Assembly (NCBI GenBank): GCA_039818205.1
Contig: JBCBUK010000002.1
Location: 384,001-448,000, forward strand
Direction of reading: 5' to 3'
DNA: 64,000 nucleotides
Source of the DNA: Verrucomicrobiota bacterium
GTDB taxonomy: Bacteria > Verrucomicrobiota > Verrucomicrobiia > Opitutales > Cerasicoccaceae
The notes under the pieces are model-generated. The model did no database searches, was not told the origin of the DNA, and worked only from the letters and a program-made list of their open reading frames with translations. Position 1 is the first letter of the stretch. Each line of letters opens with the position of its first letter. The position numbers and the translations under genes are program-made. Shown here piece by piece: positions 1 through 64,000 of this stretch.

Positions 1-3000
1 GCCAACGGCAATGATCCCGGTGATGCCGGATTCCTCATTGACGATTGTAGTGTCGAAAATCGTTAACGTGCTATTATCGCTGACTTCGATGAAGCCTGGA
101 TTAATCAAGTTGCTGCTGTCGGAAACATTGAGAGTCGTCGTGTTTAAGCCAGTGAAGATTATATTCGCACGATTGGTAATGGCCAGAGTGTCCGAGCCGA
201 TCGTGCCGGTTCCTCTAATCGTATTTGAATTGTTTATCAGGTGAGAGGTCGCAGCGTTGGTTCCAGCGATGCGCGATTGCGGGTCATCGTTCAGCGCAAT
301 GGTACCGAATCCATCGAGTGTAACAATACCGTCGATCAACAGAGAAGTGGTCCCTGTGGTTCCGATGATGTTCAGGTCACCATTGTTCTGAAAGCTATTG
401 AAAAGTGTAAGGGTATTGCCATTGGTGAGGTCAATCGGGGCATTGTTCTCAACGGAAACAAAGCTCGTTGTGTTTTGGATGCGAACATCACCTGGGCCAT
501 TAATCGAGCCGCCCAGGACACTCGCCGCGGCATTGAATACCACGTTTGATCCGATGCCTGAGACAATCTGGCCGCCACCAGTTTGATCGAAGGTGCCGCC
601 GAGGTTGAGGATTCCGCCATTCTCAGCGGTGAATACGCCGGTGTTGGTGATCGTCTCGGCGTTGATCGGATCGACATTTAATGAAATGCCGGAAAGGTCG
701 GCGGAAACGAGACCATGGTTCTCGATCGCCAGGAGATTGGAGCCAAAGTTGCCACCGCCCCGGATTGTATTTCCGGCCTGGTTGATTAGCCGTGCGTTCG
801 AGTTGGCTCCAACGATGCGCGATTGTGGGTCGCCATTCAGTCGGACCGTACCGCCGCCATCGAGCGTGACGATGTCCTCGATGATGAGGCTCGTGGTGCT
901 AGTCGTTCCGTTGATTTGAATCTCCCCTTGGTTCTGATAGATGCCAGATTGGTCAAGGGTGAGAGAAGAGGCGTTGTTGATGGATATGATTCCTTGGTTC
1001 AGAACACTGCCCGACAGGCGATTGGTGCCGCCCGTGGTTCGCATCTGGCTACCGGTTTCAACAAAGAGCGTTCCATTAATCAGGGAGCCGCCATTAAGGT
1101 TGATAGTCGAACTCGCACTGGCGAATACGTCACCACCATCAATCGTTGAGGCGCTTTGAATCGTGAGCGTTCCACCGTTGATTGCCTCGATGGAGCCGTT
1201 CGTGAATCCGTCGGTGTTGATTACCATCGTGTCCGAAATCGTGAGGAAGCCACCGTCGGCTTGGACAACGCCGATGTTTTCAAAATTGCCGGTGTCGTGG
1301 GCATCAATAATCAATGGCGTGGATACATTGCCGATGATGCGCCCTCCGGATTCGTTGGTAATCGCCAAGAGGTTATTACCAAATGAGCCTCCGCCGGAAA
1401 TGGTGTTGTCGACATTGATCAAGCGGTTTCCCGACGCGGAAGCGATGATACGGTTCTGCGGGTCGTTGAGAAGGGTGATCGTGCCGCCACCGTCGAGGAA
1501 GAAGTTCGGGCTTCCGATCACTAGCGAGGTGGTTCCGGTTGTGCCCAGCAGGTCAATGCTGCCAGCGTTGTTAAAATCGTTGGCTAGCGTCAGGCTGCCA
1601 CCATTGAGAACGCGGATTGGAGCGGAGGAAGAAACACCGCTCAAACTGGAGGATCCAGAAAAGTTAAATAGGCCTGCGCCGTTGGCAATCAATTGCCCAT
1701 TCAGGACGTGACTGCCAGAGAAATTAAAGACACCTTCATTGGCGCTCATGATCCCGATTGGTCCAAGGCCTTCGTCTTGATTAATCGTGGTGGCGGTGAA
1801 GTTGAATATGCCTCCGGAGAATGCCTCCATGATGCCGGTGTTAAAACTGTCGACGGAATCGTTGAGGTTGATCGAAAAGGTTCCGGTCGCGTCGATGCGG
1901 CCACGATTGGAGAGAGCCACCAGGTTATCGTTGATTGAGCCGCCTCCGAAAATTCGGTTGTCGACGTTGATCAGGCGATTGCCTGCGGCGGCCGATGAAA
2001 TGCGGCTTTGAGGATCATTGTTGAGCTCCAGCTCACCACCGCCCTGCAAGGTGACGGTGGCCCCATCGACACGGAAGTTCGTGGTCCCCGTGGTGCCGTT
2101 GACGAGGAATTTTCCTTGGTTGTTGATGACCGTGCCATCTTGGAATCCCAGAGTCGTTCCATTCGGAAGCACGATCTGGTTGCCGGACGGGAGTGTTACG
2201 AGTGTGCCGAGCACGTTGGTGCCAGCGAGATTGACCAATGTTGTTGCTGAAAACTGAATGTCGGCATTGAAAACATCGGAATTGGTGAGGTCCAACTGGG
2301 TGTTGTCTCCGAATTGAATGAGCCCACCGTCAATGTTGATACTAGAGAGTTCCAGTTCGGAATCATTCTGAATATCGATGAGGCCTGTTGAGTTGGTGAG
2401 GTCGCCATTGATGAGGCGTAAAATACCGCCATTGCTCGCGCGTAACGTGCCGGTATTGACGAAGGCGTTGCCAGTCGATGGGTCAATGATCAACCGGTTG
2501 GATAAGTTGGCATCGATGATATGCTGGTTAACGAATGTTCCGCTGTTGTCGACAATCGTGCCGGCACCGCTGATCACGTTGTCGACATTGATGAAGCCAT
2601 TGGATGCGGCGGTTCCTTCGATTCGGTTTCCCGCGCTGTCGCTCAAAAAAATGTTCCCGCCGCCCTGGAAGGTTACTGCCCCGGTGCCGGTCGACTGCAG
2701 TGCGGTTGTTGTGCCGTTTGAATTCAGGAAGATGTCACCCCCGTTAACAAAATTTGTTGATGCGTCGATGCGCAATGCGTCTCCAAACTCGATATTGACC
2801 ACTCCACCCGCGGGATTCGTGAAGCTTCCACCAACGATATTGGTGTTACCGGTTATATCGATGATGCCGGTCGCAGAATTCGCAAGGGTTACGCCAGTAA
2901 AGATGCTCGAAGAGGAAGTAAGCTTCGAGTTGGCCGAGAGTGTCAAATTCCCGTTATTGATGTCTATGCCGGATGCTTCCAAGTTGCTGCCGGTATCCGC

Positions 3001-4914
3001 CAGGATTTGGCCACCCGCATTTTCGATCGTTCCATTGATTAAGCGTAGGGTGGCGCCATTGGTCGACTGAAGCATGCCACTGTTGACCATGGCCTGCGTG
3101 TTGTCTGGATCGATAATCAGTGGAGTCACCTGGTCCGCCCGGATAATCGCCTGGTTTTCAAAGCTACCGGCGTTATCTATGATTGTGCCCGATCCGCGGA
3201 TTAAATGGTCGACGTTGACGAAGCCAGCGGAGGAGTTTTGGCCTTCAATGCGATTGGCAGCACTGGAGGTGAGGTTGATGGTTCCGCCACCTTGGAGCAT
3301 GACCGGGCTGTTGCCAGTCGCCTGTAGGGTTGTGGTAACGCCCGTTGAGGACAGATTGATTGTTCCCCCGTTGTTGAAGGCCGTCGTGCCGTCAAGCCGG
3401 AGACGGCTTCCGTTCTCGATGTTGATCGCGCTGCCTGCTGGAGTCAGGAGGGATCCTCCCGTGATCTCAGTGTTGCCGGTTACCTCGATCGTACTGGTGG
3501 TGGAATTGGCGATACTCACACCAGCGAAGGTGGACGTGGAGGTGTCCATGGTAACGCCGGCTCCAAGGGTAATTGTGCCATCAGTGATGTTAGAACTGGA
3601 AAACTCGAGGCGGGTGCCGTCATCGGCGATGATCTGACCGCCGGTATTGGTGACATCGCCGGTGATGAAGCGTAGGGTGGCGCCACTGGATGCTCGCAAT
3701 ATACCTGAGTTTATCATCGGGATCCCCGTTGCGGGATCAATGATGAGTGGGGTCGATTGATTGGCGATAATTACGCTTTGATTCTCGAAGCTACCGGAAT
3801 TATCAATGATCGTTCCTGAGCCTGAGATCGTTTGGTCGACATTGACGAAGCCGGAAAGGGAATTGTCTCCTTCAATGCGGTTGGCGGCTGAATTGCTCAA
3901 TAAGACACTGCCACCCCCCTGCAAGAGAACGGTACCACTTCCGGTTGCCCTCAAGGTTGTGGTTGTGCCGCTGCTAAGGATGTTGATGTCGCTAACATTG
4001 TTGACCGTGGTGCTGGCATCAATTTCGAGGCGGCTTCCATTCTGAATATTGATTACGGAACCAACTGGGTTATTGATCGAGCCGCTAGTCACGGTGGTGG
4101 ATCCGGAAACCTCGATTGCCCCACTGGTATTGACGATGTCGACCCCGACGAAATCGGCGATGGATGTTTCTGCGGTCGAGTTACCCGTAATCTCCAACGT
4201 GCCATTGTTGATGTCGGCATTGATGACTCGGACCTGGGAACCGTTGATCGCTCGAATCAAGCCGCCACCATTGTCGATCTCGCCACTGATGATTTGCAGC
4301 GTCGCACCATTGTCTGCCTGAAGGGTGCCCGAGTTGATCATGGCGATGCCGGTGGCCGGATCGATGATTAGCGGCACGGATTGGTCCGCCTGTATAATGC
4401 CACGGTTGTCGAAGCCTCCCGCGTTGTCGATAATGGTTCCGGAACCGCGGATGAGTGTGTCGATATTGATAAAGCCACTCGTAGTGGAGGAGCCTTCGAG
4501 GCGGTTGCTCGCAATGTTCCCCAGATTGATGGTGCCGCCTTGGAGAGTTACGGGCGTTGTGCCGACTGCTCGGAGAGTCGAGGTTGCGCCGGTGGATGAA
4601 ATATTGATGGTGCCGTTGGTGACATTGCCGCCGTTGATTTCCAGAAGATCTCCATTTAGGATATCGACGGTGCTGGAAGGGTTCAGCAGAACGCTATCGA
4701 CTGTAACCGGGGACAGGACACTGACCGTGGTGTTGGGAGTCAGGATTTGGACGTCAAATACCTGGCCGTTGTTGTCGGGGACGACATTCAGGTTCCAGTT
4801 GTCGGCGTCGTTCCAGCTCCCAGTGGCGGGCCCGATCCAATCGATCGTGACCGCGGAGGACGGCAGTGCGGCAGCTAAAGCGGCAATTGGTAAAATTATG
4901 GCAGCAGTTTTCAC
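1..4914 (-). CDS. Very large secreted beta-helix/beta-strand repeat surface protein (adhesin-like), 3' end runs off the window
   Basis: Hand translation from GTG at 4914 gives MKTAAIILPIAALAAALPSSAVTIDWIGPATGSWNDADNW (signal peptide, then W..W..W start). The same frame at base 1 reads IFDTTIVNEESGITGIIAVG. No terminated ORF in this frame appears in the track, consistent with no stop. Rich in G/N/T/S/I. An in-frame TAA lies 11 codons upstream of the GTG. Confidence 0.9.
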   Translation of the reverse strand, partial: MKTAAIILPIAALAAALPSSAVTIDWIGPATGSWNDADNWNLNVVPDNNGQVFDVQILTPNTTVSVLSPVTVDSVLLNPSSTVDILNGDLLEINGGNVTNGTINISSTGATSTLRAVGTTPVTLQGGTINLGNIASNRLEGSSTTSGFINIDTLIRGSGTIIDNAGGFDNRGIIQADQSVPLIIDPATGIAMINSGTLQADNGATLQIISGEIDNGGGLIRAINGSQVRVINADINNGTLEITGNSTAETSIADFVGVDIVNTSGAIEVSGSTTVTSGSINNPVGSVINIQNGSRLEIDASTTVNNVSDINILSSGTTTTLRATGSGTVLLQGGGSVLLSNSAANRIEGDNSLSGFVNVDQTISGSGTIIDNSGSFENQSVIIANQSTPLIIDPATGIPMINSGILRASSGATLRFITGDVTNTGGQIIADDGTRLEFSSSNITDGTITLGAGVTMDTSTSTFAGVSIANSTTSTIEVTGNTEITGGSLLTPAGSAINIENGSRLRLDGTTAFNNGGTINLSSTGVTTTLQATGNSPVMLQGGGTINLTSSAANRIEGQNSSAGFVNVDHLIRGSGTIIDNAGSFENQAIIRADQVTPLIIDPDNTQAMVNSGMLQSTNGATLRLINGTIENAGGQILADTGSNLEASGIDINNGNLTLSANSKLTSSSSIFTGVTLANSATGIIDITGNTNIVGGSFTNPAGGVVNIEFGDALRIDASTNFVNGGDIFLNSNGTTTALQSTGTGAVTFQGGGNIFLSDSAGNRIEGTAASNGFINVDNVISGAGTIVDNSGTFVNQHIIDANLSNRLIIDPSTGNAFVNTGTLRASNGGILRLINGDLTNSTGLIDIQNDSELELSSINIDGGLIQFGDNTQLDLTNSDVFNADIQFSATTLVNLAGTNVLGTLVTLPSGNQIVLPNGTTLGFQDGTVINNQGKFLVNGTTGTTNFRVDGATVTLQGGGELELNNDPQSRISSAAAGNRLINVDNRIFGGGSINDNLVALSNRGRIDATGTFSINLNDSVDSFNTGIMEAFSGGIFNFTATTINQDEGLGPIGIMSANEGVFNFSGSHVLNGQLIANGAGLFNFSGSSSLSGVSSSAPIRVLNGGSLTLANDFNNAGSIDLLGTTGTTSLVIGSPNFFLDGGGTITLLNDPQNRIIASASGNRLINVDNTISGGGSFGNNLLAITNESGGRIIGNVSTPLIIDAHDTGNFENIGVVQADGGFLTISDTMVINTDGFTNGSIEAINGGTLTIQSASTIDGGDVFASASSTINLNGGSLINGTLFVETGSQMRTTGGTNRLSGSVLNQGIISINNASSLTLDQSGIYQNQGEIQINGTTSTTSLIIEDIVTLDGGGTVRLNGDPQSRIVGANSNARLINQAGNTIRGGGNFGSNLLAIENHGLVSADLSGISLNVDPINAETITNTGVFTAENGGILNLGGTFDQTGGGQIVSGIGSNVVFNAAASVLGGSINGPGDVRIQNTTSFVSVENNAPIDLTNGNTLTLFNSFQNNGDLNIIGTTGTTSLLIDGIVTLDGFGTIALNDDPQSRIAGTNAATSHLINNSNTIRGTGTIGSDTLAITNRANIIFTGLNTTTLNVSDSSNLINPGFIEVSDNSTLTIFDTTIVNEESGITGIIAVG
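271..4506 (-). repeat. Eight degenerate intragenic repeats of about 182-211 aa
   Basis: The (N/S)R(I/L) anchor recurs near 4501, 3877, 3250, 2623, 2002, 1450, 817 and 271. Spacings are 624, 627, 627, 621, 552, 633 and 546 bp, all multiples of 3. The most similar copies read NRIEG..GFVNVDQTISGSGTIIDN..FEN..IIA.Q..PLIIDP. Confidence 0.8.
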
Positions 4915-5070
4915 GGTCAGGAGAGTGTTCCCCTGACTAAAAAATTAATACCGATAAACAGCATTCCTAAAAATCAGGGGTGTCCAACCTAAGATTTTGG
5001 AGCTACCGAGGCAAGCTCAATTGGCGCTGATCCTGCTCCAAATCTGGCGCCCAAGGAGATACTAATGGCC

Positions 5071-5934
5071 TTATTGCTGGACGATTTCCACCTCATCAAT
5101 TTCCGCGAGGAGGCCATTTACCTCTGCAGCAGATATCTGGTTGAGATAGTCCTCCGAAAACAGCTGTTCGTCGATATCCAGGTTGAGGCGACTTTTTAGC
5201 ACTTTGAACACCGTGATGGTATCCCGGTCCAGATTGGACATGACTGCAAAGCGGGGTCGCACGGTTTTGCCGTCCACATCGGGGGAGCGATACTCGTAAG
5301 CCTGAAGTTCCTTGATGCGCTCGTCGTCGTCATTGTAGAACACGATTTTCCGAACCTCGAAGCTGGTTGGGTCGACGTAAATGTCGCGGTAGGCGTACTG
5401 GCTCTCAGCGGATTTTTCCGGATTGGCTCGAACGACCGCGCAGACTTCACCCTGCGCAACGCCATCTGGCAGGCGCTGGTAGCTGTTGCGGTTTGGGGCT
5501 TCGCGAATCAAGTCTTCGTAGGCGAAGTCCGAGCCGAGGAAGGCACCCGAGCGGTTGACGCCAGCCAGCTTCACTGGTTTTTCTTGTGCCGGAAAGTAGA
5601 GGAATTGGTCCACCGAGTCATCGCCAGAAACGTTCGTCAATACGCTGAGCCCTTCGACGTCTTTCGGGCGAACGAGGCGAATTAGGTAGTCGAAACCACC
5701 CTCGGGCTTCTTCTTGGTGAGAGCCAGGAAGCGTCGCTTGACCACGTCTTTGGATGGTGACTCAGAGTCGAAGGTCTTCATCTCAATGAACGCCAGCTCA
5801 GAGTCGACCGTTTGGGTCTTCGCGTAGTGGTCCATCAATTCGCGGCCATCCATTGAGGAAATGTCCTTTTCCGCGAAGGCAAAGGCGGACGAAAGGAAAC
5901 ATGCAAAACTCAGGACAAGGGTGTATCTGATCAT
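5071..5934 (-). CDS. Outer-membrane lipoprotein-sorting protein (LolA-like/DUF1329-type)
   Basis: Signal peptide MIRYTLVLSFACFLSSAFAFA. Family-typical motifs P.DV.G..L, QFLYFPA and GAFLGSDFAYEDL. Start moved from 6009 to the ATG at 5934. Confidence 0.8.
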   Translation of the reverse strand: MIRYTLVLSFACFLSSAFAFAEKDISSMDGRELMDHYAKTQTVDSELAFIEMKTFDSESPSKDVVKRRFLALTKKKPEGGFDYLIRLVRPKDVEGLSVLTNVSGDDSVDQFLYFPAQEKPVKLAGVNRSGAFLGSDFAYEDLIREAPNRNSYQRLPDGVAQGEVCAVVRANPEKSAESQYAYRDIYVDPTSFEVRKIVFYNDDDERIKELQAYEYRSPDVDGKTVRPRFAVMSNLDRDTITVFKVLKSRLNLDIDEQLFSEDYLNQISAAEVNGLLAEIDEVEIVQQ

Positions 5935-6032
5935 AGTAGGCTTGGTGTTGGCAGAGTTGCTTGATGTGTTTAAATGGTGTTTCCCCCTCAGTAAATGAAT
6001 TTTTTGCAAATGTGGCGGTTCGGAGTGGGCAC

Positions 6033-6060
6033 AAAAAAAGCCCGGACATGCCGGGCTTTT
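6033..6060 (-). terminator. Intrinsic terminator of mdh
   Basis: Hairpin AAAAGCCCGG-acatg-CCGGGCTTTT with a T7 tract on the minus strand, 17 bp past the mdh stop. Confidence 0.85.
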
Positions 6061-6077
6061 CGGGGAGAAACCTTGGA

Positions 6078-7061
6078 TTAGAGGGCCGCGAGAGCCATTT
6101 CGCGCTCGTCGGTCAACTCTTGATTAGATTTTGCGATTTGCTCCTTGGCGTATTCGGTCAGCTCGATGCCTTCGACTACGGACCAGTCGGTGCCGTTGCT
6201 CTTGATTGGCAGGGAGGTGATAATGCCTTCGGGCACTCCATATTCGCCCTTGGAAAGGACGCAAACGCTGTGGAAATCGCCTTCGGGGGTTGGTGTGGTC
6301 AGGCTGACTACGGTGTCAACAACCGCGTTGGCCGCCGAGGCGGCTGACGAAGCACCCCGTGCCTCGATGATCGCGGCGCCCCGCTTGCCAACGGTGGGCA
6401 CGAAGGTTTCCTGCAGCCAGGCTTCATCGGAAATAACGTCAGTCGCGGATTTGCCCTCGATCTTGGTGTTGTAGAAATCCGGGAACATGGTCGGGGAGTG
6501 GTTGCCCCAGACGCAGAGGTTGGTGACGTCTTTGACGGCGACGCCTGCTTTTTGTGCCAGCTGAGTCTTTGCGCGGTTTTCGTCGAGGCGGGTCATCGCG
6601 AACCAGCGATCCGAAGGAATGTCCGGCGCATGCTTCATCGCGATCAGGCAATTGGTGTTGCAGGGGTTACCCACAACGACAATACGCACATCCTTGGCGG
6701 CATTGTCATTGATGGCTTTGCCTTGACCGACGAAGATCTTGCCGTTGATGCCGAGAAGATCTGCGCGCTCCATGCCCTTTTTGCGGGGAACGGACCCGAC
6801 GAGTAGCGCCCAGTTGACGTCCTTGAATCCTTCGTTCAAGTCCGCAGTTTGGACGATTTCAGTCAGGAGCGGGAATGCGCAGTCATCCAGTTCCATGGCC
6901 ACACCCTTGAGGGCGTTGAGCGCAGGTTCGATCTCAATGAGATTCAGCGCCACTGGCTGATCCGGACCAAACATTTGGCCCGAGGCGATGCGGAAAAGAA
7001 GGGCGTAGCCGATATTGCCGGCTGCGCCGGTTACGGCGACTCGGATGGGTTGCTTGCTCAT
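6078..7061 (-). CDS. mdh: Malate dehydrogenase (cytosolic/MDH2 type)
   Basis: [54 protein letters not shown]. Confidence 0.97.
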
Positions 7062-7347
7062 GTTAGCTATTGGCTGTGAGGTTTGATTGTAAATGGACAG
7101 GGCACCTGGCGCGTCCAATTCGGGAGACCATTAGAGTCTTTGATGGGTCTTCTTTCGATCGTCAACTGCCAAGAACGCTGTCTAGACTGATGATTAAACA
7201 AACTTATCTGTCTGCTAGAAGAAGATTCGTTAATCTCTCAGCTTTATAAGCACAGGTTGTTGCGGGGGAAAGGTGGGCTATTTGGCGATGCGCGGGGTTA
7301 GCTTACATCGACGGGGTTCCGAAGTGCGATTCTTGGATTCTGTGAAC

Positions 7348-7953
7348 TCACCGATTGATTTGGTCCCGGAGAGATACCATGGCCTCGATTTGCGGGGTTA
7401 GCTTGCGAGCGATGTGGCGCTTGGAATAGAGAACGCCCATCGCCGCTATCGTTGCCAGTAGCCCGCCGACCGCAATGCCGACCATTGGGTTGGATTCATC
7501 AACCGCGATATTATAGCCGAACAGGGGTATGATCAAAAGCAAGGCCCAGACGGTCCATTTTGTCGTCTTGAGAAGGCTAATTTGTTTTTCGTGGTCATCA
7601 ATCAGTCGATCGACCTGAGCCACCAATGACGACTCATACCGCCTTTGGCTTTGCCGCCAGACGATGCGCCAAGCCAAACGATAACTGGCAAGGGCCAGGA
7701 AGATTAATCCGGTGGCGACTAGCGTAATGGTGCGCAGGTATTCTCCATCGATAGCGAAGGAAATGCCATGGTAGCAAAGGAAGCCGCACGTAGCTAAACC
7801 GAACAGTACGTCGCTGGTGTCGCGGAAAAACGCGCTTCGAGTGAGTCTCTGATTCTCCTCCGCAATGTTTCTTGCTAACGATTTTTCATCGATAGCGAAA
7901 ACAGGTCGTTTGTGGCCTGATTCCCAAATGATTTTTAGCTCTTGGATTTCCAT
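7348..7953 (-). CDS. 4-TM membrane protein, putative anti-sigma factor
   Basis: MEIQELKIIW N-terminus and four hydrophobic segments; 3 bp downstream of the ECF sigma gene. Confidence 0.65.
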   Translation of the reverse strand: MEIQELKIIWESGHKRPVFAIDEKSLARNIAEENQRLTRSAFFRDTSDVLFGLATCGFLCYHGISFAIDGEYLRTITLVATGLIFLALASYRLAWRIVWRQSQRRYESSLVAQVDRLIDDHEKQISLLKTTKWTVWALLLIIPLFGYNIAVDESNPMVGIAVGGLLATIAAMGVLYSKRHIARKLTPQIEAMVSLRDQINR

Positions 7954-7956
7954 ATT

Positions 7957-8454
7957 CTAGTCCTTTCGAAGTTCTGAGGTTAGTTTCTTTTTGATTCGGT
8001 TGAACTTTACGCCGACGTTGCTCTCGCTGATTCCCAGAATGTCGGCGACCTCTTGATAGCTGTAGCCATCAAGAATCAGAATTACTAGTGACCGATTGAT
8101 CTCACCGAGCGTTGCAATCTGTTCATAGAGCCAATTCAAACGGGGATCGATCTGTTTGGTCGTCTTGCCAATTTCGTGAGCAACCTCATCGATGGATTGT
8201 GTTTTTGAATGGCGCGTCTTCTCGGATTTCGACCAGGCAATCGCTCGATATAGACAGACCCGGTAGATCCAGGTGGTGGGCGAGGCTGTCGCCCTAAATT
8301 GTGGGATCGACGACCAAACACAGGTTGCTAGTTCCTGGAATAGGTCCTTTCGGTCTTCAGGATTGGTTGTGAAGCTACACGCAATTTTGAGGAGGATGCC
8401 CTTGTGGTCCTTGAGCCATTTTTCAAATATTGCGTTCTGGTCGTGTGTTTTCAT
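7957..8454 (-). CDS. ECF RNA polymerase sigma factor
   Basis: Region 2 (DLFQE, TWIYRV) and region 4 (GYSYQEVADILGISESNVGVKFNRIKK); 165 aa. Confidence 0.93.
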   Translation of the reverse strand: MKTHDQNAIFEKWLKDHKGILLKIACSFTTNPEDRKDLFQELATCVWSSIPQFRATASPTTWIYRVCLYRAIAWSKSEKTRHSKTQSIDEVAHEIGKTTKQIDPRLNWLYEQIATLGEINRSLVILILDGYSYQEVADILGISESNVGVKFNRIKKKLTSELRKD

Positions 8455-8593
8455 CTCTGCTTTCTTAATCTAACTAGAGAGTTTATTGGGCAGGTTTCTT
8501 ACAATCGACCGAAACTTTTCTTTTCACACCTCCTGACGCGATGGCACTCTGCGATTGATTCGGGGTCTGGGTATTTGTCATGATAGCCTTTTA

Positions 8594-10093
8594 ATGAATC
8601 GATCACTGCTTCTAGTCATTTGCGATTTCCTGTTGCTGAGCCTGTTGGCGTTGGCGCGGTTTGACGACCCCGAGGAGGAGACGGTGCCAGAGGTGACTCG
8701 CGTGATTGAGCAGGATGCGGCCGCCAACCAGGACTTGATTGATGTGCTGAAACTATCGCTCGATACCGAGCAGGAGACCCGTGCCGAAATATCTTCGGAG
8801 CTCGAGTCGACTCGGGAAGAGTTGGAAGCACGGGCGAAGGTGTTGGCCGAGCGGGAAAAGAAACTCGCCGAGACTCAGCAAACGGCAGATCAGCTTGCCG
8901 AGGAAAAGGCTCGGCTGGAAAAACAGCGATCAGACCTGGCCAAGGCAAATGAAGAGGCGGAGCGGGAGCGTGTGCGCCTCGCCGAGCAAAGCGAGGCCGC
9001 ACGCCAGAAGTTGGAAGCAGCCGAGCGGGACCGTGTTGATTTGGCGAAGACTTTGGCTGATGTAAAAGAATCGGCCGCGACCTCGACTGAACGCCTGAAG
9101 ACTCTGCAGGAAGAACTCGCCGAGAAGGCAGCAGCGGTTGATCAGCTTCAGGAAGATCGGGAACGTTTGGCGAGCGAAGCCCGAACGGCGGAATTGCAGA
9201 ATCAAGCCCTGGCCGCCCAATTGGAGGTAGCGCAAACGGAGGTGCGGGTGGTTAACGATAACCTTGAATTGGCCCGGCGCGACATCGAGCTGAGCCGCGA
9301 GGAGCGTCAATCGATGCAAGAGACCACGACGATTCTTGCTGAGGGCGTTGGAGCGTTGGCAGAGTCTACCGATCGGATTCGTGAGGAAGTTCAACGAGCG
9401 CAGCCCATGTCGGCTAATGCGATTTTTGACCAGTTTCGCCGAAACAAAGTCACGTTAACGTTCGATAGCACCGAGTCGGGTTTGTTGGGTTCCAGCCAAG
9501 AACGCGACGTCGTTTCCACCGTTTTTGTACGCGGGGAAAATAGCGTGATCTACGCAATGATTCCAGTGAGCGGCACGCCGCTTGATACCGCGGGTATCAC
9601 GGCGGTGACCTGTAGAGTGCAGATTGGAGCACGGGCATTCCTCGCGAAGCGCTTGGGCGTGCTCGCGGCCGATCCTCGAATTTTGGTTTTGGCAATGGAC
9701 GAGCGCTACCTGGAAGGTAGCGGAATCGAACCCTATCCACTCGCGGTTGAGCCCTTGAAGTTTCCGCAGGCGGTTTTGATTGATACTGATCGCGAGTATT
9801 ATGGTGAGGTCGGATTCAAGATCGAGCCAAGCAACCCGGCATATCTCGAGATGGATTCATCCATTTTTAGCGACTTGTTTGGTGAGTTTTCGCCGGGTAA
9901 AGGTGATTTGGTTTTCTCCCAAACCGGTGCCTTGATCGGGGTGATGGTGAACGGGCAGTTCGCCGCGATCGTGCCCAATGCATTGGTCAATGGAAGTGTC
10001 ACACTCGGCGACGCGTTCTCGGAAAGCGATCTCGCGATTTATCGCAGCCGTTTGCGGGGCAACGAACGGGTGTTGCCCTCGCGCCTGCGATAG
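8594..10093 (+). CDS. Membrane-anchored coiled-coil protein with a degenerate trypsin-like C-terminal domain
   Basis: N-terminal TM LLVICDFLLLSLLAL, a ~230 aa E/A/L/R-rich coiled coil, and C-terminal SPGKGDLVFSQTGALIGVMV. Confidence 0.7.
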   Translation: MNRSLLLVICDFLLLSLLALARFDDPEEETVPEVTRVIEQDAAANQDLIDVLKLSLDTEQETRAEISSELESTREELEARAKVLAEREKKLAETQQTADQLAEEKARLEKQRSDLAKANEEAERERVRLAEQSEAARQKLEAAERDRVDLAKTLADVKESAATSTERLKTLQEELAEKAAAVDQLQEDRERLASEARTAELQNQALAAQLEVAQTEVRVVNDNLELARRDIELSREERQSMQETTTILAEGVGALAESTDRIREEVQRAQPMSANAIFDQFRRNKVTLTFDSTESGLLGSSQERDVVSTVFVRGENSVIYAMIPVSGTPLDTAGITAVTCRVQIGARAFLAKRLGVLAADPRILVLAMDERYLEGSGIEPYPLAVEPLKFPQAVLIDTDREYYGEVGFKIEPSNPAYLEMDSSIFSDLFGEFSPGKGDLVFSQTGALIGVMVNGQFAAIVPNALVNGSVTLGDAFSESDLAIYRSRLRGNERVLPSRLR

Positions 10094-10109
10094 TCTCTGG
10101 CGTGAAGGA

Positions 10110-10805
10110 CTATTTCTCGTCTGCACCCGTCGTCTCGGGGCCCGTGTATTTGAGCTCCATGGTCGAGAGCAATTCCCGAGCGGCTCGCAGACCATCGTCG
10201 CCACTGATCGGACTTCCCAGGCAGAAAACCCAGTAGCTGTCCCGATGATTGCCCAGGCGCGTGGCCATGGTGCGCGGATACAAAGGGTTGTCTTCAATGG
10301 TCATCAAGGAATCCCGAAAGCCTAATGGAACCCCATTTACGACCTCGGTGAATACCCTCACGTCGTTAAGGCCGTCACCAAAGGTCGAAACGTTTTCGTG
10401 CATTCGTTCAAGGACTCTGAGTTTGTCCACTTCGCCCAGTTTGGAGAAGTCAGCGCCGACGGCAGCGCTTTGCATGTCCGTGACGCGTTGATAGCGAACA
10501 CCCATTCGGTGGTTGTGGGGCACGAATGCGATCGCGACCTCGTCTTTGATCATCACCACGGTATAGGGAGAATTGCCTCCGGTGAAAAATTTCTCGGCCC
10601 AGGATTCAACGTATTGAGCATAGAAGTTTCGACCGTGGGTGTTCCAATCGTAGATCTCGAACCCTTGGGGAACGGAAAAAGTGAAGCCATCCATGCCGGT
10701 CTCGGTTCCGGTCACAGTATTACCCATGATCACTGGCTTGGTGTCGCTTGATTCGCAGGCGGCAAGTAGGGCGCAAACGCCAATTAGCAATAGTCCTCGT
10801 TTCAT
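10110..10805 (-). CDS. Hypothetical lipoprotein
   Basis: Lipobox in MKRGLLLIGVCALLAAC; fills the gap between neighbouring genes; AT-rich upstream region. Confidence 0.75.
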   Translation of the reverse strand: MKRGLLLIGVCALLAACESSDTKPVIMGNTVTGTETGMDGFTFSVPQGFEIYDWNTHGRNFYAQYVESWAEKFFTGGNSPYTVVMIKDEVAIAFVPHNHRMGVRYQRVTDMQSAAVGADFSKLGEVDKLRVLERMHENVSTFGDGLNDVRVFTEVVNGVPLGFRDSLMTIEDNPLYPRTMATRLGNHRDSYWVFCLGSPISGDDGLRAARELLSTMELKYTGPETTGADEK

Positions 10806-10984
10806 TGATCAAAATCAGAAGCTGGAATGTTGGCTTCGTAAAGAGTAATTTTCACAAAATAATATAATGAAAGAATGCGTATCGGATTGATGGTGTTTGT
10901 TCTAAGTTGTGCGCGCGACGAAAGATTAGCGGGCAGTGTCCTTTTTCGTTGCCTCCCCGGCGTCCCCTGGCGAAATCTCGGGCT

Positions 10985-12535
10985 ATGTCGAAACAAGCCC
11001 TCATTTCGGTCAGTGATAAAGCAGGCGTGGTTGAGTTCGCCACCGCGCTGGTCAACGACCATGATTACGTGATCCTTTCCACGGGCGGCACCGCCAAGAT
11101 CCTCGCGGAGGCCGGGTTGCCGGTGACCGAGGTCGGTGCCTACACGGGGTTCCCGGAAATGATGGAGGGCCGCATTAAGACCTTGCACCCAAAGATCCAT
11201 GGCGGCTTGCTGTGCCGCCGCGATAAGGAGGACCATCTCGCCCAAGCCAATGAGCATGGCATCGGCATGATTGATCTGGTATGCGTGAACCTTTATCCAT
11301 TTGAGGAGACCGTCGCGCGCCGGGATGCGACCTTTGAGGATGCCATTGAGAACATCGATATCGGCGGTCCATCAATGCTGCGTAGTGCCGCGAAAAATCA
11401 TGCGAGCGTTTCGGTAGTTTGCGATCCGGTTGACTACGATCGAGTCCTGACCGCATTGGGCGACGGCGGCGAGACGCTTTCCACACTGCGCCGGGAGTTG
11501 GCGCTCAAAACGTTCCAGCGTACCGCCGCTTACGACGCGGCGATTAGCAACTACCTCGATTCTAAATTAGCACCCGAGATTGAGGGTGGCGTGCTTGGCT
11601 TGCCGAGCCAGTTGAACATCAATTTGAAGCGCGCGCAGACCTTGCGTTACGGTGAGAATCCTCACCAGAAGGCGGCGTTGTTCGGTCGTTTTCACGAGTG
11701 CTTTGAGCAGCTGCAGGGAAAAGAACTTTCCTATAACAACATCATCGACATCACCGCGGCGGCTTATCTGATTGGCGAGTTCGAGAAACCTACGGTAGCG
11801 ATTCTCAAGCACACAAATCCGTGCGGAGTTGCCTCGGACCTGAATCTGACCACGGCTTGGGAGCAAGCATTTGAAACTGACAAGCAGGCGCCGTTTGGCG
11901 GGATCATCGTGATGAACCGCACCGTCGATGGGGAGCTTGCTGGTATCATCTCTAAGATCTTCTGCGAGGTGATCATCGCTCCCGAGTTCACCGATGAAGC
12001 ACGTGAAATTTTCGGCAAGAAAAAGAACCTGCGTTTAATGATCTCTCGCGACTGGCTGCGCGCCGAGTCCCTCCAAGAGGTCAAGAGCGTGATTGGTGGT
12101 GTGCTGGTGCAAGACCGCGACCAAAAGGCGATTAATCCGCGCGACTTTAAGGTGGTGACCGAGCGCCAACCAACTGAAGCCGAATGGGCCGCAATGCTCT
12201 TCGGTTGGCGGGTGGTTAAGCACGTGAAGTCGAATGCCATCGTTTACTCGTCGGCCGAGCGCACCCTGGGTGTTGGCGCCGGTCAAATGAGCCGGGTTGA
12301 CTCGAGCAACATCGCCGTTTGGAAGGCGGGTCAAGCAGGCTTGTCACTCGACGGAAGCGTGATTTGTTCAGATGCCTTTTTCCCCTTCCCGGATGGTCTA
12401 CTGGCCGCGGCCGATGCCGGTGCGAAAGCCGCCATTCAACCCGGTGGCTCGGTGAAGGATGAAGACGTAATTGCCGCCGCGAACGAACGCGGCATGGCGA
12501 TGGTCTTCACGGGCAACCGCCACTTTAAACACTAG
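10985..12535 (+). CDS. purH: Bifunctional AICAR transformylase/IMP cyclohydrolase
   Basis: ALISVSDK, STGGTA, GRIKTLHPKIHGG, IENIDIGGP, LRYGENPHQ, KHTNPCG, SDAFFPF, GNRHFKH. Confidence 0.98.
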   Translation: MSKQALISVSDKAGVVEFATALVNDHDYVILSTGGTAKILAEAGLPVTEVGAYTGFPEMMEGRIKTLHPKIHGGLLCRRDKEDHLAQANEHGIGMIDLVCVNLYPFEETVARRDATFEDAIENIDIGGPSMLRSAAKNHASVSVVCDPVDYDRVLTALGDGGETLSTLRRELALKTFQRTAAYDAAISNYLDSKLAPEIEGGVLGLPSQLNINLKRAQTLRYGENPHQKAALFGRFHECFEQLQGKELSYNNIIDITAAAYLIGEFEKPTVAILKHTNPCGVASDLNLTTAWEQAFETDKQAPFGGIIVMNRTVDGELAGIISKIFCEVIIAPEFTDEAREIFGKKKNLRLMISRDWLRAESLQEVKSVIGGVLVQDRDQKAINPRDFKVVTERQPTEAEWAAMLFGWRVVKHVKSNAIVYSSAERTLGVGAGQMSRVDSSNIAVWKAGQAGLSLDGSVICSDAFFPFPDGLLAAADAGAKAAIQPGGSVKDEDVIAAANERGMAMVFTGNRHFKH

Positions 12536-12620
12536 GAGACTTCCGGTTTAATTTGGTTATTCCCGTAGGCTAGCAAACTGCCCTTGCGAACGGTTTGGTC
12601 TTTCGTTGCGTCTAGGACAA

Positions 12621-12720
12621 TCTGGATGCAACGGCACGTTGCAAAAAAGCTCCAGCCGGATAGACCGACTGGAGCTTTATAAGACTAATACTGGCTAAAA
12701 GTCTGGATGCAACGGCACGT
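12621..12720. repeat. 19-bp direct repeat TCTGGATGCAACGGCACGT
   Basis: Identical copies at 12621-12639 and 12702-12720 flank the xylA terminator. Confidence 0.9.
12643..12678 (-). terminator. Intrinsic terminator of xylA, possibly bidirectional with purH
   Basis: Minus strand reads AAAGCTCCAGTCGG-tctat-CCGGCTGGAGCTTTTTT. Confidence 0.85.
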
Positions 12721-12722
12721 AG

Positions 12723-14030
12723 CTAGATGAATTCGTTGATCAGGTTCTCCAGGTATTCCTGGCGGCCGGAGAACGGAGCTGGGTCACCGTTGGCGAGTGC
12801 GAATTGCTCGAGTTCTGCGAAGCTGGCTTTTCCGGATTCGACCTTAGCGCCAAGTTCGCTATCCCAAGTGCTGTAACGCTCCTTGACGAATGCGTCGAGG
12901 CGACCGTCTTCGATGATTGCGGTAGCAATCTTGAGTCCGCGGGCGAAGGCATCCATTCCGCCGATGTGGGCGTGGAAAAGGTCAACGGGTTCGCAGGATT
13001 CGCGTCGGCGTTTCGCGTCGAAGTTCAAACCACCGGTGGTGAAGCCGCCCATTTTTAGGAGGACGAGCATGGTTTGGGTGGTCAGATAAAGATTGGTCGG
13101 GAATTGGTCGGTGTCCCAGCCAACATTTGCCGTGCCGTCGTTGGCGTCGATCGAACCCAGTGCGCCGGCGTTGGCAGCAGTGGTCAGCTCATGTTCCATC
13201 GTGTGGCCAGCGAGGGTCGCGTGGTTGGTTTCGATGTTGAGCTTAAAGTGATCGAGGAGATTGTATTCGCGGAGGAAGTTCAGGCAGGCGGCAGAGTCAG
13301 AATCATACTGGTGCGTGGTTGGCTCTTGCGGCTTTGGTTCAATGTAGAACTGACCTTCGAAACCGATCTCCTTCTTGTAGTCGACTGCCATGTGCAGGAA
13401 CGCGGCAAGGTGGTCGAGTTCGCGCTTCATGTTGGTGTTCAGGAGCGAGGTGTAGCCTTCGCGCCCACCCCAGAAGACGTAGCCTTCACCGTTGAGCATG
13501 TGGGTAACATCCATGGCCTTTTTCACCTGGGCTGCCGCGTAGGCATAGACGCCGAGGGAAGGCGAGGTTGCCGCACCGTGCATGTAGCGCGGGTTCACGA
13601 ACAAGCAGGCGGTTCCCCAAAGGAGCTTCTTGCCGTTGGCCTTTTGCAGCTCGGAGAACTCGGCGGCAATGGCGTCGAGGTTGGCTTGAGACTCCTTGAT
13701 GGAGTTGCCTTCAGCAACGACGTCGAAATCGTGGAAGCAATAGTAGTCGAGTTGGCACTTGTTCAGAAACTCGAAGAAAACGGAGGCCCGCTTCTTGGCA
13801 TTGTCGATGGAGTCGGTGCCATCGTCCCAAGGCATCTGCATGGTTCCAGCACCGAATGGATCTGCTCCGTTGCCGCGCATGGTGTGCCAATAGGCGCAGC
13901 CGAAGCGCAGGTGATCGCGCATGCTTTTGCCGCCAACGAGTTCGTCAGGATTGTAGTGCTTGAAAGCAAGCGGGTTCTTGCTGCTTGGTCCTTCGTATTG
14001 GACCGCGGGGATGTCGAAGTATTCGCTCAT
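12723..14030 (-). CDS. xylA: Xylose isomerase (class II)
   Basis: [63 protein letters not shown]. Confidence 0.98.
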
Positions 14031-14131
14031 AGGGTTGCGGTGGGTATTTATTGGATTGTGCGGCGGTAATCTAGAAAAATTCGTCCTTTTCGGAAACCGT
14101 AAAATGCGGTAAAGTTTTGTGTTTTTGCGAC

Positions 14132-15307
14132 ATGGTAGATCGATCCACTCCACCGAAGTATCACCGCATTGCGCTGGTGATGTCCGATGTCTTTGTTCGT
14201 CGGCTGGCCCCCGGCTTGGGTCGCCTGGTGGGAACGGAGCGTGATTTTTGGACCGTCGATATTAATCGTCCGGTAGGGGAGTTGCGCCGAATTCTTGCGG
14301 ATTGGGCTCCACAGGGTATCATCACGGAATCGCTCCCGGAGGTCACTGAGGTCATTCTCGAGTTGGGTTTTCCCACCGTCATCGTGGATTCCGACGAGTG
14401 CTTTCCCGGCGTCGTCAGTATGGATGTCGATGATTTCGCGATTGGCGAGCTCGCGGCTCGGCACCTGATTGACGCCGGGCATTCGCATTTCGCGTGCGTG
14501 CTGAATCGGACGCCCTACGCGGAGCAGCGGGGGCGAGGTTTTCAAGAAACCTTGGCGAAGCAGGGGTTTGACTGTTCGGTGTTTCGCCAGAAACAAACGG
14601 AGGCGAAGCACTACGCGGAGCACTGGCTCCAGCCAGAGCCGGATCTCGCACGCTGGTTGCGTTCGCTGGCGAAGCCGACCGCATTGCTCGCGGCTCACGA
14701 TCCGCTCGGGCGCGCCGTGTGTGAGACTGCGCGGAGGGAGGGAATCAGTGTCCCGGAAACCTTGAGCGTGCTGGGTGTCAACAATGACGAGATTGTCTGC
14801 AACCTCAGTGCGCCGCCACTGTCGAGCATTACGGTGCCTTGGGAGACGCTCGCTCATTGGTCGGTTGATTGGCTTGAGGCATTGATTGACCACGGAAGCT
14901 GCTCGGAAGATCCTATCTTAGCCCGGCCGGGTGGGGTGGTGGATCGGCAATCGACAACGCTCTTGGCCCTGGACGATCCACTGTTGGCGCGCGCGATCCA
15001 GTTCATTCGGGAGAACTTTGCCGAGGGCATTGGCGTTAAGGAAACTGCGGCTCAGCTCGGAGTAAACCGCCGCACCCTTGAGCGTCGGTTTCAGGAAGCG
15101 CTGAAGCGATCGCCACGGGAGGAGATCTTGCGACTGCGCCTCCGGGAGTCGCGGCGACTATTGCGGGAGACAGACTTGAGTATGCCCTGGATCGCGGAGC
15201 GTTGTGGGTTTCCGAACGCCGAGCGGTTTTGCGTAGCCTTCCGGCAGGCTGAAGGCGTGCCGCCGACCCGATATCGCTCGGCAGCCGCTCAAAGCCAAGC
15301 GGAATAG
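14132..15307 (+). CDS. xylR: XylR-type regulator (periplasmic-binding-fold sensor plus C-terminal AraC HTH)
   Basis: [39 protein letters not shown]; divergent from xylA. Confidence 0.88.
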
Positions 15308-15314
15308 GATTGGC

Positions 15315-16418
15315 CTAAACGGCGCTCAAGACCGTGCGGTTTGTGTCCGCAAGTGCCTGCGCCCGCAGTGAAAGCTCGGCCGCTTTGAAGGCATGCGCCT
15401 GAGTCATCGCGTTTTCGGTGCGGTTGAGGCAGTCGAGTATGAGTTGGCCAAAAAATGGAAACCCGACGTCACCCGCGACGGAGAGGTACTGCTCGCCGTC
15501 CTCGTTGCAAAGAATGATGTGGTCGCCGTTATCCGATTTGCCGAAGTCGAAGTATTTACGAATCTCGATCACACCCTTGGTTCCGGTGATGAAGGTCCGC
15601 CCATCGCCCCAGCCGCGCATCGTTGGTGGCGTGAACCAGTTGACCTTGGAAAAGCAGGATACACCGTTGTCGAGGAGCAGGACCGCGTCACCAACGTCCT
15701 CGAATTCGGGTTTGTCAGGATTGGAAAAATTGTCAACACGGGCGTGGAGGATCTCACCGCCTTGTTGGCGAGTGTAGTGCAGGAACTGCTCGAACTGGTG
15801 TGACGCGATGTCGGTCAGCACGCCGCCGTATTGCTCTTTGACGAAGAACCAATCTGGCCGACTTGGTTTCTTGAGACTGTGCGGTCCGAAGATTTCCATG
15901 TGGACGATGTCGCCGATCGCACCGTTCTGGATGAGTTCGTCGGCATACCACGCGGCTTCTGTGTGAATGCGCTCTGAAAAGTAGACCAGATATTTCTGGC
16001 CGGTGCGCTCTGCGATTTCACGGGCGTCGGCCAGTTGGTCCAAGGTGGTGAACGGGCACTTGTCGGTAAAGTAATCCTTACCGGCTTCCATCACCTGACA
16101 GCCGAGGGGGCCACGTAGGTTTGGAACTGCGGCAGCAGTAACGAGTTTGATGGACTCGTCGTCCAGGATGGCCTCCAGGGAACTGACAACCTGAGCCTCG
16201 GGATTGTGGGTTAGGAGGGAGTCAATCGTGCCCTGATTAGCCGGGTTGGGCTCGTAAATATATTTCAGTTGGCCACCGGCCTCGCGCAGCCCATTGCATT
16301 GACCATTGATGTGGCCATGGTCCAGGTGGGTTGCTGCGAAGAAGAATTCGCCAGGTGAAACAACTTTCTCAGTTCTCGCCGCGGTGGGCGCGTAATTCAT
16401 GCCGTCTTTTTCAGCCAT
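15315..16418 (-). CDS. Gfo/Idh/MocA family oxidoreductase
   Basis: HGHI, AGKDYFTDK(C)P, YGGVLTDIASHQ, WGDGR. Confidence 0.9.
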   Translation of the reverse strand: MAEKDGMNYAPTAARTEKVVSPGEFFFAATHLDHGHINGQCNGLREAGGQLKYIYEPNPANQGTIDSLLTHNPEAQVVSSLEAILDDESIKLVTAAAVPNLRGPLGCQVMEAGKDYFTDKCPFTTLDQLADAREIAERTGQKYLVYFSERIHTEAAWYADELIQNGAIGDIVHMEIFGPHSLKKPSRPDWFFVKEQYGGVLTDIASHQFEQFLHYTRQQGGEILHARVDNFSNPDKPEFEDVGDAVLLLDNGVSCFSKVNWFTPPTMRGWGDGRTFITGTKGVIEIRKYFDFGKSDNGDHIILCNEDGEQYLSVAGDVGFPFFGQLILDCLNRTENAMTQAHAFKAAELSLRAQALADTNRTVLSAV

Positions 16419-16470
16419 TCTTGTGGAGTTCCATTCGCTCAGGGGGGTGCTTGTTTAGAAAACAAACATA

Positions 16471-17886
16471 TTATTCGGCAAATGGAAACCCAAAAAACGA
16501 AGCGGCATTGTCATAGCAGACATCGCGGACCAGGCCGGAGTATAATTCCCATTCGTCGGGAATCAGTCCTTGTTCGACGTCTTTGCCAATCAGGTTGCAC
16601 AGGATCCGGCGGAAATATTCGTGACGCGCGAAGCTGAGGAAGCTGCGGGAATCGGTGAGCATGCCAACAAATTTACTCAGGAGGCCAAGATTGGAGAGCG
16701 TATTGAGTTGCCACTCCATGCCTTCTTTCTGGTCGAGGAACCACCAGCCGCTGCCGTATTGCATCTTGCCGGGAATCTCCGCGTCCTGGAAGCAGGCGAG
16801 CATGCTGGCAATCAGGTAGTTGTCGGTGGGATTCAAATTGTAGACGACCATCTTGGGGCAGGCGTTATCCTGATCCATGCGGTCGAGGTAGTTCTTTAGC
16901 GCCATCCCTTGTGGGTAGTCGGCCATGGTGTCAAAGCCACTGTCTGGTCCGAGTTGCTGAAACTGGCGGGTATTTACATTGCGAATGACGCCCGTGTGCA
17001 GCTGCTTGGTCCAGCCTTTCTCGGCGTCCAATGCGCCGAAGTAAACCATGAGGTTGCTGGCAAACTGATCCGCTTCTTCAGTTGAGATGGGTTTGCCATC
17101 GAGCACAGATTGATAAATCGCCGCGGCGCGCTCTTCGCTGATGAAATCGGCAAAGGGCTGGTGCATGCCATGGTCGGAAAGGCGACAGCCAACGGAATGG
17201 AAGAAGTCGTGGCGTTGCTTGAGGGCTTCCTTGAATTTATCGTAGCTAGAACAATCGATGTTGGAAACCGCTTCGAGCTTCTCGCGCCAGGGGTTGAAGA
17301 TTTCGGGCTGGCCGATCTTCAAGGCATTGTCGGGGCGGTAGGTTGGGAAGAGACCCGTGGAAACTGATGGGTCCGCGGCGGCAGCACGATGGTGGTCGAG
17401 GGTGTCGACGGGATCGTCCGTGGTGCAGGCGACCTTGACTTTAAACTTTTTCAAAAAGCCATTGGCGGAGAAGTCTTCTTGCTGAAGTTGCTCGTTGGCT
17501 CGCTCCCAGATTGATGGTGCCGACTGCTCGTTGATCAACTCGGTGATGCCGAATGCTCGTGCCATCTCAAGATGGCTCCAGTGGTATAGCGGATTGCGTA
17601 AGGTGGCCGGAATGGTGCGGCACCAAGCAATGAACTTATCATAGCCATCTCCGTCCCCCGTTACCAAGTGCTCTTCGACGCCATTGCACCTTAAGGCGCG
17701 CCACTTGTAGTGATCCTCTTCGAGCCATAGCTCGGCGAGGTTGCCGAATCGCCGATCGTTGGCGACATCTTGTGGTGGCAGATGGGAGTGGTAGTCAATG
17801 ATCGGGAGATCCTTGGCTACTTCATGATAGAGCCGCTTGGCGGTTTGACTTTGCAATAGAAAGTCATCGTGGATGAACGGGGGCAT
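16471..17886 (-). CDS. uxaC: Glucuronate (uronate) isomerase
   Basis: PIIDYHSHL, DHYKWRA, NPLYHWSH, CTTDDP, GSGWWFLD, GMLTDSRSFLS..RHEYFRR. Confidence 0.97.
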   Translation of the reverse strand: MPPFIHDDFLLQSQTAKRLYHEVAKDLPIIDYHSHLPPQDVANDRRFGNLAELWLEEDHYKWRALRCNGVEEHLVTGDGDGYDKFIAWCRTIPATLRNPLYHWSHLEMARAFGITELINEQSAPSIWERANEQLQQEDFSANGFLKKFKVKVACTTDDPVDTLDHHRAAAADPSVSTGLFPTYRPDNALKIGQPEIFNPWREKLEAVSNIDCSSYDKFKEALKQRHDFFHSVGCRLSDHGMHQPFADFISEERAAAIYQSVLDGKPISTEEADQFASNLMVYFGALDAEKGWTKQLHTGVIRNVNTRQFQQLGPDSGFDTMADYPQGMALKNYLDRMDQDNACPKMVVYNLNPTDNYLIASMLACFQDAEIPGKMQYGSGWWFLDQKEGMEWQLNTLSNLGLLSKFVGMLTDSRSFLSFARHEYFRRILCNLIGKDVEQGLIPDEWELYSGLVRDVCYDNAASFFGFPFAE

Positions 17887-17906
17887 CGGGAAATTCGATT
17901 GCAGGA

Positions 17907-18683
17907 TTATATGGTCATCGCGGCATAACCACCGTCGACCAACAGTTCGTGACCGGTAATGAATGAGCCGGCGTCGGAGGCCAAGAGCAAGGTTGCTCCC
18001 ACGAGTTCCTTCGATTCCCCAAAGCGCTTCATCGGTGTGTGTCCCATGATCTGCGCAACGCGCTCATCGCTAAGGATCTTGCGATTCTGCTCGGCCGGGA
18101 AAAACCCGGGGACGATTGTGTTCACCCGAATATTCTGTGTTGCCCACTCGCGGGCGAGGTTTTGCGAAAGGTTATGCACTGCAGCCTTCGAGGCCGAGTA
18201 GGTGAAGACGCGGGACAATGGCTTCACGCCGGACATGGAACCAACGTTGATGATGTTTCCACCACCGCGTTCGACAAAGTAGCGACCAAATACCTGGCTG
18301 GCGAAGAACACCGCCTTGAAGTTGATGTCCATGATCTTGTCGAACTCGTCTTCTTCAATTTCGAGGAACGGTGTTGGGCTATTGACGCCAGCGCCATTGA
18401 CCAGGATGTCGACCTGGCCGCTCTTGCTAACGACGCGATCAAGGAGATCGGTCAGTGCATCCTTGGAGCCCACGTCGCAGGGTTCGAAATAGCTCTTACC
18501 GTGGAATTGGTGGATCTTGGCCAGGCGTTCCTGGGCCTTCACTTCGTTGCGACCGACGAGCACGACCGTGGCGCCCGCACCAGCAAGGCCTTCGGCCATC
18601 GCACCGCACAACTCACCGGTGCCACCAATGACTACAGCGACTTTGCCTTGCAATGAAAAGAGTTCAGATAGGTATTCAGACAT
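17907..18683 (-). CDS. SDR oxidoreductase, D-mannonate oxidoreductase (UxuB, SDR type)-like
   Basis: [21 protein letters not shown], and [21 protein letters not shown], typical of SDR fructuronate reductases; 20 bp upstream of uxaC. Confidence 0.8.
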
Positions 18684-18700
18684 GATAAAAATTGGTTAAG

Positions 18701-18726
18701 AAAAAGGAGGCCGTTGCCGACCTCCC
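18701..18726 (-). terminator. Terminator-like hairpin inside the operon, after the kinase gene
   Basis: Minus strand reads GGAGGTCG-gcaa-CGGCCTCC-TTTTT. Confidence 0.7.
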
Positions 18727-18742
18727 TTCAGTTAAATGGTAT

Positions 18743-19840
<1,098 letters not shown>

Positions 19841-19852
19841 GGTACTTATTGT

Positions 19853-20497
19853 TTAATTTTTCATTTGGCTGATGAATGTTTCCGCCTCATTGATGGCGGC
19901 ATTCATCTCGTCGATCAGGGCGGCGACGTCTCGTTCCACAGTAGTCACTTCGTTCTTGAGTGATGCGATCGCCCGCGCATTCAAGTTGTGCTTAAGGAAG
20001 AGAACTTGGTCGCGGAAGGCTGCGAGAACCGGCGTCATCTTTTGCTCGGCCCGATTCATGGCATTGATAAGGCGTGTGTACTCGCGCCGTGTTTGCACGA
20101 GTTGCTGTTCGCTGGCCCGACGAAGGTCACTGCGGGTATATTCATTGAGTTCGTCCTGCCATTCGTTGAACAAGGATTCCGCCACATCTTCAACTGCCTC
20201 GATACGGTCGCGAACGTCGTCTGCCCGTGACTCGCAACGCTCATACTGGCCCTTCAGGCTGTCGTAGCGTTTCTCCAATTCACCACCATCAATGGCGACG
20301 GTTGCCCTGAAGGCCTCGAGGGCATCTTCGAATTGTTCCTTGGCGTCCTCTTGGGTTTCCTGGGCGGCTTCCACGCGGTCGACCAGTAGCTCCCGCTTTT
20401 GGATGCCCACTTGCTCGAGGGCACTGTAATAAACGCTCGAGCATCCGCTGAGCAGGCCTGCTAACAGGGCAAAGACGATGATGTTAACGCGATTCAT
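19853..20497 (-). CDS. DUF2959 family coiled-coil lipoprotein
   Basis: Lipobox LLSGC, YY..LE..G..KRELLVDRV, DQVLFLKHNLNARAI. Confidence 0.85.
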   Translation of the reverse strand: MNRVNIIVFALLAGLLSGCSSVYYSALEQVGIQKRELLVDRVEAAQETQEDAKEQFEDALEAFRATVAIDGGELEKRYDSLKGQYERCESRADDVRDRIEAVEDVAESLFNEWQDELNEYTRSDLRRASEQQLVQTRREYTRLINAMNRAEQKMTPVLAAFRDQVLFLKHNLNARAIASLKNEVTTVERDVAALIDEMNAAINEAETFISQMKN

Positions 20498-20506
20498 TCC
20501 TGATAC

Positions 20507-21601
20507 TTAGACCGCTGTTTCAAATTCCGCAAGGTTCCAGGTCGCCGCGCCACACTCTTCAGCAAGCTCATTGAAGCCGCCGATCTCAGCTTCCGAGAAC
20601 AGGAGACCACCGTTCTTGGTGCTTCGCTCAGCTGCTTGTGCCTCGATCTGACCTGGGAGCAAGCAATGCTCGTTGCCGTGGCCGAGGATGTCGGCCAGGA
20701 CTGCCTTGACGTTTTCCGCTGAGCTTCGACCCAGTGCAAATTCGCCCGCCATGGCGTCCGGATGGATGACCTGGAAATAGAAGGCTGGAGTGTGTTTCTC
20801 CTCCGGTTGTTTTTCCCAGCGGGAGCGCAGCGTTGGCAAGCTGCCGCCAATAAATGCCGCAACGATTTCGTTGATCAAAGAAAGACCGTAGCCCTTGTGG
20901 GCACCAAAAGTGGTTAGTGCGGTAACGGCGTTGGGATCCGTGGTTGGGTTGCCATTGGCATCGACTCCCGCGCCTTCAGGCAGAGATTGGCCTTCACGGG
21001 CAAACTGCTGCACACGGCCCATGGCGACAACCGAGGTGGCCCAGTCGATCACGATCGGGAAGCCAACAGCGTCGGTGGTTGGGAAGCCCCAGGAATGAGG
21101 GTTGGTGCCAAGGGTTGGCGTCTTGCCCTTAAACGGAACAACTTCGGCCAGAGCGGCGGTGCAGTTGGTGTAGGCAATGTAGCCGCGGCGAGCCGCATCC
21201 ATCACGTAGCCGCCGCCCCAGAGATAGTGAAAGGCGTTGTCCACGGAGACCTGACCAATGCCGTACTTGTCGGCGAGTTCAATCGCGGTTTCGATCGCAT
21301 CGTAAGCCGTTGCTTGGCCGAGCTTGCGGTTGGCGTTCCAGATCTGCGAGGCCTCGAATCGAGTTTCCTTCTTTTCGATAACGGCGCCGGGCTTGCAGCC
21401 GTCGGCAGCGGATCCAAAGAGGTGGTCGAGGTGCAGCGCTTTCAAAGCGTTGTGTGTGCGGATGCCGTGCTTGGACGCGTAAGCGGCAAACTTGGCCGCA
21501 GCGTGGGCCTCGGACGCGTCAAAACCGCGATGCAGGTAGGCGGCTTCGACCAGTGCGTTATGCTTTTCTTCGGAGATAATGTAGAAGGTTTCTGTGCTCA
21601 T
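20507..21601 (-). CDS. Ldh_2 family (type-2 L-malate/L-lactate dehydrogenase-like) oxidoreductase
   Basis: GIRTH, ELADKYGIG, H..GGGY, LGTNP, DWATS, GAHKGYGLS, LLPG. Confidence 0.9.
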   Translation of the reverse strand: MSTETFYIISEEKHNALVEAAYLHRGFDASEAHAAAKFAAYASKHGIRTHNALKALHLDHLFGSAADGCKPGAVIEKKETRFEASQIWNANRKLGQATAYDAIETAIELADKYGIGQVSVDNAFHYLWGGGYVMDAARRGYIAYTNCTAALAEVVPFKGKTPTLGTNPHSWGFPTTDAVGFPIVIDWATSVVAMGRVQQFAREGQSLPEGAGVDANGNPTTDPNAVTALTTFGAHKGYGLSLINEIVAAFIGGSLPTLRSRWEKQPEEKHTPAFYFQVIHPDAMAGEFALGRSSAENVKAVLADILGHGNEHCLLPGQIEAQAAERSTKNGGLLFSEAEIGGFNELAEECGAATWNLAEFETAV

Positions 21602-21719
21602 GGAAATGGAGTTTAATTCGTGGGTGTAAGGGATTGTGTTTTTTGGCAACGAGTGGAATTTGGCAAGCGCTTGGGCCAGTCTGAGCTGGATCGGCGGATA
21701 GAGGTTGTTTTGGTCCGGT

Positions 21720-22262
21720 TCATCGTTTGCCGGTTTTGCTCGGCATGAGTTCCGAGTCTTTCACCAGATGATAGAGGTTGCCGCTCCCAATGCGGTAGGG
21801 CACTGGCAGGCGGGCGAAGGCGGTTACGGCTTCACCGTTTTGCAACGGTGCGGAGAATTTGCGCTTACTGATCTCTTCGCGGATGACCTCGGCGACGGAT
21901 TCGTGGTCGGCTTCATCGATTTGGCAATCAATCACGCGGCCGCGCTCATCAACGGTGACCAAGAGGATGGTTTCGCCGACATAGTTTTTCGTCCGCATGG
22001 TGTCGGGAAACTCAATTGGCCCGCGATCAACCAAGACGAACGGTGCATCCAACTCTGAGAGGGGGACTGCGTTCAAATATTTCTGCCGAACAGTTTCGTC
22101 GTCGATCACGGTGGCCTGCCGAACCGGCTCCACCGTCACCGCGTCTTGCTCACCCATGGGTTCGGCCTCCGATTCGGCGAAGGGAACCCAGCTGGGCGTT
22201 TCGCATCCGCTAATGAGCAGTGCGGTTCCGGTAAGGAGAAGACTGGGCAGCAAGTGTTTCAT
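21720..22262 (-). CDS. Lipoprotein with a TonB C-terminal-like domain
   Basis: Lipobox LISGC; P.FP..R...GETILLVTVDERGRV...KFSAPLQNGEAV. Confidence 0.7.
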   Translation of the reverse strand: MKHLLPSLLLTGTALLISGCETPSWVPFAESEAEPMGEQDAVTVEPVRQATVIDDETVRQKYLNAVPLSELDAPFVLVDRGPIEFPDTMRTKNYVGETILLVTVDERGRVIDCQIDEADHESVAEVIREEISKRKFSAPLQNGEAVTAFARLPVPYRIGSGNLYHLVKDSELMPSKTGKR

Positions 22263-22264
22263 GA

Positions 22265-23239
22265 CTATACCGATGGAATCGGTACGTCGTTGACTTGGGC
22301 AAGTGGTTTTTCGCCCTTGAGCATCAATAGTAGATTCTCTGTCGCCATGGTTGCTTGGCGGACAACGGACTCATAGGTGCGACTGCCGATATGCGGTGTG
22401 ACAATGCAATTTTTCGCCGAAAGCAGCGGGTGGTCCGCTGGCGGTGGCTCTTGGTCGAGCACGTCAGTGCCATAGCCGCCAACCTTACCGCTCTCGAGCG
22501 CTGCCGCGATGTCGGCGGTGTTGACGAGCTCACCCCGGGCGCAATTGAGAATGACGACGCCGTCTTTCATCTTGCTGATCGAGTCTGCGCTGATCAGGTC
22601 GCGAGTCTCTTCGGTCAAGTTGGAGTGGAGACTGATAATATCGGCTTGTTCAAAAATCTCATTTACGTCCGTGGCGCGCTGAATGCCTTGGGCGGCGGCA
22701 AAGTCCTCTGGCCAATAGACGTCGAACGCAATTACCTTCAGGCCAAAGGCTTTTGCACGGATCGAAACCTCGCGGCCAATGCGGCCGAGGCCGATGATGC
22801 CAATCGTCTTACCCATGATCTCATGGCCGGTCAGGCGCTTCCAGTTACCAGCAGCAGTGAAGTTGGCTTCCTCGACCAAATGGCGGAAGAGCGCGAGCAT
22901 CAACGCAAATGTGTGCTCAGCCACGGTGGTGTGATTCACGCCAGGGCAAAAGCTCAGCGGAATGCCCATTTCGGTGCAGGTCGCAACGTCAATCTTGTCA
23001 ACGCCGATGCCGTATTTGGCAATGAGCTTTAGGCGGGGCGCGGCTTTCTCCAGGACAGCCTTGGAGATGACATCGTCACCGCAAAGAAAGGCGTCAAAAT
23101 CGCCGGCGAGTTCAAGCATGCGCTCTTCGCTAAGGGGGCCGCGTTCGCGCACAATCTCGGCGCCGCTGGATTCAAGCAACTCATGATGAGGGCCTGGCGT
23201 ATCCTGATAGGAGGTGGTGGAAAGAAGGATTCGAGTCAT
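22265..23239 (-). CDS. D-isomer-specific 2-hydroxyacid dehydrogenase (SerA-like, no ACT domain)
   Basis: YGIGVDKID, VAEH, GIIGLGRIG, LNCARG, DVLDQEP, TPHIGS; 324 aa. Confidence 0.92.
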   Translation of the reverse strand: MTRILLSTTSYQDTPGPHHELLESSGAEIVRERGPLSEERMLELAGDFDAFLCGDDVISKAVLEKAAPRLKLIAKYGIGVDKIDVATCTEMGIPLSFCPGVNHTTVAEHTFALMLALFRHLVEEANFTAAGNWKRLTGHEIMGKTIGIIGLGRIGREVSIRAKAFGLKVIAFDVYWPEDFAAAQGIQRATDVNEIFEQADIISLHSNLTEETRDLISADSISKMKDGVVILNCARGELVNTADIAAALESGKVGGYGTDVLDQEPPPADHPLLSAKNCIVTPHIGSRTYESVVRQATMATENLLLMLKGEKPLAQVNDVPIPSV

Positions 23240-23267
23240 GGTTAATCGAGGTAAGGCGGAGAGGTAT

Positions 23268-23283
23268 CCAACACGTGTAGGGT
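23268..23283. promoter_or_regulatory. Putative LacI operator (copy 1) upstream of the sugar-acid operon
   Basis: CCAACACGTGTAGGGT with palindromic core ACACGTGT; identical to 25657-25672; just downstream of a TTGAC (-35-like) on the minus strand. Confidence 0.75.
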
Positions 23284-23437
23284 TGAGTCAACAAAAAAAG
23301 AATTCTTTGAGCAATCCAACCGCTGCTGCGGTATTATTGTCCTATGCGACATTTTGGGATTGAGTAGCAGTCTGGGGGGTGGTTCTTTGGAAATGTTTAT
23401 TAACATTGAGGGGTGACGAATACGTAGACGCGAAGGT

Positions 23438-23788
23438 ATGTCAGCAGTAAGGCTACTCATTAATTCGACGAAAGGTTTAGGGGTTGTTGTCCCGTTCATC
23501 GTCTTTGGTGGGTTCTACATTGCTTATAGTTTTTCAACGCGTTTGGAGGAAGATTCGTCATTGCAGATGGCAATTTTTCCAGTTTCGCTCTTGCTGATTT
23601 GTGGCTGCCTTTGGATCCTTGGCAAAACGTTGAATCGGGACGGTGCTAGCAGTGAAGGAGGGGTGCTTAGTGCCCGCCATACATTTCTTAGCGTAAATAT
23701 CGAACGTTTCGCGCTGATTATCGGTTTTGTGGGAGTTTTTTTATATCTAAGCCTGTGGGGAGCCCGATGGTATTTGGGAACAAGCTGA
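23438..23788 (+). CDS. Hypothetical 3-TM membrane protein (AT-richer segment)
   Basis: 116-aa ORF with hydrophobic segments and H(T)FL.V..E..A.I. Confidence 0.6.
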   Translation: MSAVRLLINSTKGLGVVVPFIVFGGFYIAYSFSTRLEEDSSLQMAIFPVSLLLICGCLWILGKTLNRDGASSEGGVLSARHTFLSVNIERFALIIGFVGVFLYLSLWGARWYLGTS

Positions 23789-23835
23789 GGTCGTAATTGC
23801 ATATTCTTGCTAATCAGGCGAGAAGCGACTAGGCG

Positions 23836-24531
23836 ATGCAGACCATGGCAAACCGATACATGAGGAAGATTGCGCCCGACAAACTTCCTGTAGAGGCGGT
23901 TGAAGAGCAGGCAAAGGCTTTATTTGATTCATTGAGCGAGATTCTCAAACTTAGGCTGCGCGATCGACATGGTTGGGTGGTTCATGAAAGCGAGAACGAA
24001 TACGCCATTGAGGCGGTTAATGGTAGTGTTACCTGCTGCTTAGAAATTGAGCCTGTCTTGGAGCTCGAGCCTGTCTTGGGGCTCGAGCCTGTTGTAGGCG
24101 GAGGCTTGGATCGGATGGTCTCCATTAATGTTTATATGACGTCCACGAGCAAGGAACGAGGCGTGGCCGATAAATATCGCTCGGGAGTGGCTGAGCGAAC
24201 CCAACACACTATTGCTGTTGTTTCTGGTTTGGGGTTGGGCGTATTAGGTATGGTATTTGAAGTATCCTTTCTGCGACGAACCTTCGAGTATGTACCTTCT
24301 CCTTTCTTGGTCGTGTTTGGCTGGCTCGGCTGTGGGTTCGTGGGCTACCTGATTGGCAGCAAAATCGGAAAATTTTTCGATAAGCAGAAGTTCGATATGA
24401 CCTTCGACGAAGAAGTGAATGTAGAAGTCTTCAAAAGCGATTGGGAGAGCTTTATCGATGCCGCCTCCCCAGTTGTTGATCAGTTTTCTGCGAGTTTTGA
24501 AAGCGTGCCCTCTAGTCCAGCAATCGATTAA
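23836..24531 (+). CDS. Hypothetical 2-TM membrane protein (AT-richer segment)
   Basis: 231-aa ORF with two hydrophobic segments; no family recognised. Confidence 0.6.
   Translation: MQTMANRYMRKIAPDKLPVEAVEEQAKALFDSLSEILKLRLRDRHGWVVHESENEYAIEAVNGSVTCCLEIEPVLELEPVLGLEPVVGGGLDRMVSINVYMTSTSKERGVADKYRSGVAERTQHTIAVVSGLGLGVLGMVFEVSFLRRTFEYVPSPFLVVFGWLGCGFVGYLIGSKIGKFFDKQKFDMTFDEEVNVEVFKSDWESFIDAASPVVDQFSASFESVPSSPAID
24049..24098 (+). repeat. In-frame 18-bp tandem repeat (about 2.7 copies)
   Basis: GAGCCTGTCTTGGAGCTC / GAGCCTGTCTTGGGGCTC / GAGCCTGTTGTAGG, encoding EPVLEL EPVLGL EPVVG. Confidence 0.85.
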
Positions 24532-24562
24532 CGGCCCGGCTTTACTCTATGTTCAAATGCCC

Positions 24563-25612
24563 TCACTGCGCCCGCGTCGAATCGCGTTCGATGAGGCGGG
24601 GTTTGATCAAGGTCTGTTTGGGCTTCGGGGAGTCTTCGTCAGATTCCAGGAGCTGCTTCATGCGCTCGGCCACGCCAAGCATCAGGTGCTCCGCGCATTG
24701 ATCAATCGTTGTTAGCGCTGGTTGCAGGTGTTCGGTCACTTCGAGGTTATCGTAGCCAACAACCGATACATCGCGCGGAGTTTCGACACCGGCTTCCCGC
24801 AAGCGATTGATCGCGCCAATGGCGACCCGGTCGTTAACCGCGATAACGGCTGTGGGCAGCGATTTGTCGGACTCGAGCAAGCGCTCCGCGAGCGTTCGAC
24901 CGTAGTTGTAGTCGTGGAGCGGGTGGCCTTCGATGAAGAGCTGGACCGTGTGTTTCTCGATATCAATGCCCAGGCGCTTACAATTGCGCTGGAAGGCGGG
25001 CCAACGAAATGCACCAAAGGGATTCACGGGATCGATGCCCAACACCGCGTAGCGGCGGTGCCCCAAACCGTAGAGATGCTCAAGCACGAGCTTCATTGAA
25101 ATTGGCCGGTCAATCGACATCTGCTCGCCGTCGACTTTGGTTTCCGGGTCGACCCAGATGACTGGTCGTCCCTGGCTGAGACAGCCAGCGAGCACCTCGT
25201 CGGTCTCGGTCAATTGCGAGCCGATGAGCACCACACCTTCGACCTGCAGGGATAGAAAATTTCGCAGAGCGGCGCGCTCGCCGTCCTTGTTGCCGTTGGT
25301 CAACTCGATCAGAGCGTGGTAACCAAGCTCGCGGAGTGACTGCTGAAGTAGCGATACCTTGCGGGCCAGAATCGGCGTTTCCAATTCTTGAAAGCAAACG
25401 CCGATAATGCCTGTGCGGCCCCCGCGTAATCCGCGGGCGAGGGCATTGGGTTGGAAGCCGAGCTCATCCATCGCCTTGTGCACCCGTTCAACGGTCTCGG
25501 GCAGGATGCCTGGATGCCCGTTGAGCACACGCGAAACCGTCCACCTTGAGAGTCCGAGGTGTCGCGCGAGTTCCGCCGTTGTTGGCGAAGAGCTGGAGCG
25601 TTGCGATGCCAA
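24563..25612 (-). CDS. LacI family transcriptional regulator
   Basis: ELARHLGLSRWTVSRVLNG HTH, FQPNALARGL hinge, VSVVGYDN, PALTTIDQ, LIERDST. Confidence 0.95.
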   Translation of the reverse strand: MASQRSSSSPTTAELARHLGLSRWTVSRVLNGHPGILPETVERVHKAMDELGFQPNALARGLRGGRTGIIGVCFQELETPILARKVSLLQQSLRELGYHALIELTNGNKDGERAALRNFLSLQVEGVVLIGSQLTETDEVLAGCLSQGRPVIWVDPETKVDGEQMSIDRPISMKLVLEHLYGLGHRRYAVLGIDPVNPFGAFRWPAFQRNCKRLGIDIEKHTVQLFIEGHPLHDYNYGRTLAERLLESDKSLPTAVIAVNDRVAIGAINRLREAGVETPRDVSVVGYDNLEVTEHLQPALTTIDQCAEHLMLGVAERMKQLLESDEDSPKPKQTLIKPRLIERDSTRAQ

Positions 25613-25656
25613 AAAGTGTCAGCGTTCGGGGATTGGTCAGCGTTTCAATCCCTTAG

Positions 25657-25672
25657 CCAACACGTGTAGGGT
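25657..25672. promoter_or_regulatory. Putative LacI operator (copy 2, autoregulatory)
   Basis: CCAACACGTGTAGGGT about 45 bp upstream of the lacI start, next to TTGACG on the minus strand. Confidence 0.75.
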
Positions 25673-25741
25673 CTGGCGTCAATGAAAAAGGATAGACGGT
25701 GTGATTGGTCTCCGGCCAGGTTTGGGATTGGGTCGAAATCG

Positions 25742-25771
25742 AAAAGCTCCCGATTAGGTTTCGGGAGCTTT
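25742..25771 (-). terminator. Intrinsic terminator of the PEP-CTERM gene
   Basis: AAAGCTCCCGA-ttaggtt-TCGGGAGCTTT. Confidence 0.8.
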
Positions 25772-25801
25772 GTGAATCCTATGAGTCTGTGGACCGGTGT
25801 G

Positions 25802-26533
25802 TTATTTTGCGAACTGCTGGCGCAATCCACATAAGCCGATCGCGATAAGTCCAAAGAAAAGAGCATAGGTTCCGGGTTCCGGCACGGGCACCAGTTGGAA
25901 ACCATTCATGGCGATAAAACCTGTATTGACGCCGTTGCTCGCCCAGGTCACGTCGATGTTCCCGCTTCCGTCAGCGACAATATTCGAGAACAGAACGTAG
26001 TTGGAGCCTTCAGAAAGGGGGCCAAGAGGGGAGTCGCCTAAAGATGTTTGCGATTCCGATCCGATGGTGAATGTGCCACCTTGGCCAGGAGCATCGCCCT
26101 GGGAGACAATGGCTAGGTCGTATTGTCCGCCTGCTACCAATCCGGAAAGGTTAAGTATTAGCGGCTGCACCGGATTAATACCAAAACTGTCGTTTGGCAG
26201 GAGGAAATTGTCCAATAGATCTGTGGTGGTGTCGCTCATGCTAAAGGAGAAAAGCAGCATGCCGTTAGGATTCGAGAACGTGTAGCCAACGCTTGTCGTG
26301 TTCCCCCCGGAATCGAGCAAGTTGACTCCGTCGGCGAAGTTCAATTGATCGTTCCATGTTGTGCCAGTATAGGCAAGTGGAGCAACTCCGGCGCTGGAGG
26401 CCGTTCCGTCTAATACTACCGAGGGATTGGCTCCGTTGGCGCTGACAAAGTTGACATTGATAATGGCATGGGTTGACGCGGCGAGCAGCGTCGTGAGGCA
26501 AATTAATTGCACTGACTTAATGGTAGATTTCAT
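25802..26533 (-). CDS. PEP-CTERM sorting domain-containing secreted protein
   Basis: Signal peptide; C-terminal NGFQLVPVPEPGTYALFFGLIAIGLCGLRQQ. Confidence 0.93.
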   Translation of the reverse strand: MKSTIKSVQLICLTTLLAASTHAIINVNFVSANGANPSVVLDGTASSAGVAPLAYTGTTWNDQLNFADGVNLLDSGGNTTSVGYTFSNPNGMLLFSFSMSDTTTDLLDNFLLPNDSFGINPVQPLILNLSGLVAGGQYDLAIVSQGDAPGQGGTFTIGSESQTSLGDSPLGPLSEGSNYVLFSNIVADGSGNIDVTWASNGVNTGFIAMNGFQLVPVPEPGTYALFFGLIAIGLCGLRQQFAK

Positions 26534-26707
26534 ATTCAGGTGTTTTTAGTCCAGGGGTGTTTCCCACGCACGTGCGAGGGTTCCTGATCATATCACCTTT
26601 AAAGCTAAGATTAAATAGTATTATCAAATATAAATGACAATAGTATGCTAACTAACTGAAACCATCAAAATTACAAGGCTACCAGACGTTGCTGCCTCGT
26701 AGGCCGC

Positions 26708-27775
26708 TTAGTGCGCGGCGGGTTGGTCGAGGTATTGTTTGAAGGCTTCTTTATCGGCGGCCTTCATGTAGGCTTCGTTGCCGGTAATAATTCCGGCGTC
26801 GAGCTGCTTCTTGATCGAGAAATCCATCATGCACATACCTTGGGCGATGCTACTCTCGATGATTCCGCGGATGGCACTGGTTTTGCCCGAGCGAATGGTG
26901 TTCGGTAGCGCGTCGTGCTTGAGGAGGATTTCGTGGACCGCGACCCGGCCCTTGGGCACACGTTTGCAAAGCAGTTGAGAGACCACGCAGGTTAGGCAAC
27001 CGGAAAGCATGATGCGGATTTGGCCCTGTTCCTCGGCCGGAAAGGCGTCAATGATCCGGTCAACGGTTTTCGGGGCATTGTTGGTGTGCAAGGTTCCGAA
27101 AACGAGCATGCCCATCGAGGCACAGCCCAGGGCAAGTTTGATGGTTTCCAGTTCCCGCATTTCGCCGACCAGAATAATGTCGGGGTCGGCTCGCATCGCT
27201 CCCCGGAGCGCATTGGCAAATGAGTCACTGTGCTCGCCGACTTCCCGGTGAACGATGACGCTTTTCTTGTTGGGGTGCACGAACTCGATCGGGTCTTCGA
27301 TCGTGATAATATGCTTCTGGAAATTGTCGTTAATGTAGTCGATCATCGCGGCAAGTGTGGTTGACTTGCCGCTGCCGGTTGGCCCCGTGACGAAGACCAA
27401 ACCTTCTTTGTAGGCGCAGACTTCCCGTAGTATTTCGGGGAGTTTCAAGGTGTCAAACGACAGGATCTCAGCGGGGATCTGACGAAATACAGCGGCTTGA
27501 CCCCAGTGATTGTAGAAGTAGCTCCCACGAAAGCGGGCCAGCCCCGGGATCTCGTATGCCAGGTCGAGGTCACGCGTTTCCAGGAAGTGATTCCACTTCT
27601 GCTCGCTCGTGATCTGACTGAGCAACGTCGACATCTGTTTGGCGGATATAACCTGATCGGTCAGTGGCATAACCGAGCCTGAGGCGCGGATCTTGGGAAC
27701 CGAGCCCACCGATAGGTGAAGGTCGGAGCCATCGTTATTTAACATGCCGGAGAGTAGTGCGTCGATTTCTGCCAT
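26708..27775 (-). CDS. pilT: Type IV pilus retraction ATPase PilT
   Basis: SDLHL, GPTGSGKSTT, TIEDPIE, RADPDIILVGEMR, GTLHT. Confidence 0.93.
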   Translation of the reverse strand: MAEIDALLSGMLNNDGSDLHLSVGSVPKIRASGSVMPLTDQVISAKQMSTLLSQITSEQKWNHFLETRDLDLAYEIPGLARFRGSYFYNHWGQAAVFRQIPAEILSFDTLKLPEILREVCAYKEGLVFVTGPTGSGKSTTLAAMIDYINDNFQKHIITIEDPIEFVHPNKKSVIVHREVGEHSDSFANALRGAMRADPDIILVGEMRELETIKLALGCASMGMLVFGTLHTNNAPKTVDRIIDAFPAEEQGQIRIMLSGCLTCVVSQLLCKRVPKGRVAVHEILLKHDALPNTIRSGKTSAIRGIIESSIAQGMCMMDFSIKKQLDAGIITGNEAYMKAADKEAFKQYLDQPAAH

Positions 27776-27829
27776 GGCCTGAGTCTAAAAAATGAAGATA
27801 TCGGTTCGAATAAGTGCTTAGTGGCGTTC

Positions 27830-28195
27830 TTAGCCAGCGGATTCCTGAGTGAAGCGGATGGAGTTGCTATCGTTGTCTTTAATATACATCTCGCGATTGC
27901 CCCAGGTCTGGTCGGTGGGTTCCAAGTGGATCTTGATCTGACGCTCGGAGAACTCGCGAAAAAGCTCGTCGACGTTGTCGACCGAAAGGTAGACCGCTGA
28001 TCCAAAGACGCCGTCGCCGGAGAACGAGGAGATGTGGAGCCATTGACCATCGCGTCGCAACCCCATGTAAGTTGGGTCTGGGTCGGGGCCAGGGGTGTAG
28101 GCCCACTCACGCGTGAACCCGAGGCCATCGCAATAAAACGCCGTCGCTTCAGTGATTTTTGATACGCGGATGACGGGTATGGTCGCGTGAATCAT
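27830..28195 (-). CDS. VOC/glyoxalase (bleomycin-resistance-like) protein
   Basis: IPVIRV..AFY.DGLGF..W, LHISS, PTDQTWGNRE.YIKD. Confidence 0.85.
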   Translation of the reverse strand: MIHATIPVIRVSKITEATAFYCDGLGFTREWAYTPGPDPDPTYMGLRRDGQWLHISSFSGDGVFGSAVYLSVDNVDELFREFSERQIKIHLEPTDQTWGNREMYIKDNDSNSIRFTQESAG

Positions 28196-30060
28196 CGTCC
28201 GAACAATCCTTTCTTTTTGGCAGGTTCGTTCATCATGGGCGTTGCTGCTGTTGCTGCACCACCACCGCGGACTTGATTCTTCAGCGGGTCGCTGCGCAGG
28301 TTCGCAATCGCCACCTCAGCCGTAATCCTGCCGGCCTGCCAAAGATTCATGATGGAATTATCCATCAATACCATTCCATCGCGCCGACCGGTTTCGATAA
28401 TGTTACTCAACCCGTCGGATTTGCCTTCGCGAATCAGGGCAGAGACCGCCGTGTTCTTCAAGAGTAGTTCATAACCCATGGCGATTCCGCCATCACTAGC
28501 GGGCAACAAGCGTTGACAGAGAATGCCCCGCAAACTTTCTGCCACCATAGCCCGAATCTGAGGTTGTTGGGCGGGTGGAAAAACGTCGAGCAGGCGATTC
28601 AGGGTCGTTGCCGCATCACTGGTGTGCATGGTTCCGATCACGAGGTGCCCCGTCTCGGAGGCACTGATCGCCATCTCAATGGTTTCCAGGTCGCGCATTT
28701 CACCAATGACGATGATGTCTGGGTCTTGCCGCAGTGCACCTTTCAGGGCACTCTTAAACGATTTTGTGTGCGGCCCGACACCCCGTTGGGTGATCTGGCA
28801 TTGGACCGACTGCTGAATGACTTCGATCGGCTCCTCAACGGTGATCACGTGGTCCTGCCGCGATTGGTTGAGAATATTGACCAGGGCGGATAGGGTGGTG
28901 GTTTTTCCGGCACCTACGGGTCCCGTTACGAGAATCAAGCCATTGTGGTAGGCGGTCAGCTGAGTAATGGTTTCGGCACCCTGGGGGTCGAAACCCAAAT
29001 CCGCGAGCGTGGGGATCTGGGCTGGTACGATCCGATAGGTCCCCGCAAAACCGTCTTTGTGGATCATGAAGTTGACCCGGAATCGTTGGCCGGAGTCGAA
29101 GGGCATTGCGAAATCGTAGTCACGCTCGGCCAGGAAATATTCCTGTTGCTCCTCGCTGAGGACCGCAAGGTTCATCGCCTTTGACAATTCGCGGGTAACG
29201 ACCGTTTGCGAAACGTATTCCACCGCACGGTTGCGGCGGATGAACAAGCGGCTGTCGGCCGAGATATGTACATCACTCGCACCATATTGAGCAGATTGGA
29301 CCAGTAAGCCCAGGACAGCTTGCCGCACCTGTGCGCGGTTGTTGGGGTCAAGCTGAGCGGGATCAGGCCACATTGGCTGGATGCCTTGGGTTTTGATGAT
29401 GTTCTCTTTTGGTTTCGGACGCTCAGACGGCTCCGCCGGTTGGGCGGGCATGGCTCCCTGCATCTGCTTTAGTTGCTCGGCATGTTCAGCCATACTGGCC
29501 ATGGCCTGTTGCGCCTCGGCCATGTTGAAATTTTCAGCCGGCTTCACCTTGTCCATGTCAACGCCCTTGACGGCGTTTTTAGGCGCTTTGGTGCCGGAGG
29601 CTTGCCAAATCGCACTCACGGCCGCTGCCAGGTCATCCGAAGCTGCTTGGCCTTCCGGGTTGGCTTGGGGTTCTTTCGGCGCTGGTGCGGGCGTTTCTTT
29701 GCGCAGACTGATTTTCGGACGTTGGGCCTGTTCAGTTTGAGCATCGGCTTCGGCTTCTTCTTCCAGCGCTTCAAGCTGTTTCAATGCGATACTAGGACGT
29801 GAGGCGCCGGGCTTCTTCTTGATCTCCGCAAACGGGTCAAATGGTGGCTCGTCGCCGTTCTCATCCATTTCGACAGCTTGATCGAGCAATTCCTGCATGT
29901 CGTCGAAGTTATCGTAGATGTCTTTGTCCAGGATCGCCTGGGCGAACTCCAGAAGTTCGACATCATCCGACAGTTCTTTTTTTAGTCGTTGGCAGTTCTT
30001 AACGTTGAGCACGCCATTGCCAATACACAGGCAGGCAAACAGTTTGATGTCCTTAGTCAT
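28192..30060 (-). CDS. PilT/PilU family ATPase with a ~240-aa N-terminal extension
   Basis: ASDVHI, GPVGAGKTT, TVEEPIE, LRQDPDIIVIGEMRD, ETGHLVIGTMHT, AVSALIRE. Confidence 0.92.
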   Translation of the reverse strand: MTKDIKLFACLCIGNGVLNVKNCQRLKKELSDDVELLEFAQAILDKDIYDNFDDMQELLDQAVEMDENGDEPPFDPFAEIKKKPGASRPSIALKQLEALEEEAEADAQTEQAQRPKISLRKETPAPAPKEPQANPEGQAASDDLAAAVSAIWQASGTKAPKNAVKGVDMDKVKPAENFNMAEAQQAMASMAEHAEQLKQMQGAMPAQPAEPSERPKPKENIIKTQGIQPMWPDPAQLDPNNRAQVRQAVLGLLVQSAQYGASDVHISADSRLFIRRNRAVEYVSQTVVTRELSKAMNLAVLSEEQQEYFLAERDYDFAMPFDSGQRFRVNFMIHKDGFAGTYRIVPAQIPTLADLGFDPQGAETITQLTAYHNGLILVTGPVGAGKTTTLSALVNILNQSRQDHVITVEEPIEVIQQSVQCQITQRGVGPHTKSFKSALKGALRQDPDIIVIGEMRDLETIEMAISASETGHLVIGTMHTSDAATTLNRLLDVFPPAQQPQIRAMVAESLRGILCQRLLPASDGGIAMGYELLLKNTAVSALIREGKSDGLSNIIETGRRDGMVLMDNSIMNLWQAGRITAEVAIANLRSDPLKNQVRGGGAATAATPMMNEPAKKKGLFGR

Positions 30061-30367
30061 TTTTGTGGCAGAAACGAATTCGGAAAGGATTCAACGGAAC
30101 ACGCAGGTGTTTACCCTATTGGAATAGGCCTCCGTGGCCTCGTTGGCAAATGAAAAGACAGCTTTATCGATTGTTGTGTTTGCTAACAAGGTATGACGAA
30201 CATGCGGTCCAAGTGGCCGATGGGATAAGGACGCCGACACCTGTGATGGCGGTAGATTTTTGCCCGTATCGTCCTTGCAAAATGAAATTAACATTTGCCT
30301 CAATGTTCCGATTCCTCAGTTTAGTTTTGAACAAGTCTGACCGACAGCAGTCGCATTGTTTGCCTCG

Positions 30368-31264
30368 ATGCTATATGACCGTCCATACATGAGGGATCCT
30401 GCCCCGAAAAACTTCACGGATTATTTCTGGGTGGTTCTTTGGGTGTTGATCGGTTCATTCCTCGTTCAGATTATATTGAGCGAATTTGGCCTTGGAGGAT
30501 TTTTGTCCAGTTGGGTCGCATTTTCGGTTCCGGCTGCCCTGAGTGCGAAGATTTGGACTGCCGTGACCTACAGCATCATGCATGCAGGTCCTGGGCATTT
30601 GTTTTTCAATGGGCTGGCCTATTTCTTTATTGGCCGATGGCTCTATCGGGAGATCGAACCCAAGCGGTTTCTTCAGGTTATTTTAGCCTCGGTTGTGATG
30701 GGCGCAATCGCGTGGTTGACAATCCAGCTTCTATTTGGGGGTGGTCGTGCGGTGCCTTTGGTCGGTTTCTCCGCGGCGGTTGCTGGAATGGTGACGCTGG
30801 TTTGTTTGATTGCGCCGGATCGAAAAATCACGCTGCTGCTTTTTTTCGTTTTGCCGGTTGAGGCGCGGCCGCGAATCATCTTGTTCTGTCTCTTGGGATT
30901 TGAGTCTCTTGGGTTTCTGTTTTTGGAGCTTGCTCCGATGTTGAGTGATCGTCCTGCGGAGTCAGCAGTCGCATTCTCCGCCCACCTTGGTGGGATGCTG
31001 GCGGGATACCTTTATTATCGCATGCTGAAGAGTCCCGTTCCCGTTTTTGAATCCGTCCGGAAGAAGGTCTCGATTGAGCCGCCAAAGTGGACGAAGAAGG
31101 GGGCATCGAATGCCGGCAAGTATAAGGTGAACGTTTCGAGCCGAAAAGATCTACGTAAAGAGGTGGACCGAATTTTGGACAAGATCAACCGCGACGGGTT
31201 TGGCGCGTTGAGCGAGGAAGAGAAACGAATCCTCGATCAGGCGGGCGAACTGCTTAAAAAGTAG
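30368..31264 (+). CDS. Rhomboid family intramembrane serine protease with a C-terminal helical tail
   Basis: H..FN, GFS, AHLGG; C-terminal VDRILDKI..G..ALSEEEK. Confidence 0.92.
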   Translation: MLYDRPYMRDPAPKNFTDYFWVVLWVLIGSFLVQIILSEFGLGGFLSSWVAFSVPAALSAKIWTAVTYSIMHAGPGHLFFNGLAYFFIGRWLYREIEPKRFLQVILASVVMGAIAWLTIQLLFGGGRAVPLVGFSAAVAGMVTLVCLIAPDRKITLLLFFVLPVEARPRIILFCLLGFESLGFLFLELAPMLSDRPAESAVAFSAHLGGMLAGYLYYRMLKSPVPVFESVRKKVSIEPPKWTKKGASNAGKYKVNVSSRKDLRKEVDRILDKINRDGFGALSEEEKRILDQAGELLKK

Positions 31265-31331
31265 GCAAACAGTTCGTTTTTTTGCCATTTTCTGGTAACT
31301 TTAACCAGAAGGAGGGGTTAAACTTTCGGTT

Positions 31332-32660
31332 ATGACCACTAAATGGATTACTTTCGCGGCCATCTGGACAGCTAGCTTAGCTGTCGCATATTTCGTTGGT
31401 CACTCTTCTAGCGCAGATATCTCGGCAGATGGGAAATCTACTCAAGCCTCCTCAGGAGCGGACCGACAGACAGTGTCGTCTGCCGAGCTTGACGAATTGG
31501 AGGTGTCCGAAGTTTTGGTGGAGGTCGCGCTCGAGGATGTCGACCTCGACAGTGAGTCCGGTGCGTTTACTGGTTTCCTTTCTGGCGATTTTACCCCGGA
31601 AACATTGATTCGGGCCCGGCTTGAGGCCTTGAGCTACGATTCCGATCAGTTGGCCTCGGCAATGGATCAGCTATATGCAATGGCGCCGAGCCGCGAGCGC
31701 AACGAGCTGATGTATGAGCTGCTCACTCGCTGGGGCAAACTTGACCCCTATAATGCGCTCGCATTCGCTGGAGGAATCGAGTCCATGGAACTCCAGAATC
31801 GTGCAATGGGCGAGGTGCTTGAGGGGTGGGCGTCTACCGATCCCGTTTCCGCTCTGAAGTGGCTCGACACCAACGGCGTGGAATTTCCAGCGCGCATTTA
31901 TGGAGATTACCTTGGCGACATCATGGAAGGATATGCCCAGACCAACCCACAGCTGGCATTTGCTTACGTAGAAGGCTTACCATCGGACACCGTGGGGAAT
32001 CGCCGGATCCGTGATCGGGCCCTTCGAGAGGTGATCGATGTCATGGTCGAGCAGAACAACATTTCAATGGCCATTGAGTTGACCACTGCCATGGATGACG
32101 ACTCTTCGCGGACCAACGCGCTTTCTGAGATTGTGGATGAATGGGCGGAAATGGATCCCCTGGCCGCGAAAGACTTTGTTGAATCCATGGCCGACGATCC
32201 TGCCTACGCTGAAATGCAGCGGGCGGTTTTGCGGGAATGGGCTGACGATGATCCAGTGGCGGCTTCCGAGTGGCTGGGGACGATGGATCCCGAAGATCCA
32301 AATTTGCCGCGATTGGCCACATCGCTCGTGGAGCGTTGGACTCGTTATGACTTGAATGCCGCAGCTGAGTGGCTGAACGAGGCACCCTCATCGCCCGAGA
32401 TGGATCGGGCTGTCGGTATCTTTTCAATGCGTGCTGCGCAGGATGACCCGCAAAATGCGCTCACCTGGGCCCAGTCCGTATCGGACGACCGGACAAGGCA
32501 GCGGCTCGAGAATCAGATCATTCCGATGTTTCGGGAGCAGGACCCACAAGCGTTTGAGGACTATCTCGCGGACTCCGATTATTCGGACGATAAAAAGCAG
32601 CAATACCGAGAGCTGGAAGTGCGTGACGGCGGTCGCCGTTGGGGCGGTTGGTGGCGCTAA
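31332..32660 (+). CDS. Membrane-anchored alpha-helical repeat protein
   Basis: N-terminal TM, then repeated W/Y-x-x-x-D/N-P-x-x-A units (WGKLDP, WASTDP, YAQTNP, WAEMDP, WADDDP, WTRYDL, AAQDDP, FREQDP). Confidence 0.8.
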   Translation: MTTKWITFAAIWTASLAVAYFVGHSSSADISADGKSTQASSGADRQTVSSAELDELEVSEVLVEVALEDVDLDSESGAFTGFLSGDFTPETLIRARLEALSYDSDQLASAMDQLYAMAPSRERNELMYELLTRWGKLDPYNALAFAGGIESMELQNRAMGEVLEGWASTDPVSALKWLDTNGVEFPARIYGDYLGDIMEGYAQTNPQLAFAYVEGLPSDTVGNRRIRDRALREVIDVMVEQNNISMAIELTTAMDDDSSRTNALSEIVDEWAEMDPLAAKDFVESMADDPAYAEMQRAVLREWADDDPVAASEWLGTMDPEDPNLPRLATSLVERWTRYDLNAAAEWLNEAPSSPEMDRAVGIFSMRAAQDDPQNALTWAQSVSDDRTRQRLENQIIPMFREQDPQAFEDYLADSDYSDDKKQQYRELEVRDGGRRWGGWWR

Positions 32661-32672
32661 GCCAGATTAGGC

Positions 32673-32688
32673 ATATTGTTAACAATAT
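32673..32688. promoter_or_regulatory. Perfect 16-bp palindrome, putative operator
   Basis: ATATTGTTAACAATAT in an AT-rich intergenic region. Confidence 0.5.
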
Positions 32689-32964
32689 CGTAACCTGTTG
32701 GGTTTGTTTTGTTTACAACCCTTCTAATGGGGTGTTTACTTGCTATAAGATTTGCTGGTTTTTAAGTGGGCAATGGCGCAAAAATGCATCTTTATTTCTT
32801 TTTGAGCACAAATTGCGTGGTTTTAACGCAACGTTAACGAAAAATACGCGATATCTGCAGTACTAATTAGGGTCCTATGACCTTGACATCTAGGAGCACT
32901 TTGTGTTTCGTTTGCGTTTCTTCCATCTCTTGTGGGCGTTGGGGCCAATGCAAGGAGGCAAACA

Positions 32965-33531
32965 TTGAACGATAAAATCTCACTTAATGAACTACGGAAG
33001 CGACTTGTAAACGAGTCGTTGAAGGATTTGTGGTGGCTAGCCCGCAACGGCGTCACCTACCGGTCACCGATGAGTTTGCAATCGATCGAACTCACGATGA
33101 AGAAGAACCCGCAGGGCGTCTATCAGGTGTGCCATGTGCGCGATGATGGTGAGCTTCACCAGAATTGGTTCAGTATCTCGATAGCGATGCCTTCGCGTGT
33201 GGTTGAATCACGCGGACACACAACCATTTTTCGGGCCGCAGCGCCCGAGCCACGCGCTCCTGGAGCGGGTTCTGGCTCTTTTGGGGTGCCGAAGACCAAG
33301 GCCAAGCCGCCATCAGAATCACCGGCAGCTCCGTCGGTTGAGTCGGCTTCAATTGATGCGGTTTTGCGCAAGCTCGACGAAACGCTCAGCCGGCTGCAAA
33401 GCCTTGAAGACAAGGTCGATTATCTGGTGCAATCTTCGCCAAATCTACCCGTCTCGGATGGTGAGCGGCTGGAGATCGATCAGATGAAAGACGATCTGGA
33501 CAAGTTGAAGTTCCGTCTCGAGTCCGCCTGA
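32965..33531 (+). CDS. Hypothetical protein (globular N-domain, P/S/A linker, C-terminal coiled coil)
   Basis: AAGGAGG RBS just upstream of the in-frame TTG at 32965; followed by a terminator. Confidence 0.7.
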   Translation: MNDKISLNELRKRLVNESLKDLWWLARNGVTYRSPMSLQSIELTMKKNPQGVYQVCHVRDDGELHQNWFSISIAMPSRVVESRGHTTIFRAAAPEPRAPGAGSGSFGVPKTKAKPPSESPAAPSVESASIDAVLRKLDETLSRLQSLEDKVDYLVQSSPNLPVSDGERLEIDQMKDDLDKLKFRLESA

Positions 33532-33555
33532 GCGTTCGAACGAAAAGTTTAGGAT

Positions 33556-33592
33556 AAAAGCATCTACAGGTATTTCTGTAGATGCTTTTTTT
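33556..33592. terminator. Bidirectional intrinsic terminator
   Basis: AAAAGCATCTACAG-gtattt-CTGTAGATGCTTTTTTT between convergent genes. Confidence 0.9.
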
Positions 33593-33595
33593 GAT

Positions 33596-34018
33596 TTAAG
33601 CCTTTCCGCCGACAAATTCGAGGGTGCCGTCTGCTTTTAGACGACGATAATAGCATCCGCTGCGGGCCACTCCGTTTGATCCTTTGGTGTGACACGCACC
33701 AGCCCCTTGGGGTTCAACCACGTAAAGGAGGCTGTTCTGCTCACAGTTGACGCGGACCTCGATCAATTTGAGGGTGTCGCCCGAGGTTTTGCCTTTGATC
33801 CACAATTCATGTCGTGACGTGGACCAAAATGTGGCCAAGCCTTCCGCCAGAGCGGTTTCCAGTGCGAGATGGTTTGCGTAACCCACGATCAGCACCTCGC
33901 CGGTGTTGGCGTCTTGCGCCACCGCGGGGACTACGTCTTCCCCGCAATTGGCGACCTTTTTTAGTTTCGTGAAGTCGAGCTTCAGTTCGTTTCCTTCTTC
34001 GAGTTCTTTGTGGCTCAT
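33596..34018 (-). CDS. hisI: Phosphoribosyl-AMP cyclohydrolase
   Basis: VPAVAQD, FWSTSR.ELWIKGKTSG, NCEQNSL, ACHT, CYYR. Confidence 0.92.
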   Translation of the reverse strand: MSHKELEEGNELKLDFTKLKKVANCGEDVVPAVAQDANTGEVLIVGYANHLALETALAEGLATFWSTSRHELWIKGKTSGDTLKLIEVRVNCEQNSLLYVVEPQGAGACHTKGSNGVARSGCYYRRLKADGTLEFVGGKA

Positions 34019-34362
34019 TTGAAAAATTGTATGGTCATCGGATAGCGATAAAGTTCGCCCTCGTTGGCTTTGATCCCGGCGATAATCACAAAGACGAGAT
34101 TGACGACGACTAGCACCGCGAGGAGCAGAACACCGATAAATACCAGGACGAGCACGCCGGCAATCACACCGTATATAGTCATCGACAGTTGAAAATTCAG
34201 GGCTTCCCTGCCGTGCGCGTCGATGCTGGGCATCTCATCTTTTTTGATCAGCCAAATGATAAGCGGGCCAAGAATATTCCCGAACGGAATGCCGATGAGA
34301 CCCGCCAGTGCCGAAAGGTGGCAAATCATTGCCCACATATTCTGATCCTTATCGGTGGTCAT
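34015..34362 (-). CDS. DUF4870 (Tic20-like) membrane protein
   Basis: WAMICHLS, GPLIIWL.KKD, HGREALNFQ, KANEG..YRYP. Confidence 0.9.
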   Translation of the reverse strand: MTTDKDQNMWAMICHLSALAGLIGIPFGNILGPLIIWLIKKDEMPSIDAHGREALNFQLSMTIYGVIAGVLVLVFIGVLLLAVLVVVNLVFVIIAGIKANEGELYRYPMTIQFFK

Positions 34363-34372
34363 GGCATCTTTT

Positions 34373-35170
34373 CTAACGTTGATCAGAGATCCAACGCCCT
34401 AGAACTGTTTGTAAGCGGCCGTCAGATTCGAATTCAAACAATGCGTTGGCGACCTGGTCCTGCAGCTTCGAGTCGCTTTTGCGCATGGCCCAAGCGAGGT
34501 ATTCAATCGTGAGGTTGATGTTTACCGGCACAACGTTCTCCATTTCGCGCTTCCCCGCCATCCAGTTAATGACCGGCGAATCATAGACAAAGATATCTGC
34601 TTGGCTGCGAACCACGGCGTCCACGGCATCCTCTGGAGTGGCAAATTCAACAATATCCGCGTTAGCGAAATCGTTTTTGACAAAAGCGGCACCGGTTGTG
34701 TCAGGAACCACGGCAACTCGACTTGCGGTATCGAGCAGGCTGCGGACCGAGGTGAACCGCGGGCGATCCTGTTTACGAACGAGGGACATTTGACCAAAAT
34801 TCAAGTAGGGAGGGGAGAAGGCGACTAACTCTTCGCGCTCACGAGTCACGGTCATCCCACTCATGATGATGTCTGTTTTGTCGTCGTTCAGAAATTTAAT
34901 CTGATCGGCCCAGGCGACTTCGACGAAAACAATTGGGCGACCGAGTTCCTTGCCAAGGAGTCTGGCGAGGTCGATCTCGACGCCTTCCAGCTCGCCGTCG
35001 ATCTTGAACGCGAGCGGGGGGCTGTCGGCAGTGACGCCGACGCGCAATGGCTTGGCTTTGAATGGGCTAGGCACTACCGGGCGGTCTGGATTGGCTCCGA
35101 GAACGCAGGTGAAAAACAGTGTCAGGCCGAGCAGGGCAGTAATTCCTTTTAGTCGCATGCGGGGGATCAT
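34373..35170 (-). CDS. Amino-acid ABC transporter substrate-binding protein (SBP_bac_3), standalone
   Basis: LRVGVT..PP, G.EIDLA, DIIMSGMTVT.ER..VAFS.PY. Confidence 0.9.
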   Translation of the reverse strand: MIPRMRLKGITALLGLTLFFTCVLGANPDRPVVPSPFKAKPLRVGVTADSPPLAFKIDGELEGVEIDLARLLGKELGRPIVFVEVAWADQIKFLNDDKTDIIMSGMTVTREREELVAFSPPYLNFGQMSLVRKQDRPRFTSVRSLLDTASRVAVVPDTTGAAFVKNDFANADIVEFATPEDAVDAVVRSQADIFVYDSPVINWMAGKREMENVVPVNINLTIEYLAWAMRKSDSKLQDQVANALFEFESDGRLQTVLGRWISDQR

Positions 35171-35426
35171 TGGAAAAAAAACTCAATCGGCAACAGGAGA
35201 ATTCAATCACAATGGCGAAGTAATTCGTTAAAAAAGTATTCAGGGATCAGCGGGATTGAGCAAAACGCACCCCAGATTTAGCTAAATTCCGGTCAAAGAA
35301 GGCCGGGCTGAAACACTGACGAACTATGGGGTTGAGCGCTTAGACTGTTCAGGGCAATATTCACCCAAAATTTCTCGCCACTCGTCCGTTCTAGATTCTA
35401 GCCGAAACCCATTCTGAGGAATCACC

Positions 35427-37964
35427 ATGAAACCCTTAATCCTAGGCATCATTTTCGCCGCCATCATTATGGCGATGGAAGCTAATGGTCAGCAGATTGA
35501 CAATAACAGCAATCAGCAGGGCGATATTTGGGAACTGGTTTTCCAAGCCTACGACCTCGACCCGAACGGCGATGCCGATGGCGATGGCCTTTCCAATCGC
35601 GATGAAGCAGAAGCCGGCACGAATCCATTTGATCCCGAATCACGTTTCGAGGTCATGGAAATCGAAGTTATGGATGACGGCATGCTCGCCCTGGATTGGA
35701 TGGGTGGTGTTGGCAAGGCCTACGATTTAGAACATAACGATGACCTCTCGGGCCCCTGGACGGTGCTGGCAACGTTTTCGGGTGAAGGCGATGCACAAGA
35801 GGCACTTGTCGATTTCTCTCAGAATCCTGGCTTCTTTCGCATTACCGTTCGCGATATCGACACCGATGGCGACGGTGTCTTCGATTGGGAGGAGATGTTT
35901 CTGGGCTTTGACCCCGAGACCGCAAATACGGATCGATATAGTCAGAACGATTACACCCGAATCAGCGGTGCGCTCTCGGCCACGAATACCGTTACTTTGA
36001 TTACTGCGCGTGACTCGGTTACGGAGGGCTGGGCGAATCCGGGCTTGGTGGGGGTTGTGCGTTCCGGTGGCGTTGACTCGTTAACCGTCAATCTAAGCTT
36101 TGGTGGCACCGCGACCGGAAGTGCGGACTACACCACACCCGCTTCGACGGTCAGTTTTTCACCTGGGCAGGCAATTGCCTGGGTTTTGATTTATCCACTC
36201 GATGATGCCGTTAGCGAATCCGATGAAACTGTGATCGTTAATCTCGAAACTGGACTTGGCTATGACTTGGGTAGCCCAAGCACCGCGACGCTAACGATCG
36301 TTGACCAGGCAGCCAACGATTTGCCCTCCGCTGAGGAAGCGGCTCGATTCTTGGCGCAGGCGACATTGGGACCGACTCCGGAGCTGATCGCAGAGGTCCA
36401 GGCAATGGGGTTCGAAGCCTGGATCGAAGATCAATTTTCCAAAACGGTGGGTGAGCATCAGCCAATCATGGAGAGCTTTCCGTGGGGGACCGACGATTTT
36501 CCAGGACCTTGGTCTTTTCACAAAATGCTCGCCTGGTGGGACCAGGCGGTCAATGCACCTGATCCTCTCCGCCAGCGTATTGGCTTTGCGCTGAGTGAAA
36601 TCTTGGTGATCTCGGAGTCCAATGGAGACCTGGATGGCAATCCCATATCGATGTTGAATTACTATGATATGTTGCTCCACAACGCTTTTACGAATTACCG
36701 AGTCATTTTGGAGGACGTGACTTACCATCCATGCATGGGGGCATTCTTGAGCCATCGTGGAAATCGCCCAGCCAATCCGGACTTGAACCTGTTTCCCGAT
36801 GAGAACTACTCCCGGGAAATCATGCAGTTGTTTTCGATTGGTCTGTGGATGCTGAACAATGACGGCACGCTGCAACTGGATGGAGATCTTAACCCGATTC
36901 CGACTTACGGAAACGAGGACATCACGAACCTGGCCAGCGTCTTCACGGGCCTGAGCTGGGGCACGGGCGATACCACGGTTTGGTGGGAATTCTACTGGCC
37001 GGATACGGACGAATTCTGGCGTTCCTATCTGGAGCCGATGGCGATCTGGGAAGGTCCGTATGATGTATGGAACGAAGATCTGCAGCAGGTCGAGCAGGTG
37101 TATTTTCATGAGCAAGGTGCGAAGACTGTTTTGGGCGTCGATTTGCCTGAGAATGACCCGCTCAATCCTGAGGCTAACTATGCCGCCAACGATATCGACC
37201 GCGCTTTAGATGTGATCTTTGCTCACCCAAATGTCGGACCGTTTATTAGCCGTCTCTTGATTCAGCGCATGGTCACCTCGAATCCCTCCAACGCCTACAT
37301 TGATCGCGTGGCCGACGCCTTTAACGGAGTCGGACCGCACAACCCGGAAAGTATTCGGGGGGATATGCAGTCAGTCATCCGCGCGATCCTGTTGGATCCC
37401 GAAGCTCGCGATGCCAGCATGATCGATGATCCTGAGCACGGTATGTTGCGGGAAAATTACCTGCGTTTGGTGGCCTTGGCTCGTGCCTTTGACGCTTCTT
37501 CGCCCAATGGTATTTATCCGATCTATTGGATCGATGATGCTTATGGAATGCAGCCTTTGGCATCCCCGAGTGTGTTTAACTTCTTCCTGCCCGTTTACCA
37601 GCCTGGGGGCGAGCTTCGCGACAATGGCCTGGTGGCTCCCGAATTTCAGATTTTAACGGCTGTAACGAGCATCACCATCCCGAATCACTTGCGATTGGTT
37701 GCCGAAGAGCGGTTGAACTGGGACGACGAGGCGGACACGGTTCGCCTGGATTTGTCACCAGCAATGGCGCTCGCTTCAGATCATGAGGCATTGATTGATT
37801 ATCTCGATCTGCTGCTAACCTTTGGTAACATGAGCGCACAGATGCATGAGTCCCTCCGCATGATGTTGGCCCGCCCTGAGTTTGCCGGTGCGAGCGATGA
37901 GTTTATCGTGGAATCTCTGGTCTACTTGATTGCGATGTCACCGGATTCTGCCGTTCTCAGATAA
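35427..37964 (+). CDS. DUF1800 family protein with N-terminal DxDxDG motifs and a Calx-beta domain
   Basis: DADGDG, DTDGDG, DDAVSESDETV; ARFLAQATLGP, LRQRIGFALSEI, PDENYSREIMQLFSIG, HPNVGPFI, SPSVFNFF. Confidence 0.92.
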   Translation: MKPLILGIIFAAIIMAMEANGQQIDNNSNQQGDIWELVFQAYDLDPNGDADGDGLSNRDEAEAGTNPFDPESRFEVMEIEVMDDGMLALDWMGGVGKAYDLEHNDDLSGPWTVLATFSGEGDAQEALVDFSQNPGFFRITVRDIDTDGDGVFDWEEMFLGFDPETANTDRYSQNDYTRISGALSATNTVTLITARDSVTEGWANPGLVGVVRSGGVDSLTVNLSFGGTATGSADYTTPASTVSFSPGQAIAWVLIYPLDDAVSESDETVIVNLETGLGYDLGSPSTATLTIVDQAANDLPSAEEAARFLAQATLGPTPELIAEVQAMGFEAWIEDQFSKTVGEHQPIMESFPWGTDDFPGPWSFHKMLAWWDQAVNAPDPLRQRIGFALSEILVISESNGDLDGNPISMLNYYDMLLHNAFTNYRVILEDVTYHPCMGAFLSHRGNRPANPDLNLFPDENYSREIMQLFSIGLWMLNNDGTLQLDGDLNPIPTYGNEDITNLASVFTGLSWGTGDTTVWWEFYWPDTDEFWRSYLEPMAIWEGPYDVWNEDLQQVEQVYFHEQGAKTVLGVDLPENDPLNPEANYAANDIDRALDVIFAHPNVGPFISRLLIQRMVTSNPSNAYIDRVADAFNGVGPHNPESIRGDMQSVIRAILLDPEARDASMIDDPEHGMLRENYLRLVALARAFDASSPNGIYPIYWIDDAYGMQPLASPSVFNFFLPVYQPGGELRDNGLVAPEFQILTAVTSITIPNHLRLVAEERLNWDDEADTVRLDLSPAMALASDHEALIDYLDLLLTFGNMSAQMHESLRMMLARPEFAGASDEFIVESLVYLIAMSPDSAVLR

Positions 37965-37999
37965 CCCTGAAATCTCCGAACTTTATATTGCAAAGTAAA

Positions 38000-39391
38000 A
38001 TGAGCAAGCAACCACATTTATCCCGCCGCCAGTTTTTGGGTCAGGCAAGTTGCGCCGCAGTTGGGTCGACGGCTCTTTTCTCTACGCTGTTAAATCTTCG
38101 CATGGCGAACACCGCCGCTGCGCAGTCGGTTGCGCCCGCCGGCGACTATAAGGCTTTGGTCTGCTTGTTCTTGGCTGGTGGTGCCGATTCTTACAATTTC
38201 TTGGTTCCTCACGGTCAGACCGAATACGATCAATACGCACAGGTGCGCGCTGATCTGGCCCTGCCTCGTGCCGATCTTTTACCGCTGACCCCTGCGCAGT
38301 CGATTGGGATGGACCTCGGCTTGCACCCGGGATTGGCCGAGCTGCAGACTATGTTCCAAGACGGGAACCTTGCCTGGGTATCCAACGTTGGGACGCTTAT
38401 TGAGCCTGTGACGCTTCAACAATATGAGAACGAGCTAGTTAACCTCCCGCTCGGTCTGTACTCGCACGCGGATCAGATCAAGCAGTGGCAGACGTCGATT
38501 CCGCAAAATGGTGAAGCAATTGGCTGGGGTGGCCGTACTGCTGATTTGTTACACTCGCTCAACAACAATGAGCGAATCTCGATGAACATTTCGATCGCGG
38601 GTAGCAATACCTGGCAGAACGGAAACAATACTTTCCAATACACGATTGGAACCAATGGTTCTCAAGGGCTGGATCGCTATGATTGGGATTGGAACGCCTA
38701 CCCAGCGCGTGGCGCGGCGATCGATAGTCAAATGGACCTTGAATACCAGAACCTATTCAAAAAGACCTTTGTTCAATCGAATCGCAATGCGCTTGAGGCT
38801 CACGAACAGTTTTCAGCAGCGGTTGAAGGAATCAGTTTCACAACCGAATTTCCAGACAACTACCTGGGCGCCCAGTTGCACATGGTCGCGCGCACGATCG
38901 CTGCCCGCGAACTTCTCGGAATGCGTCGGCAAACCTTCTTTGTTCAGTTTGGTGGCTGGGATCATCACGACGAGGTGCTTAACAACATGGCGGGTATGGC
39001 CCCCGTGATCAGTCAGTCGGTGGGTGCCTTCTTCTCGGCATTGGCCGAGATCAATGAGGTGGACAATACAACGCTGTTTACGGCATCAGACTTTGGTCGC
39101 ACCTTGACCTCGAATGGCGAGGGTTCTGACCATGCCTGGGGTGGCAATCACTTCGTTGCTGGAGGCGCAGTTAATGGTCAAAACATCTACGGAACCTATC
39201 CCGAGTTGTATCAGGGCAATACCCTTGATACTGGGCGTGGTCGTTTGATTCCGACTACTTCGGTGGATGAGTATTTTGCTGAGTTGGCCTTGTGGTTTGG
39301 CGTTAGCCCGCAGGACCTGTCGACGGTACTGCCAAATATTGGCAATTTTTATACCCCGGGTGCGAACGGTCCCATTGGCATGATGAGCTAA
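38000..39391 (+). CDS. DUF1501 family protein (Tat substrate)
   Basis: SRRQFL Tat motif; YKALVCLFLAGG.D, SHADQ, GGWDHH, SDFGRT, GSDHAWG. Confidence 0.93.
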   Translation: MSKQPHLSRRQFLGQASCAAVGSTALFSTLLNLRMANTAAAQSVAPAGDYKALVCLFLAGGADSYNFLVPHGQTEYDQYAQVRADLALPRADLLPLTPAQSIGMDLGLHPGLAELQTMFQDGNLAWVSNVGTLIEPVTLQQYENELVNLPLGLYSHADQIKQWQTSIPQNGEAIGWGGRTADLLHSLNNNERISMNISIAGSNTWQNGNNTFQYTIGTNGSQGLDRYDWDWNAYPARGAAIDSQMDLEYQNLFKKTFVQSNRNALEAHEQFSAAVEGISFTTEFPDNYLGAQLHMVARTIAARELLGMRRQTFFVQFGGWDHHDEVLNNMAGMAPVISQSVGAFFSALAEINEVDNTTLFTASDFGRTLTSNGEGSDHAWGGNHFVAGGAVNGQNIYGTYPELYQGNTLDTGRGRLIPTTSVDEYFAELALWFGVSPQDLSTVLPNIGNFYTPGANGPIGMMS

Positions 39392-39407
39392 CTTTGCTTG
39401 GCAAAGC

Positions 39408-39965
39408 ATGTATATTGACCCGAAGCATCTTGGCTGGTTCATTGGACTTTGCTTGGCGTTGTTGATCACCTGGATGTTAAACCGCCAGGAACCGCCTGAG
39501 CCCGTTGATCTGGTTCCGCTGGCTAAGGAGTCACCGAAACCTCCGCCTGCGGTGGATAAACCAATCCCGCCACCGGGAACGGTTGCCCCGGCAAATCCGG
39601 CCGTTCGTCGACTGCACGATCCCACACGCTCGGCCGAGGATGATGTGAAACTCATGAACCAGTTCCTCGTACAGATGCGTGCCTCTTGGATGGGCAAATT
39701 GCGGCCGATGGGCATCAATGAAGAGTTTACGGCAGCTTTGACTGGGAAGAACCCAGCAAAGATGGCGTTCATCCCGAAAGATCATCCCGCGATTAATGCG
39801 GAGGGGCAGCTGACGGATCGATGGGGTGAGCCGTATCATTTCCATGTCGTGGCGACGGATCGGGTCGAAGTGCGCTCGGCAGGGCCAGACCGCCGCCTCT
39901 ATACGGACGATGATGCTGTTTTCGCTCCCTGGGGGAAACGACCAGATGGTGAGGTAGGGCCTTAA
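39408..39965 (+). CDS. Membrane-anchored protein with a GspG (T2SS pseudopilin)-like C-terminal motif
   Basis: N-terminal TM, Pro-rich linker, DRWGEPYHF..VRSAGPDRRLYTDDD. Confidence 0.65.
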   Translation: MYIDPKHLGWFIGLCLALLITWMLNRQEPPEPVDLVPLAKESPKPPPAVDKPIPPPGTVAPANPAVRRLHDPTRSAEDDVKLMNQFLVQMRASWMGKLRPMGINEEFTAALTGKNPAKMAFIPKDHPAINAEGQLTDRWGEPYHFHVVATDRVEVRSAGPDRRLYTDDDAVFAPWGKRPDGEVGP

Positions 39966-40049
39966 TTCATCCGAGGGCACTGCGTGTCTCGCCCGAACAG
40001 ATGTCGAAATTATTTGCTCCCGTCTAGTAGGCGCGTACTAGTTTGGTGC

Positions 40050-41462
40050 ATGTCGGGCTTATCATATCAGTCAATTCAGGAAGCACTCGCTTCTCAGCCC
40101 TTGTTTGAGAACAAGACTTGGCGCTTGTCTCCCGAGCCTTGGCGTTTGACGCGCAAGCAGATCGCCAATCTCGAATCGATTGGGCAAGCTTGTCTGGATT
40201 TCTACCTGGGCTTGGATAATCTTTATCGCCGTTGTGCGGAAGACCGGAATCTCCTGCGAAATCGGGAACTGAAGGCACCCTGGGTGTGTAGCTATTTGGA
40301 CCGCGGGAAGCCTCGGCGCCTCATTGAACACGCCCGCTTGAAACGATTCAAAGGGCAGGTCCCGTTGGTGTTGCGGCCTGATTTACTGCAGACTGACGAT
40401 GGTTTTGCTCTGACAGAGATGGATAGCGTGCCTGGCGGGCTTGGGCTGACGGCGTTTTTAAATCGCCTGTACGGGATGAACGAACGCGCTTTTGCGCAGG
40501 ATATCGTTGGTGGCGCTGGCGATGTCGAAATCGATTGGCACCGCTGCCTGGCCAACTGCGTCCCCGGCAACGATAATCCGCTGATTGTAATCATCGTCAG
40601 CGACGAGGCCGCCGTTTATCGGCCCGAGTTTGATTACTTGGCAGCGCGGTTGCGTGAGCATGGTTTGCGGGTTCACGCGCGGCACCCGGACGACTTGATG
40701 CCAATGGGCGATAGCCTGTGCGTGCCAGTTGATGGAAACCCCGAACAGGTCGATGTGATCTATCGCTTTTGGGAGTTGTTTGACGTCGGCAATGTTTCGA
40801 CCGCGCAGGATATTCTAAGAGCGTCCGAGGAGGGCGAGGTTGTTGTGTCTCCACCGATGAAAGCGTACCAGGAGGAGAAGCTGAACCTTGCGTTGTTGCA
40901 TCACCCAGTGCTGGATGACTATTGGCGAGAGAACTTGCCTCGGCGGTCTTATAAAATCCTCAAGCAGGTTGTTCCCCATTCTTGGATCATTGATCCCGTT
41001 GAACTCCCGCCAAATGGTGTGCTTGATGCGCCTTGGGTTGATGGGAAGCCAATTCGTGAGTGGGAGCAGCTCTCAGAAGCGAGCCAGAAAGAGCGAAACT
41101 TGATCATCAAGGCCAGCGGATTTCACGAAACGGCTTGGGGGGCACGCAGCGTAACGCTCGGGAGCGACAGTTCCAAAGCGGATTGGCTGGAGGCGATCGA
41201 GGAAGCTGTCGATCTGGCAGACGAGACGCTGCACATTTTGCAGGACTATCGGAAGCCAATGCGCCTCAAGCATCCTGTGTTCACCGAGGACGGCTCGGGG
41301 GTCTATGAAATGGAGGGACGCCTTCGGCTGACGCCGTTCTTCCTTGTGGATGGGGACCGCGCAAAGCTTTCCGCATGTTTGGCCACGTTTTGTCCGGCTG
41401 ATAAGAAGATCATCCATGGGATGCGGGATGCTGCCATGCTCCCGTGCCGCGTCGTGGATTGA
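40050..41462 (+). CDS. Putative circularly permuted ATP-grasp/glutathionylspermidine synthase-like ligase
   Basis: LRPDLL..GFALTEMDSVPGG, DVIYRFWE, EEKL.LALL, IIKASG..WGARSV, ILQDY, RLTPFF. Confidence 0.7.
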   Translation: MSGLSYQSIQEALASQPLFENKTWRLSPEPWRLTRKQIANLESIGQACLDFYLGLDNLYRRCAEDRNLLRNRELKAPWVCSYLDRGKPRRLIEHARLKRFKGQVPLVLRPDLLQTDDGFALTEMDSVPGGLGLTAFLNRLYGMNERAFAQDIVGGAGDVEIDWHRCLANCVPGNDNPLIVIIVSDEAAVYRPEFDYLAARLREHGLRVHARHPDDLMPMGDSLCVPVDGNPEQVDVIYRFWELFDVGNVSTAQDILRASEEGEVVVSPPMKAYQEEKLNLALLHHPVLDDYWRENLPRRSYKILKQVVPHSWIIDPVELPPNGVLDAPWVDGKPIREWEQLSEASQKERNLIIKASGFHETAWGARSVTLGSDSSKADWLEAIEEAVDLADETLHILQDYRKPMRLKHPVFTEDGSGVYEMEGRLRLTPFFLVDGDRAKLSACLATFCPADKKIIHGMRDAAMLPCRVVD

Positions 41463-41470
41463 ACCCGAGT

Positions 41471-42088
41471 CTAATCGACGACCTTCGCTTGGCGGGCGGC
41501 TTTTTCGTTGAGGTAAATCTCGCTTAGGCGGGCGAAATCTTCATCTTTGGTGCCGCTGACAATGACGTAATCGAAATGCTTGGATGCGAGCAGCTCGCTT
41601 TGGGCTGTTTCGATTCGGCGTTGGATTTCTGCCTCGTCATCGCTACCCCGAGTATCGAGCCGCTCCCGTATCTGATCGGCGGTTATTTCCAAGAAAACGG
41701 AAATCACCCGGCCATTGAGTGCTTCGGAATCCAAGGATGCCTGACGGTATGTCGCAGCACCTTGGACGTCCACGTTGAGCAATAAATCGACTCCAGCGGC
41801 AAGCTTCTCATCGATCTCCCGCTTCAGCGAGCCGTAGAATCGCCCATGGACCTGAGCGTGCTCGTAGAATTCGCCCTCAGCGATCATCCGCTCAAACTCC
41901 TCTGGCGGGAAAAAATAGTAGTCGGTTCCGTCAATTTCGCCCGCCCGCGGTGCGCGACTGGTCGAGGTAATTACCCGGCTGAGCCCGTCGTAGGAGTTCA
42001 GCATGCGATCGCATAGCGTCGTTTTTCCGCTGCCAGCTGGGCCGGAAACGACAAGCATGAGTCCTGATGGGGGTGAGCGGTCGGGCAT
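41471..42088 (-). CDS. gmk: Guanylate kinase
   Basis: SGPAGSGKTT, TSRAPRAGEIDGTDYYF, E.A.VHG.FYGS, DVQGA. Confidence 0.95.
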   Translation of the reverse strand: MPDRSPPSGLMLVVSGPAGSGKTTLCDRMLNSYDGLSRVITSTSRAPRAGEIDGTDYYFFPPEEFERMIAEGEFYEHAQVHGRFYGSLKREIDEKLAAGVDLLLNVDVQGAATYRQASLDSEALNGRVISVFLEITADQIRERLDTRGSDDEAEIQRRIETAQSELLASKHFDYVIVSGTKDEDFARLSEIYLNEKAARQAKVVD

Positions 42089-42210
42089 CTCGGTAAGGAT
42101 TGGGTAGCGAGCCCGACCTGACAAGAAAACTCTGAGATCTTCCTCCGTGGAGAAAGCCACGAAGTGAGTGCTCCCGACAATCGGATCCGCCGATTGCGTC
42201 AAACGTTTCG

Positions 42211-42741
42211 TTACCAGAGGTTCGGATCGCGAAGTGGCGTCACGCACTGGATGTTCCCAAAGGGTGGTTGACCATCATCAGAGCTTCTAATCATGACCTG
42301 CCAACCAAAGGGGAACTGAAGCGTATAGGGCGGGACAAAATTCTTAGCTGCGTCTTGTTCGAACCCGAATCGATTGTAGTAGTTCGGATCTCCATAGACG
42401 AAAAATACTGAGACGCCCTTCTCGGATAGTGTTTTAAGGCCGCATTCTACGAGCTCAGATCCAATTCGACGTTTTTGGTGGTCCTCGGAGACTGCCAGCG
42501 GCGCGAGAATGTATCCGCGGATATCGCTCTCTTTGGCAAACGTCACTGGGCTGAACGCGACATGGCCGACGATCGAGTTATCGATTTCGGCAACTAGCGA
42601 GAGACTATCGACCGCTCCGGCTTCCAATAGTATGTCGCAGGCCAGGCTCGAGACTGCGTCTGATTCGCTTGCCGGGAAAGCGCTTGCGTAGACCTTCTGA
42701 ATTTCCTCGCGATCATGCTTAGAAGCTTCGCGGACTTTCAT
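42211..42741 (-). CDS. GNAT N-acetyltransferase (YhbS-like)
   Basis: SLVAE..IVGHVAFSPV, LAPLAV..Q.R.IGS, VYGDPNYYNRFGF. Confidence 0.9.
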   Translation of the reverse strand: MKVREASKHDREEIQKVYASAFPASESDAVSSLACDILLEAGAVDSLSLVAEIDNSIVGHVAFSPVTFAKESDIRGYILAPLAVSEDHQKRRIGSELVECGLKTLSEKGVSVFFVYGDPNYYNRFGFEQDAAKNFVPPYTLQFPFGWQVMIRSSDDGQPPFGNIQCVTPLRDPNLW

Positions 42742-42763
42742 CGCTTTCGGCCCAGAAGTTTCT

Positions 42764-43303
42764 CTAGTAGGTGAAGGAGATGATCACCAAGGCGGCACCG
42801 GTCGCTACGAAGCTGACCCCGAATGCCTTGAGGCGCTTGGGTTGAGCCCAGAGCCACTCAAAGAGATTGCGCATCAGGTAGGGCATCGTGCCGATGAACA
42901 TTGCGGCAATTACCAGGATGTAAACCACGGTTACTAGAAGCAGGCGTTGTGGTTCCTCGTAGCGCATGTAGGCCGCTCCTAATACTGGCCCCGCGCCCAG
43001 GAGAATCAAGCCGGCTAGTCCGCGCACGGGCAGAAAGTCTGGCGTGAAGAAAAACGCACCAACAGCGGTTACCCCAAAGATTGCGAGCAGGATATTCTTC
43101 CAATTGCCAAAATCGGCGGGTCCGAGCTGGGTGATGTGGAAAAGGAACCAGACTGATGCGGCCCCGAAAAGGACGATCGCGGCTGGCTGGGAACGGAGTA
43201 GAGCGAAAGCCTGGCTACGCACTTTCTCGCCACCCTTCAAAAATGGTAATCCCCAGGCGATTAGAATAAGGCCAGTTATAAATGTTGCCGCAAACAAAGT
43301 CAT
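42764..43303 (-). CDS. Hypothetical multi-pass membrane protein
   Basis: About 6 hydrophobic segments; GPADFG, DFLPVRG, PYLMR. Confidence 0.75.
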   Translation of the reverse strand: MTLFAATFITGLILIAWGLPFLKGGEKVRSQAFALLRSQPAAIVLFGAASVWFLFHITQLGPADFGNWKNILLAIFGVTAVGAFFFTPDFLPVRGLAGLILLGAGPVLGAAYMRYEEPQRLLLVTVVYILVIAAMFIGTMPYLMRNLFEWLWAQPKRLKAFGVSFVATGAALVIISFTY

Positions 43304-43486
43304 GAAGTCCGCGAAGATGTGCCATATCACGGAGATTGAAAAGACTAATTTTCAGGTGCGATACGGTGTTGAATGGTCGCCTTGTATGGAGGTGAATCCT
43401 CATTTCCCGGAATATCGACCTAATCGTTTTGCCAATCGACCGAAAGTTACATAGTCTTGAGCGTATCATCTGTTGTTGTTAACACC

Positions 43487-43669
43487 ATGACTACCTCTAA
43501 AACGATTCGCTTAAATCAATCTCGACTCACTCCGAGGCAGCGACTTGAGCTGGAACGTTGGGCCCACTTGAACGGCATGAGTTTACAAGAGTACATTAGT
43601 ATGACGGAAACCATCCAATACAAATGCTTGCGCTCTCGGCAGTTCAATATGTCCCGCGTTTCTGAATAG
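43487..43669 (+). CDS. Small protein, possible ribbon-helix-helix DNA-binding protein
   Basis: 60 aa; RLTPRQRLELERWAHLNGMSLQEYI pattern; occupies an otherwise empty gap. Confidence 0.45.
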   Translation: MTTSKTIRLNQSRLTPRQRLELERWAHLNGMSLQEYISMTETIQYKCLRSRQFNMSRVSE

Positions 43670-43689
43670 CTTTAAGCCTGTTTCTGGTG

Positions 43690-44400
43690 CTAGAACTCGA
43701 AGCCCATTTGCGAGGGCGGAGCTGGCATTTCGGTTGTCGGCTCGATACACTCGACACTGTCATTTTTCGTGCTGTTGACTAGGGGCGTCACCGGCTCGCG
43801 GACAAAATAGTCGTTGTCTGGCGCTACCAGCAGATCCTTGAATTCGGCGGGTCGCTGAGAGGTCGGGTCGAGCCAACGGTCGTAGTCCTGCTCATGAATG
43901 ATGACTGGCATGCGATCATGGATGGGGGCCATGAAATCGTTGGCTGCTGTGGTTAATATGGCCATGGATTCAATTTCTGAGCCGTCCGGAGATCCCCAGT
44001 GGTCGAACAACGCGGCAAAGCAAAAGGGTTGGCGGTCTTTGCGCCGGAAATAATAGGGCTGTTTTGTTCCACGAGTTCCTCGCCATTCGAAAAAGCCGTC
44101 GGCAGGGATGAGGCAGCGGTGGTGGCGCATCGGGCCACGAAAAGCCGGCTTGTCCGCTGCGGTTTCGGATCGCGCGTTGAGCATCTTGTAGCCAATTGAG
44201 GGCTCTTTGGCCCAGAAGGGAACCAAGCCCCAATTGAAAATAGCCAACTCGCGGGTGGCATCAGTCTCATGGGCTCGAACCGCAGCGATTGGCTGGCCCG
44301 GTGCAATATTGTAGCGCGCCTTCATTTTTGGGCTGCGCAGCAGCCGCAACTTACCGCGTAACGCGGTATCCGCTTTGGTTAATGTATATCGGCCACACAT
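43690..44400 (-). CDS. SOS response-associated peptidase (SRAP/YedK, abasic-site protein)
   Basis: MCGRY N-terminus, YNIAP, WGLVP, NARSET, RCLIPADGFFEW, IHDRMP. Confidence 0.96.
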   Translation of the reverse strand: MCGRYTLTKADTALRGKLRLLRSPKMKARYNIAPGQPIAAVRAHETDATRELAIFNWGLVPFWAKEPSIGYKMLNARSETAADKPAFRGPMRHHRCLIPADGFFEWRGTRGTKQPYYFRRKDRQPFCFAALFDHWGSPDGSEIESMAILTTAANDFMAPIHDRMPVIIHEQDYDRWLDPTSQRPAEFKDLLVAPDNDYFVREPVTPLVNSTKNDSVECIEPTTEMPAPPSQMGFEF

Positions 44401-44521
44401 TCCGCGAACATATTCGCGACAGTTAATGTCTCAAGTCTGAATCGGTAGGGTGTCCCGTGCTAAATGAGGGAAAATTCCTTGCCTCGAACCCGATCTCGCG
44501 TCTGCTTGGTGCCCTGACATC

Positions 44522-45676
44522 ATGGCATACGACTTCGACACCATCCTAGACCGAGAAGGAACCGGATCTCTCAAGTGGGACAAATACGCGGGCCGCGACG
44601 TGCTACCCCTGTGGGTGGCGGACATGGATTTTCGCTCGGCACCCGAGATCCTTGAGGCGCTCAACGCCCGGACGGCACATGGTGTCATGGGGTATACGCT
44701 GCCACATACGGAGGTTATTGATGCCGTGCTTGGCTATTTGTCGCGTGTTCATGGCTATGAGGCCAAGGCCGAGTGGTTGCACTGGCTGCCGGGTGTCGTT
44801 CCGGCGCTGAATGTTGTCGCCCGCGCTTACGGAGGGCCCGAGGACGAGATTATGACCTGCACGCCGGTCTACCCGCCATTTCTTTCGTGCGCACCATGGC
44901 AGTCCAAGGGATTGGTTACCAGCCACCTTAAGCGGGTCGGGGATGAGTGGACCTTTGATTTTGCGGATATGGAGGCGAAGGTTTCTTCCAAAACCAAAGC
45001 CTTTATCTTGTGCAATCCGCACAATCCGGTGGGCCGGGTCTTCCGGGAAGACGAAATCCGGGCACTGGCCGATTTTTGCGAGCGCCATGACCTAATCCTG
45101 ATTTCTGATGAGATCCATAGCGACCTCTTGTTTCCGGGGAATGAGCACATCATGACGGCGACTCTCGGTGAGGATATTGCTGCGCGGACGGTGACGCTGA
45201 GTGCGCCCAGTAAAACCTATAATCTGCCGGGCCTTGCCTGCGCCTTTTCGGTGATTCCCGATGATCAATTGCGGACCCAGTTCAAACTGGCCGCCCGTGG
45301 ATTTATCACCGAAGTCAATTGTTTTGGCTATGCAGGATGTGCTGCCGCCTACAATCTAGGTGAGCCCTGGCGTGTCGAACTCATGGACTATTTGACTGGC
45401 AATCGCGACTACCTCTATGACTTTGTCGCGCAAAGCTTGCCTGGGGTTGAGTTCGAGCAAACCATGCAGGCGACCTACCTTGCATGGATGAATGTTTCCG
45501 GTCTAAAAGAGCGGGGCATTGAAAACCCTCATGCGTTCTTTGTGCGCAATGGTGTCGGCCTTTCGCCTGGTTCCGACTTTGGCGATGGTGATTACCTCCG
45601 GCTCAACTTCGGATGCCCGCGTGCCACGCTCGAGCAGGCCTTGGACCGGATGGCCAAGGCAATCGATAGCCTATAG
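44522..45676 (+). CDS. PatB/MalY family PLP-dependent C-S lyase
   Basis: SLKWD, PLWVADMDF, LCNPHNPVGR, SDEIH, APSKTYN, YLAW, RLNFGCP. Confidence 0.93.
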   Translation: MAYDFDTILDREGTGSLKWDKYAGRDVLPLWVADMDFRSAPEILEALNARTAHGVMGYTLPHTEVIDAVLGYLSRVHGYEAKAEWLHWLPGVVPALNVVARAYGGPEDEIMTCTPVYPPFLSCAPWQSKGLVTSHLKRVGDEWTFDFADMEAKVSSKTKAFILCNPHNPVGRVFREDEIRALADFCERHDLILISDEIHSDLLFPGNEHIMTATLGEDIAARTVTLSAPSKTYNLPGLACAFSVIPDDQLRTQFKLAARGFITEVNCFGYAGCAAAYNLGEPWRVELMDYLTGNRDYLYDFVAQSLPGVEFEQTMQATYLAWMNVSGLKERGIENPHAFFVRNGVGLSPGSDFGDGDYLRLNFGCPRATLEQALDRMAKAIDSL

Positions 45677-45678
45677 CG

Positions 45679-46380
45679 CTACTGCTGAACGAGCTCGGCT
45701 TGAATCGAGGCAACGGTCTCGGAGGGATCATCTGCACGAAGAATCGGTCGCCCAACAACGATGTAGCTGCTGCCCAAGCGGGCCGCCTGTGACGGGGTCA
45801 TCACCCGTTGCTGGTCGTCAAGAGAGGATCCGGCAGGCCGTATGCCTGGAGTGACTAACGTTGAGTCAAAGGAGAGTTCGTCGCGGAGCATGCGCAGCTC
45901 TTGCGGGGAGCAAACCAATCCGCCAGCACCACTTTCGAGGGCCAGGCGTCCCAAGCGCAGAACCTGTTCATCGGTTTCGGCATCAATTCCGCAGTCGGCC
46001 AAGGATGCGCGCTTCATCGAGGTGAGCACTGTGACCGCCAATACTGTCGCATTGGGAAGCGCTTCATTCGCTGCCTCGCTGGCTGCCTGGATCATTTCCC
46101 GCCCGCCGCTGGCGTGAATGGTCAAGAGACCAACGGGTGTGCCACTCAGACTCTTAACCGCCGATGCCACCGTGTTGGGTATGTCGTGCATCTTAAGGTC
46201 GAGGAAAATGCTGTAGCCCCGTTCAGCGACAGCGTCGAGTAGGGCAGGGCCCTCTTTGACGAACAGTTGGAGCCCTATCTTAACCCATTTTAAGCCTCCC
46301 CCAATACCGTCCAGCATCGTAATCGCAGTCGATTTATCTGGAACGTCAAGGGCAAGAATCAGTTCGGTCTGTTTTGGCAT
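45679..46380 (-). CDS. pyrF: Orotidine-5'-phosphate decarboxylase
   Basis: LALD, KIG, FLDLKMHDIPNTV, VTVLTS, VTPGIR, DDQ.R, VVGRPI. Confidence 0.97.
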   Translation of the reverse strand: MPKQTELILALDVPDKSTAITMLDGIGGGLKWVKIGLQLFVKEGPALLDAVAERGYSIFLDLKMHDIPNTVASAVKSLSGTPVGLLTIHASGGREMIQAASEAANEALPNATVLAVTVLTSMKRASLADCGIDAETDEQVLRLGRLALESGAGGLVCSPQELRMLRDELSFDSTLVTPGIRPAGSSLDDQQRVMTPSQAARLGSSYIVVGRPILRADDPSETVASIQAELVQQ

Positions 46381-46479
46381 GGCTGCATGCTGAAGCAGAC
46401 CTGAAGCACTGGCAATACTTCCTGAAAAAAGAATTTGCGAGGCGGCTCCAGATGGCCCCTCGCTTTACGACGCAACGGG

Positions 46480-46992
46480 TTACTTCCCTTGGTCAGCCCA
46501 AAGCTGGTCGGCCCGTTTCGATAGCTTCTTTTGATCGGCTGCCGATTCTTCATTCCACTTGGCGAGGGTGTCGCCCCAAAAGCCATCGTAGAATAGATAC
46601 AAGCGGCCGTCGTAGATTTTGTAGCTCTTCGGGTCGATTTCGACGCGGCTACCGTCGTCGGCCATGGCCCAGGCGCACCACCCACCGAAGGCGGGTTCAA
46701 ACTTACTGGGGTCCGTATCAAAAGATTGCTTGTTGGCCGTGCTGGAAAATCGATAGGTTACCCCATTGTATTTGCTGGTGATCGATGCTTTCCCTTTGGT
46801 GGGTTGGCCGTGAAAATAGGAAACCGGGTCGTATCCCGATAATCCTAAACCATCTTCGGTGTTGAAGGTATCTAATCGCTTTTCCGAGGACCAGTTACTT
46901 TGTCCGGCAGAGTTAGTGGGCTCTGCATGTGCAGTCAAACTAGCGACGCAAAGGGTAATGATTCCGAGCCAGGTGGTTGTTGAGTTTTTCAT
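46480..46992 (-). CDS. Secreted YHS domain protein (Cys form)
   Basis: Signal peptide; GYDPVSYF, Y.F....N...F..DP..F.P.FGGWCAWAM, LYLFY. Confidence 0.9.
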   Translation of the reverse strand: MKNSTTTWLGIITLCVASLTAHAEPTNSAGQSNWSSEKRLDTFNTEDGLGLSGYDPVSYFHGQPTKGKASITSKYNGVTYRFSSTANKQSFDTDPSKFEPAFGGWCAWAMADDGSRVEIDPKSYKIYDGRLYLFYDGFWGDTLAKWNEESAADQKKLSKRADQLWADQGK

Positions 46993-47103
46993 AGGAAAGT
47001 TTGTTTGTTCTAACTTATTAGACGGCGCAAAGCGCATTCCCTTTCGATGCGTTTTGGTTTTTATTTTCTGCAAGCATCGGATTCTAAACCCGACTGAAAT
47101 GAC

Positions 47104-47532
47104 ATGAGTGATTCATCAATGAGACTATCTAAAGGTGCAATGATCGCCAGCTGGATTTTTCAAGTCGCTGTTGCAGTGATTTTGCTTCAAACCCTCTATT
47201 TCAAATTCACTGGGGCGGAGGTGACAAAGCACATCTTTGAGAGCATCAACGCCGAGCCATTTGGCCGATATGCTTCAGGTGTCGCCGAATTGATTGCTGC
47301 AATTTTTTTGCTTTGGCCACGCTTTGCCTGGTTTGGCGCAGCACTCGCAATGGGGGTATTGGCTGGTGCAATTGTCACGCACCTGGGGCCGTTGGGGATT
47401 ACTTTCGACTATCCTGGTGGACACGAAGACGGATCACTCTTCGGTTTGGGCGTGTTCGCATTCCTCGGAAGTAGCGTTGTGCTGTTTATCCGCCGCCGAT
47501 CCATTCCGATTGTTGGCGAGCGGCTTGGATAG
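47104..47532 (+). CDS. DoxX family membrane protein
   Basis: ILLQTLYFKFTG, EPFGR..G..E, GAI.THL..LGI, DGSLF. Confidence 0.88.
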   Translation: MSDSSMRLSKGAMIASWIFQVAVAVILLQTLYFKFTGAEVTKHIFESINAEPFGRYASGVAELIAAIFLLWPRFAWFGAALAMGVLAGAIVTHLGPLGITFDYPGGHEDGSLFGLGVFAFLGSSVVLFIRRRSIPIVGERLG

Positions 47533-47617
47533 AGGGCGCTTATAAATGTGAGAGCCGATTATAATTTTCAAAGTCCAGAAAGACTGCTAGATTAGCTGAA
47601 AATCCAATATTATTGCT

Positions 47618-48214
47618 ATGACAGGTCTAATTGTTTTCGGAGTTCTTATTTTAATCGGCGTCGTCTTGGTTTTCATGACGATCGGCATGTACAACAAATT
47701 GGTTACGTTACGTAACCGGTTTAAGAATGCGTTTGCGCAGATTGATGTTCAGTTGAAACGTCGCTACGACCTGATTCCCAATCTCGTTGAGACCGCAAAG
47801 GGTTATATGAAGCACGAGCGTGAGACGCTTGAAGCAGTCATCCAAGCCCGAAACATGGCAGCCTCGGCCAACGATAAGGCTGCGCAAAATCCGGACGATC
47901 CGGGCGCTATTAAGGGACTCTTGGGTGCTGAAGCTGCGTTGACCGGTACGCTGGGCAAGCTGTTTGCACTGTCGGAAGCGTATCCAGACCTGAAGGCGAA
48001 CCAGAACATGATGCAGTTGACCGAGGAGCTGACCTCGACGGAAAACAAAATCGCATTCGCCCGTCAGGCATTCAACGACTCGGTTATGGCCTACAATACC
48101 GAGCGTGAGACTTTCCCCACCGTTCTTATCGCCGGGCCATTTGGCTTTCAGCCCGCAGAGTTGTTCGAAATTACCAACCCGCAGGAACGCGAAGCTGTCA
48201 CGGTTTCGTTCTAA
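47618..48214 (+). CDS. lemA: LemA family protein
   Basis: YNKLV.LRN, QIDVQLKRRYDLIPNLV, EAYPDLKAN, ENKIAFARQ. Confidence 0.96.
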   Translation: MTGLIVFGVLILIGVVLVFMTIGMYNKLVTLRNRFKNAFAQIDVQLKRRYDLIPNLVETAKGYMKHERETLEAVIQARNMAASANDKAAQNPDDPGAIKGLLGAEAALTGTLGKLFALSEAYPDLKANQNMMQLTEELTSTENKIAFARQAFNDSVMAYNTERETFPTVLIAGPFGFQPAELFEITNPQEREAVTVSF

Positions 48215-48300
48215 CCAGACGACTAATTTGAAACAATTCCTGAGGGCCAATAAACCCTCGGGAATACCCTCGGGCGACAGCTCAACGGAAGTTTCTAACT

Positions 48301-50193
48301 ATGGACTTTTTTGCGGCTCAAGACCACGCACGTTCTCGGACGAAGTTGTTGGTTATCTACTTTATTATGGCGGTGTGCTGTATCATCGCCTCGCTGTATC
48401 TGCTCTGTATGGTTTTCTATAGCTATGGTAAGACGCCAGAGAACCAGCCTGTCCAGTGGATCTTTTGGAACCCTGAGACGCTCGGAGTCGTTGCCGTTGG
48501 GGTGATCTTGCTGGTGGGCGGTGCCAGTCTATCAAAGATTGCCCAGCTGAAAGGCGGCGGTGGCGTAGTAGCCAAGAGTGTTGGTGGTCGTCGGATTGAC
48601 CCAATGACCCAGGATTCCGATGAGCGTAAGCTGATGAATGTCGTGGAGGAAATGGCTATCGCGTCGGGGACTCCGGTGCCTGAGGTCTACATGATGGATA
48701 ACGAGGATGGCATCAATGGATTTGCTGCCGGCTACACGCCGGACGATGCCGCAATTGCCGTTACACGCGGTTGTGTCCAGCGCCTGAGCCGAGATGAGCT
48801 GCAGGGCGTTATTGCCCACGAGTTTAGCCACATCCTCAACGGCGACATGCGGATGAACATTCGGTTGATGGGGGTGCTGTTCGGTATTTTGCTGATATCA
48901 ATTATTGGCCAGGGCATCTTGCGAGCGGGCTTCTGGTCCAACGTTGGAGGCGGGCGCAAGAAGGATAACAGCGGCGCTGCGATTGCCTTGTTTGGGCTCG
49001 GTGTTCTGGTGATTGGTTATATTGGAGTTTTCTTTGGTCGATTGATTCAGAGCGCAATCTCCCGTGAGCGCGAATACTTGGCCGATGCATCAGCGGTGCA
49101 GTTTACCCGGAACCCCGAGGGGATTGGAGGCGCTTTGATGGCGATCGGCGGCGCGACATCGCAGGTCAATCATCACCACTCGTCGGAGACAGCCCACTTC
49201 TTTTTTGCCAATGCGCTCAAGAGCAGTCTGGGCGGAGCGTTTGCGACACACCCGCCGCTTCAAGATCGCATTGGTCGCATCGTGCCAAACTGGAATGGCG
49301 AATTCAAACGTGCCGACGTTCGTGAGCGCCGTTCGGAGCCGCCTCCAATGCCTAAGGCAGGTGCTAAGCATAAGATTAATCCGGCCGATATGGTTGCGGG
49401 TATTGGTGCCATTGGCGTCGCGCAGCTGGCATACGCACAGCAATCCCGCGCCCAGGCTGAGTCCACACTTGGCGAAGAGATTCACAACCCGGCAAAGGCG
49501 GGTGCCTTAATTCTCGCTCTCTTGCTCGACCGCGATGCGGGTATTCGACAAAAGCAGTTGGCATACCTCAAGCAAGATGGTGGAGCCGAGCTCGCTGACG
49601 CGGTGGCCGAAGACTATCCCAAGGCAACGGCTCAAGGGGTGCGCCAACGCCTTCCACTCATTGAAATGACTTTGCCTGCGCTGGCTCAGATTGGCCGCGA
49701 ACAGTATGACGCGCTCGTTCGCCGGATCGTTAAGTTGTCGGAGATGGACGAGGAAATCTCATTTTTTGAGTTTGCGGTGATGCGACTGGTAAAGCGCCAT
49801 CTTGGTCGGCGGTTTGACGGCGCGCATGGTTCCTCGAAAGTCATTAACTCGGCGGGCCTCGTCCGTGAGCCGTTTACCACCTTGCTCAGCACAATGGTCT
49901 GGGCGGGAGAGCCTGCGGATGGCTCCGAGGCGCAGGCGGTCTTTAATCAAGCCGTTGCCAACGCGCCGCTGTTTCATGGTCAGGTGAAATTGCAGCCGAT
50001 TGACGCTTTGGATTTCAACGCGCTCGATCAATCCTTGGATCAATTGGCGCAGGCGAACTTCGGTTTAAAAAAACAGATTCTTGCGGCCTGCGCGACGGCA
50101 GTTGCGCACGATGGGGAAGTCAATGACGACGAGGGCGAGTTGATTCGGGCGGTCGCGGTTACTTTGGATTGCCCGATGCCACCACTGGTTTGA
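48301..50193 (+). CDS. M48 (HtpX-like) zinc metalloprotease with a C-terminal helical extension
   Basis: MDFF..QD, NVVEEMAIASG, HEFSH, SREREYLADA, THPP; TerB-like C-terminus. Confidence 0.92.
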   Translation: MDFFAAQDHARSRTKLLVIYFIMAVCCIIASLYLLCMVFYSYGKTPENQPVQWIFWNPETLGVVAVGVILLVGGASLSKIAQLKGGGGVVAKSVGGRRIDPMTQDSDERKLMNVVEEMAIASGTPVPEVYMMDNEDGINGFAAGYTPDDAAIAVTRGCVQRLSRDELQGVIAHEFSHILNGDMRMNIRLMGVLFGILLISIIGQGILRAGFWSNVGGGRKKDNSGAAIALFGLGVLVIGYIGVFFGRLIQSAISREREYLADASAVQFTRNPEGIGGALMAIGGATSQVNHHHSSETAHFFFANALKSSLGGAFATHPPLQDRIGRIVPNWNGEFKRADVRERRSEPPPMPKAGAKHKINPADMVAGIGAIGVAQLAYAQQSRAQAESTLGEEIHNPAKAGALILALLLDRDAGIRQKQLAYLKQDGGAELADAVAEDYPKATAQGVRQRLPLIEMTLPALAQIGREQYDALVRRIVKLSEMDEEISFFEFAVMRLVKRHLGRRFDGAHGSSKVINSAGLVREPFTTLLSTMVWAGEPADGSEAQAVFNQAVANAPLFHGQVKLQPIDALDFNALDQSLDQLAQANFGLKKQILAACATAVAHDGEVNDDEGELIRAVAVTLDCPMPPLV

Positions 50194-50197
50194 TCGC

Positions 50198-51160
50198 CTA
50201 GGACTGAATGATCACTCGTAAGTCGTCCCGGCTCGCCGCAAAATCACGAATTTGAGCAGGAGCCATTAGGCACAGCCCGGTTGATAGTGCGTCGGCTTCG
50301 GTTGCGGTGTCAGCGATTACGCTTACCGCCGTGCAGTAGTGGCTGGGCTTACCGGTCCGTGGGTCCAGTAGGTGATGGTAACGACCACTCTCTTCAAACG
50401 GGCTTCCGTAGCCGCCGCTGGTAGCCAAGGCAGTGTTGTTGAGTTCGATCCGCTCAAACAGTGAGGATTGTTTCTTGGCCTCCACGATGCCAATGCGCCA
50501 GGGGTCACCAGATGGCTTTGGCCCGACGGCCCGGGTTTCACCAAGTTCGACCAAGACATTCTCGTAACCCTCGGACTGGAGAATCTCCGAGATGCGGTCG
50601 GTAATGAAGCCCTGCGCGATGCCATTGAGCGTGATGGCCATGCCTGCTTGTTGGAAGCGGATGGCACCGGATTCAACGGATACTTGAGACCAGCCGACGC
50701 GTGAAAGCGTTTTTTTGATAGCCTCGGCGCTTGGCCCAACTTGTGCGCTTGGGTTTTGCGCAAAGTGTTTTGAATATAATTTCCATAGCGGCTGGACCGT
50801 CGGATCAAAGGAGCCGCCCGTCGATCGGTAAGCCTGGTCGGCCGCTTGCAGGATGCTGATCAGCTCCGATGGCGGGGAAGCCAATTGGCCTCCTCGGTTC
50901 AGTTCGGAGATACTCGAACTGGAATCATAGAGGCTAAAGATCTTTTCGAGCCGGCGAATCTCGGCGAAGCAATGCTCGATCGAGGCCTGCGCTTTGTGGG
51001 AGTCGTCTGAAAACAGCCGAAACTGTCCTTCGGCGCCCAACAAGAATCCGTTCCAGGAATATTCCTTAAGGGCAAGGCCACGTTGAGCTCGGAGTGTTTC
51101 GGAGAATGAAAGTCCGGCAATTCCGGTGGCAGCGATTCTGATGAAGCGGCGGCGATTCAT
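50198..51160 (-). CDS. apbE: FAD:protein FMN transferase (Tat signal)
   Basis: NRRRFI Tat motif, FDPTVQP, LNGIAQG, ALATSG, HHLLDPRTG, ADALST. Confidence 0.93.
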   Translation of the reverse strand: MNRRRFIRIAATGIAGLSFSETLRAQRGLALKEYSWNGFLLGAEGQFRLFSDDSHKAQASIEHCFAEIRRLEKIFSLYDSSSSISELNRGGQLASPPSELISILQAADQAYRSTGGSFDPTVQPLWKLYSKHFAQNPSAQVGPSAEAIKKTLSRVGWSQVSVESGAIRFQQAGMAITLNGIAQGFITDRISEILQSEGYENVLVELGETRAVGPKPSGDPWRIGIVEAKKQSSLFERIELNNTALATSGGYGSPFEESGRYHHLLDPRTGKPSHYCTAVSVIADTATEADALSTGLCLMAPAQIRDFAASRDDLRVIIQS

Positions 51161-51909
51161 GCTTTTGCAGTCTCCTTGCGTTTTCCTGATTTTCGGGCCC
51201 AGCCGGTAAGTCCGGTCACAATGAGAATGATTACAGCGACAGCGGACAGATCCATCAGGGTTCGGCCGGGGAGGCCGAACAGTCGTCCAGAGTGAAGATC
51301 GAGGATCACCCGGTAGAGCGGCACGCCATTGCCTTGGTAGCTGGTGAGGATGGCGTTGGCGTCATCGTCGGTTAATGCAACCGTTTGAAAGCCCGTCACG
51401 GTGTAGTCACCCGAGTATTCGCTGAAGTCTAACCATTCCTCATCGGTTTGCCAGGCCTGACCATCGGTCACTAGGATCGTTGTACCGTCCGGGGATTTGC
51501 CAACCGAATCGATACCCTCAAATGGCAGGTCGCCTCCGGAGAATTCTTCAATCAGCTCGCCGGTTGGGGTTAGCAGCAAAACGGCATCAGAGAGGACCAA
51601 GGCAGTAAACAGTTCGTTTTCGCTTATGCCAACAATGGGTCCCCCAGTTGCGAGGGCTTCGTCGTTGCGAAAGACTCGACCGTTGAGATAGGAAATGGTG
51701 ACGCCTCCAGCAAGTGCGATTGCGGTGATGTCGGAGCTCGCGCTCATCCCATACTGGTCGAGGATGAAGGAACTGTGAATGGAGGTTTCGTCGAGGCCGA
51801 GGAATTCAGAATGGTTGAGCGCCAGGCCGGTTAGCGAAACGCTCAACAAAAATATCGCCGCAATGCTGCCAAGCCAGCGGTGAATGGCCAGAATAGTGCG
51901 CCGTTTCAT
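51157..51909 (-). CDS. PepSY-associated TM helix protein
   Basis: IHRWLG..LTGLALNH at the N-terminus and ILDLHSGRLFG..MD..TG at the C-terminus. Confidence 0.85.
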   Translation of the reverse strand: MKRRTILAIHRWLGSIAAIFLLSVSLTGLALNHSEFLGLDETSIHSSFILDQYGMSASSDITAIALAGGVTISYLNGRVFRNDEALATGGPIVGISENELFTALVLSDAVLLLTPTGELIEEFSGGDLPFEGIDSVGKSPDGTTILVTDGQAWQTDEEWLDFSEYSGDYTVTGFQTVALTDDDANAILTSYQGNGVPLYRVILDLHSGRLFGLPGRTLMDLSAVAVIILIVTGLTGWARKSGKRKETAKA

Positions 51910-52442
51910 TTCCGAACCTCCCGGTCGAGAAACAGGGCGAGGCGGGCCATTCGGGTCAACGCATTTACCGATAATGTTGCGCCCGATATGCCATCGATCT
52001 TCTTATTCAGGTCGTCGTCTTCATCAAGAGTCAGGCCTTGAAATTGGTCGGTGAAAAATGGATAACGCACCTCCCAGCCATGACTCTCCCGATAAATTAG
52101 CACCTGCATCTCAACCATGCTTCCATTTTCGATCAGATAACCCGTGGTGATCGGTTTTACTTTACCAATCTCCTCAAGAATCCAAGCGGTCCGCTCGCCT
52201 GAACGCCAGTAGCGGACGCGAAGACCTTGGTATTTCCGGCCAAACACGTCTCTGATTCTAGCTTGGAGATCGTCCTTGAGCCAAAGGGCTTTCTTGGAGG
52301 GGGCGATATCGAAACTCCGTGAGATGAATTCGTCGGGCTCCAGATAGATATCTTCGGCTTGGAGCGCAGAAAACGACAGGGCCGATCCTACTAAGAGGAT
52401 GGCCCTGACCTTACGCCAAAACTGTAAGTTTCTGGCTAGCAT
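51906..52442 (-). CDS. FMN-binding (flavinylated) exported protein
   Basis: Signal peptide; IGK..PIT, YRES.G.EV..F..QF, IDGISGATLS flavinylation motif. Confidence 0.9.
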   Translation of the reverse strand: MLARNLQFWRKVRAILLVGSALSFSALQAEDIYLEPDEFISRSFDIAPSKKALWLKDDLQARIRDVFGRKYQGLRVRYWRSGERTAWILEEIGKVKPITTGYLIENGSMVEMQVLIYRESHGWEVRYPFFTDQFQGLTLDEDDDLNKKIDGISGATLSVNALTRMARLALFLDREVRK

Positions 52443-52519
52443 CAATATTGTTTATCCAAACTATATTCGTAGATTCTGCAATCGATTTTCAGATTTCAAA
52501 TTGGGTTCAAGCCTGTCGA

Positions 52520-53797
52520 CTAGAATACGAATCCGATGCCCAGGTTGACCGCGTAGTCGCCCTTGGCGACAAAGTCATCCGCTCCGGAAACCTCTTCAAC
52601 ATCTGCTTTGAGGACCACGTCGGGGATGGGCCAGTAGTTGAAACCGACTTGGTTGATCGTGTTTTTCGAAAAGGTAAGAGCGTTCTTCTGATACTCGTAG
52701 TAGCTGAAGCGGTAGAAGATCCCAAGCTCGCCGAAGCTATCGAGGTCAAAGATATAGGACGGCTCGATGTAAGTTCCCCACTGTTCCTTTGCGGATTCCG
52801 GCAAGGCGCTACCCCAAAGGTCCCAACGGGCATATTGGGCTTTCAAAGTGATGTTCTCCCAAGTGTATTGGCCGTAGAACGCGGAGAGCAATCCAGAGAC
52901 CTTCGCACTGGAGGTTTGGGCCATGTCGTTTTGGTAGTAGAGCGACGCACCGAGGTCCAATCCAGGGATGCCCGTGTAGCGAACGCGGGCGGTGTAGGCG
53001 GCGTCGTTCAATACGGCTTCAGCAACCTTTTGGCGGCCCGAGCGGATGTTGCCGACGAGTGGGTTGATATTCAAACCGGAGCTGACCGAGGCGTCAACCG
53101 CCACGCCATTGTCGAAACGATAGGTTCCCATAACGCCACCTTCCCACCAGGTGGTCGGAATGATGCGGACGTCTACGCCGTTGCGCTCGACTCCGTAGAA
53201 AGTGGTTGGCTCGTGGTATTCATTCAAGCCGACGACGGGTAACAAATAGAGACCGACGTTCGCTGCGAGTTGATCCGTGACGTCGAACTGAATAAAGGCC
53301 TGCTCAAGCTCGACTTCACCGGGTTTTCCGTCTCCGGCAAGGGCGTGCTCCAACTCAATTTCGGAGAAAAGGCGAATGTTCTCGGTAAACTCGTGATTGA
53401 CGAAAAGAACGAATCGGTGGAAGTCGATCTCGTTGGACGCCTTCGGGAAGAAGTTAGCGTGCAATTCGCCGTAGCCACCGAGGCTCGTGTTTTGGAACCA
53501 GCCAGTCTCTCCCGATCCTTCGCCGCCAATCAATCCGTCCTCAACGGCGCTCACGGTCATATCTAGCTGCTCCTGAGTCTCAATCAACTCAGTCTGGGTC
53601 AGTTGCACTTGAGACTGCGTTTCGGCAGCATCTTGTTGAGCGACTTCAAGCTGAGTTTGAAGATCAGCGATCTGTGCCTGTTGTTCCTGGATGATTTTCC
53701 ACATCTCTTCGACCGACGGTGTTTCCTGGGCGTAAGCGGCGCCAGTTAAGCATAGGCCTGCGAGAGCAATGGTGGAGGTGAGTTGAAGCTTGTTCAT
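52520..53797 (-). CDS. Outer-membrane porin with an N-terminal coiled coil
   Basis: Signal peptide; Q/E-rich coil; GGYGELH, DFHRFVL, EIELEHA, GEVELEQA, HEP.TFYGVERN, IIPTTW; C-terminal LGIGFVF. Confidence 0.88.
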   Translation of the reverse strand: MNKLQLTSTIALAGLCLTGAAYAQETPSVEEMWKIIQEQQAQIADLQTQLEVAQQDAAETQSQVQLTQTELIETQEQLDMTVSAVEDGLIGGEGSGETGWFQNTSLGGYGELHANFFPKASNEIDFHRFVLFVNHEFTENIRLFSEIELEHALAGDGKPGEVELEQAFIQFDVTDQLAANVGLYLLPVVGLNEYHEPTTFYGVERNGVDVRIIPTTWWEGGVMGTYRFDNGVAVDASVSSGLNINPLVGNIRSGRQKVAEAVLNDAAYTARVRYTGIPGLDLGASLYYQNDMAQTSSAKVSGLLSAFYGQYTWENITLKAQYARWDLWGSALPESAKEQWGTYIEPSYIFDLDSFGELGIFYRFSYYEYQKNALTFSKNTINQVGFNYWPIPDVVLKADVEEVSGADDFVAKGDYAVNLGIGFVF

Positions 53798-53867
53798 TTT
53801 GTCAGTTAGGGAGCTGGCCGATCAGCCGAGCTAAATTCTTCGAAACCGAAGAACGCTTTTAGTTGTT

Positions 53868-53911
53868 ATTGAGATTCAGTTTTGAATTCAACTTGGAGAC
53901 TGTGTCTCATT
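53868..53911 (-). promoter_or_regulatory. Fur-like iron box(es) upstream of the porin operon
   Basis: Minus strand TGAGACA-C-AGTCTCC (7-1-7 inverted repeat) plus a weaker adjacent CAAAACT-G-AATCTCA. Confidence 0.55.
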
Positions 53912-53977
53912 TACATATCGTCAAGTGGTTTCTTGAAAAAAGATCGTTTCAAAGGGATATCTGGGATTTGCAGACAC

Positions 53978-54010
53978 AAAAAACGCCAGACGGAAAGCCG
54001 TCTGGCGCTT
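53978..54010 (-). terminator. Intrinsic terminator of the RNase E/G gene
   Basis: CGCCAGACGG-aaag-CCGTCTGGCG with a T6 tract on the minus strand. Confidence 0.88.
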
Positions 54011-54030
54011 TGAAAATGATTGCGTCTATT

Positions 54031-55782
54031 CTACCGCAGTTCTCTGCCGGTTTCGGCGTTCAGTATGCGGAAGTTCTCGACGTGGTAAGCCGGGTCGGAT
54101 CGGAATGACAACTGAACGTTGTAGGCATTTTCGATATCGATCAGGTGTTGCGCATCTTCGCGGCGTAGGCGCTCGAGGTTGGTGGGGTGGATGAGCACGC
54201 GAAGGCTGAGTGGCGTGTCGCCTTTGCGTTCGCCGGCATGGGCATGGCGAATGATGCTAACCAAGCGGCGCTGGATCTCAACGCTCATGCTGCGGGGGCT
54301 CTTTACAATACCCTTGCCTGTGCAATACGGGCATCCTTCGTAGATTCCGCTCGAATGGCTCTCGGAGTGGCGCTGTCGAGTCATCTGCATGATTCCGAGC
54401 TGGCTGATCGGCAGGATGTGGCTCTTGGCTTTGTCGGTTTCCATTTCCTGGCGCATACGCTCGTAGACCAGTCGGCGATCTCTCTTCGACTTCATGTCAA
54501 TAAAGTCCATGATGATCAGACCGCCGATGTTACGCAGGCGAATTTGCCGCGCGATTTCCGAGGCAGATTCCAGGTTAACGTTCAGGATGTAGTTTTTCCC
54601 GTCCTTGTCTTTACCGCGGTGGCCACCGGTATTGACGTCGATTGCGACCAGCGCTTCGGTTTCTTCGATAACGATTTCGCCGCCGCCGGGAAGGGGAACG
54701 CGTCGTTGAAAGGTTTGTTCGATTTGGCGCTCAATATTGAACCGCTCAAAAATCGGAATGTCGTCCGTGAACTGGGCGATTTTACGCCTCGACCGTGGAG
54801 AGATCTGGTTGACCACCTCGATCATCGACTTGTGGCGTGCCTCGCTGTCGACCAACACGCGATCGATATCCTCGGTCAGGAAGTCGCGCACGGTGCGCTC
54901 AATGATATCGGGTTCTTGGTAAAGCATGCAGGGCGCATCCTGAGTTTTGAGGCGATGTTGAATCTCGTCCCATTTCTTCAGGAGCATGTGCAGGTCGCGG
55001 ATGAAGTAGCGGATCTTCTTCCCCTCACCAGCGGTGCGGATGATGACCCCCATACCCTCTGGAATGGTCAACGAGCGCAGGATTTCTTTCAAGCGATCGC
55101 GTTCCGCGCGGTTCTCAATCTTGCGAGAAACCCCGCATTGACCGGAGAACGGCATGAGTACCAGAAAGCGGCCTGGGAGTGCCAGGTTCGTGGTGGTCCG
55201 TGGGCCTTTGGAGCCAATTTGCCCTTTGGTAATCTGCAGGATGATTTCCGTTCCAATCGGAAACATCTTGGGGATTTCCTTGAGGTTGGGCTTATCGGGC
55301 TTGGAGTTTCGTTTGTCCTCCGAGCGAGTGTCCCGGACGACCTCAATCGAATTGTCCTCTTGAGCACCGGGAATGATGTCCCAGTAGTGCAAGAAGGCGT
55401 TTTTGGGTTGGTCGATATCGACAAAAGCAGCCTTCAGGCCGTTTTCGAGGTTCTGAATTTTACCCTTGAAGATGGCGCCAACCATCCGTTTTTCTCCGGC
55501 TCGTTCGACCTCAAATTTATCGAGGACTCCATCGGTCAGGAGAGCGACCCGGGTTTCGAGTGGCTCCGCGTTGATGATTAATTCGCGATAGGGAGCATTC
55601 TTTTGACCAGACAAGGCGCGGACAATTTTTTGGATGATAGGTTGTTTTTTCGCTCGTGAGCGGGATTCCGTCTTCAGCGTATCGGCTGGGATGGGCTCAA
55701 TGATTTCTTCTTTGGGTGGATTTTGAAGTTCTTCATGGAGTTTGGAATCTACTTTATCGTTTGTTTGCGATGATGCGTTCAT
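54031..55782 (-). CDS. rng: Rne/Rng family ribonuclease (RNase G-like, no long C-terminal scaffold)
   Basis: [55 protein letters not shown]. Confidence 0.93.
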
Positions 55783-55891
55783 GAGTTGTGGGCGTAGGCC
55801 ATTGTTTGAATATCGGCCGGCGGCACGTTCGCTTCGAGCTGAGTGGTTCCGCGATGCAGCTTATAAAAAATCGCGGGAAATCTGGGAATCG

Positions 55892-57187
55892 TCACGAAAA
55901 GTCGCGACGATAGCGATAAACGCTTTGGATAAGACCTTGCAGGATACAACAGCTAAGCACAAATGAGCCACCGTAACTGAGGAACGGTAAAGGGAGCCCT
56001 GTTATGGGCATAAGACCGATCGTCATTCCGATGTTGATGAATACGTGAATCATTAAAATGACACTGACTCCGACGCACAACAGTGCGCCAAAGCGGTCGC
56101 GAGCCATCCCGGCGATTCGGATGCCGTTTGCGACCAATATGAAAAAGAGGGTTAAGATGATTAAACCGCCGACGTACCCGGACTCTTCAGCCAGGACCGC
56201 GAAAATGAAGTCGTTAGTAGCCACTGTTGGTGGCAAATAACCGAGCTTTGCCTGGGTTCCTTCGCCCAAGCCTTTGCCGGTTAAGCCGCCGCCAGCGACT
56301 GCGTAAAGAGATTGATTTAAGTTCCAAGCGACACCGGTGCCTCGGGGGTCGACCACCGATGGCGCTGCAAAAGCCAGAATGCGATTACGCTGGTAATCCT
56401 TCAACGGAAGCAGGGAGTTATCTTGGTAGACTCCGGCATCCCGAAGCGGCTCGTAGCCGTTGGTGCGCATAAAATCCTGATAACGATACACATCCACACC
56501 GACCCAGAGCACTACCACGAGGAATAGACCAAATACCGTGGCAAAGAACTTTTCAGATAGTCTGGAAACGTAAAGCAGGCTAAAAACCATAGGAGGGAAT
56601 ACCAGCGAAGACCCCAAGTCCGGCTGTAGGAATATGAGAAAGACTGGAATTGAAAATACTACGCCGACTTTTATCAAGACCTTAATCGAGTCCCGGAAGG
56701 TGCCTACTTCTGATCGCGCCAGCAGACTGGCGACCATCATCAGCGTCCCAATCTTGGCAAATTCCGATGGTTGGATCGATGCGGGCCCAAAATCTATCCA
56801 CCGGGTGGACCCATGCCTTGTCTGAATGAGCGGCAGTTGGAAGTCCAGCCCGACATCCAGCATGATGGCTTGCAGCGCCAGCGGACTGAGCAGTGCGACG
56901 CAAAACCAATAGAAGATATGCGCATTCTCGAGGTAGAATTTATAATTGATCAGCGAAGTGACCGTGTAAGCCGTTCCGCCGACAAAAATCCAAACGATCT
57001 GCATCTTCCACGCGCCACCGCCCAAATACTTCTGAGCTGAGTAGATGAAAAATGCACCAATGATGCCCAGCAAGGCGATGCACATCGGGCTAATCCAGTC
57101 GCTCCGATGTTCCTCGCCGAAGTGCATAAAGCGGCGAAGCGGAAACTCACGAATCCATGCATTAATACTGTGGGCTGATGGGGGCAC
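55892..57187 (-). CDS. rodA: SEDS family peptidoglycan polymerase RodA
   Basis: RWIDFG..IQPSEFAK, LQPDLG, YQRNRI, GGLTGKG..GTQ, NDFIF..AEE.G, GMTIGLMPITGLPLPFLSYGGS; adjacent to rng; start uncertain (57187 or 57127). Confidence 0.9.
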   Translation of the reverse strand: MPPSAHSINAWIREFPLRRFMHFGEEHRSDWISPMCIALLGIIGAFFIYSAQKYLGGGAWKMQIVWIFVGGTAYTVTSLINYKFYLENAHIFYWFCVALLSPLALQAIMLDVGLDFQLPLIQTRHGSTRWIDFGPASIQPSEFAKIGTLMMVASLLARSEVGTFRDSIKVLIKVGVVFSIPVFLIFLQPDLGSSLVFPPMVFSLLYVSRLSEKFFATVFGLFLVVVLWVGVDVYRYQDFMRTNGYEPLRDAGVYQDNSLLPLKDYQRNRILAFAAPSVVDPRGTGVAWNLNQSLYAVAGGGLTGKGLGEGTQAKLGYLPPTVATNDFIFAVLAEESGYVGGLIILTLFFILVANGIRIAGMARDRFGALLCVGVSVILMIHVFINIGMTIGLMPITGLPLPFLSYGGSFVLSCCILQGLIQSVYRYRRDFS

Positions 57188-57273
57188 GATGAATTAAGGC
57201 CAAATTAAGCCCGCGGTGCAAGCATTCCGTATGCCGACATTTCGCAACTAAGATGAATCATCTGTGGGCTTGT

Positions 57274-58176
57274 TTAGCGCCACGAGCTAAGGTCTCGACC
57301 GGTCATCAATTCCAGTTCCTCGATCTCTTTGGCCCAAGTTTGGCGGAGTTGCGCCCGAATCGTTGCTGGCATCGTCGGTTTTTCGGTGTGGCTTTGATTC
57401 GCGTTCCAAAGGATTTGGTAGAGGCGCGTGCGGATGCTTGGTGTCACGATTCGACGGAGGGGCCTGCGGATAAAGGCTGGCGGTTGGTTGAGCCAACGTT
57501 TCAACCATCCCTCGCGTTGATTGGGTCGTTCATTCTCGATGCTAAAATTCGGCACGAAGCCGTCGTCTAAATCCAGGAAGCGGAGCACCCGCCGATAAAG
57601 TTCCTCGGGTTCGGATTGCAGGTCTTCATAGAAAAGCACGAGCACTTGGTCCGGTTCAAACTGGGCGTAGAAGCGCTTCAGGATGGTTGCGTATTTCCCA
57701 AGGTCTTCGTAGAACAATCCTTCAAGTGGAATGAGTCGTTCCGGAAGGTATTTGCCGGCTCGGCGGTCGGTTTGGGCTTGGAGGGCCTCATCAAAGGGGA
57801 GCGATTCGCCGCCGTGGCCGAGTAGTAACCCGTGCCAGGAGAAGACGAGATCCGCAGGATCGCGCAGGATGAAAATGAGATTTGCGTTCGGGTTGTGTTC
57901 GCGAATCCGCCTAGGAGCCTCTGGTGACAGGAAATACCAGGTTGAACCGTCGCCGGACCGTTGGTTTGGGTTCGCCCCGTGGTAGAGTTCGGCGTAGTCA
58001 GTTGTTGATTCGATTCGGACGGGGCGCTGGCTTCGGACGGTGAGGTCGCCCGCGAAAAATTGCGGCTCCTTTAGGGTGGGTAGAAATGTGCCCGGATGCT
58101 GGTTTAGCCACTGGTAGAGAGATGTGGTACCGGCCCGCGGCGCACCACAAAGGAAAAAATCAGTCTTCGCATCCAT
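57274..58176 (-). CDS. PAPS-dependent sulfotransferase
   Basis: GAPRAGTTSL (5'-PSB), KEPQFF, ILRDP...S (3'-PB), FYEDL. Confidence 0.92.
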   Translation of the reverse strand: MDAKTDFFLCGAPRAGTTSLYQWLNQHPGTFLPTLKEPQFFAGDLTVRSQRPVRIESTTDYAELYHGANPNQRSGDGSTWYFLSPEAPRRIREHNPNANLIFILRDPADLVFSWHGLLLGHGGESLPFDEALQAQTDRRAGKYLPERLIPLEGLFYEDLGKYATILKRFYAQFEPDQVLVLFYEDLQSEPEELYRRVLRFLDLDDGFVPNFSIENERPNQREGWLKRWLNQPPAFIRRPLRRIVTPSIRTRLYQILWNANQSHTEKPTMPATIRAQLRQTWAKEIEELELMTGRDLSSWR

Positions 58177-58278
58177 CCTTACGGATTAGCATGGGCGGGC
58201 TCCGGCCTGAACGGCAAGAGTCGTTTTCGCGATGATTTCTTCTCGGCGTTTGGTACAAAATTTCTTTTGCTATTAGGA

Positions 58279-59403
58279 ATGCAGAATTCTGAAACACCGA
58301 CGGTAATCCATTTTGCGGGCTCTAGTTTGGATGTCGGGGGCTTGTTGTCTTATATCCGCTCGATGGCCAAGCACAATGGCGTGCACAATGTTTTGGTGGT
58401 TCAGAAAGGGTTCAAACAAACGCGGTTGCCATTCATGAAGCTTCTGGAATTGCCGGAGGGCGACTACAGTTCCTTGGTGTCGCCTGGGGCTTGCTGGGAT
58501 AGTTTTAAGCAGGTATTCTGGCTTCGGCGAAAGCTGGGGCGCGATTCGAATCTAATTTTTCATGCGCATTCCCGTGGTGGTGTGTTGATCGCAATTATCT
58601 TGGTATCGCTTGGCTACCGCAATGTGGTCGCTACGATTCACCATAATGGCAATCACCGTTGGTTTTACCATTTGGCTCATCGAGCGCTAAAGCGACGGAT
58701 GATCTTCCTTTGTCCTGCGATGAAACGCTATTATGGGCTCGAGGGGAGGAGTTGGCGTGATTGCATACCGGGTAGTGTCACGCCCTATTTGCGGCGACCG
58801 GGCCGAACGAAGCCGCCTTTCTTTGGCCCCCAAAGCGAACGGCTGCTCACCCTTGGAGGCTGTGGCATTGTGGTCGAGTGGAAGCGCTGGGAAATTATTC
58901 TGGAGGCCCTTGGGCAAATTAAGCCTGAGCTACGCCGCCGCATCCGATTTGTCCATGTGGGTGATCCGCTCGACGAGGCGATCTCCCAAGACTATGCCGA
59001 GAAGCTTCGGGACAAGGTCCAACAGTACGGTCTTGAAAATCAGGTTGAGTGGCGGGGGCACCAGGACGATTTGAACGAGTTTTTCTCGGAGGTCGATTTA
59101 TTGATTCACCCAGCGGAGGCTGAGCCCTTTGGGCTTGCGGTCCTTGAGGCGCTATTTGCTGGCGTGCCTGCAATTACGAGCTCAAGTGTCGGTGCCGCTG
59201 ATCTCTTCGACTCTCCAGCCAACGGTCTCACCTTCCCGACCAACGATTTCAAAGCATTGGGTAATTTGATTGAGAAACTGATGGCTGGGTCGCAGACGTT
59301 TCCGTCCGTTGATCGGGCGAGCTTGCGCCCGTTGGAGCCCGAGTTCCTGGGAGCCCGCTGGGCGGAGGTTTATAGTCGACTTGAGGGAGAGCCCACCGGC
59401 TAG
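58279..59403 (+). CDS. Glycosyltransferase family 4
   Basis: GG N-terminal loop, HAH, WK, EPFGLAVLEAL..GVP. Confidence 0.9.
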   Translation: MQNSETPTVIHFAGSSLDVGGLLSYIRSMAKHNGVHNVLVVQKGFKQTRLPFMKLLELPEGDYSSLVSPGACWDSFKQVFWLRRKLGRDSNLIFHAHSRGGVLIAIILVSLGYRNVVATIHHNGNHRWFYHLAHRALKRRMIFLCPAMKRYYGLEGRSWRDCIPGSVTPYLRRPGRTKPPFFGPQSERLLTLGGCGIVVEWKRWEIILEALGQIKPELRRRIRFVHVGDPLDEAISQDYAEKLRDKVQQYGLENQVEWRGHQDDLNEFFSEVDLLIHPAEAEPFGLAVLEALFAGVPAITSSSVGAADLFDSPANGLTFPTNDFKALGNLIEKLMAGSQTFPSVDRASLRPLEPEFLGARWAEVYSRLEGEPTG

Positions 59404-59462
59404 TTATCTGGGGGTCCGTTTAGCGGTCCGAGTGGTTGGTTGAACTGAGATCTCCGTGCACG

Positions 59463-59918
59463 CTACCGCTTAAAGGGGGCGGTTACCGCGATGCGCAGTG
59501 CGTAGGTCAACAGGCCAATGGGCCCGAATAGCCAGCAAAGGATGAGTTCGACCGGAATGAGTATTTTACGCTTGTTCGCGTCGATAAATAGGCTTTCGCC
59601 AAGGAAAAGGTTCAGTGTTTGGATCTTCAACCATAGGATTAGCAAAACAATAGGGTGGGTCGCAACGGCGGCCTGATCGCTGTAGTTGATGCCTGTGGGG
59701 GCATCCGGGATTCCGAGGTCCCACAGTTGCCAATACAAATACAAAACGCCAATCGTCATCACGACTGGGGCCAGTAGTGGTGAGCAGAGTTTGCGGGTGA
59801 ATGGCTTCCTTGGGAAAACAATCATCATCAGCCAGAAGGGGAGACCCGCCAAGGTGATGATCCAGAACAACTGGGTAAGGGCTTCGCTTGCAAACCATTC
59901 GATTATCCAACCGGGCAT
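59463..59918 (-). CDS. ABA4-like (DUF4281) membrane protein
   Basis: LPFWLMMI.FP..TR, W....LNLFLG, L.W.FGPIGLL.Y. Confidence 0.75.
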   Translation of the reverse strand: MPGWIIEWFASEALTQLFWIITLAGLPFWLMMIVFPRKPFTRKLCSPLLAPVVMTIGVLYLYWQLWDLGIPDAPTGINYSDQAAVATHPIVLLILWLKIQTLNLFLGESLFIDANKRKILIPVELILCWLFGPIGLLTYALRIAVTAPFKR

Positions 59919-59954
59919 GGTCCGACCAATAGGGGATGACGGACGGGCGTCACC

Positions 59955-60032
59955 AAAAAACTTCCCCGCCCGGTCTCCACCGGGCGGGGATCTCTCATCT
60001 ACCCCCTAAATCGGGAACTCCGGTTCCCGATT
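59955..60032 (-). terminator. Tandem hairpins/terminator after the redoxin gene
   Basis: AATCGGGAAC-tccg-GTTCCCGATT (60009-60032) and TCCCCGCCCGGT-ctcc-ACCGGGCGGGGA, with a nearby T6 tract on the minus strand. Confidence 0.75.
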
Positions 60033-60040
60033 AGAAATTG

Positions 60041-60652
60041 TTAGTTGTATTTGATCCCGCAGCCGTATGCTCGCGTCTTTGGGGTTGCGACTGCTTCGCC
60101 GGACATGCCCTTAGCTAAGGCTAGGTCGACGTAATTGTCTGCCGATGCGATGTCTCTAGCGCTGGCGCTGCTTTTGCTATCGATTGCCCCCATGTATACG
60201 ATTTTGCCGGCGGGGTTGATCACGACCATAGTCGGCGTTGCGCGGGCACCGTAGTCCTTGCCAACGGTTCCTTGGCTATCGATGAGATACGCTGTTCCCG
60301 ACCATCCTTTCTTACTATTAAGTTTAAGGATTTCTTCGGGTGAATAGAATCCTTGGGCCCCGGGAGCTGATGATCCAATCGACAACCAAGCGACGTTCTG
60401 CGCAGTCCACTTCATTTGGAGCTCTGCCATCTTGTCGGACTTGTCGTAAAACTTTTTTACAAACGGGCAGTCATAATTGACCCACTCTAAGACGACCCAT
60501 TGATCAGCGAAGTCGCTGAGTGAAACCGTTTCCCCGGCTGCAGACTTGAGGGAAAAATCTGGTGCTGACTGGCCAACGTCTACCTTTGCCTGAGCAGTGG
60601 CGACGACCAGGAATGATAACGCAATAGCGGTGATTTTCGATGCATGGCGCAT
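60041..60652 (-). CDS. Secreted redoxin/AhpC-TSA thioredoxin-fold protein
   Basis: Signal peptide; APDFSL, VVLEW.N.DCPFV, YGA.ATP, Y.GAID, YGC.IKY. Confidence 0.9.
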   Translation of the reverse strand: MRHASKITAIALSFLVVATAQAKVDVGQSAPDFSLKSAAGETVSLSDFADQWVVLEWVNYDCPFVKKFYDKSDKMAELQMKWTAQNVAWLSIGSSAPGAQGFYSPEEILKLNSKKGWSGTAYLIDSQGTVGKDYGARATPTMVVINPAGKIVYMGAIDSKSSASARDIASADNYVDLALAKGMSGEAVATPKTRAYGCGIKYN

Positions 60653-60773
60653 GGTTTTATTGGGTTGGAGTTCTGACCTGTGAATGAACAGAAGGTTCAC
60701 TTTAATTTTAGCTTCGCAGCCGAAAAACGTCAAATTACTTGCGCCGATTCACGATGAGGTCAAATTGGGCGAT

Positions 60774-61556
60774 ATGAAGGAAGACCTGTTATGGTTGGAT
60801 TTGAAGAAAGAGGCGGAGAACGTCGCCCGGCGTGAGCCTGCGTTGGCAGGGCTGATGCATGAGGTCATCCTCGAGCGCCACTCGCTGGAGGAGGCTCTTA
60901 GCGTGCGCTTGTCTCGTAAGCTGGCCTATCATGCGACGCCAGAGGGATATCTCAAAGAAGTGTTCCTCGAATCATTTCATCAGGATCCGTGCATCGGTGC
61001 TCAAGTGCGCAATGATATAGCTGCGGTTAACGAGCGGGACCCTGCTTGCCCGCATGCCCTGTGCCCGGTGCTTTACTTCAAGGGCTTTCAAGCGCTCACC
61101 TGCTATCGCATTGCGCACCACCTTTACGCGAACGAACGGACTGATCTGGCGCTCTATTTGCAAAGCCTTATCAGCGAGGTGTTTGCTGTGGATATCCATC
61201 CGGCTGCGCGTATTGGGTCCGGTATTCTACTCGACCACGCGACGAGCTTTGTTGCCGGTGAGACGGCGTTGATCGAAGATGACGTCTCGATCCTGCACGA
61301 GGTTACCTTGGGTGGGACCGGCAAAGATAAGGGTGATCGTCACCCGAAGGTGCGCCACGGGGTGCTAATTGGTGCAGGGGCCAAGCTTTTGGGCAATATC
61401 GAGATCGGCGAGCGCGCAAAAATCGGTGCTGGATCCGTTGTGCTCACTGATGTTCCGCCGCATAGCACTGCCGTTGGGGTGCCCGCTCGGGTTGTTGGTG
61501 AGACCAGCGAAGAGTTACCCTGTCGCACGATGGACCACCGCATCCGGTGTGAGTAG
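60774..61556 (+). CDS. cysE: Serine O-acetyltransferase
   Basis: RDPAC, FKGFQAL..YR, DIHPAA, LDHAT, VTLGGTGK..GDRHPK, IGAGSVV, GVPARV. Confidence 0.96.
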   Translation: MKEDLLWLDLKKEAENVARREPALAGLMHEVILERHSLEEALSVRLSRKLAYHATPEGYLKEVFLESFHQDPCIGAQVRNDIAAVNERDPACPHALCPVLYFKGFQALTCYRIAHHLYANERTDLALYLQSLISEVFAVDIHPAARIGSGILLDHATSFVAGETALIEDDVSILHEVTLGGTGKDKGDRHPKVRHGVLIGAGAKLLGNIEIGERAKIGAGSVVLTDVPPHSTAVGVPARVVGETSEELPCRTMDHRIRCE

Positions 61557-61564
61557 CCGGTAGC

Positions 61565-62131
61565 TTACTCGGTCAGTTCGGCGTAGCGAAAACAATCCGT
61601 GGTATGGTCGTTGACCATGCCAACGGCTTGCATAAACGCATAGCAAATTGTCGATCCGACGAAGTTGAATCCGCGCTTCTTTAGGTCTTTGCTGATCTTA
61701 TCAGAGAGCGGCGTTTTGGCGGGGACTTGATCCATCGACTCCCACCGATTCACAATCTGCTTGCCGTCGACGTAACGCCAAAGGAAGTCGCTTAGCGATC
61801 CAAACTCCTCAATGATCTTCAGGGTGCCTCGAGCATTCTTGATTGTGGATTCGATCTTCAAACGGTTGCGGACGATTCCCTCGTTTGCCAACAGGCGATC
61901 GATGTCGCTCTGGTCGTAACGCGCAATCTTCTCGAAGTCGAAATCGTGGAGTGCCTTGCGGTAGTTCTCTCGTTTGCGCAGAATAGTAATCCAGCTCAGA
62001 CCTGCTTGGGCGCCCTCAAGGATGATGAACTCGAACAAGACACGATCGTCATGCACTGGCACTCCCCACTCCTTGTCATGGTATTCGACATAGAGTGGGT
62101 CGTTGCCGCACCATTCACAGCGTGTTTTCAT
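61565..62131 (-). CDS. tag: DNA-3-methyladenine glycosylase I
   Basis: RCEW, YHDKEWG, LEGAQAGLSW, IVRNRLKI, FVG.TI.YAFMQAVGMVNDH...C. Confidence 0.96.
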   Translation of the reverse strand: MKTRCEWCGNDPLYVEYHDKEWGVPVHDDRVLFEFIILEGAQAGLSWITILRKRENYRKALHDFDFEKIARYDQSDIDRLLANEGIVRNRLKIESTIKNARGTLKIIEEFGSLSDFLWRYVDGKQIVNRWESMDQVPAKTPLSDKISKDLKKRGFNFVGSTICYAFMQAVGMVNDHTTDCFRYAELTE

Positions 62132-64000
62132 TTAAATCAGTTCGGCAAGTTCGGTTGGGCTGTTAGTGGGTGCCTGGCATTGCTCTGCGACGCAAAGTTG
62201 TAGTCCATCCGGCTGTTCAGGCAAATCGGTGACTTGCAAAAATACCGGACGCCAAGGGCGCTCGGTGATGGCCCGTTGGAGTGCATCCAGGTCCGTGTCA
62301 CCCTTGATCTTGATGACGGCAACTCCTACTGCATTGTGGGTGAAGCCTGAAAGTGCGTGGGCCGCAGCGCTCGGTGCACGCTCAGCGATTCCGGTGTAGG
62401 CTGTGCGCAAACGGTTGATCTCATGCGCGTACTGATTGTCACCGGTTAGCGCGTAGAGTTTGCTGTAGACGTTGACCATGGCGGAGTTGCCGGCCGGCGT
62501 TGCGTTGTCAAACCAGCTCTTCTTGCGTGTAATAACGTCCTGCTGGTCGTCGGGTGTGAAAAAGAATCCTGGGAGATTCGGGTCACCCAACTTCTCCTGG
62601 ATGGTCGTAACGAGATCCGTTGCCCGCTGTTGGTATTTAGCGGCACTACGAGGCGAAATCCAATCTGCTTTGCTGGACAAAGTAAGTAGTGCTTCAGCAA
62701 ACCAGGCGTAGTCGTCGAGGCGACCATTGTATTGAGGCCCAACCCCATCGTAGTAGACCGAGCGGAGACGGACCAACTTGCTATCATCGGTGAAAGTGAA
62801 CGTTTCCCAAAGCCAATCGGCGACCTCGATGGCGCGCTGCATCCAGTCCTTATTGCCGAAGGCAAACGCGGCTTCTACGAGCCCGCGTAAGGCTAAGCTA
62901 TTCCAGGAAAGAAGGACCTTGGTGTCCAGTCCTGGTCGCACACGTTTTTCGCGGGCGGCTAGAACTTTGCGCCGCAAAGGCTCGAGTGATTGTCGCTTCT
63001 CAAAGCTGTCATAAACGAATGCGGGGTTGGTGGTGCCGTGCTCAAAATTTCCCTTTTGAGTGATGTTGTAGGCGTCGCAAAAGGTCTGGCCATCTTCTTT
63101 GCCGAGGATGGCGTGGATGTCTTCCGGTATCCAGACGTAGAACCGGCCCTCGACGCCTTCGCTGTCGGCATCGAGCGCTGCGCGCCATGCGCCATCTGGC
63201 GCGGCCATTTCGCGCTCGAGCCAAGCGACTGTTTCTTCCGCAACCGCTTTGTACATCGGGTCGCGGTAGCGCAACCATGCTTTGGCGTAGATATCCAAGA
63301 GCAGGGCGTTGTCGTAAAGCATTTTCTCGAAGTGAGGAATCAACCAGGCCTTGTCGACGCTGTAGCGGCAGAAGCCGCCGCCCACTTGGTCGAAGAGACC
63401 ACCGTGCGCCATGCCCTTGAGGGTTGTCTGAGCTACCCGGTCGATGCGGTTGGCCAAATTTTGCTTGGATTCGCAGGCGGCAGATCCCCGAACGGCCAAG
63501 AGGAAATCGAGCGTCATGGAGGGCGGAAATTTAGGAGCATCCCCGAAGCCGCCCCACTCATCATCGTGTTGTGAGCATATTCCTTCAGCAGCTGTGATCA
63601 GGTGTTGGCCTTCAACCGACTCGCCCGTGGCGCCAATTGGTTTATTACCTTCTGCCATGTTCTTCAGGATGTTTTCGGCGTTTTCTTCGAGCTCGTCCTG
63701 ATTCTTCTGGAAGTAGTCGGAAATTCGCATCAACAGTTGTGGCCATGGCACAATGCCTTGACCCCGATCTTCGGGTGGAAAATATGTCCCACCGAAAAAT
63801 GGACGCCCATCCGGGAGGCAGAAAACGTTGAGTGGCCAGCCTCCGCGCTGAGTGATCATTTGGACGGCCTCCATGTAGATCTGATCAATCTCCGGATGCT
63901 CCTCACGGTCGACCTTAACGCAGACGAAGTGCTGATTCATCAGCCGCGCTATGGATGCACTTTCAAAGGACTCATGCGCCATCACGTGGCACCAATGGCA
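62132..64000 (-). CDS. Thioredoxin domain-containing YyaL/SPATA20 (DUF255) protein, 5' end beyond the window
   Basis: The frame continues to the window edge as CHWCHVMAHESF; also KVDREE.P, GGWPL, APKFP, PHFEKMLYDNA, DADSEG.EG. Confidence 0.94.
   Translation of the reverse strand, partial: CHWCHVMAHESFESASIARLMNQHFVCVKVDREEHPEIDQIYMEAVQMITQRGGWPLNVFCLPDGRPFFGGTYFPPEDRGQGIVPWPQLLMRISDYFQKNQDELEENAENILKNMAEGNKPIGATGESVEGQHLITAAEGICSQHDDEWGGFGDAPKFPPSMTLDFLLAVRGSAACESKQNLANRIDRVAQTTLKGMAHGGLFDQVGGGFCRYSVDKAWLIPHFEKMLYDNALLLDIYAKAWLRYRDPMYKAVAEETVAWLEREMAAPDGAWRAALDADSEGVEGRFYVWIPEDIHAILGKEDGQTFCDAYNITQKGNFEHGTTNPAFVYDSFEKRQSLEPLRRKVLAAREKRVRPGLDTKVLLSWNSLALRGLVEAAFAFGNKDWMQRAIEVADWLWETFTFTDDSKLVRLRSVYYDGVGPQYNGRLDDYAWFAEALLTLSSKADWISPRSAAKYQQRATDLVTTIQEKLGDPNLPGFFFTPDDQQDVITRKKSWFDNATPAGNSAMVNVYSKLYALTGDNQYAHEINRLRTAYTGIAERAPSAAAHALSGFTHNAVGVAVIKIKGDTDLDALQRAITERPWRPVFLQVTDLPEQPDGLQLCVAEQCQAPTNSPTELAELI

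Follow-up and report, generated by a model that had tools for sequence, protein, structure and literature searches.

In Thermotoga maritima, hexuronates are directed to the pentose phosphate pathway by a shunt composed of UxaC, UxaE, UxaD, GntE (LarAH20) and GntK; activity of GntE on mannonate and gluconate has been demonstrated, as described in PMC7583248. The galacturonate pathway of Lactobacillus suebicus, as outlined in PMC6978723, uses a mannonate kinase together with a 6-phosphomannonate 2-epimerase. In the Pseudomonas and Cupriavidus 2-ketogluconate route, the PfkB kinase KguK and then the reductase KguD yield 6-phosphogluconate; the same account reports that Thermus and Sulfolobus tokodaii have KDG kinases that phosphorylate 2-ketogluconate as well, and that KDG kinases and KguK overlap in substrate (PMC6651773). 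The fungal D-glucuronate pathway proceeds, according to PMC5814732, from L-gulonate through 2-keto-L-gulonate, then L-idonate, then 5-ketogluconate, to gluconate. Finally, the sulfolactate racemase SlcC/ComC is reported to invert a 2-hydroxy acid via the 2-keto acid by means of two dehydrogenases (PMC12421959, citing Denger and Cook, 2010).

We analyzed a locus of a Verrucomicrobiota bacterium lying within a window of 64,000 nucleotides (the whole stretch of DNA studied), for which the initial annotation had described eight co-oriented genes of named families. ORFs, strand and Pfam assignments all agree with that description and with the coordinates given there. In operon order, all on the minus strand, the genes encode a D-2-hydroxyacid dehydrogenase (2-Hacid_dh; D2H, 22265..23239), a TonB_C-domain lipoprotein-like product (21720..22262), an Ldh_2-family dehydrogenase (20507..21601), a DUF2959 lipoprotein-like product (19853..20497), a PfkB kinase of the KdgK family (18743..19840), an SDR (17907..18683), the uronate isomerase UxaC (16471..17886) and a Gfo/Idh/MocA oxidoreductase (15315..16418). 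The intergenic gaps, in operon order from D2H, are of 2, 118, 9, 12, 59, 20 and 52 bp; that of 118 bp, upstream of Ldh_2, shrinks to 70 if TTG 21649 is the start. Read from ATG 21601, Ldh_2 is 364 aa long, the same length as the database protein. The conserved core consists of five genes (D2H, Ldh_2, kinase, SDR and uxaC) and is widespread across the Verrucomicrobia and some Planctomycetes. The TonB-like and DUF2959 genes are passengers, present in 0 of 80 related loci; among the loci listed, a short, distant TonB-like ORF takes the place of the former only in G206, and DUF2959 occurs within the cluster only in two genomes of the same genus. The Gfo/Idh/MocA gene, found in 3 of the 80 loci, is a putative accessory member of the regulon: in G137 and G181 it is unlinked, and its two-gene unit still has the operator-like motif described below upstream.

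Regarding the upper route, uxaC scores over the NCBIfam cut-off and is the only copy in the genome, which also encodes uxaE. The SDR is a likely fructuronate reductase (UxuB/UxaD role), its best NCBIfam model being the D-mannonate oxidoreductase PRK08277 (251, cut-off 281); a UxuB of the Mannitol_dh type was not found in this genome.

The D2H and Ldh_2 genes, which the initial annotation had singled out, proved to be a conserved unit of hexuronate loci. A D2H orthologue is present at 71 of 80 Ldh_2 loci (directly upstream at 68, fused at 1), and in 52/52 genomes with Ldh_2 versus 1/16 others, so that both genes are concordant in 67 of 68 genomes; two D2H-Ldh_2 fusions are both confirmed by Pfam. 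The neighbors at the 80 loci include the SDR (at least 60% identical) at 46, the PfkB kinase at 43, uxaC at 36, gnd at 8, eda at 4 (plus 2 weak) and uxuA at none. SlcC is a D-2-hydroxyacid dehydrogenase, and ComC a member of the Ldh_2 family; the obligate pairing observed here is of that racemase type. From their families, D2H and Ldh_2 would act on the same 2-keto acid with opposite stereospecificity at C2, Ldh_2 being predicted as a D-mannonate 2-dehydrogenase and D2H as a 2-keto-6-phosphogluconate (or 2-ketogluconate) reductase. Ldh_2 does not reach the cut-off of any named Ldh_2 family (ComC, AllD, YiaK, HcxB/YbiC-like; 110–133 bits versus 316–500), its best PDB sequence match has an E-value of 1e-32, structural alignments give 21–28% identity, and its orthologues across PVC loci are 66–79% identical. 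The catalytic residues R235, E264 and H283 of D2H are invariant in its orthologues. Among the NCBIfam matches there is no KguK- or KguD-named model, and the probable 2-ketogluconate reductase of Bacillus subtilis (9m0t, E 2.5e-38) is one among many equal matches; the nearest solved structures, 21–35% identical, do not indicate a substrate. That D2H could be the 3-phosphoglycerate dehydrogenase of the cell, an outcome that the initial annotation had named as contrary to its proposal, is unlikely. D2H is a short form (324 aa; 265 bits, SerA TIGR01327 cut-off 454), its orthologues (114 of 115) carry Gly in place of the Arg of the Pyrococcus horikoshii R-S-K position, and it coexists with a separate 535-aa long-form paralogue, which by length and similarity would be SerA.

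The window includes neither uxuA, uxaA nor eda, as initially annotated, and whole-genome family searches place them on other contigs only. There, an intact uxuA (C19:2099-3148, over the TIGR00695 cut-off), an eda (C11:84782-85435, over TIGR01182), a second Eda-family aldolase and two UxaA/GarD-family genes are present, and the label "dehydratase-free" given to the pathway must be dropped for this genome. With the SDR just under the UxuB cut-off, all five genes of the classical isomerase pathway (UxaC-UxuB-UxuA-KdgK-Eda) are represented. As uxuA and eda are intact, a shunt is not the only possible route of this genome, and the organism can probably use KDG too.

Across genomes, a comparison suggested in the initial annotation, the pair is under-represented where canonical UxuA is present. 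Among uxaC genomes, canonical UxuA (full length, above 335 bits, a threshold chosen after the score gap was seen) occurs in 5 of the 48 that have the pair and in 8 of the 16 that lack it; the Fisher p-value of 0.002 overstates the significance, because five of the eight UxuA-only genomes belong to one family. It is missing from 47 of the 52 pair genomes. In 22 of the 52, uxaC is present and neither a UxuA-family match at E<=1e-30 nor a ManD-like match at E<=1e-75 was obtained; 22 of the 52 have short, low-scoring UxuA-family paralogues, which may be real dehydratases, and two have ManD above cut-off. Eda, in turn, is found in 49/52 pair genomes, its gene being part of the pair operon in family f42 and in G198 and lying behind gnd in G140; an Eda-family gene was not found in G150, G152 and G023, which keep the pair, the kinase, uxaC and gnd. 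A GntE-like LarA, with the protein of G068 as query, was matched in 3 of 91 genomes, and not in this genome; G165 holds both it and the pair.

The closest characterized relative of the operon kinase is a KDG kinase, that of T. maritima (best PDB match, 2afb, E 2e-56). Orthologues at least 65% identical are found in 50/52 pair genomes and in 7/8 UxuA-only genomes, and they lie beside uxuA and/or eda in G167, G132, G158, G026 and G068. The kinase is therefore very likely a working KDG kinase; action on 2-ketogluconate as well is predicted.

A LacI-family regulator gene (24563..25612, minus strand; Pfam LacI and Peripla_BP_3) is found beyond D2H, separated from it by two unrelated plus-strand ORFs of 116 and 231 aa (23438..24531; no Pfam family), which are outside the system. 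These ORFs were not found between lacI and D2H in G206, G194 and G137, where lacI is immediately ahead of D2H. Palindromic operator-like sites precede both the operon (23267..23282, about 30 bp ahead of the D2H start) and lacI (25656..25671, core ACACGTGT). The regulator gene and both motif copies had been overlooked in the first reading. Using a matrix trained on other genomes, with a training minimum of 17.9, only three sites in the 4.85-Mb genome fall within the training range: those of the operon (24.6 bits, the top site), gnd (22.9) and lacI (22.5). The next-best site scores 15.7, and the stretches upstream of uxuA (1.9), eda (-8.3) and the GntK-like gene (4.4) are all below the minimum. 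Co-regulation of uxuA and eda, which would have spoken against the shunt, is thus not apparent, nor is either gene linked to those of the upper route. Elsewhere, the motif precedes D2H at 20 of 112 loci with enough room, a lacI orthologue is present at 10 of 80 loci, and the ACACGTGT core is found ahead of lacI orthologues at many loci. Among the 15 operator-bearing genomes, 10 have the exact motif ahead of gnd, and none of the 31 gnd-upstream stretches of other genomes contains it; four operator-bearing genomes (G185, G182, G195 and G148) lack the site ahead of gnd. LacI presumably binds this motif, and is a likely repressor of the operon and gnd. The gnd gene of this genome scores above cut-off, as the Gnd exit of the GntE shunt demands; gnd is present in 52/52 pair genomes versus 4/8 UxuA-only genomes, and Edd in 0 of 68 genomes. 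From the motif shared with gnd and the lack of Edd, the end point looks like 6-phosphogluconate, as first suggested.

We propose that UxaC and the SDR would convert uronic acids to D-mannonate, which Ldh_2 would oxidize at C2 to 2-keto-D-gluconate; the KdgK-family kinase would form the 6-phosphate, D2H would reduce it to 6-phosphogluconate, and the separately encoded Gnd would pass this into the pentose phosphate pathway. All these substrates are assigned from sequence. The classical UxuA-KDG-Eda branch would exist beside it in this genome, the kinase being common to both. To the general reading, inversion of C2 at the level of mannonate with phosphorylation by the operon's own kinase, we assign a probability of about 0.62. 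Within it, a kinase acting between both dehydrogenases falls somewhat short of even odds, its action last, on gluconate, is a rather slim prospect, and its action first, on mannonate, a slimmer one. Both dehydrogenases look NAD(H)-linked and inversion alone would therefore be near equilibrium; an ATP step between them would pull the unfavorable oxidation of mannonate. The initial proposal is partly supported, and the operon likely serves the breakdown of uronic acids, by a bacterial route in which two dehydrogenases would convert mannonate to the gluconate form. More tentatively, with a chance a little under one half, a metal-free three-enzyme shunt, controlled by LacI in one regulon with gnd, replaced mannonate dehydratase in most Opitutales, and probably in many other Verrucomicrobia and Planctomycetes; this joint claim comprises the first D-mannonate 2-dehydrogenase (Ldh_2), KdgK as 2-ketogluconate kinase and a new subfamily of 2-keto-6-phosphogluconate reductases. 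If true, the main route for the uronic acids of pectin, xylan and ulvan releases C1 as CO2, yields NADPH and pentose phosphate in place of pyruvate and triose, and is miswired in genome models of these bacteria.

The pair might instead do on its own, with two enzymes, what GntE does with one (mannonate to 2-ketogluconate to gluconate), with a separate gluconokinase forming 6-phosphogluconate and the PfkB protein acting only on KDG derived from lyases or UxuA. GntK/IdnK matches track the pair (34/52 pair genomes versus 2/16 others), which fits free gluconate and counts against the preferred reading; the kinase orthologues serving uxuA/eda operons, and the scheme that PMC6978723 gives for T. maritima, favor this alternative too. 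However, 18/52 pair genomes have no GntK/IdnK match (that of this genome is below cut-off), five such genomes tested show no FGGY gluconokinase above cut-off, the exact motif was not found ahead of gntK in the genomes scanned, and the three genomes in which Eda was not found retain the kinase. In Verruconatronum alginivorum, moreover, a five-gene cluster with this gene order was detected as protein at 0.10–0.29% on alginate and sucrose, with gluconokinase at 0.004–0.009% and mannonate dehydratases at 0–0.002% or undetected (PMC13274419, Table S3); gluconokinase is thus about 25–60 times scarcer than the operon proteins. We consider this alternative unlikely. Quite unlikely is an operon that joins the upper classical pathway to KdgK, with a pair serving another substrate or running backward, turning gluco-series acids such as gluconate, or 5-ketogluconate derived from L-iduronate/L-guluronate, into mannonate for UxuA. 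The reactions are reversible, this genome has both uxuA and eda, and uxaC is absent from four of the 52 pair genomes, but the scarcity of canonical UxuA, the 22 pair genomes with no recognizable mannonate dehydratase and the motif shared with gnd, not uxuA, argue against it.

The same three redox steps could also occur in another order, from fructuronate through 2,5-diketogluconate and 5-ketogluconate to gluconate (the SDR being a gluconate 5-dehydrogenase) and 6-phosphogluconate. The top PDB matches of the SDR include KduD and gluconate 5-dehydrogenases, and it scores under the UxuB cut-off; yet in family f63 the same SDR type accompanies uxaC where the pair is missing, in one case beside a ManD-like gene, and in G020 a PRK08277 gene scoring over the cut-off occupies the SDR place alongside the pair. 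We rate this order as very unlikely. Highly improbable is a pair making gluconate for an unrecognized dehydratase that would supply KDG to the kinase and Eda. A KdgK-family kinase in the operon and eda in some pair operons would suit it, against which stand the motif shared with gnd and the single IlvD/Edd-family gene, presumably IlvD, of 34/52 pair genomes; the enolase-family matches are strong in G008 and G020, where they belong to separate aldehyde dehydrogenase-enolase-aldolase-kinase clusters, and only weak in G173.

Returning to the preferred reading, the proposed shunt resembles the known systems in part. Like the T. maritima shunt, it would invert C2 of mannonate and enter as 6-phosphogluconate; a single nickel-pincer enzyme and GntK, as described there, are replaced here by two unrelated NAD-type dehydrogenases, between which the 2-keto acid is predicted to be free, and by a KdgK-family kinase. 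G068, which has neither the pair nor UxuA, carries SDR-PfkB-gnd-LarA-uxaC-uxaE, with a GntE-like LarA in the place of the pair (sole PDB match 4NAR, T. maritima GntE2; PMC7583248). L. suebicus likewise reaches 6-phosphogluconate from the isomerase upper route without a dehydratase, but, as outlined in PMC6978723, its kinase acts first, followed by an epimerase with no known gene, and the strain, unlike this genome, is without uxuA, kdgK and kdgA. The fungal pathway shares the redox inversion of C2 between glucuronate and 6-phosphogluconate; it differs in starting with reduction, in its C5-epimeric series and in a C2-oxidizing enzyme with no protein assigned in PMC5814732. SlcC/ComC shares the inversion by two dehydrogenases, although its substrate is a C3 sulfonate and its product feeds SuyAB, in the account of PMC12421959; the operon's Ldh_2 scores 133 against the ComC cut-off of 500. 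In common with the KguK-KguD route, a PfkB kinase and a reductase would yield 6-phosphogluconate; there, 2-ketogluconate originates from periplasmic gluconate oxidation (PMC6651773), whereas here it would come from mannonate; the operon's kinase is nearest to KdgK, and D2H scores 162 on the GhrB model (cut-off 492).

The eight minus-strand ORFs between positions 15315 and 23239, together with the Pfam families ascribed to them in the initial annotation, were confirmed, and taking the ATG at 21601 as the start of the Ldh_2 gene the intergenic gaps are of 2–118 bp. The operon includes the D-2-hydroxyacid dehydrogenase gene (D2H, 22265–23239) and the Ldh_2 gene (20507–21601), hereafter the pair, and the genes for a PfkB kinase, an SDR and UxaC. 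These enzymes would constitute a shunt in which glucuronate is converted, by way of fructuronate and mannonate, to 6-phosphogluconate, the substrate of Gnd; whatever the order of the steps, we give this reading a probability of about 0.84. A lacI gene (24563–25612) is located upstream of the operon, with two unrelated plus-strand ORFs in between; in three related genomes (G206, G194 and G137) lacI directly precedes D2H. Scans for promoters and terminators gave matches no better than chance, or below. Directly after the operon (12723–15307) lie xylA, a xylose isomerase gene scoring over the cut-off, and a gene for an XylR-type AraC regulator. xylA also adjoins Ldh_2 or uxaC in several relatives, and this linkage suggests glucuronoxylan use. 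Two PilT/PilU-like ATPase genes, judged by eye, are located at 26708–30060, the second of which encodes a protein with a long extension at its N terminus.

The pair, the PfkB kinase, the SDR and uxaC form the conserved core of the operon. Ldh_2 matches more than 4,000 proteins at E ≤ 1e-50; its closest named orthologues belong to Cerasicoccus species (84–86% identity), and a plasmid search gave nothing beyond relatives at <60% identity. At least 590 related loci were confirmed, and the best 80 were surveyed, many of them ended early by contig ends. These 80 come from Opitutales, other Verrucomicrobia and Pirellulaceae, plus one Fibrobacteria and one Woeseiaceae record. Among these best 80 of at least 590 loci, 71 have a D2H orthologue (68 directly upstream, one fused). 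An SDR of the window type is encoded in 46 and a more distant one in seven, PfkB in 43 and uxaC in 36; lower counts were obtained for lacI (10), gnd (8), uxaE (6), eda (4, plus two weak) and Gfo (3), and uxuA occurs in none. In two D2H-Ldh_2 fusions a single frame contains the Pfam sets of both enzymes. The DUF2959 and TonB-like genes, each in 0 of the same 80 loci, were ruled out as pathway members.

The pathway had initially been described as dehydratase-free. This did not hold for the window's own genome (G000, 99.97% complete), which carries an intact uxuA (contig C19, L009:2099–3148) and eda (contig C11). The uxuA gene is solitary, with unrelated neighbours (dus, folE2). Canonical uxuA is found in just two of the six members of this genome's family, a distribution that hints at patchy gain or loss. 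The genome also encodes a second Eda-family aldolase adjoining an enolase-family dehydratase gene, two UxaA/GarD-family proteins, UxaE, two Gnd-family proteins and a separate 535-aa D2H paralogue, taken as SerA. No Mannitol_dh-type UxuB/UxaB, Edd or GntE-type LarA was found in it, nor any ManD match at E ≤ 1e-75. Its single GntK-like gene scores below the cut-off and is located after a GH57 gene. Clusters of aldehyde dehydrogenase and enolase genes, in part with aldolase and kinase, occur on its contig C6 (about 202500–205100) and at two further loci (L180, L181); we presume that they resemble those of 3,6-anhydrogalactose catabolism.

The relation between the pair and mannonate dehydratase was then analyzed in 91 genomes of the order, G000 included. 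Ldh_2 is present in 52 and uxaC in 64 of them; the later profiles comprise 68 genomes, i.e., the 52 with Ldh_2 and 16 with uxaC but without Ldh_2, the 23 with neither being left out. D2H accompanies Ldh_2 in 52/52 genomes, versus 1/16 of the others. Canonical UxuA was defined as full length and above 335 bits, plus one split gene, a threshold chosen after inspecting the scores. The anticorrelation with the pair for which the initial annotation proposed a test was seen with canonical UxuA, which is encoded in 5 of the 48 uxaC genomes with the pair versus 8 of the 16 without it (Fisher p 0.002, which is overstated because five of the eight UxuA-only genomes belong to one family). UxuA-family matches are short paralogues only in 22 of the 52 pair genomes, and 25 have no such match at E ≤ 1e-30; after dropping three with ManD-like matches, 22 uxaC-bearing pair genomes without recognisable mannonate dehydratase are left. 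The short paralogues (frames of about 320–400 aa, 110–215 bits) number 4–12 per genome in G142, G184, G197, G169, G153 and G172, and in G206 one of them adjoins a second uxaC. uxaC was not found in four genomes with pair and kinase (G142, G153, G184 and G172; L108–L111), in two of which uxaE is divergent from D2H.

Eight uxaC genomes have neither the pair nor canonical UxuA (G026, G174, G197, G068, G156, G169, G189 and G202). G026 carries uxaC-uxaB-uxaA, G174 a ManD-like gene close to uxaC, and G197 retains D2H without Ldh_2, with transposase-like sequence nearby. In G068 the order is SDR-PfkB-gnd-LarA-uxaC-uxaE, without the pair; this operon (C3:94000–112000, L097) also includes TRAP after uxaE. 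The sole PDB match of its LarA is 4NAR, and Glu-Val follows the catalytic His. 4NAR is T. maritima GntE2, and Glu-Val at that place is the GntE signature (PMC7583248, PMC11770544). GntE-like LarA is rare (3/91 genomes), and in G165 it coexists with the pair.

With respect to the exit route, Edd was not detected above the cut-off in any of the 68 genomes; a single IlvD/Edd-family gene is present in 34 of the 52 pair genomes. gnd occurs in all 52 pair genomes, in five of them inside the pair operon, and in 8/8 genomes that lack both the pair and canonical UxuA, but in just 4/8 UxuA-only genomes. Eda is encoded in 49 of the 52. G150, G152 and G023 (96–99% complete) gave no Eda-family match at E ≤ 1e-3 and retain pair, kinase, uxaC and gnd; G152, which also lacks UxuA-family and ManD-like matches, has an uninterrupted run D2H-Ldh_2-PfkB-SDR-uxaC. 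As counter-evidence, the pair operon itself includes eda in G198 and throughout the arrangement D2H-Ldh_2-PfkB-SDR-gnd-eda-uxaC-TRAP of family f42. G134 and G178 (L123, L124) have eda and gnd together in the pair operon, yet no Edd; candidate substrate sources for this Eda are lyase-derived KDG or cleavage of 2-keto-6-phosphogluconate.

A palindrome with the core ACACGTGT is located about 30 bp before D2H (23267–23282) and about 47 bp before lacI (25656–25671), and precedes lacI, D2H or uxaC in loci from several families; we infer that LacI binds it. A matrix was trained on 38 sites from other genomes, none taken from gnd (training minimum 17.9 bits). Three G000 sites fall within the training range, before the operon (24.6 bits), gnd (22.9) and lacI (22.5), the next best scoring 15.7; values upstream of uxuA, eda, the GntK-like gene and uxaE are 1.9, −8.3, 4.4 and −11.7, and xylA has no operator-like site upstream. 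A position on contig C1 (C1:520087) that matches the loose pattern was discarded, being absent from the matrix sites at ≥11 bits. When the exact 12-base pattern was scanned through 15 other whole genomes, 15 of 16 genomes (G000 included; G131 is the exception) proved to have the motif either at the pair operon or at the associated lacI, G163 and G198 being counted on a variant. An exact site directly precedes gnd in 10 of these 15 motif-bearing genomes, G140 has a one-mismatch site and four have none; gnd was placed by the same Pfam-domain offset as in G000 for five family members and by alignment for four. None of the 15 motif-bearing genomes has an exact site directly before its eda, uxuA or gntK coordinates. 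As the exact pattern is overall not commoner than a reversed control, the motif evidence rests on position, not on count. Of 40 sequences of about 650 bp taken from upstream of gnd, 31 are from genomes without an operator seen at the pair, and the exact core is in 0 of these 31; some of their gnd genes may be operon-internal. An unlinked unit of two Gfo genes, one of them orthologous to the window's Gfo, is also preceded by the motif in G137 and G181. This conserved two-gene Gfo/Idh/MocA unit (L241, L242, L112, L113) would belong to the putative regulon; the window retains the second gene alone.

D-mannonate is 2S and D-gluconate 2R, so that an L-specific Ldh_2 and a D-specific D2H make a fitting pair. 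In D2H the catalytic triad, T8-T9-S10, R287 and R294 are invariant and R135 is found in 113/115 orthologues, a pattern that is compatible with a phosphorylated substrate but does not prove one. Asp173 of D2H (98/115) and the PG-Q-x-E motif of Ldh_2 presumably indicate NAD(H) use. The SDR is, by its best matches, a sugar-acid C5 reductase, and in G020 a UxuB-type gene is interchangeable with it. Structure models and fold searches confirmed the folds and indicated no substrate (the Ldh_2 model is modest, pLDDT 69). We favour, as somewhat better than an even bet, a shunt using the operon's own kinase with inversion at the level of mannonate; the exact order of the initial annotation, with the kinase between the two dehydrogenases, is more tentative and falls a little short of even odds.

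KDG is very likely a substrate of this kinase, because its closest relative is T. maritima KDG kinase and orthologues at ≥65% identity serve uxuA/eda operons. Phosphorylation of 2-ketogluconate as well is reported for the KDG kinases from Thermus and S. tokodaii, and KguK requires a keto acid (PMC6651773). GntK/IdnK matches occur in 34/52 pair genomes (30 over the cut-off) versus 2/16 others, and no FGGY gluconokinase scored above the cut-off in five GntK-less genomes tested. G068 has no GntK match; gluconate or mannonate is a candidate substrate of its PfkB, which shares 44% identity with that of the window. As this distant PfkB may phosphorylate an aldonate, orders with the kinase last or first stay alive. 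A comparably distant kinase adjoins the pair in G153 and G172. The kinase tree did not separate by gene context. The best-separating column, residue 122, is Pro in 72/84 pair-linked copies and Ser in 10/11 from pair-less genomes. Pro was also found in G026 and Ser in eight pair-linked copies, and one family accounts for half of the Ser cases. As a specificity switch it failed, since Ser was predicted in the eda-linked copy of G182 and both copies have Pro; it may serve as a lead only.

Protein levels are available for the isolate Verruconatronum alginivorum, in which pgaptmp_002136–002140 have the same order and matching lengths (PMC13274419, Table S3), orthology being assigned on order, length and annotation. 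All five proteins were found, at 0.10–0.24% on alginate and 0.15–0.29% on sucrose, with no differential change; Gnd was at 0.14/0.27%, gluconokinase at 0.004/0.009%, and three mannonate dehydratases at 0/0.002% or undetected (PMC13274419). In the mannose column Ldh_2, UxaC and Gnd are all zero, and the substrates listed do not include free uronate (PMC13274419).

Verrucomicrobia and Planctomycetes rank among the major degraders of polysaccharides rich in uronic acids and, to our knowledge, many of them have no recognisable mannonate dehydratase. If true, the shunt closes this hole in 52 of the 64–68 hexuronate-type Opitutales genomes sampled, gives functions to two orphan subfamilies, defines a new LacI regulon and offers engineers a nickel-free, redox-balanced means of channelling sugars from pectin into the pentose phosphate pathway. 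Such routing is an aim already voiced for L. suebicus, whose pathway genes are, as far as we know, not yet known. Cultured strains with close Ldh_2 orthologues (Cerasicoccus, Ruficoccus, Coraliomargarita and Pelagicoccus) make the shunt directly testable.

The predicted enzyme activity of the pair and its putative regulon, for which the genomic support is good, appear to be so far undescribed. The literature searched, which does not cover subscription journals, gave no account of a D2H/Ldh_2 pair in hexuronate catabolism, nor the term "mannonate 2-dehydrogenase", which has zero occurrences in the available text of the L. suebicus paper (PMC6978723); a Planctomycete genome paper takes the classical route for granted (PMC5673643). 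The end-to-end logic, from hexuronate to 6-phosphogluconate, is already known. It was proposed for T. maritima, whose one-enzyme epimerase GntE was later shown to be active (PMC7583248; proposal also via PMC6978723), and L. suebicus extracts were shown to follow it, with the kinase acting first (PMC6978723). Inversion by two dehydrogenases is likewise known, for sulfolactate (PMC12421959) and in the fungal glucuronate pathway (PMC5814732, PMC6353982).
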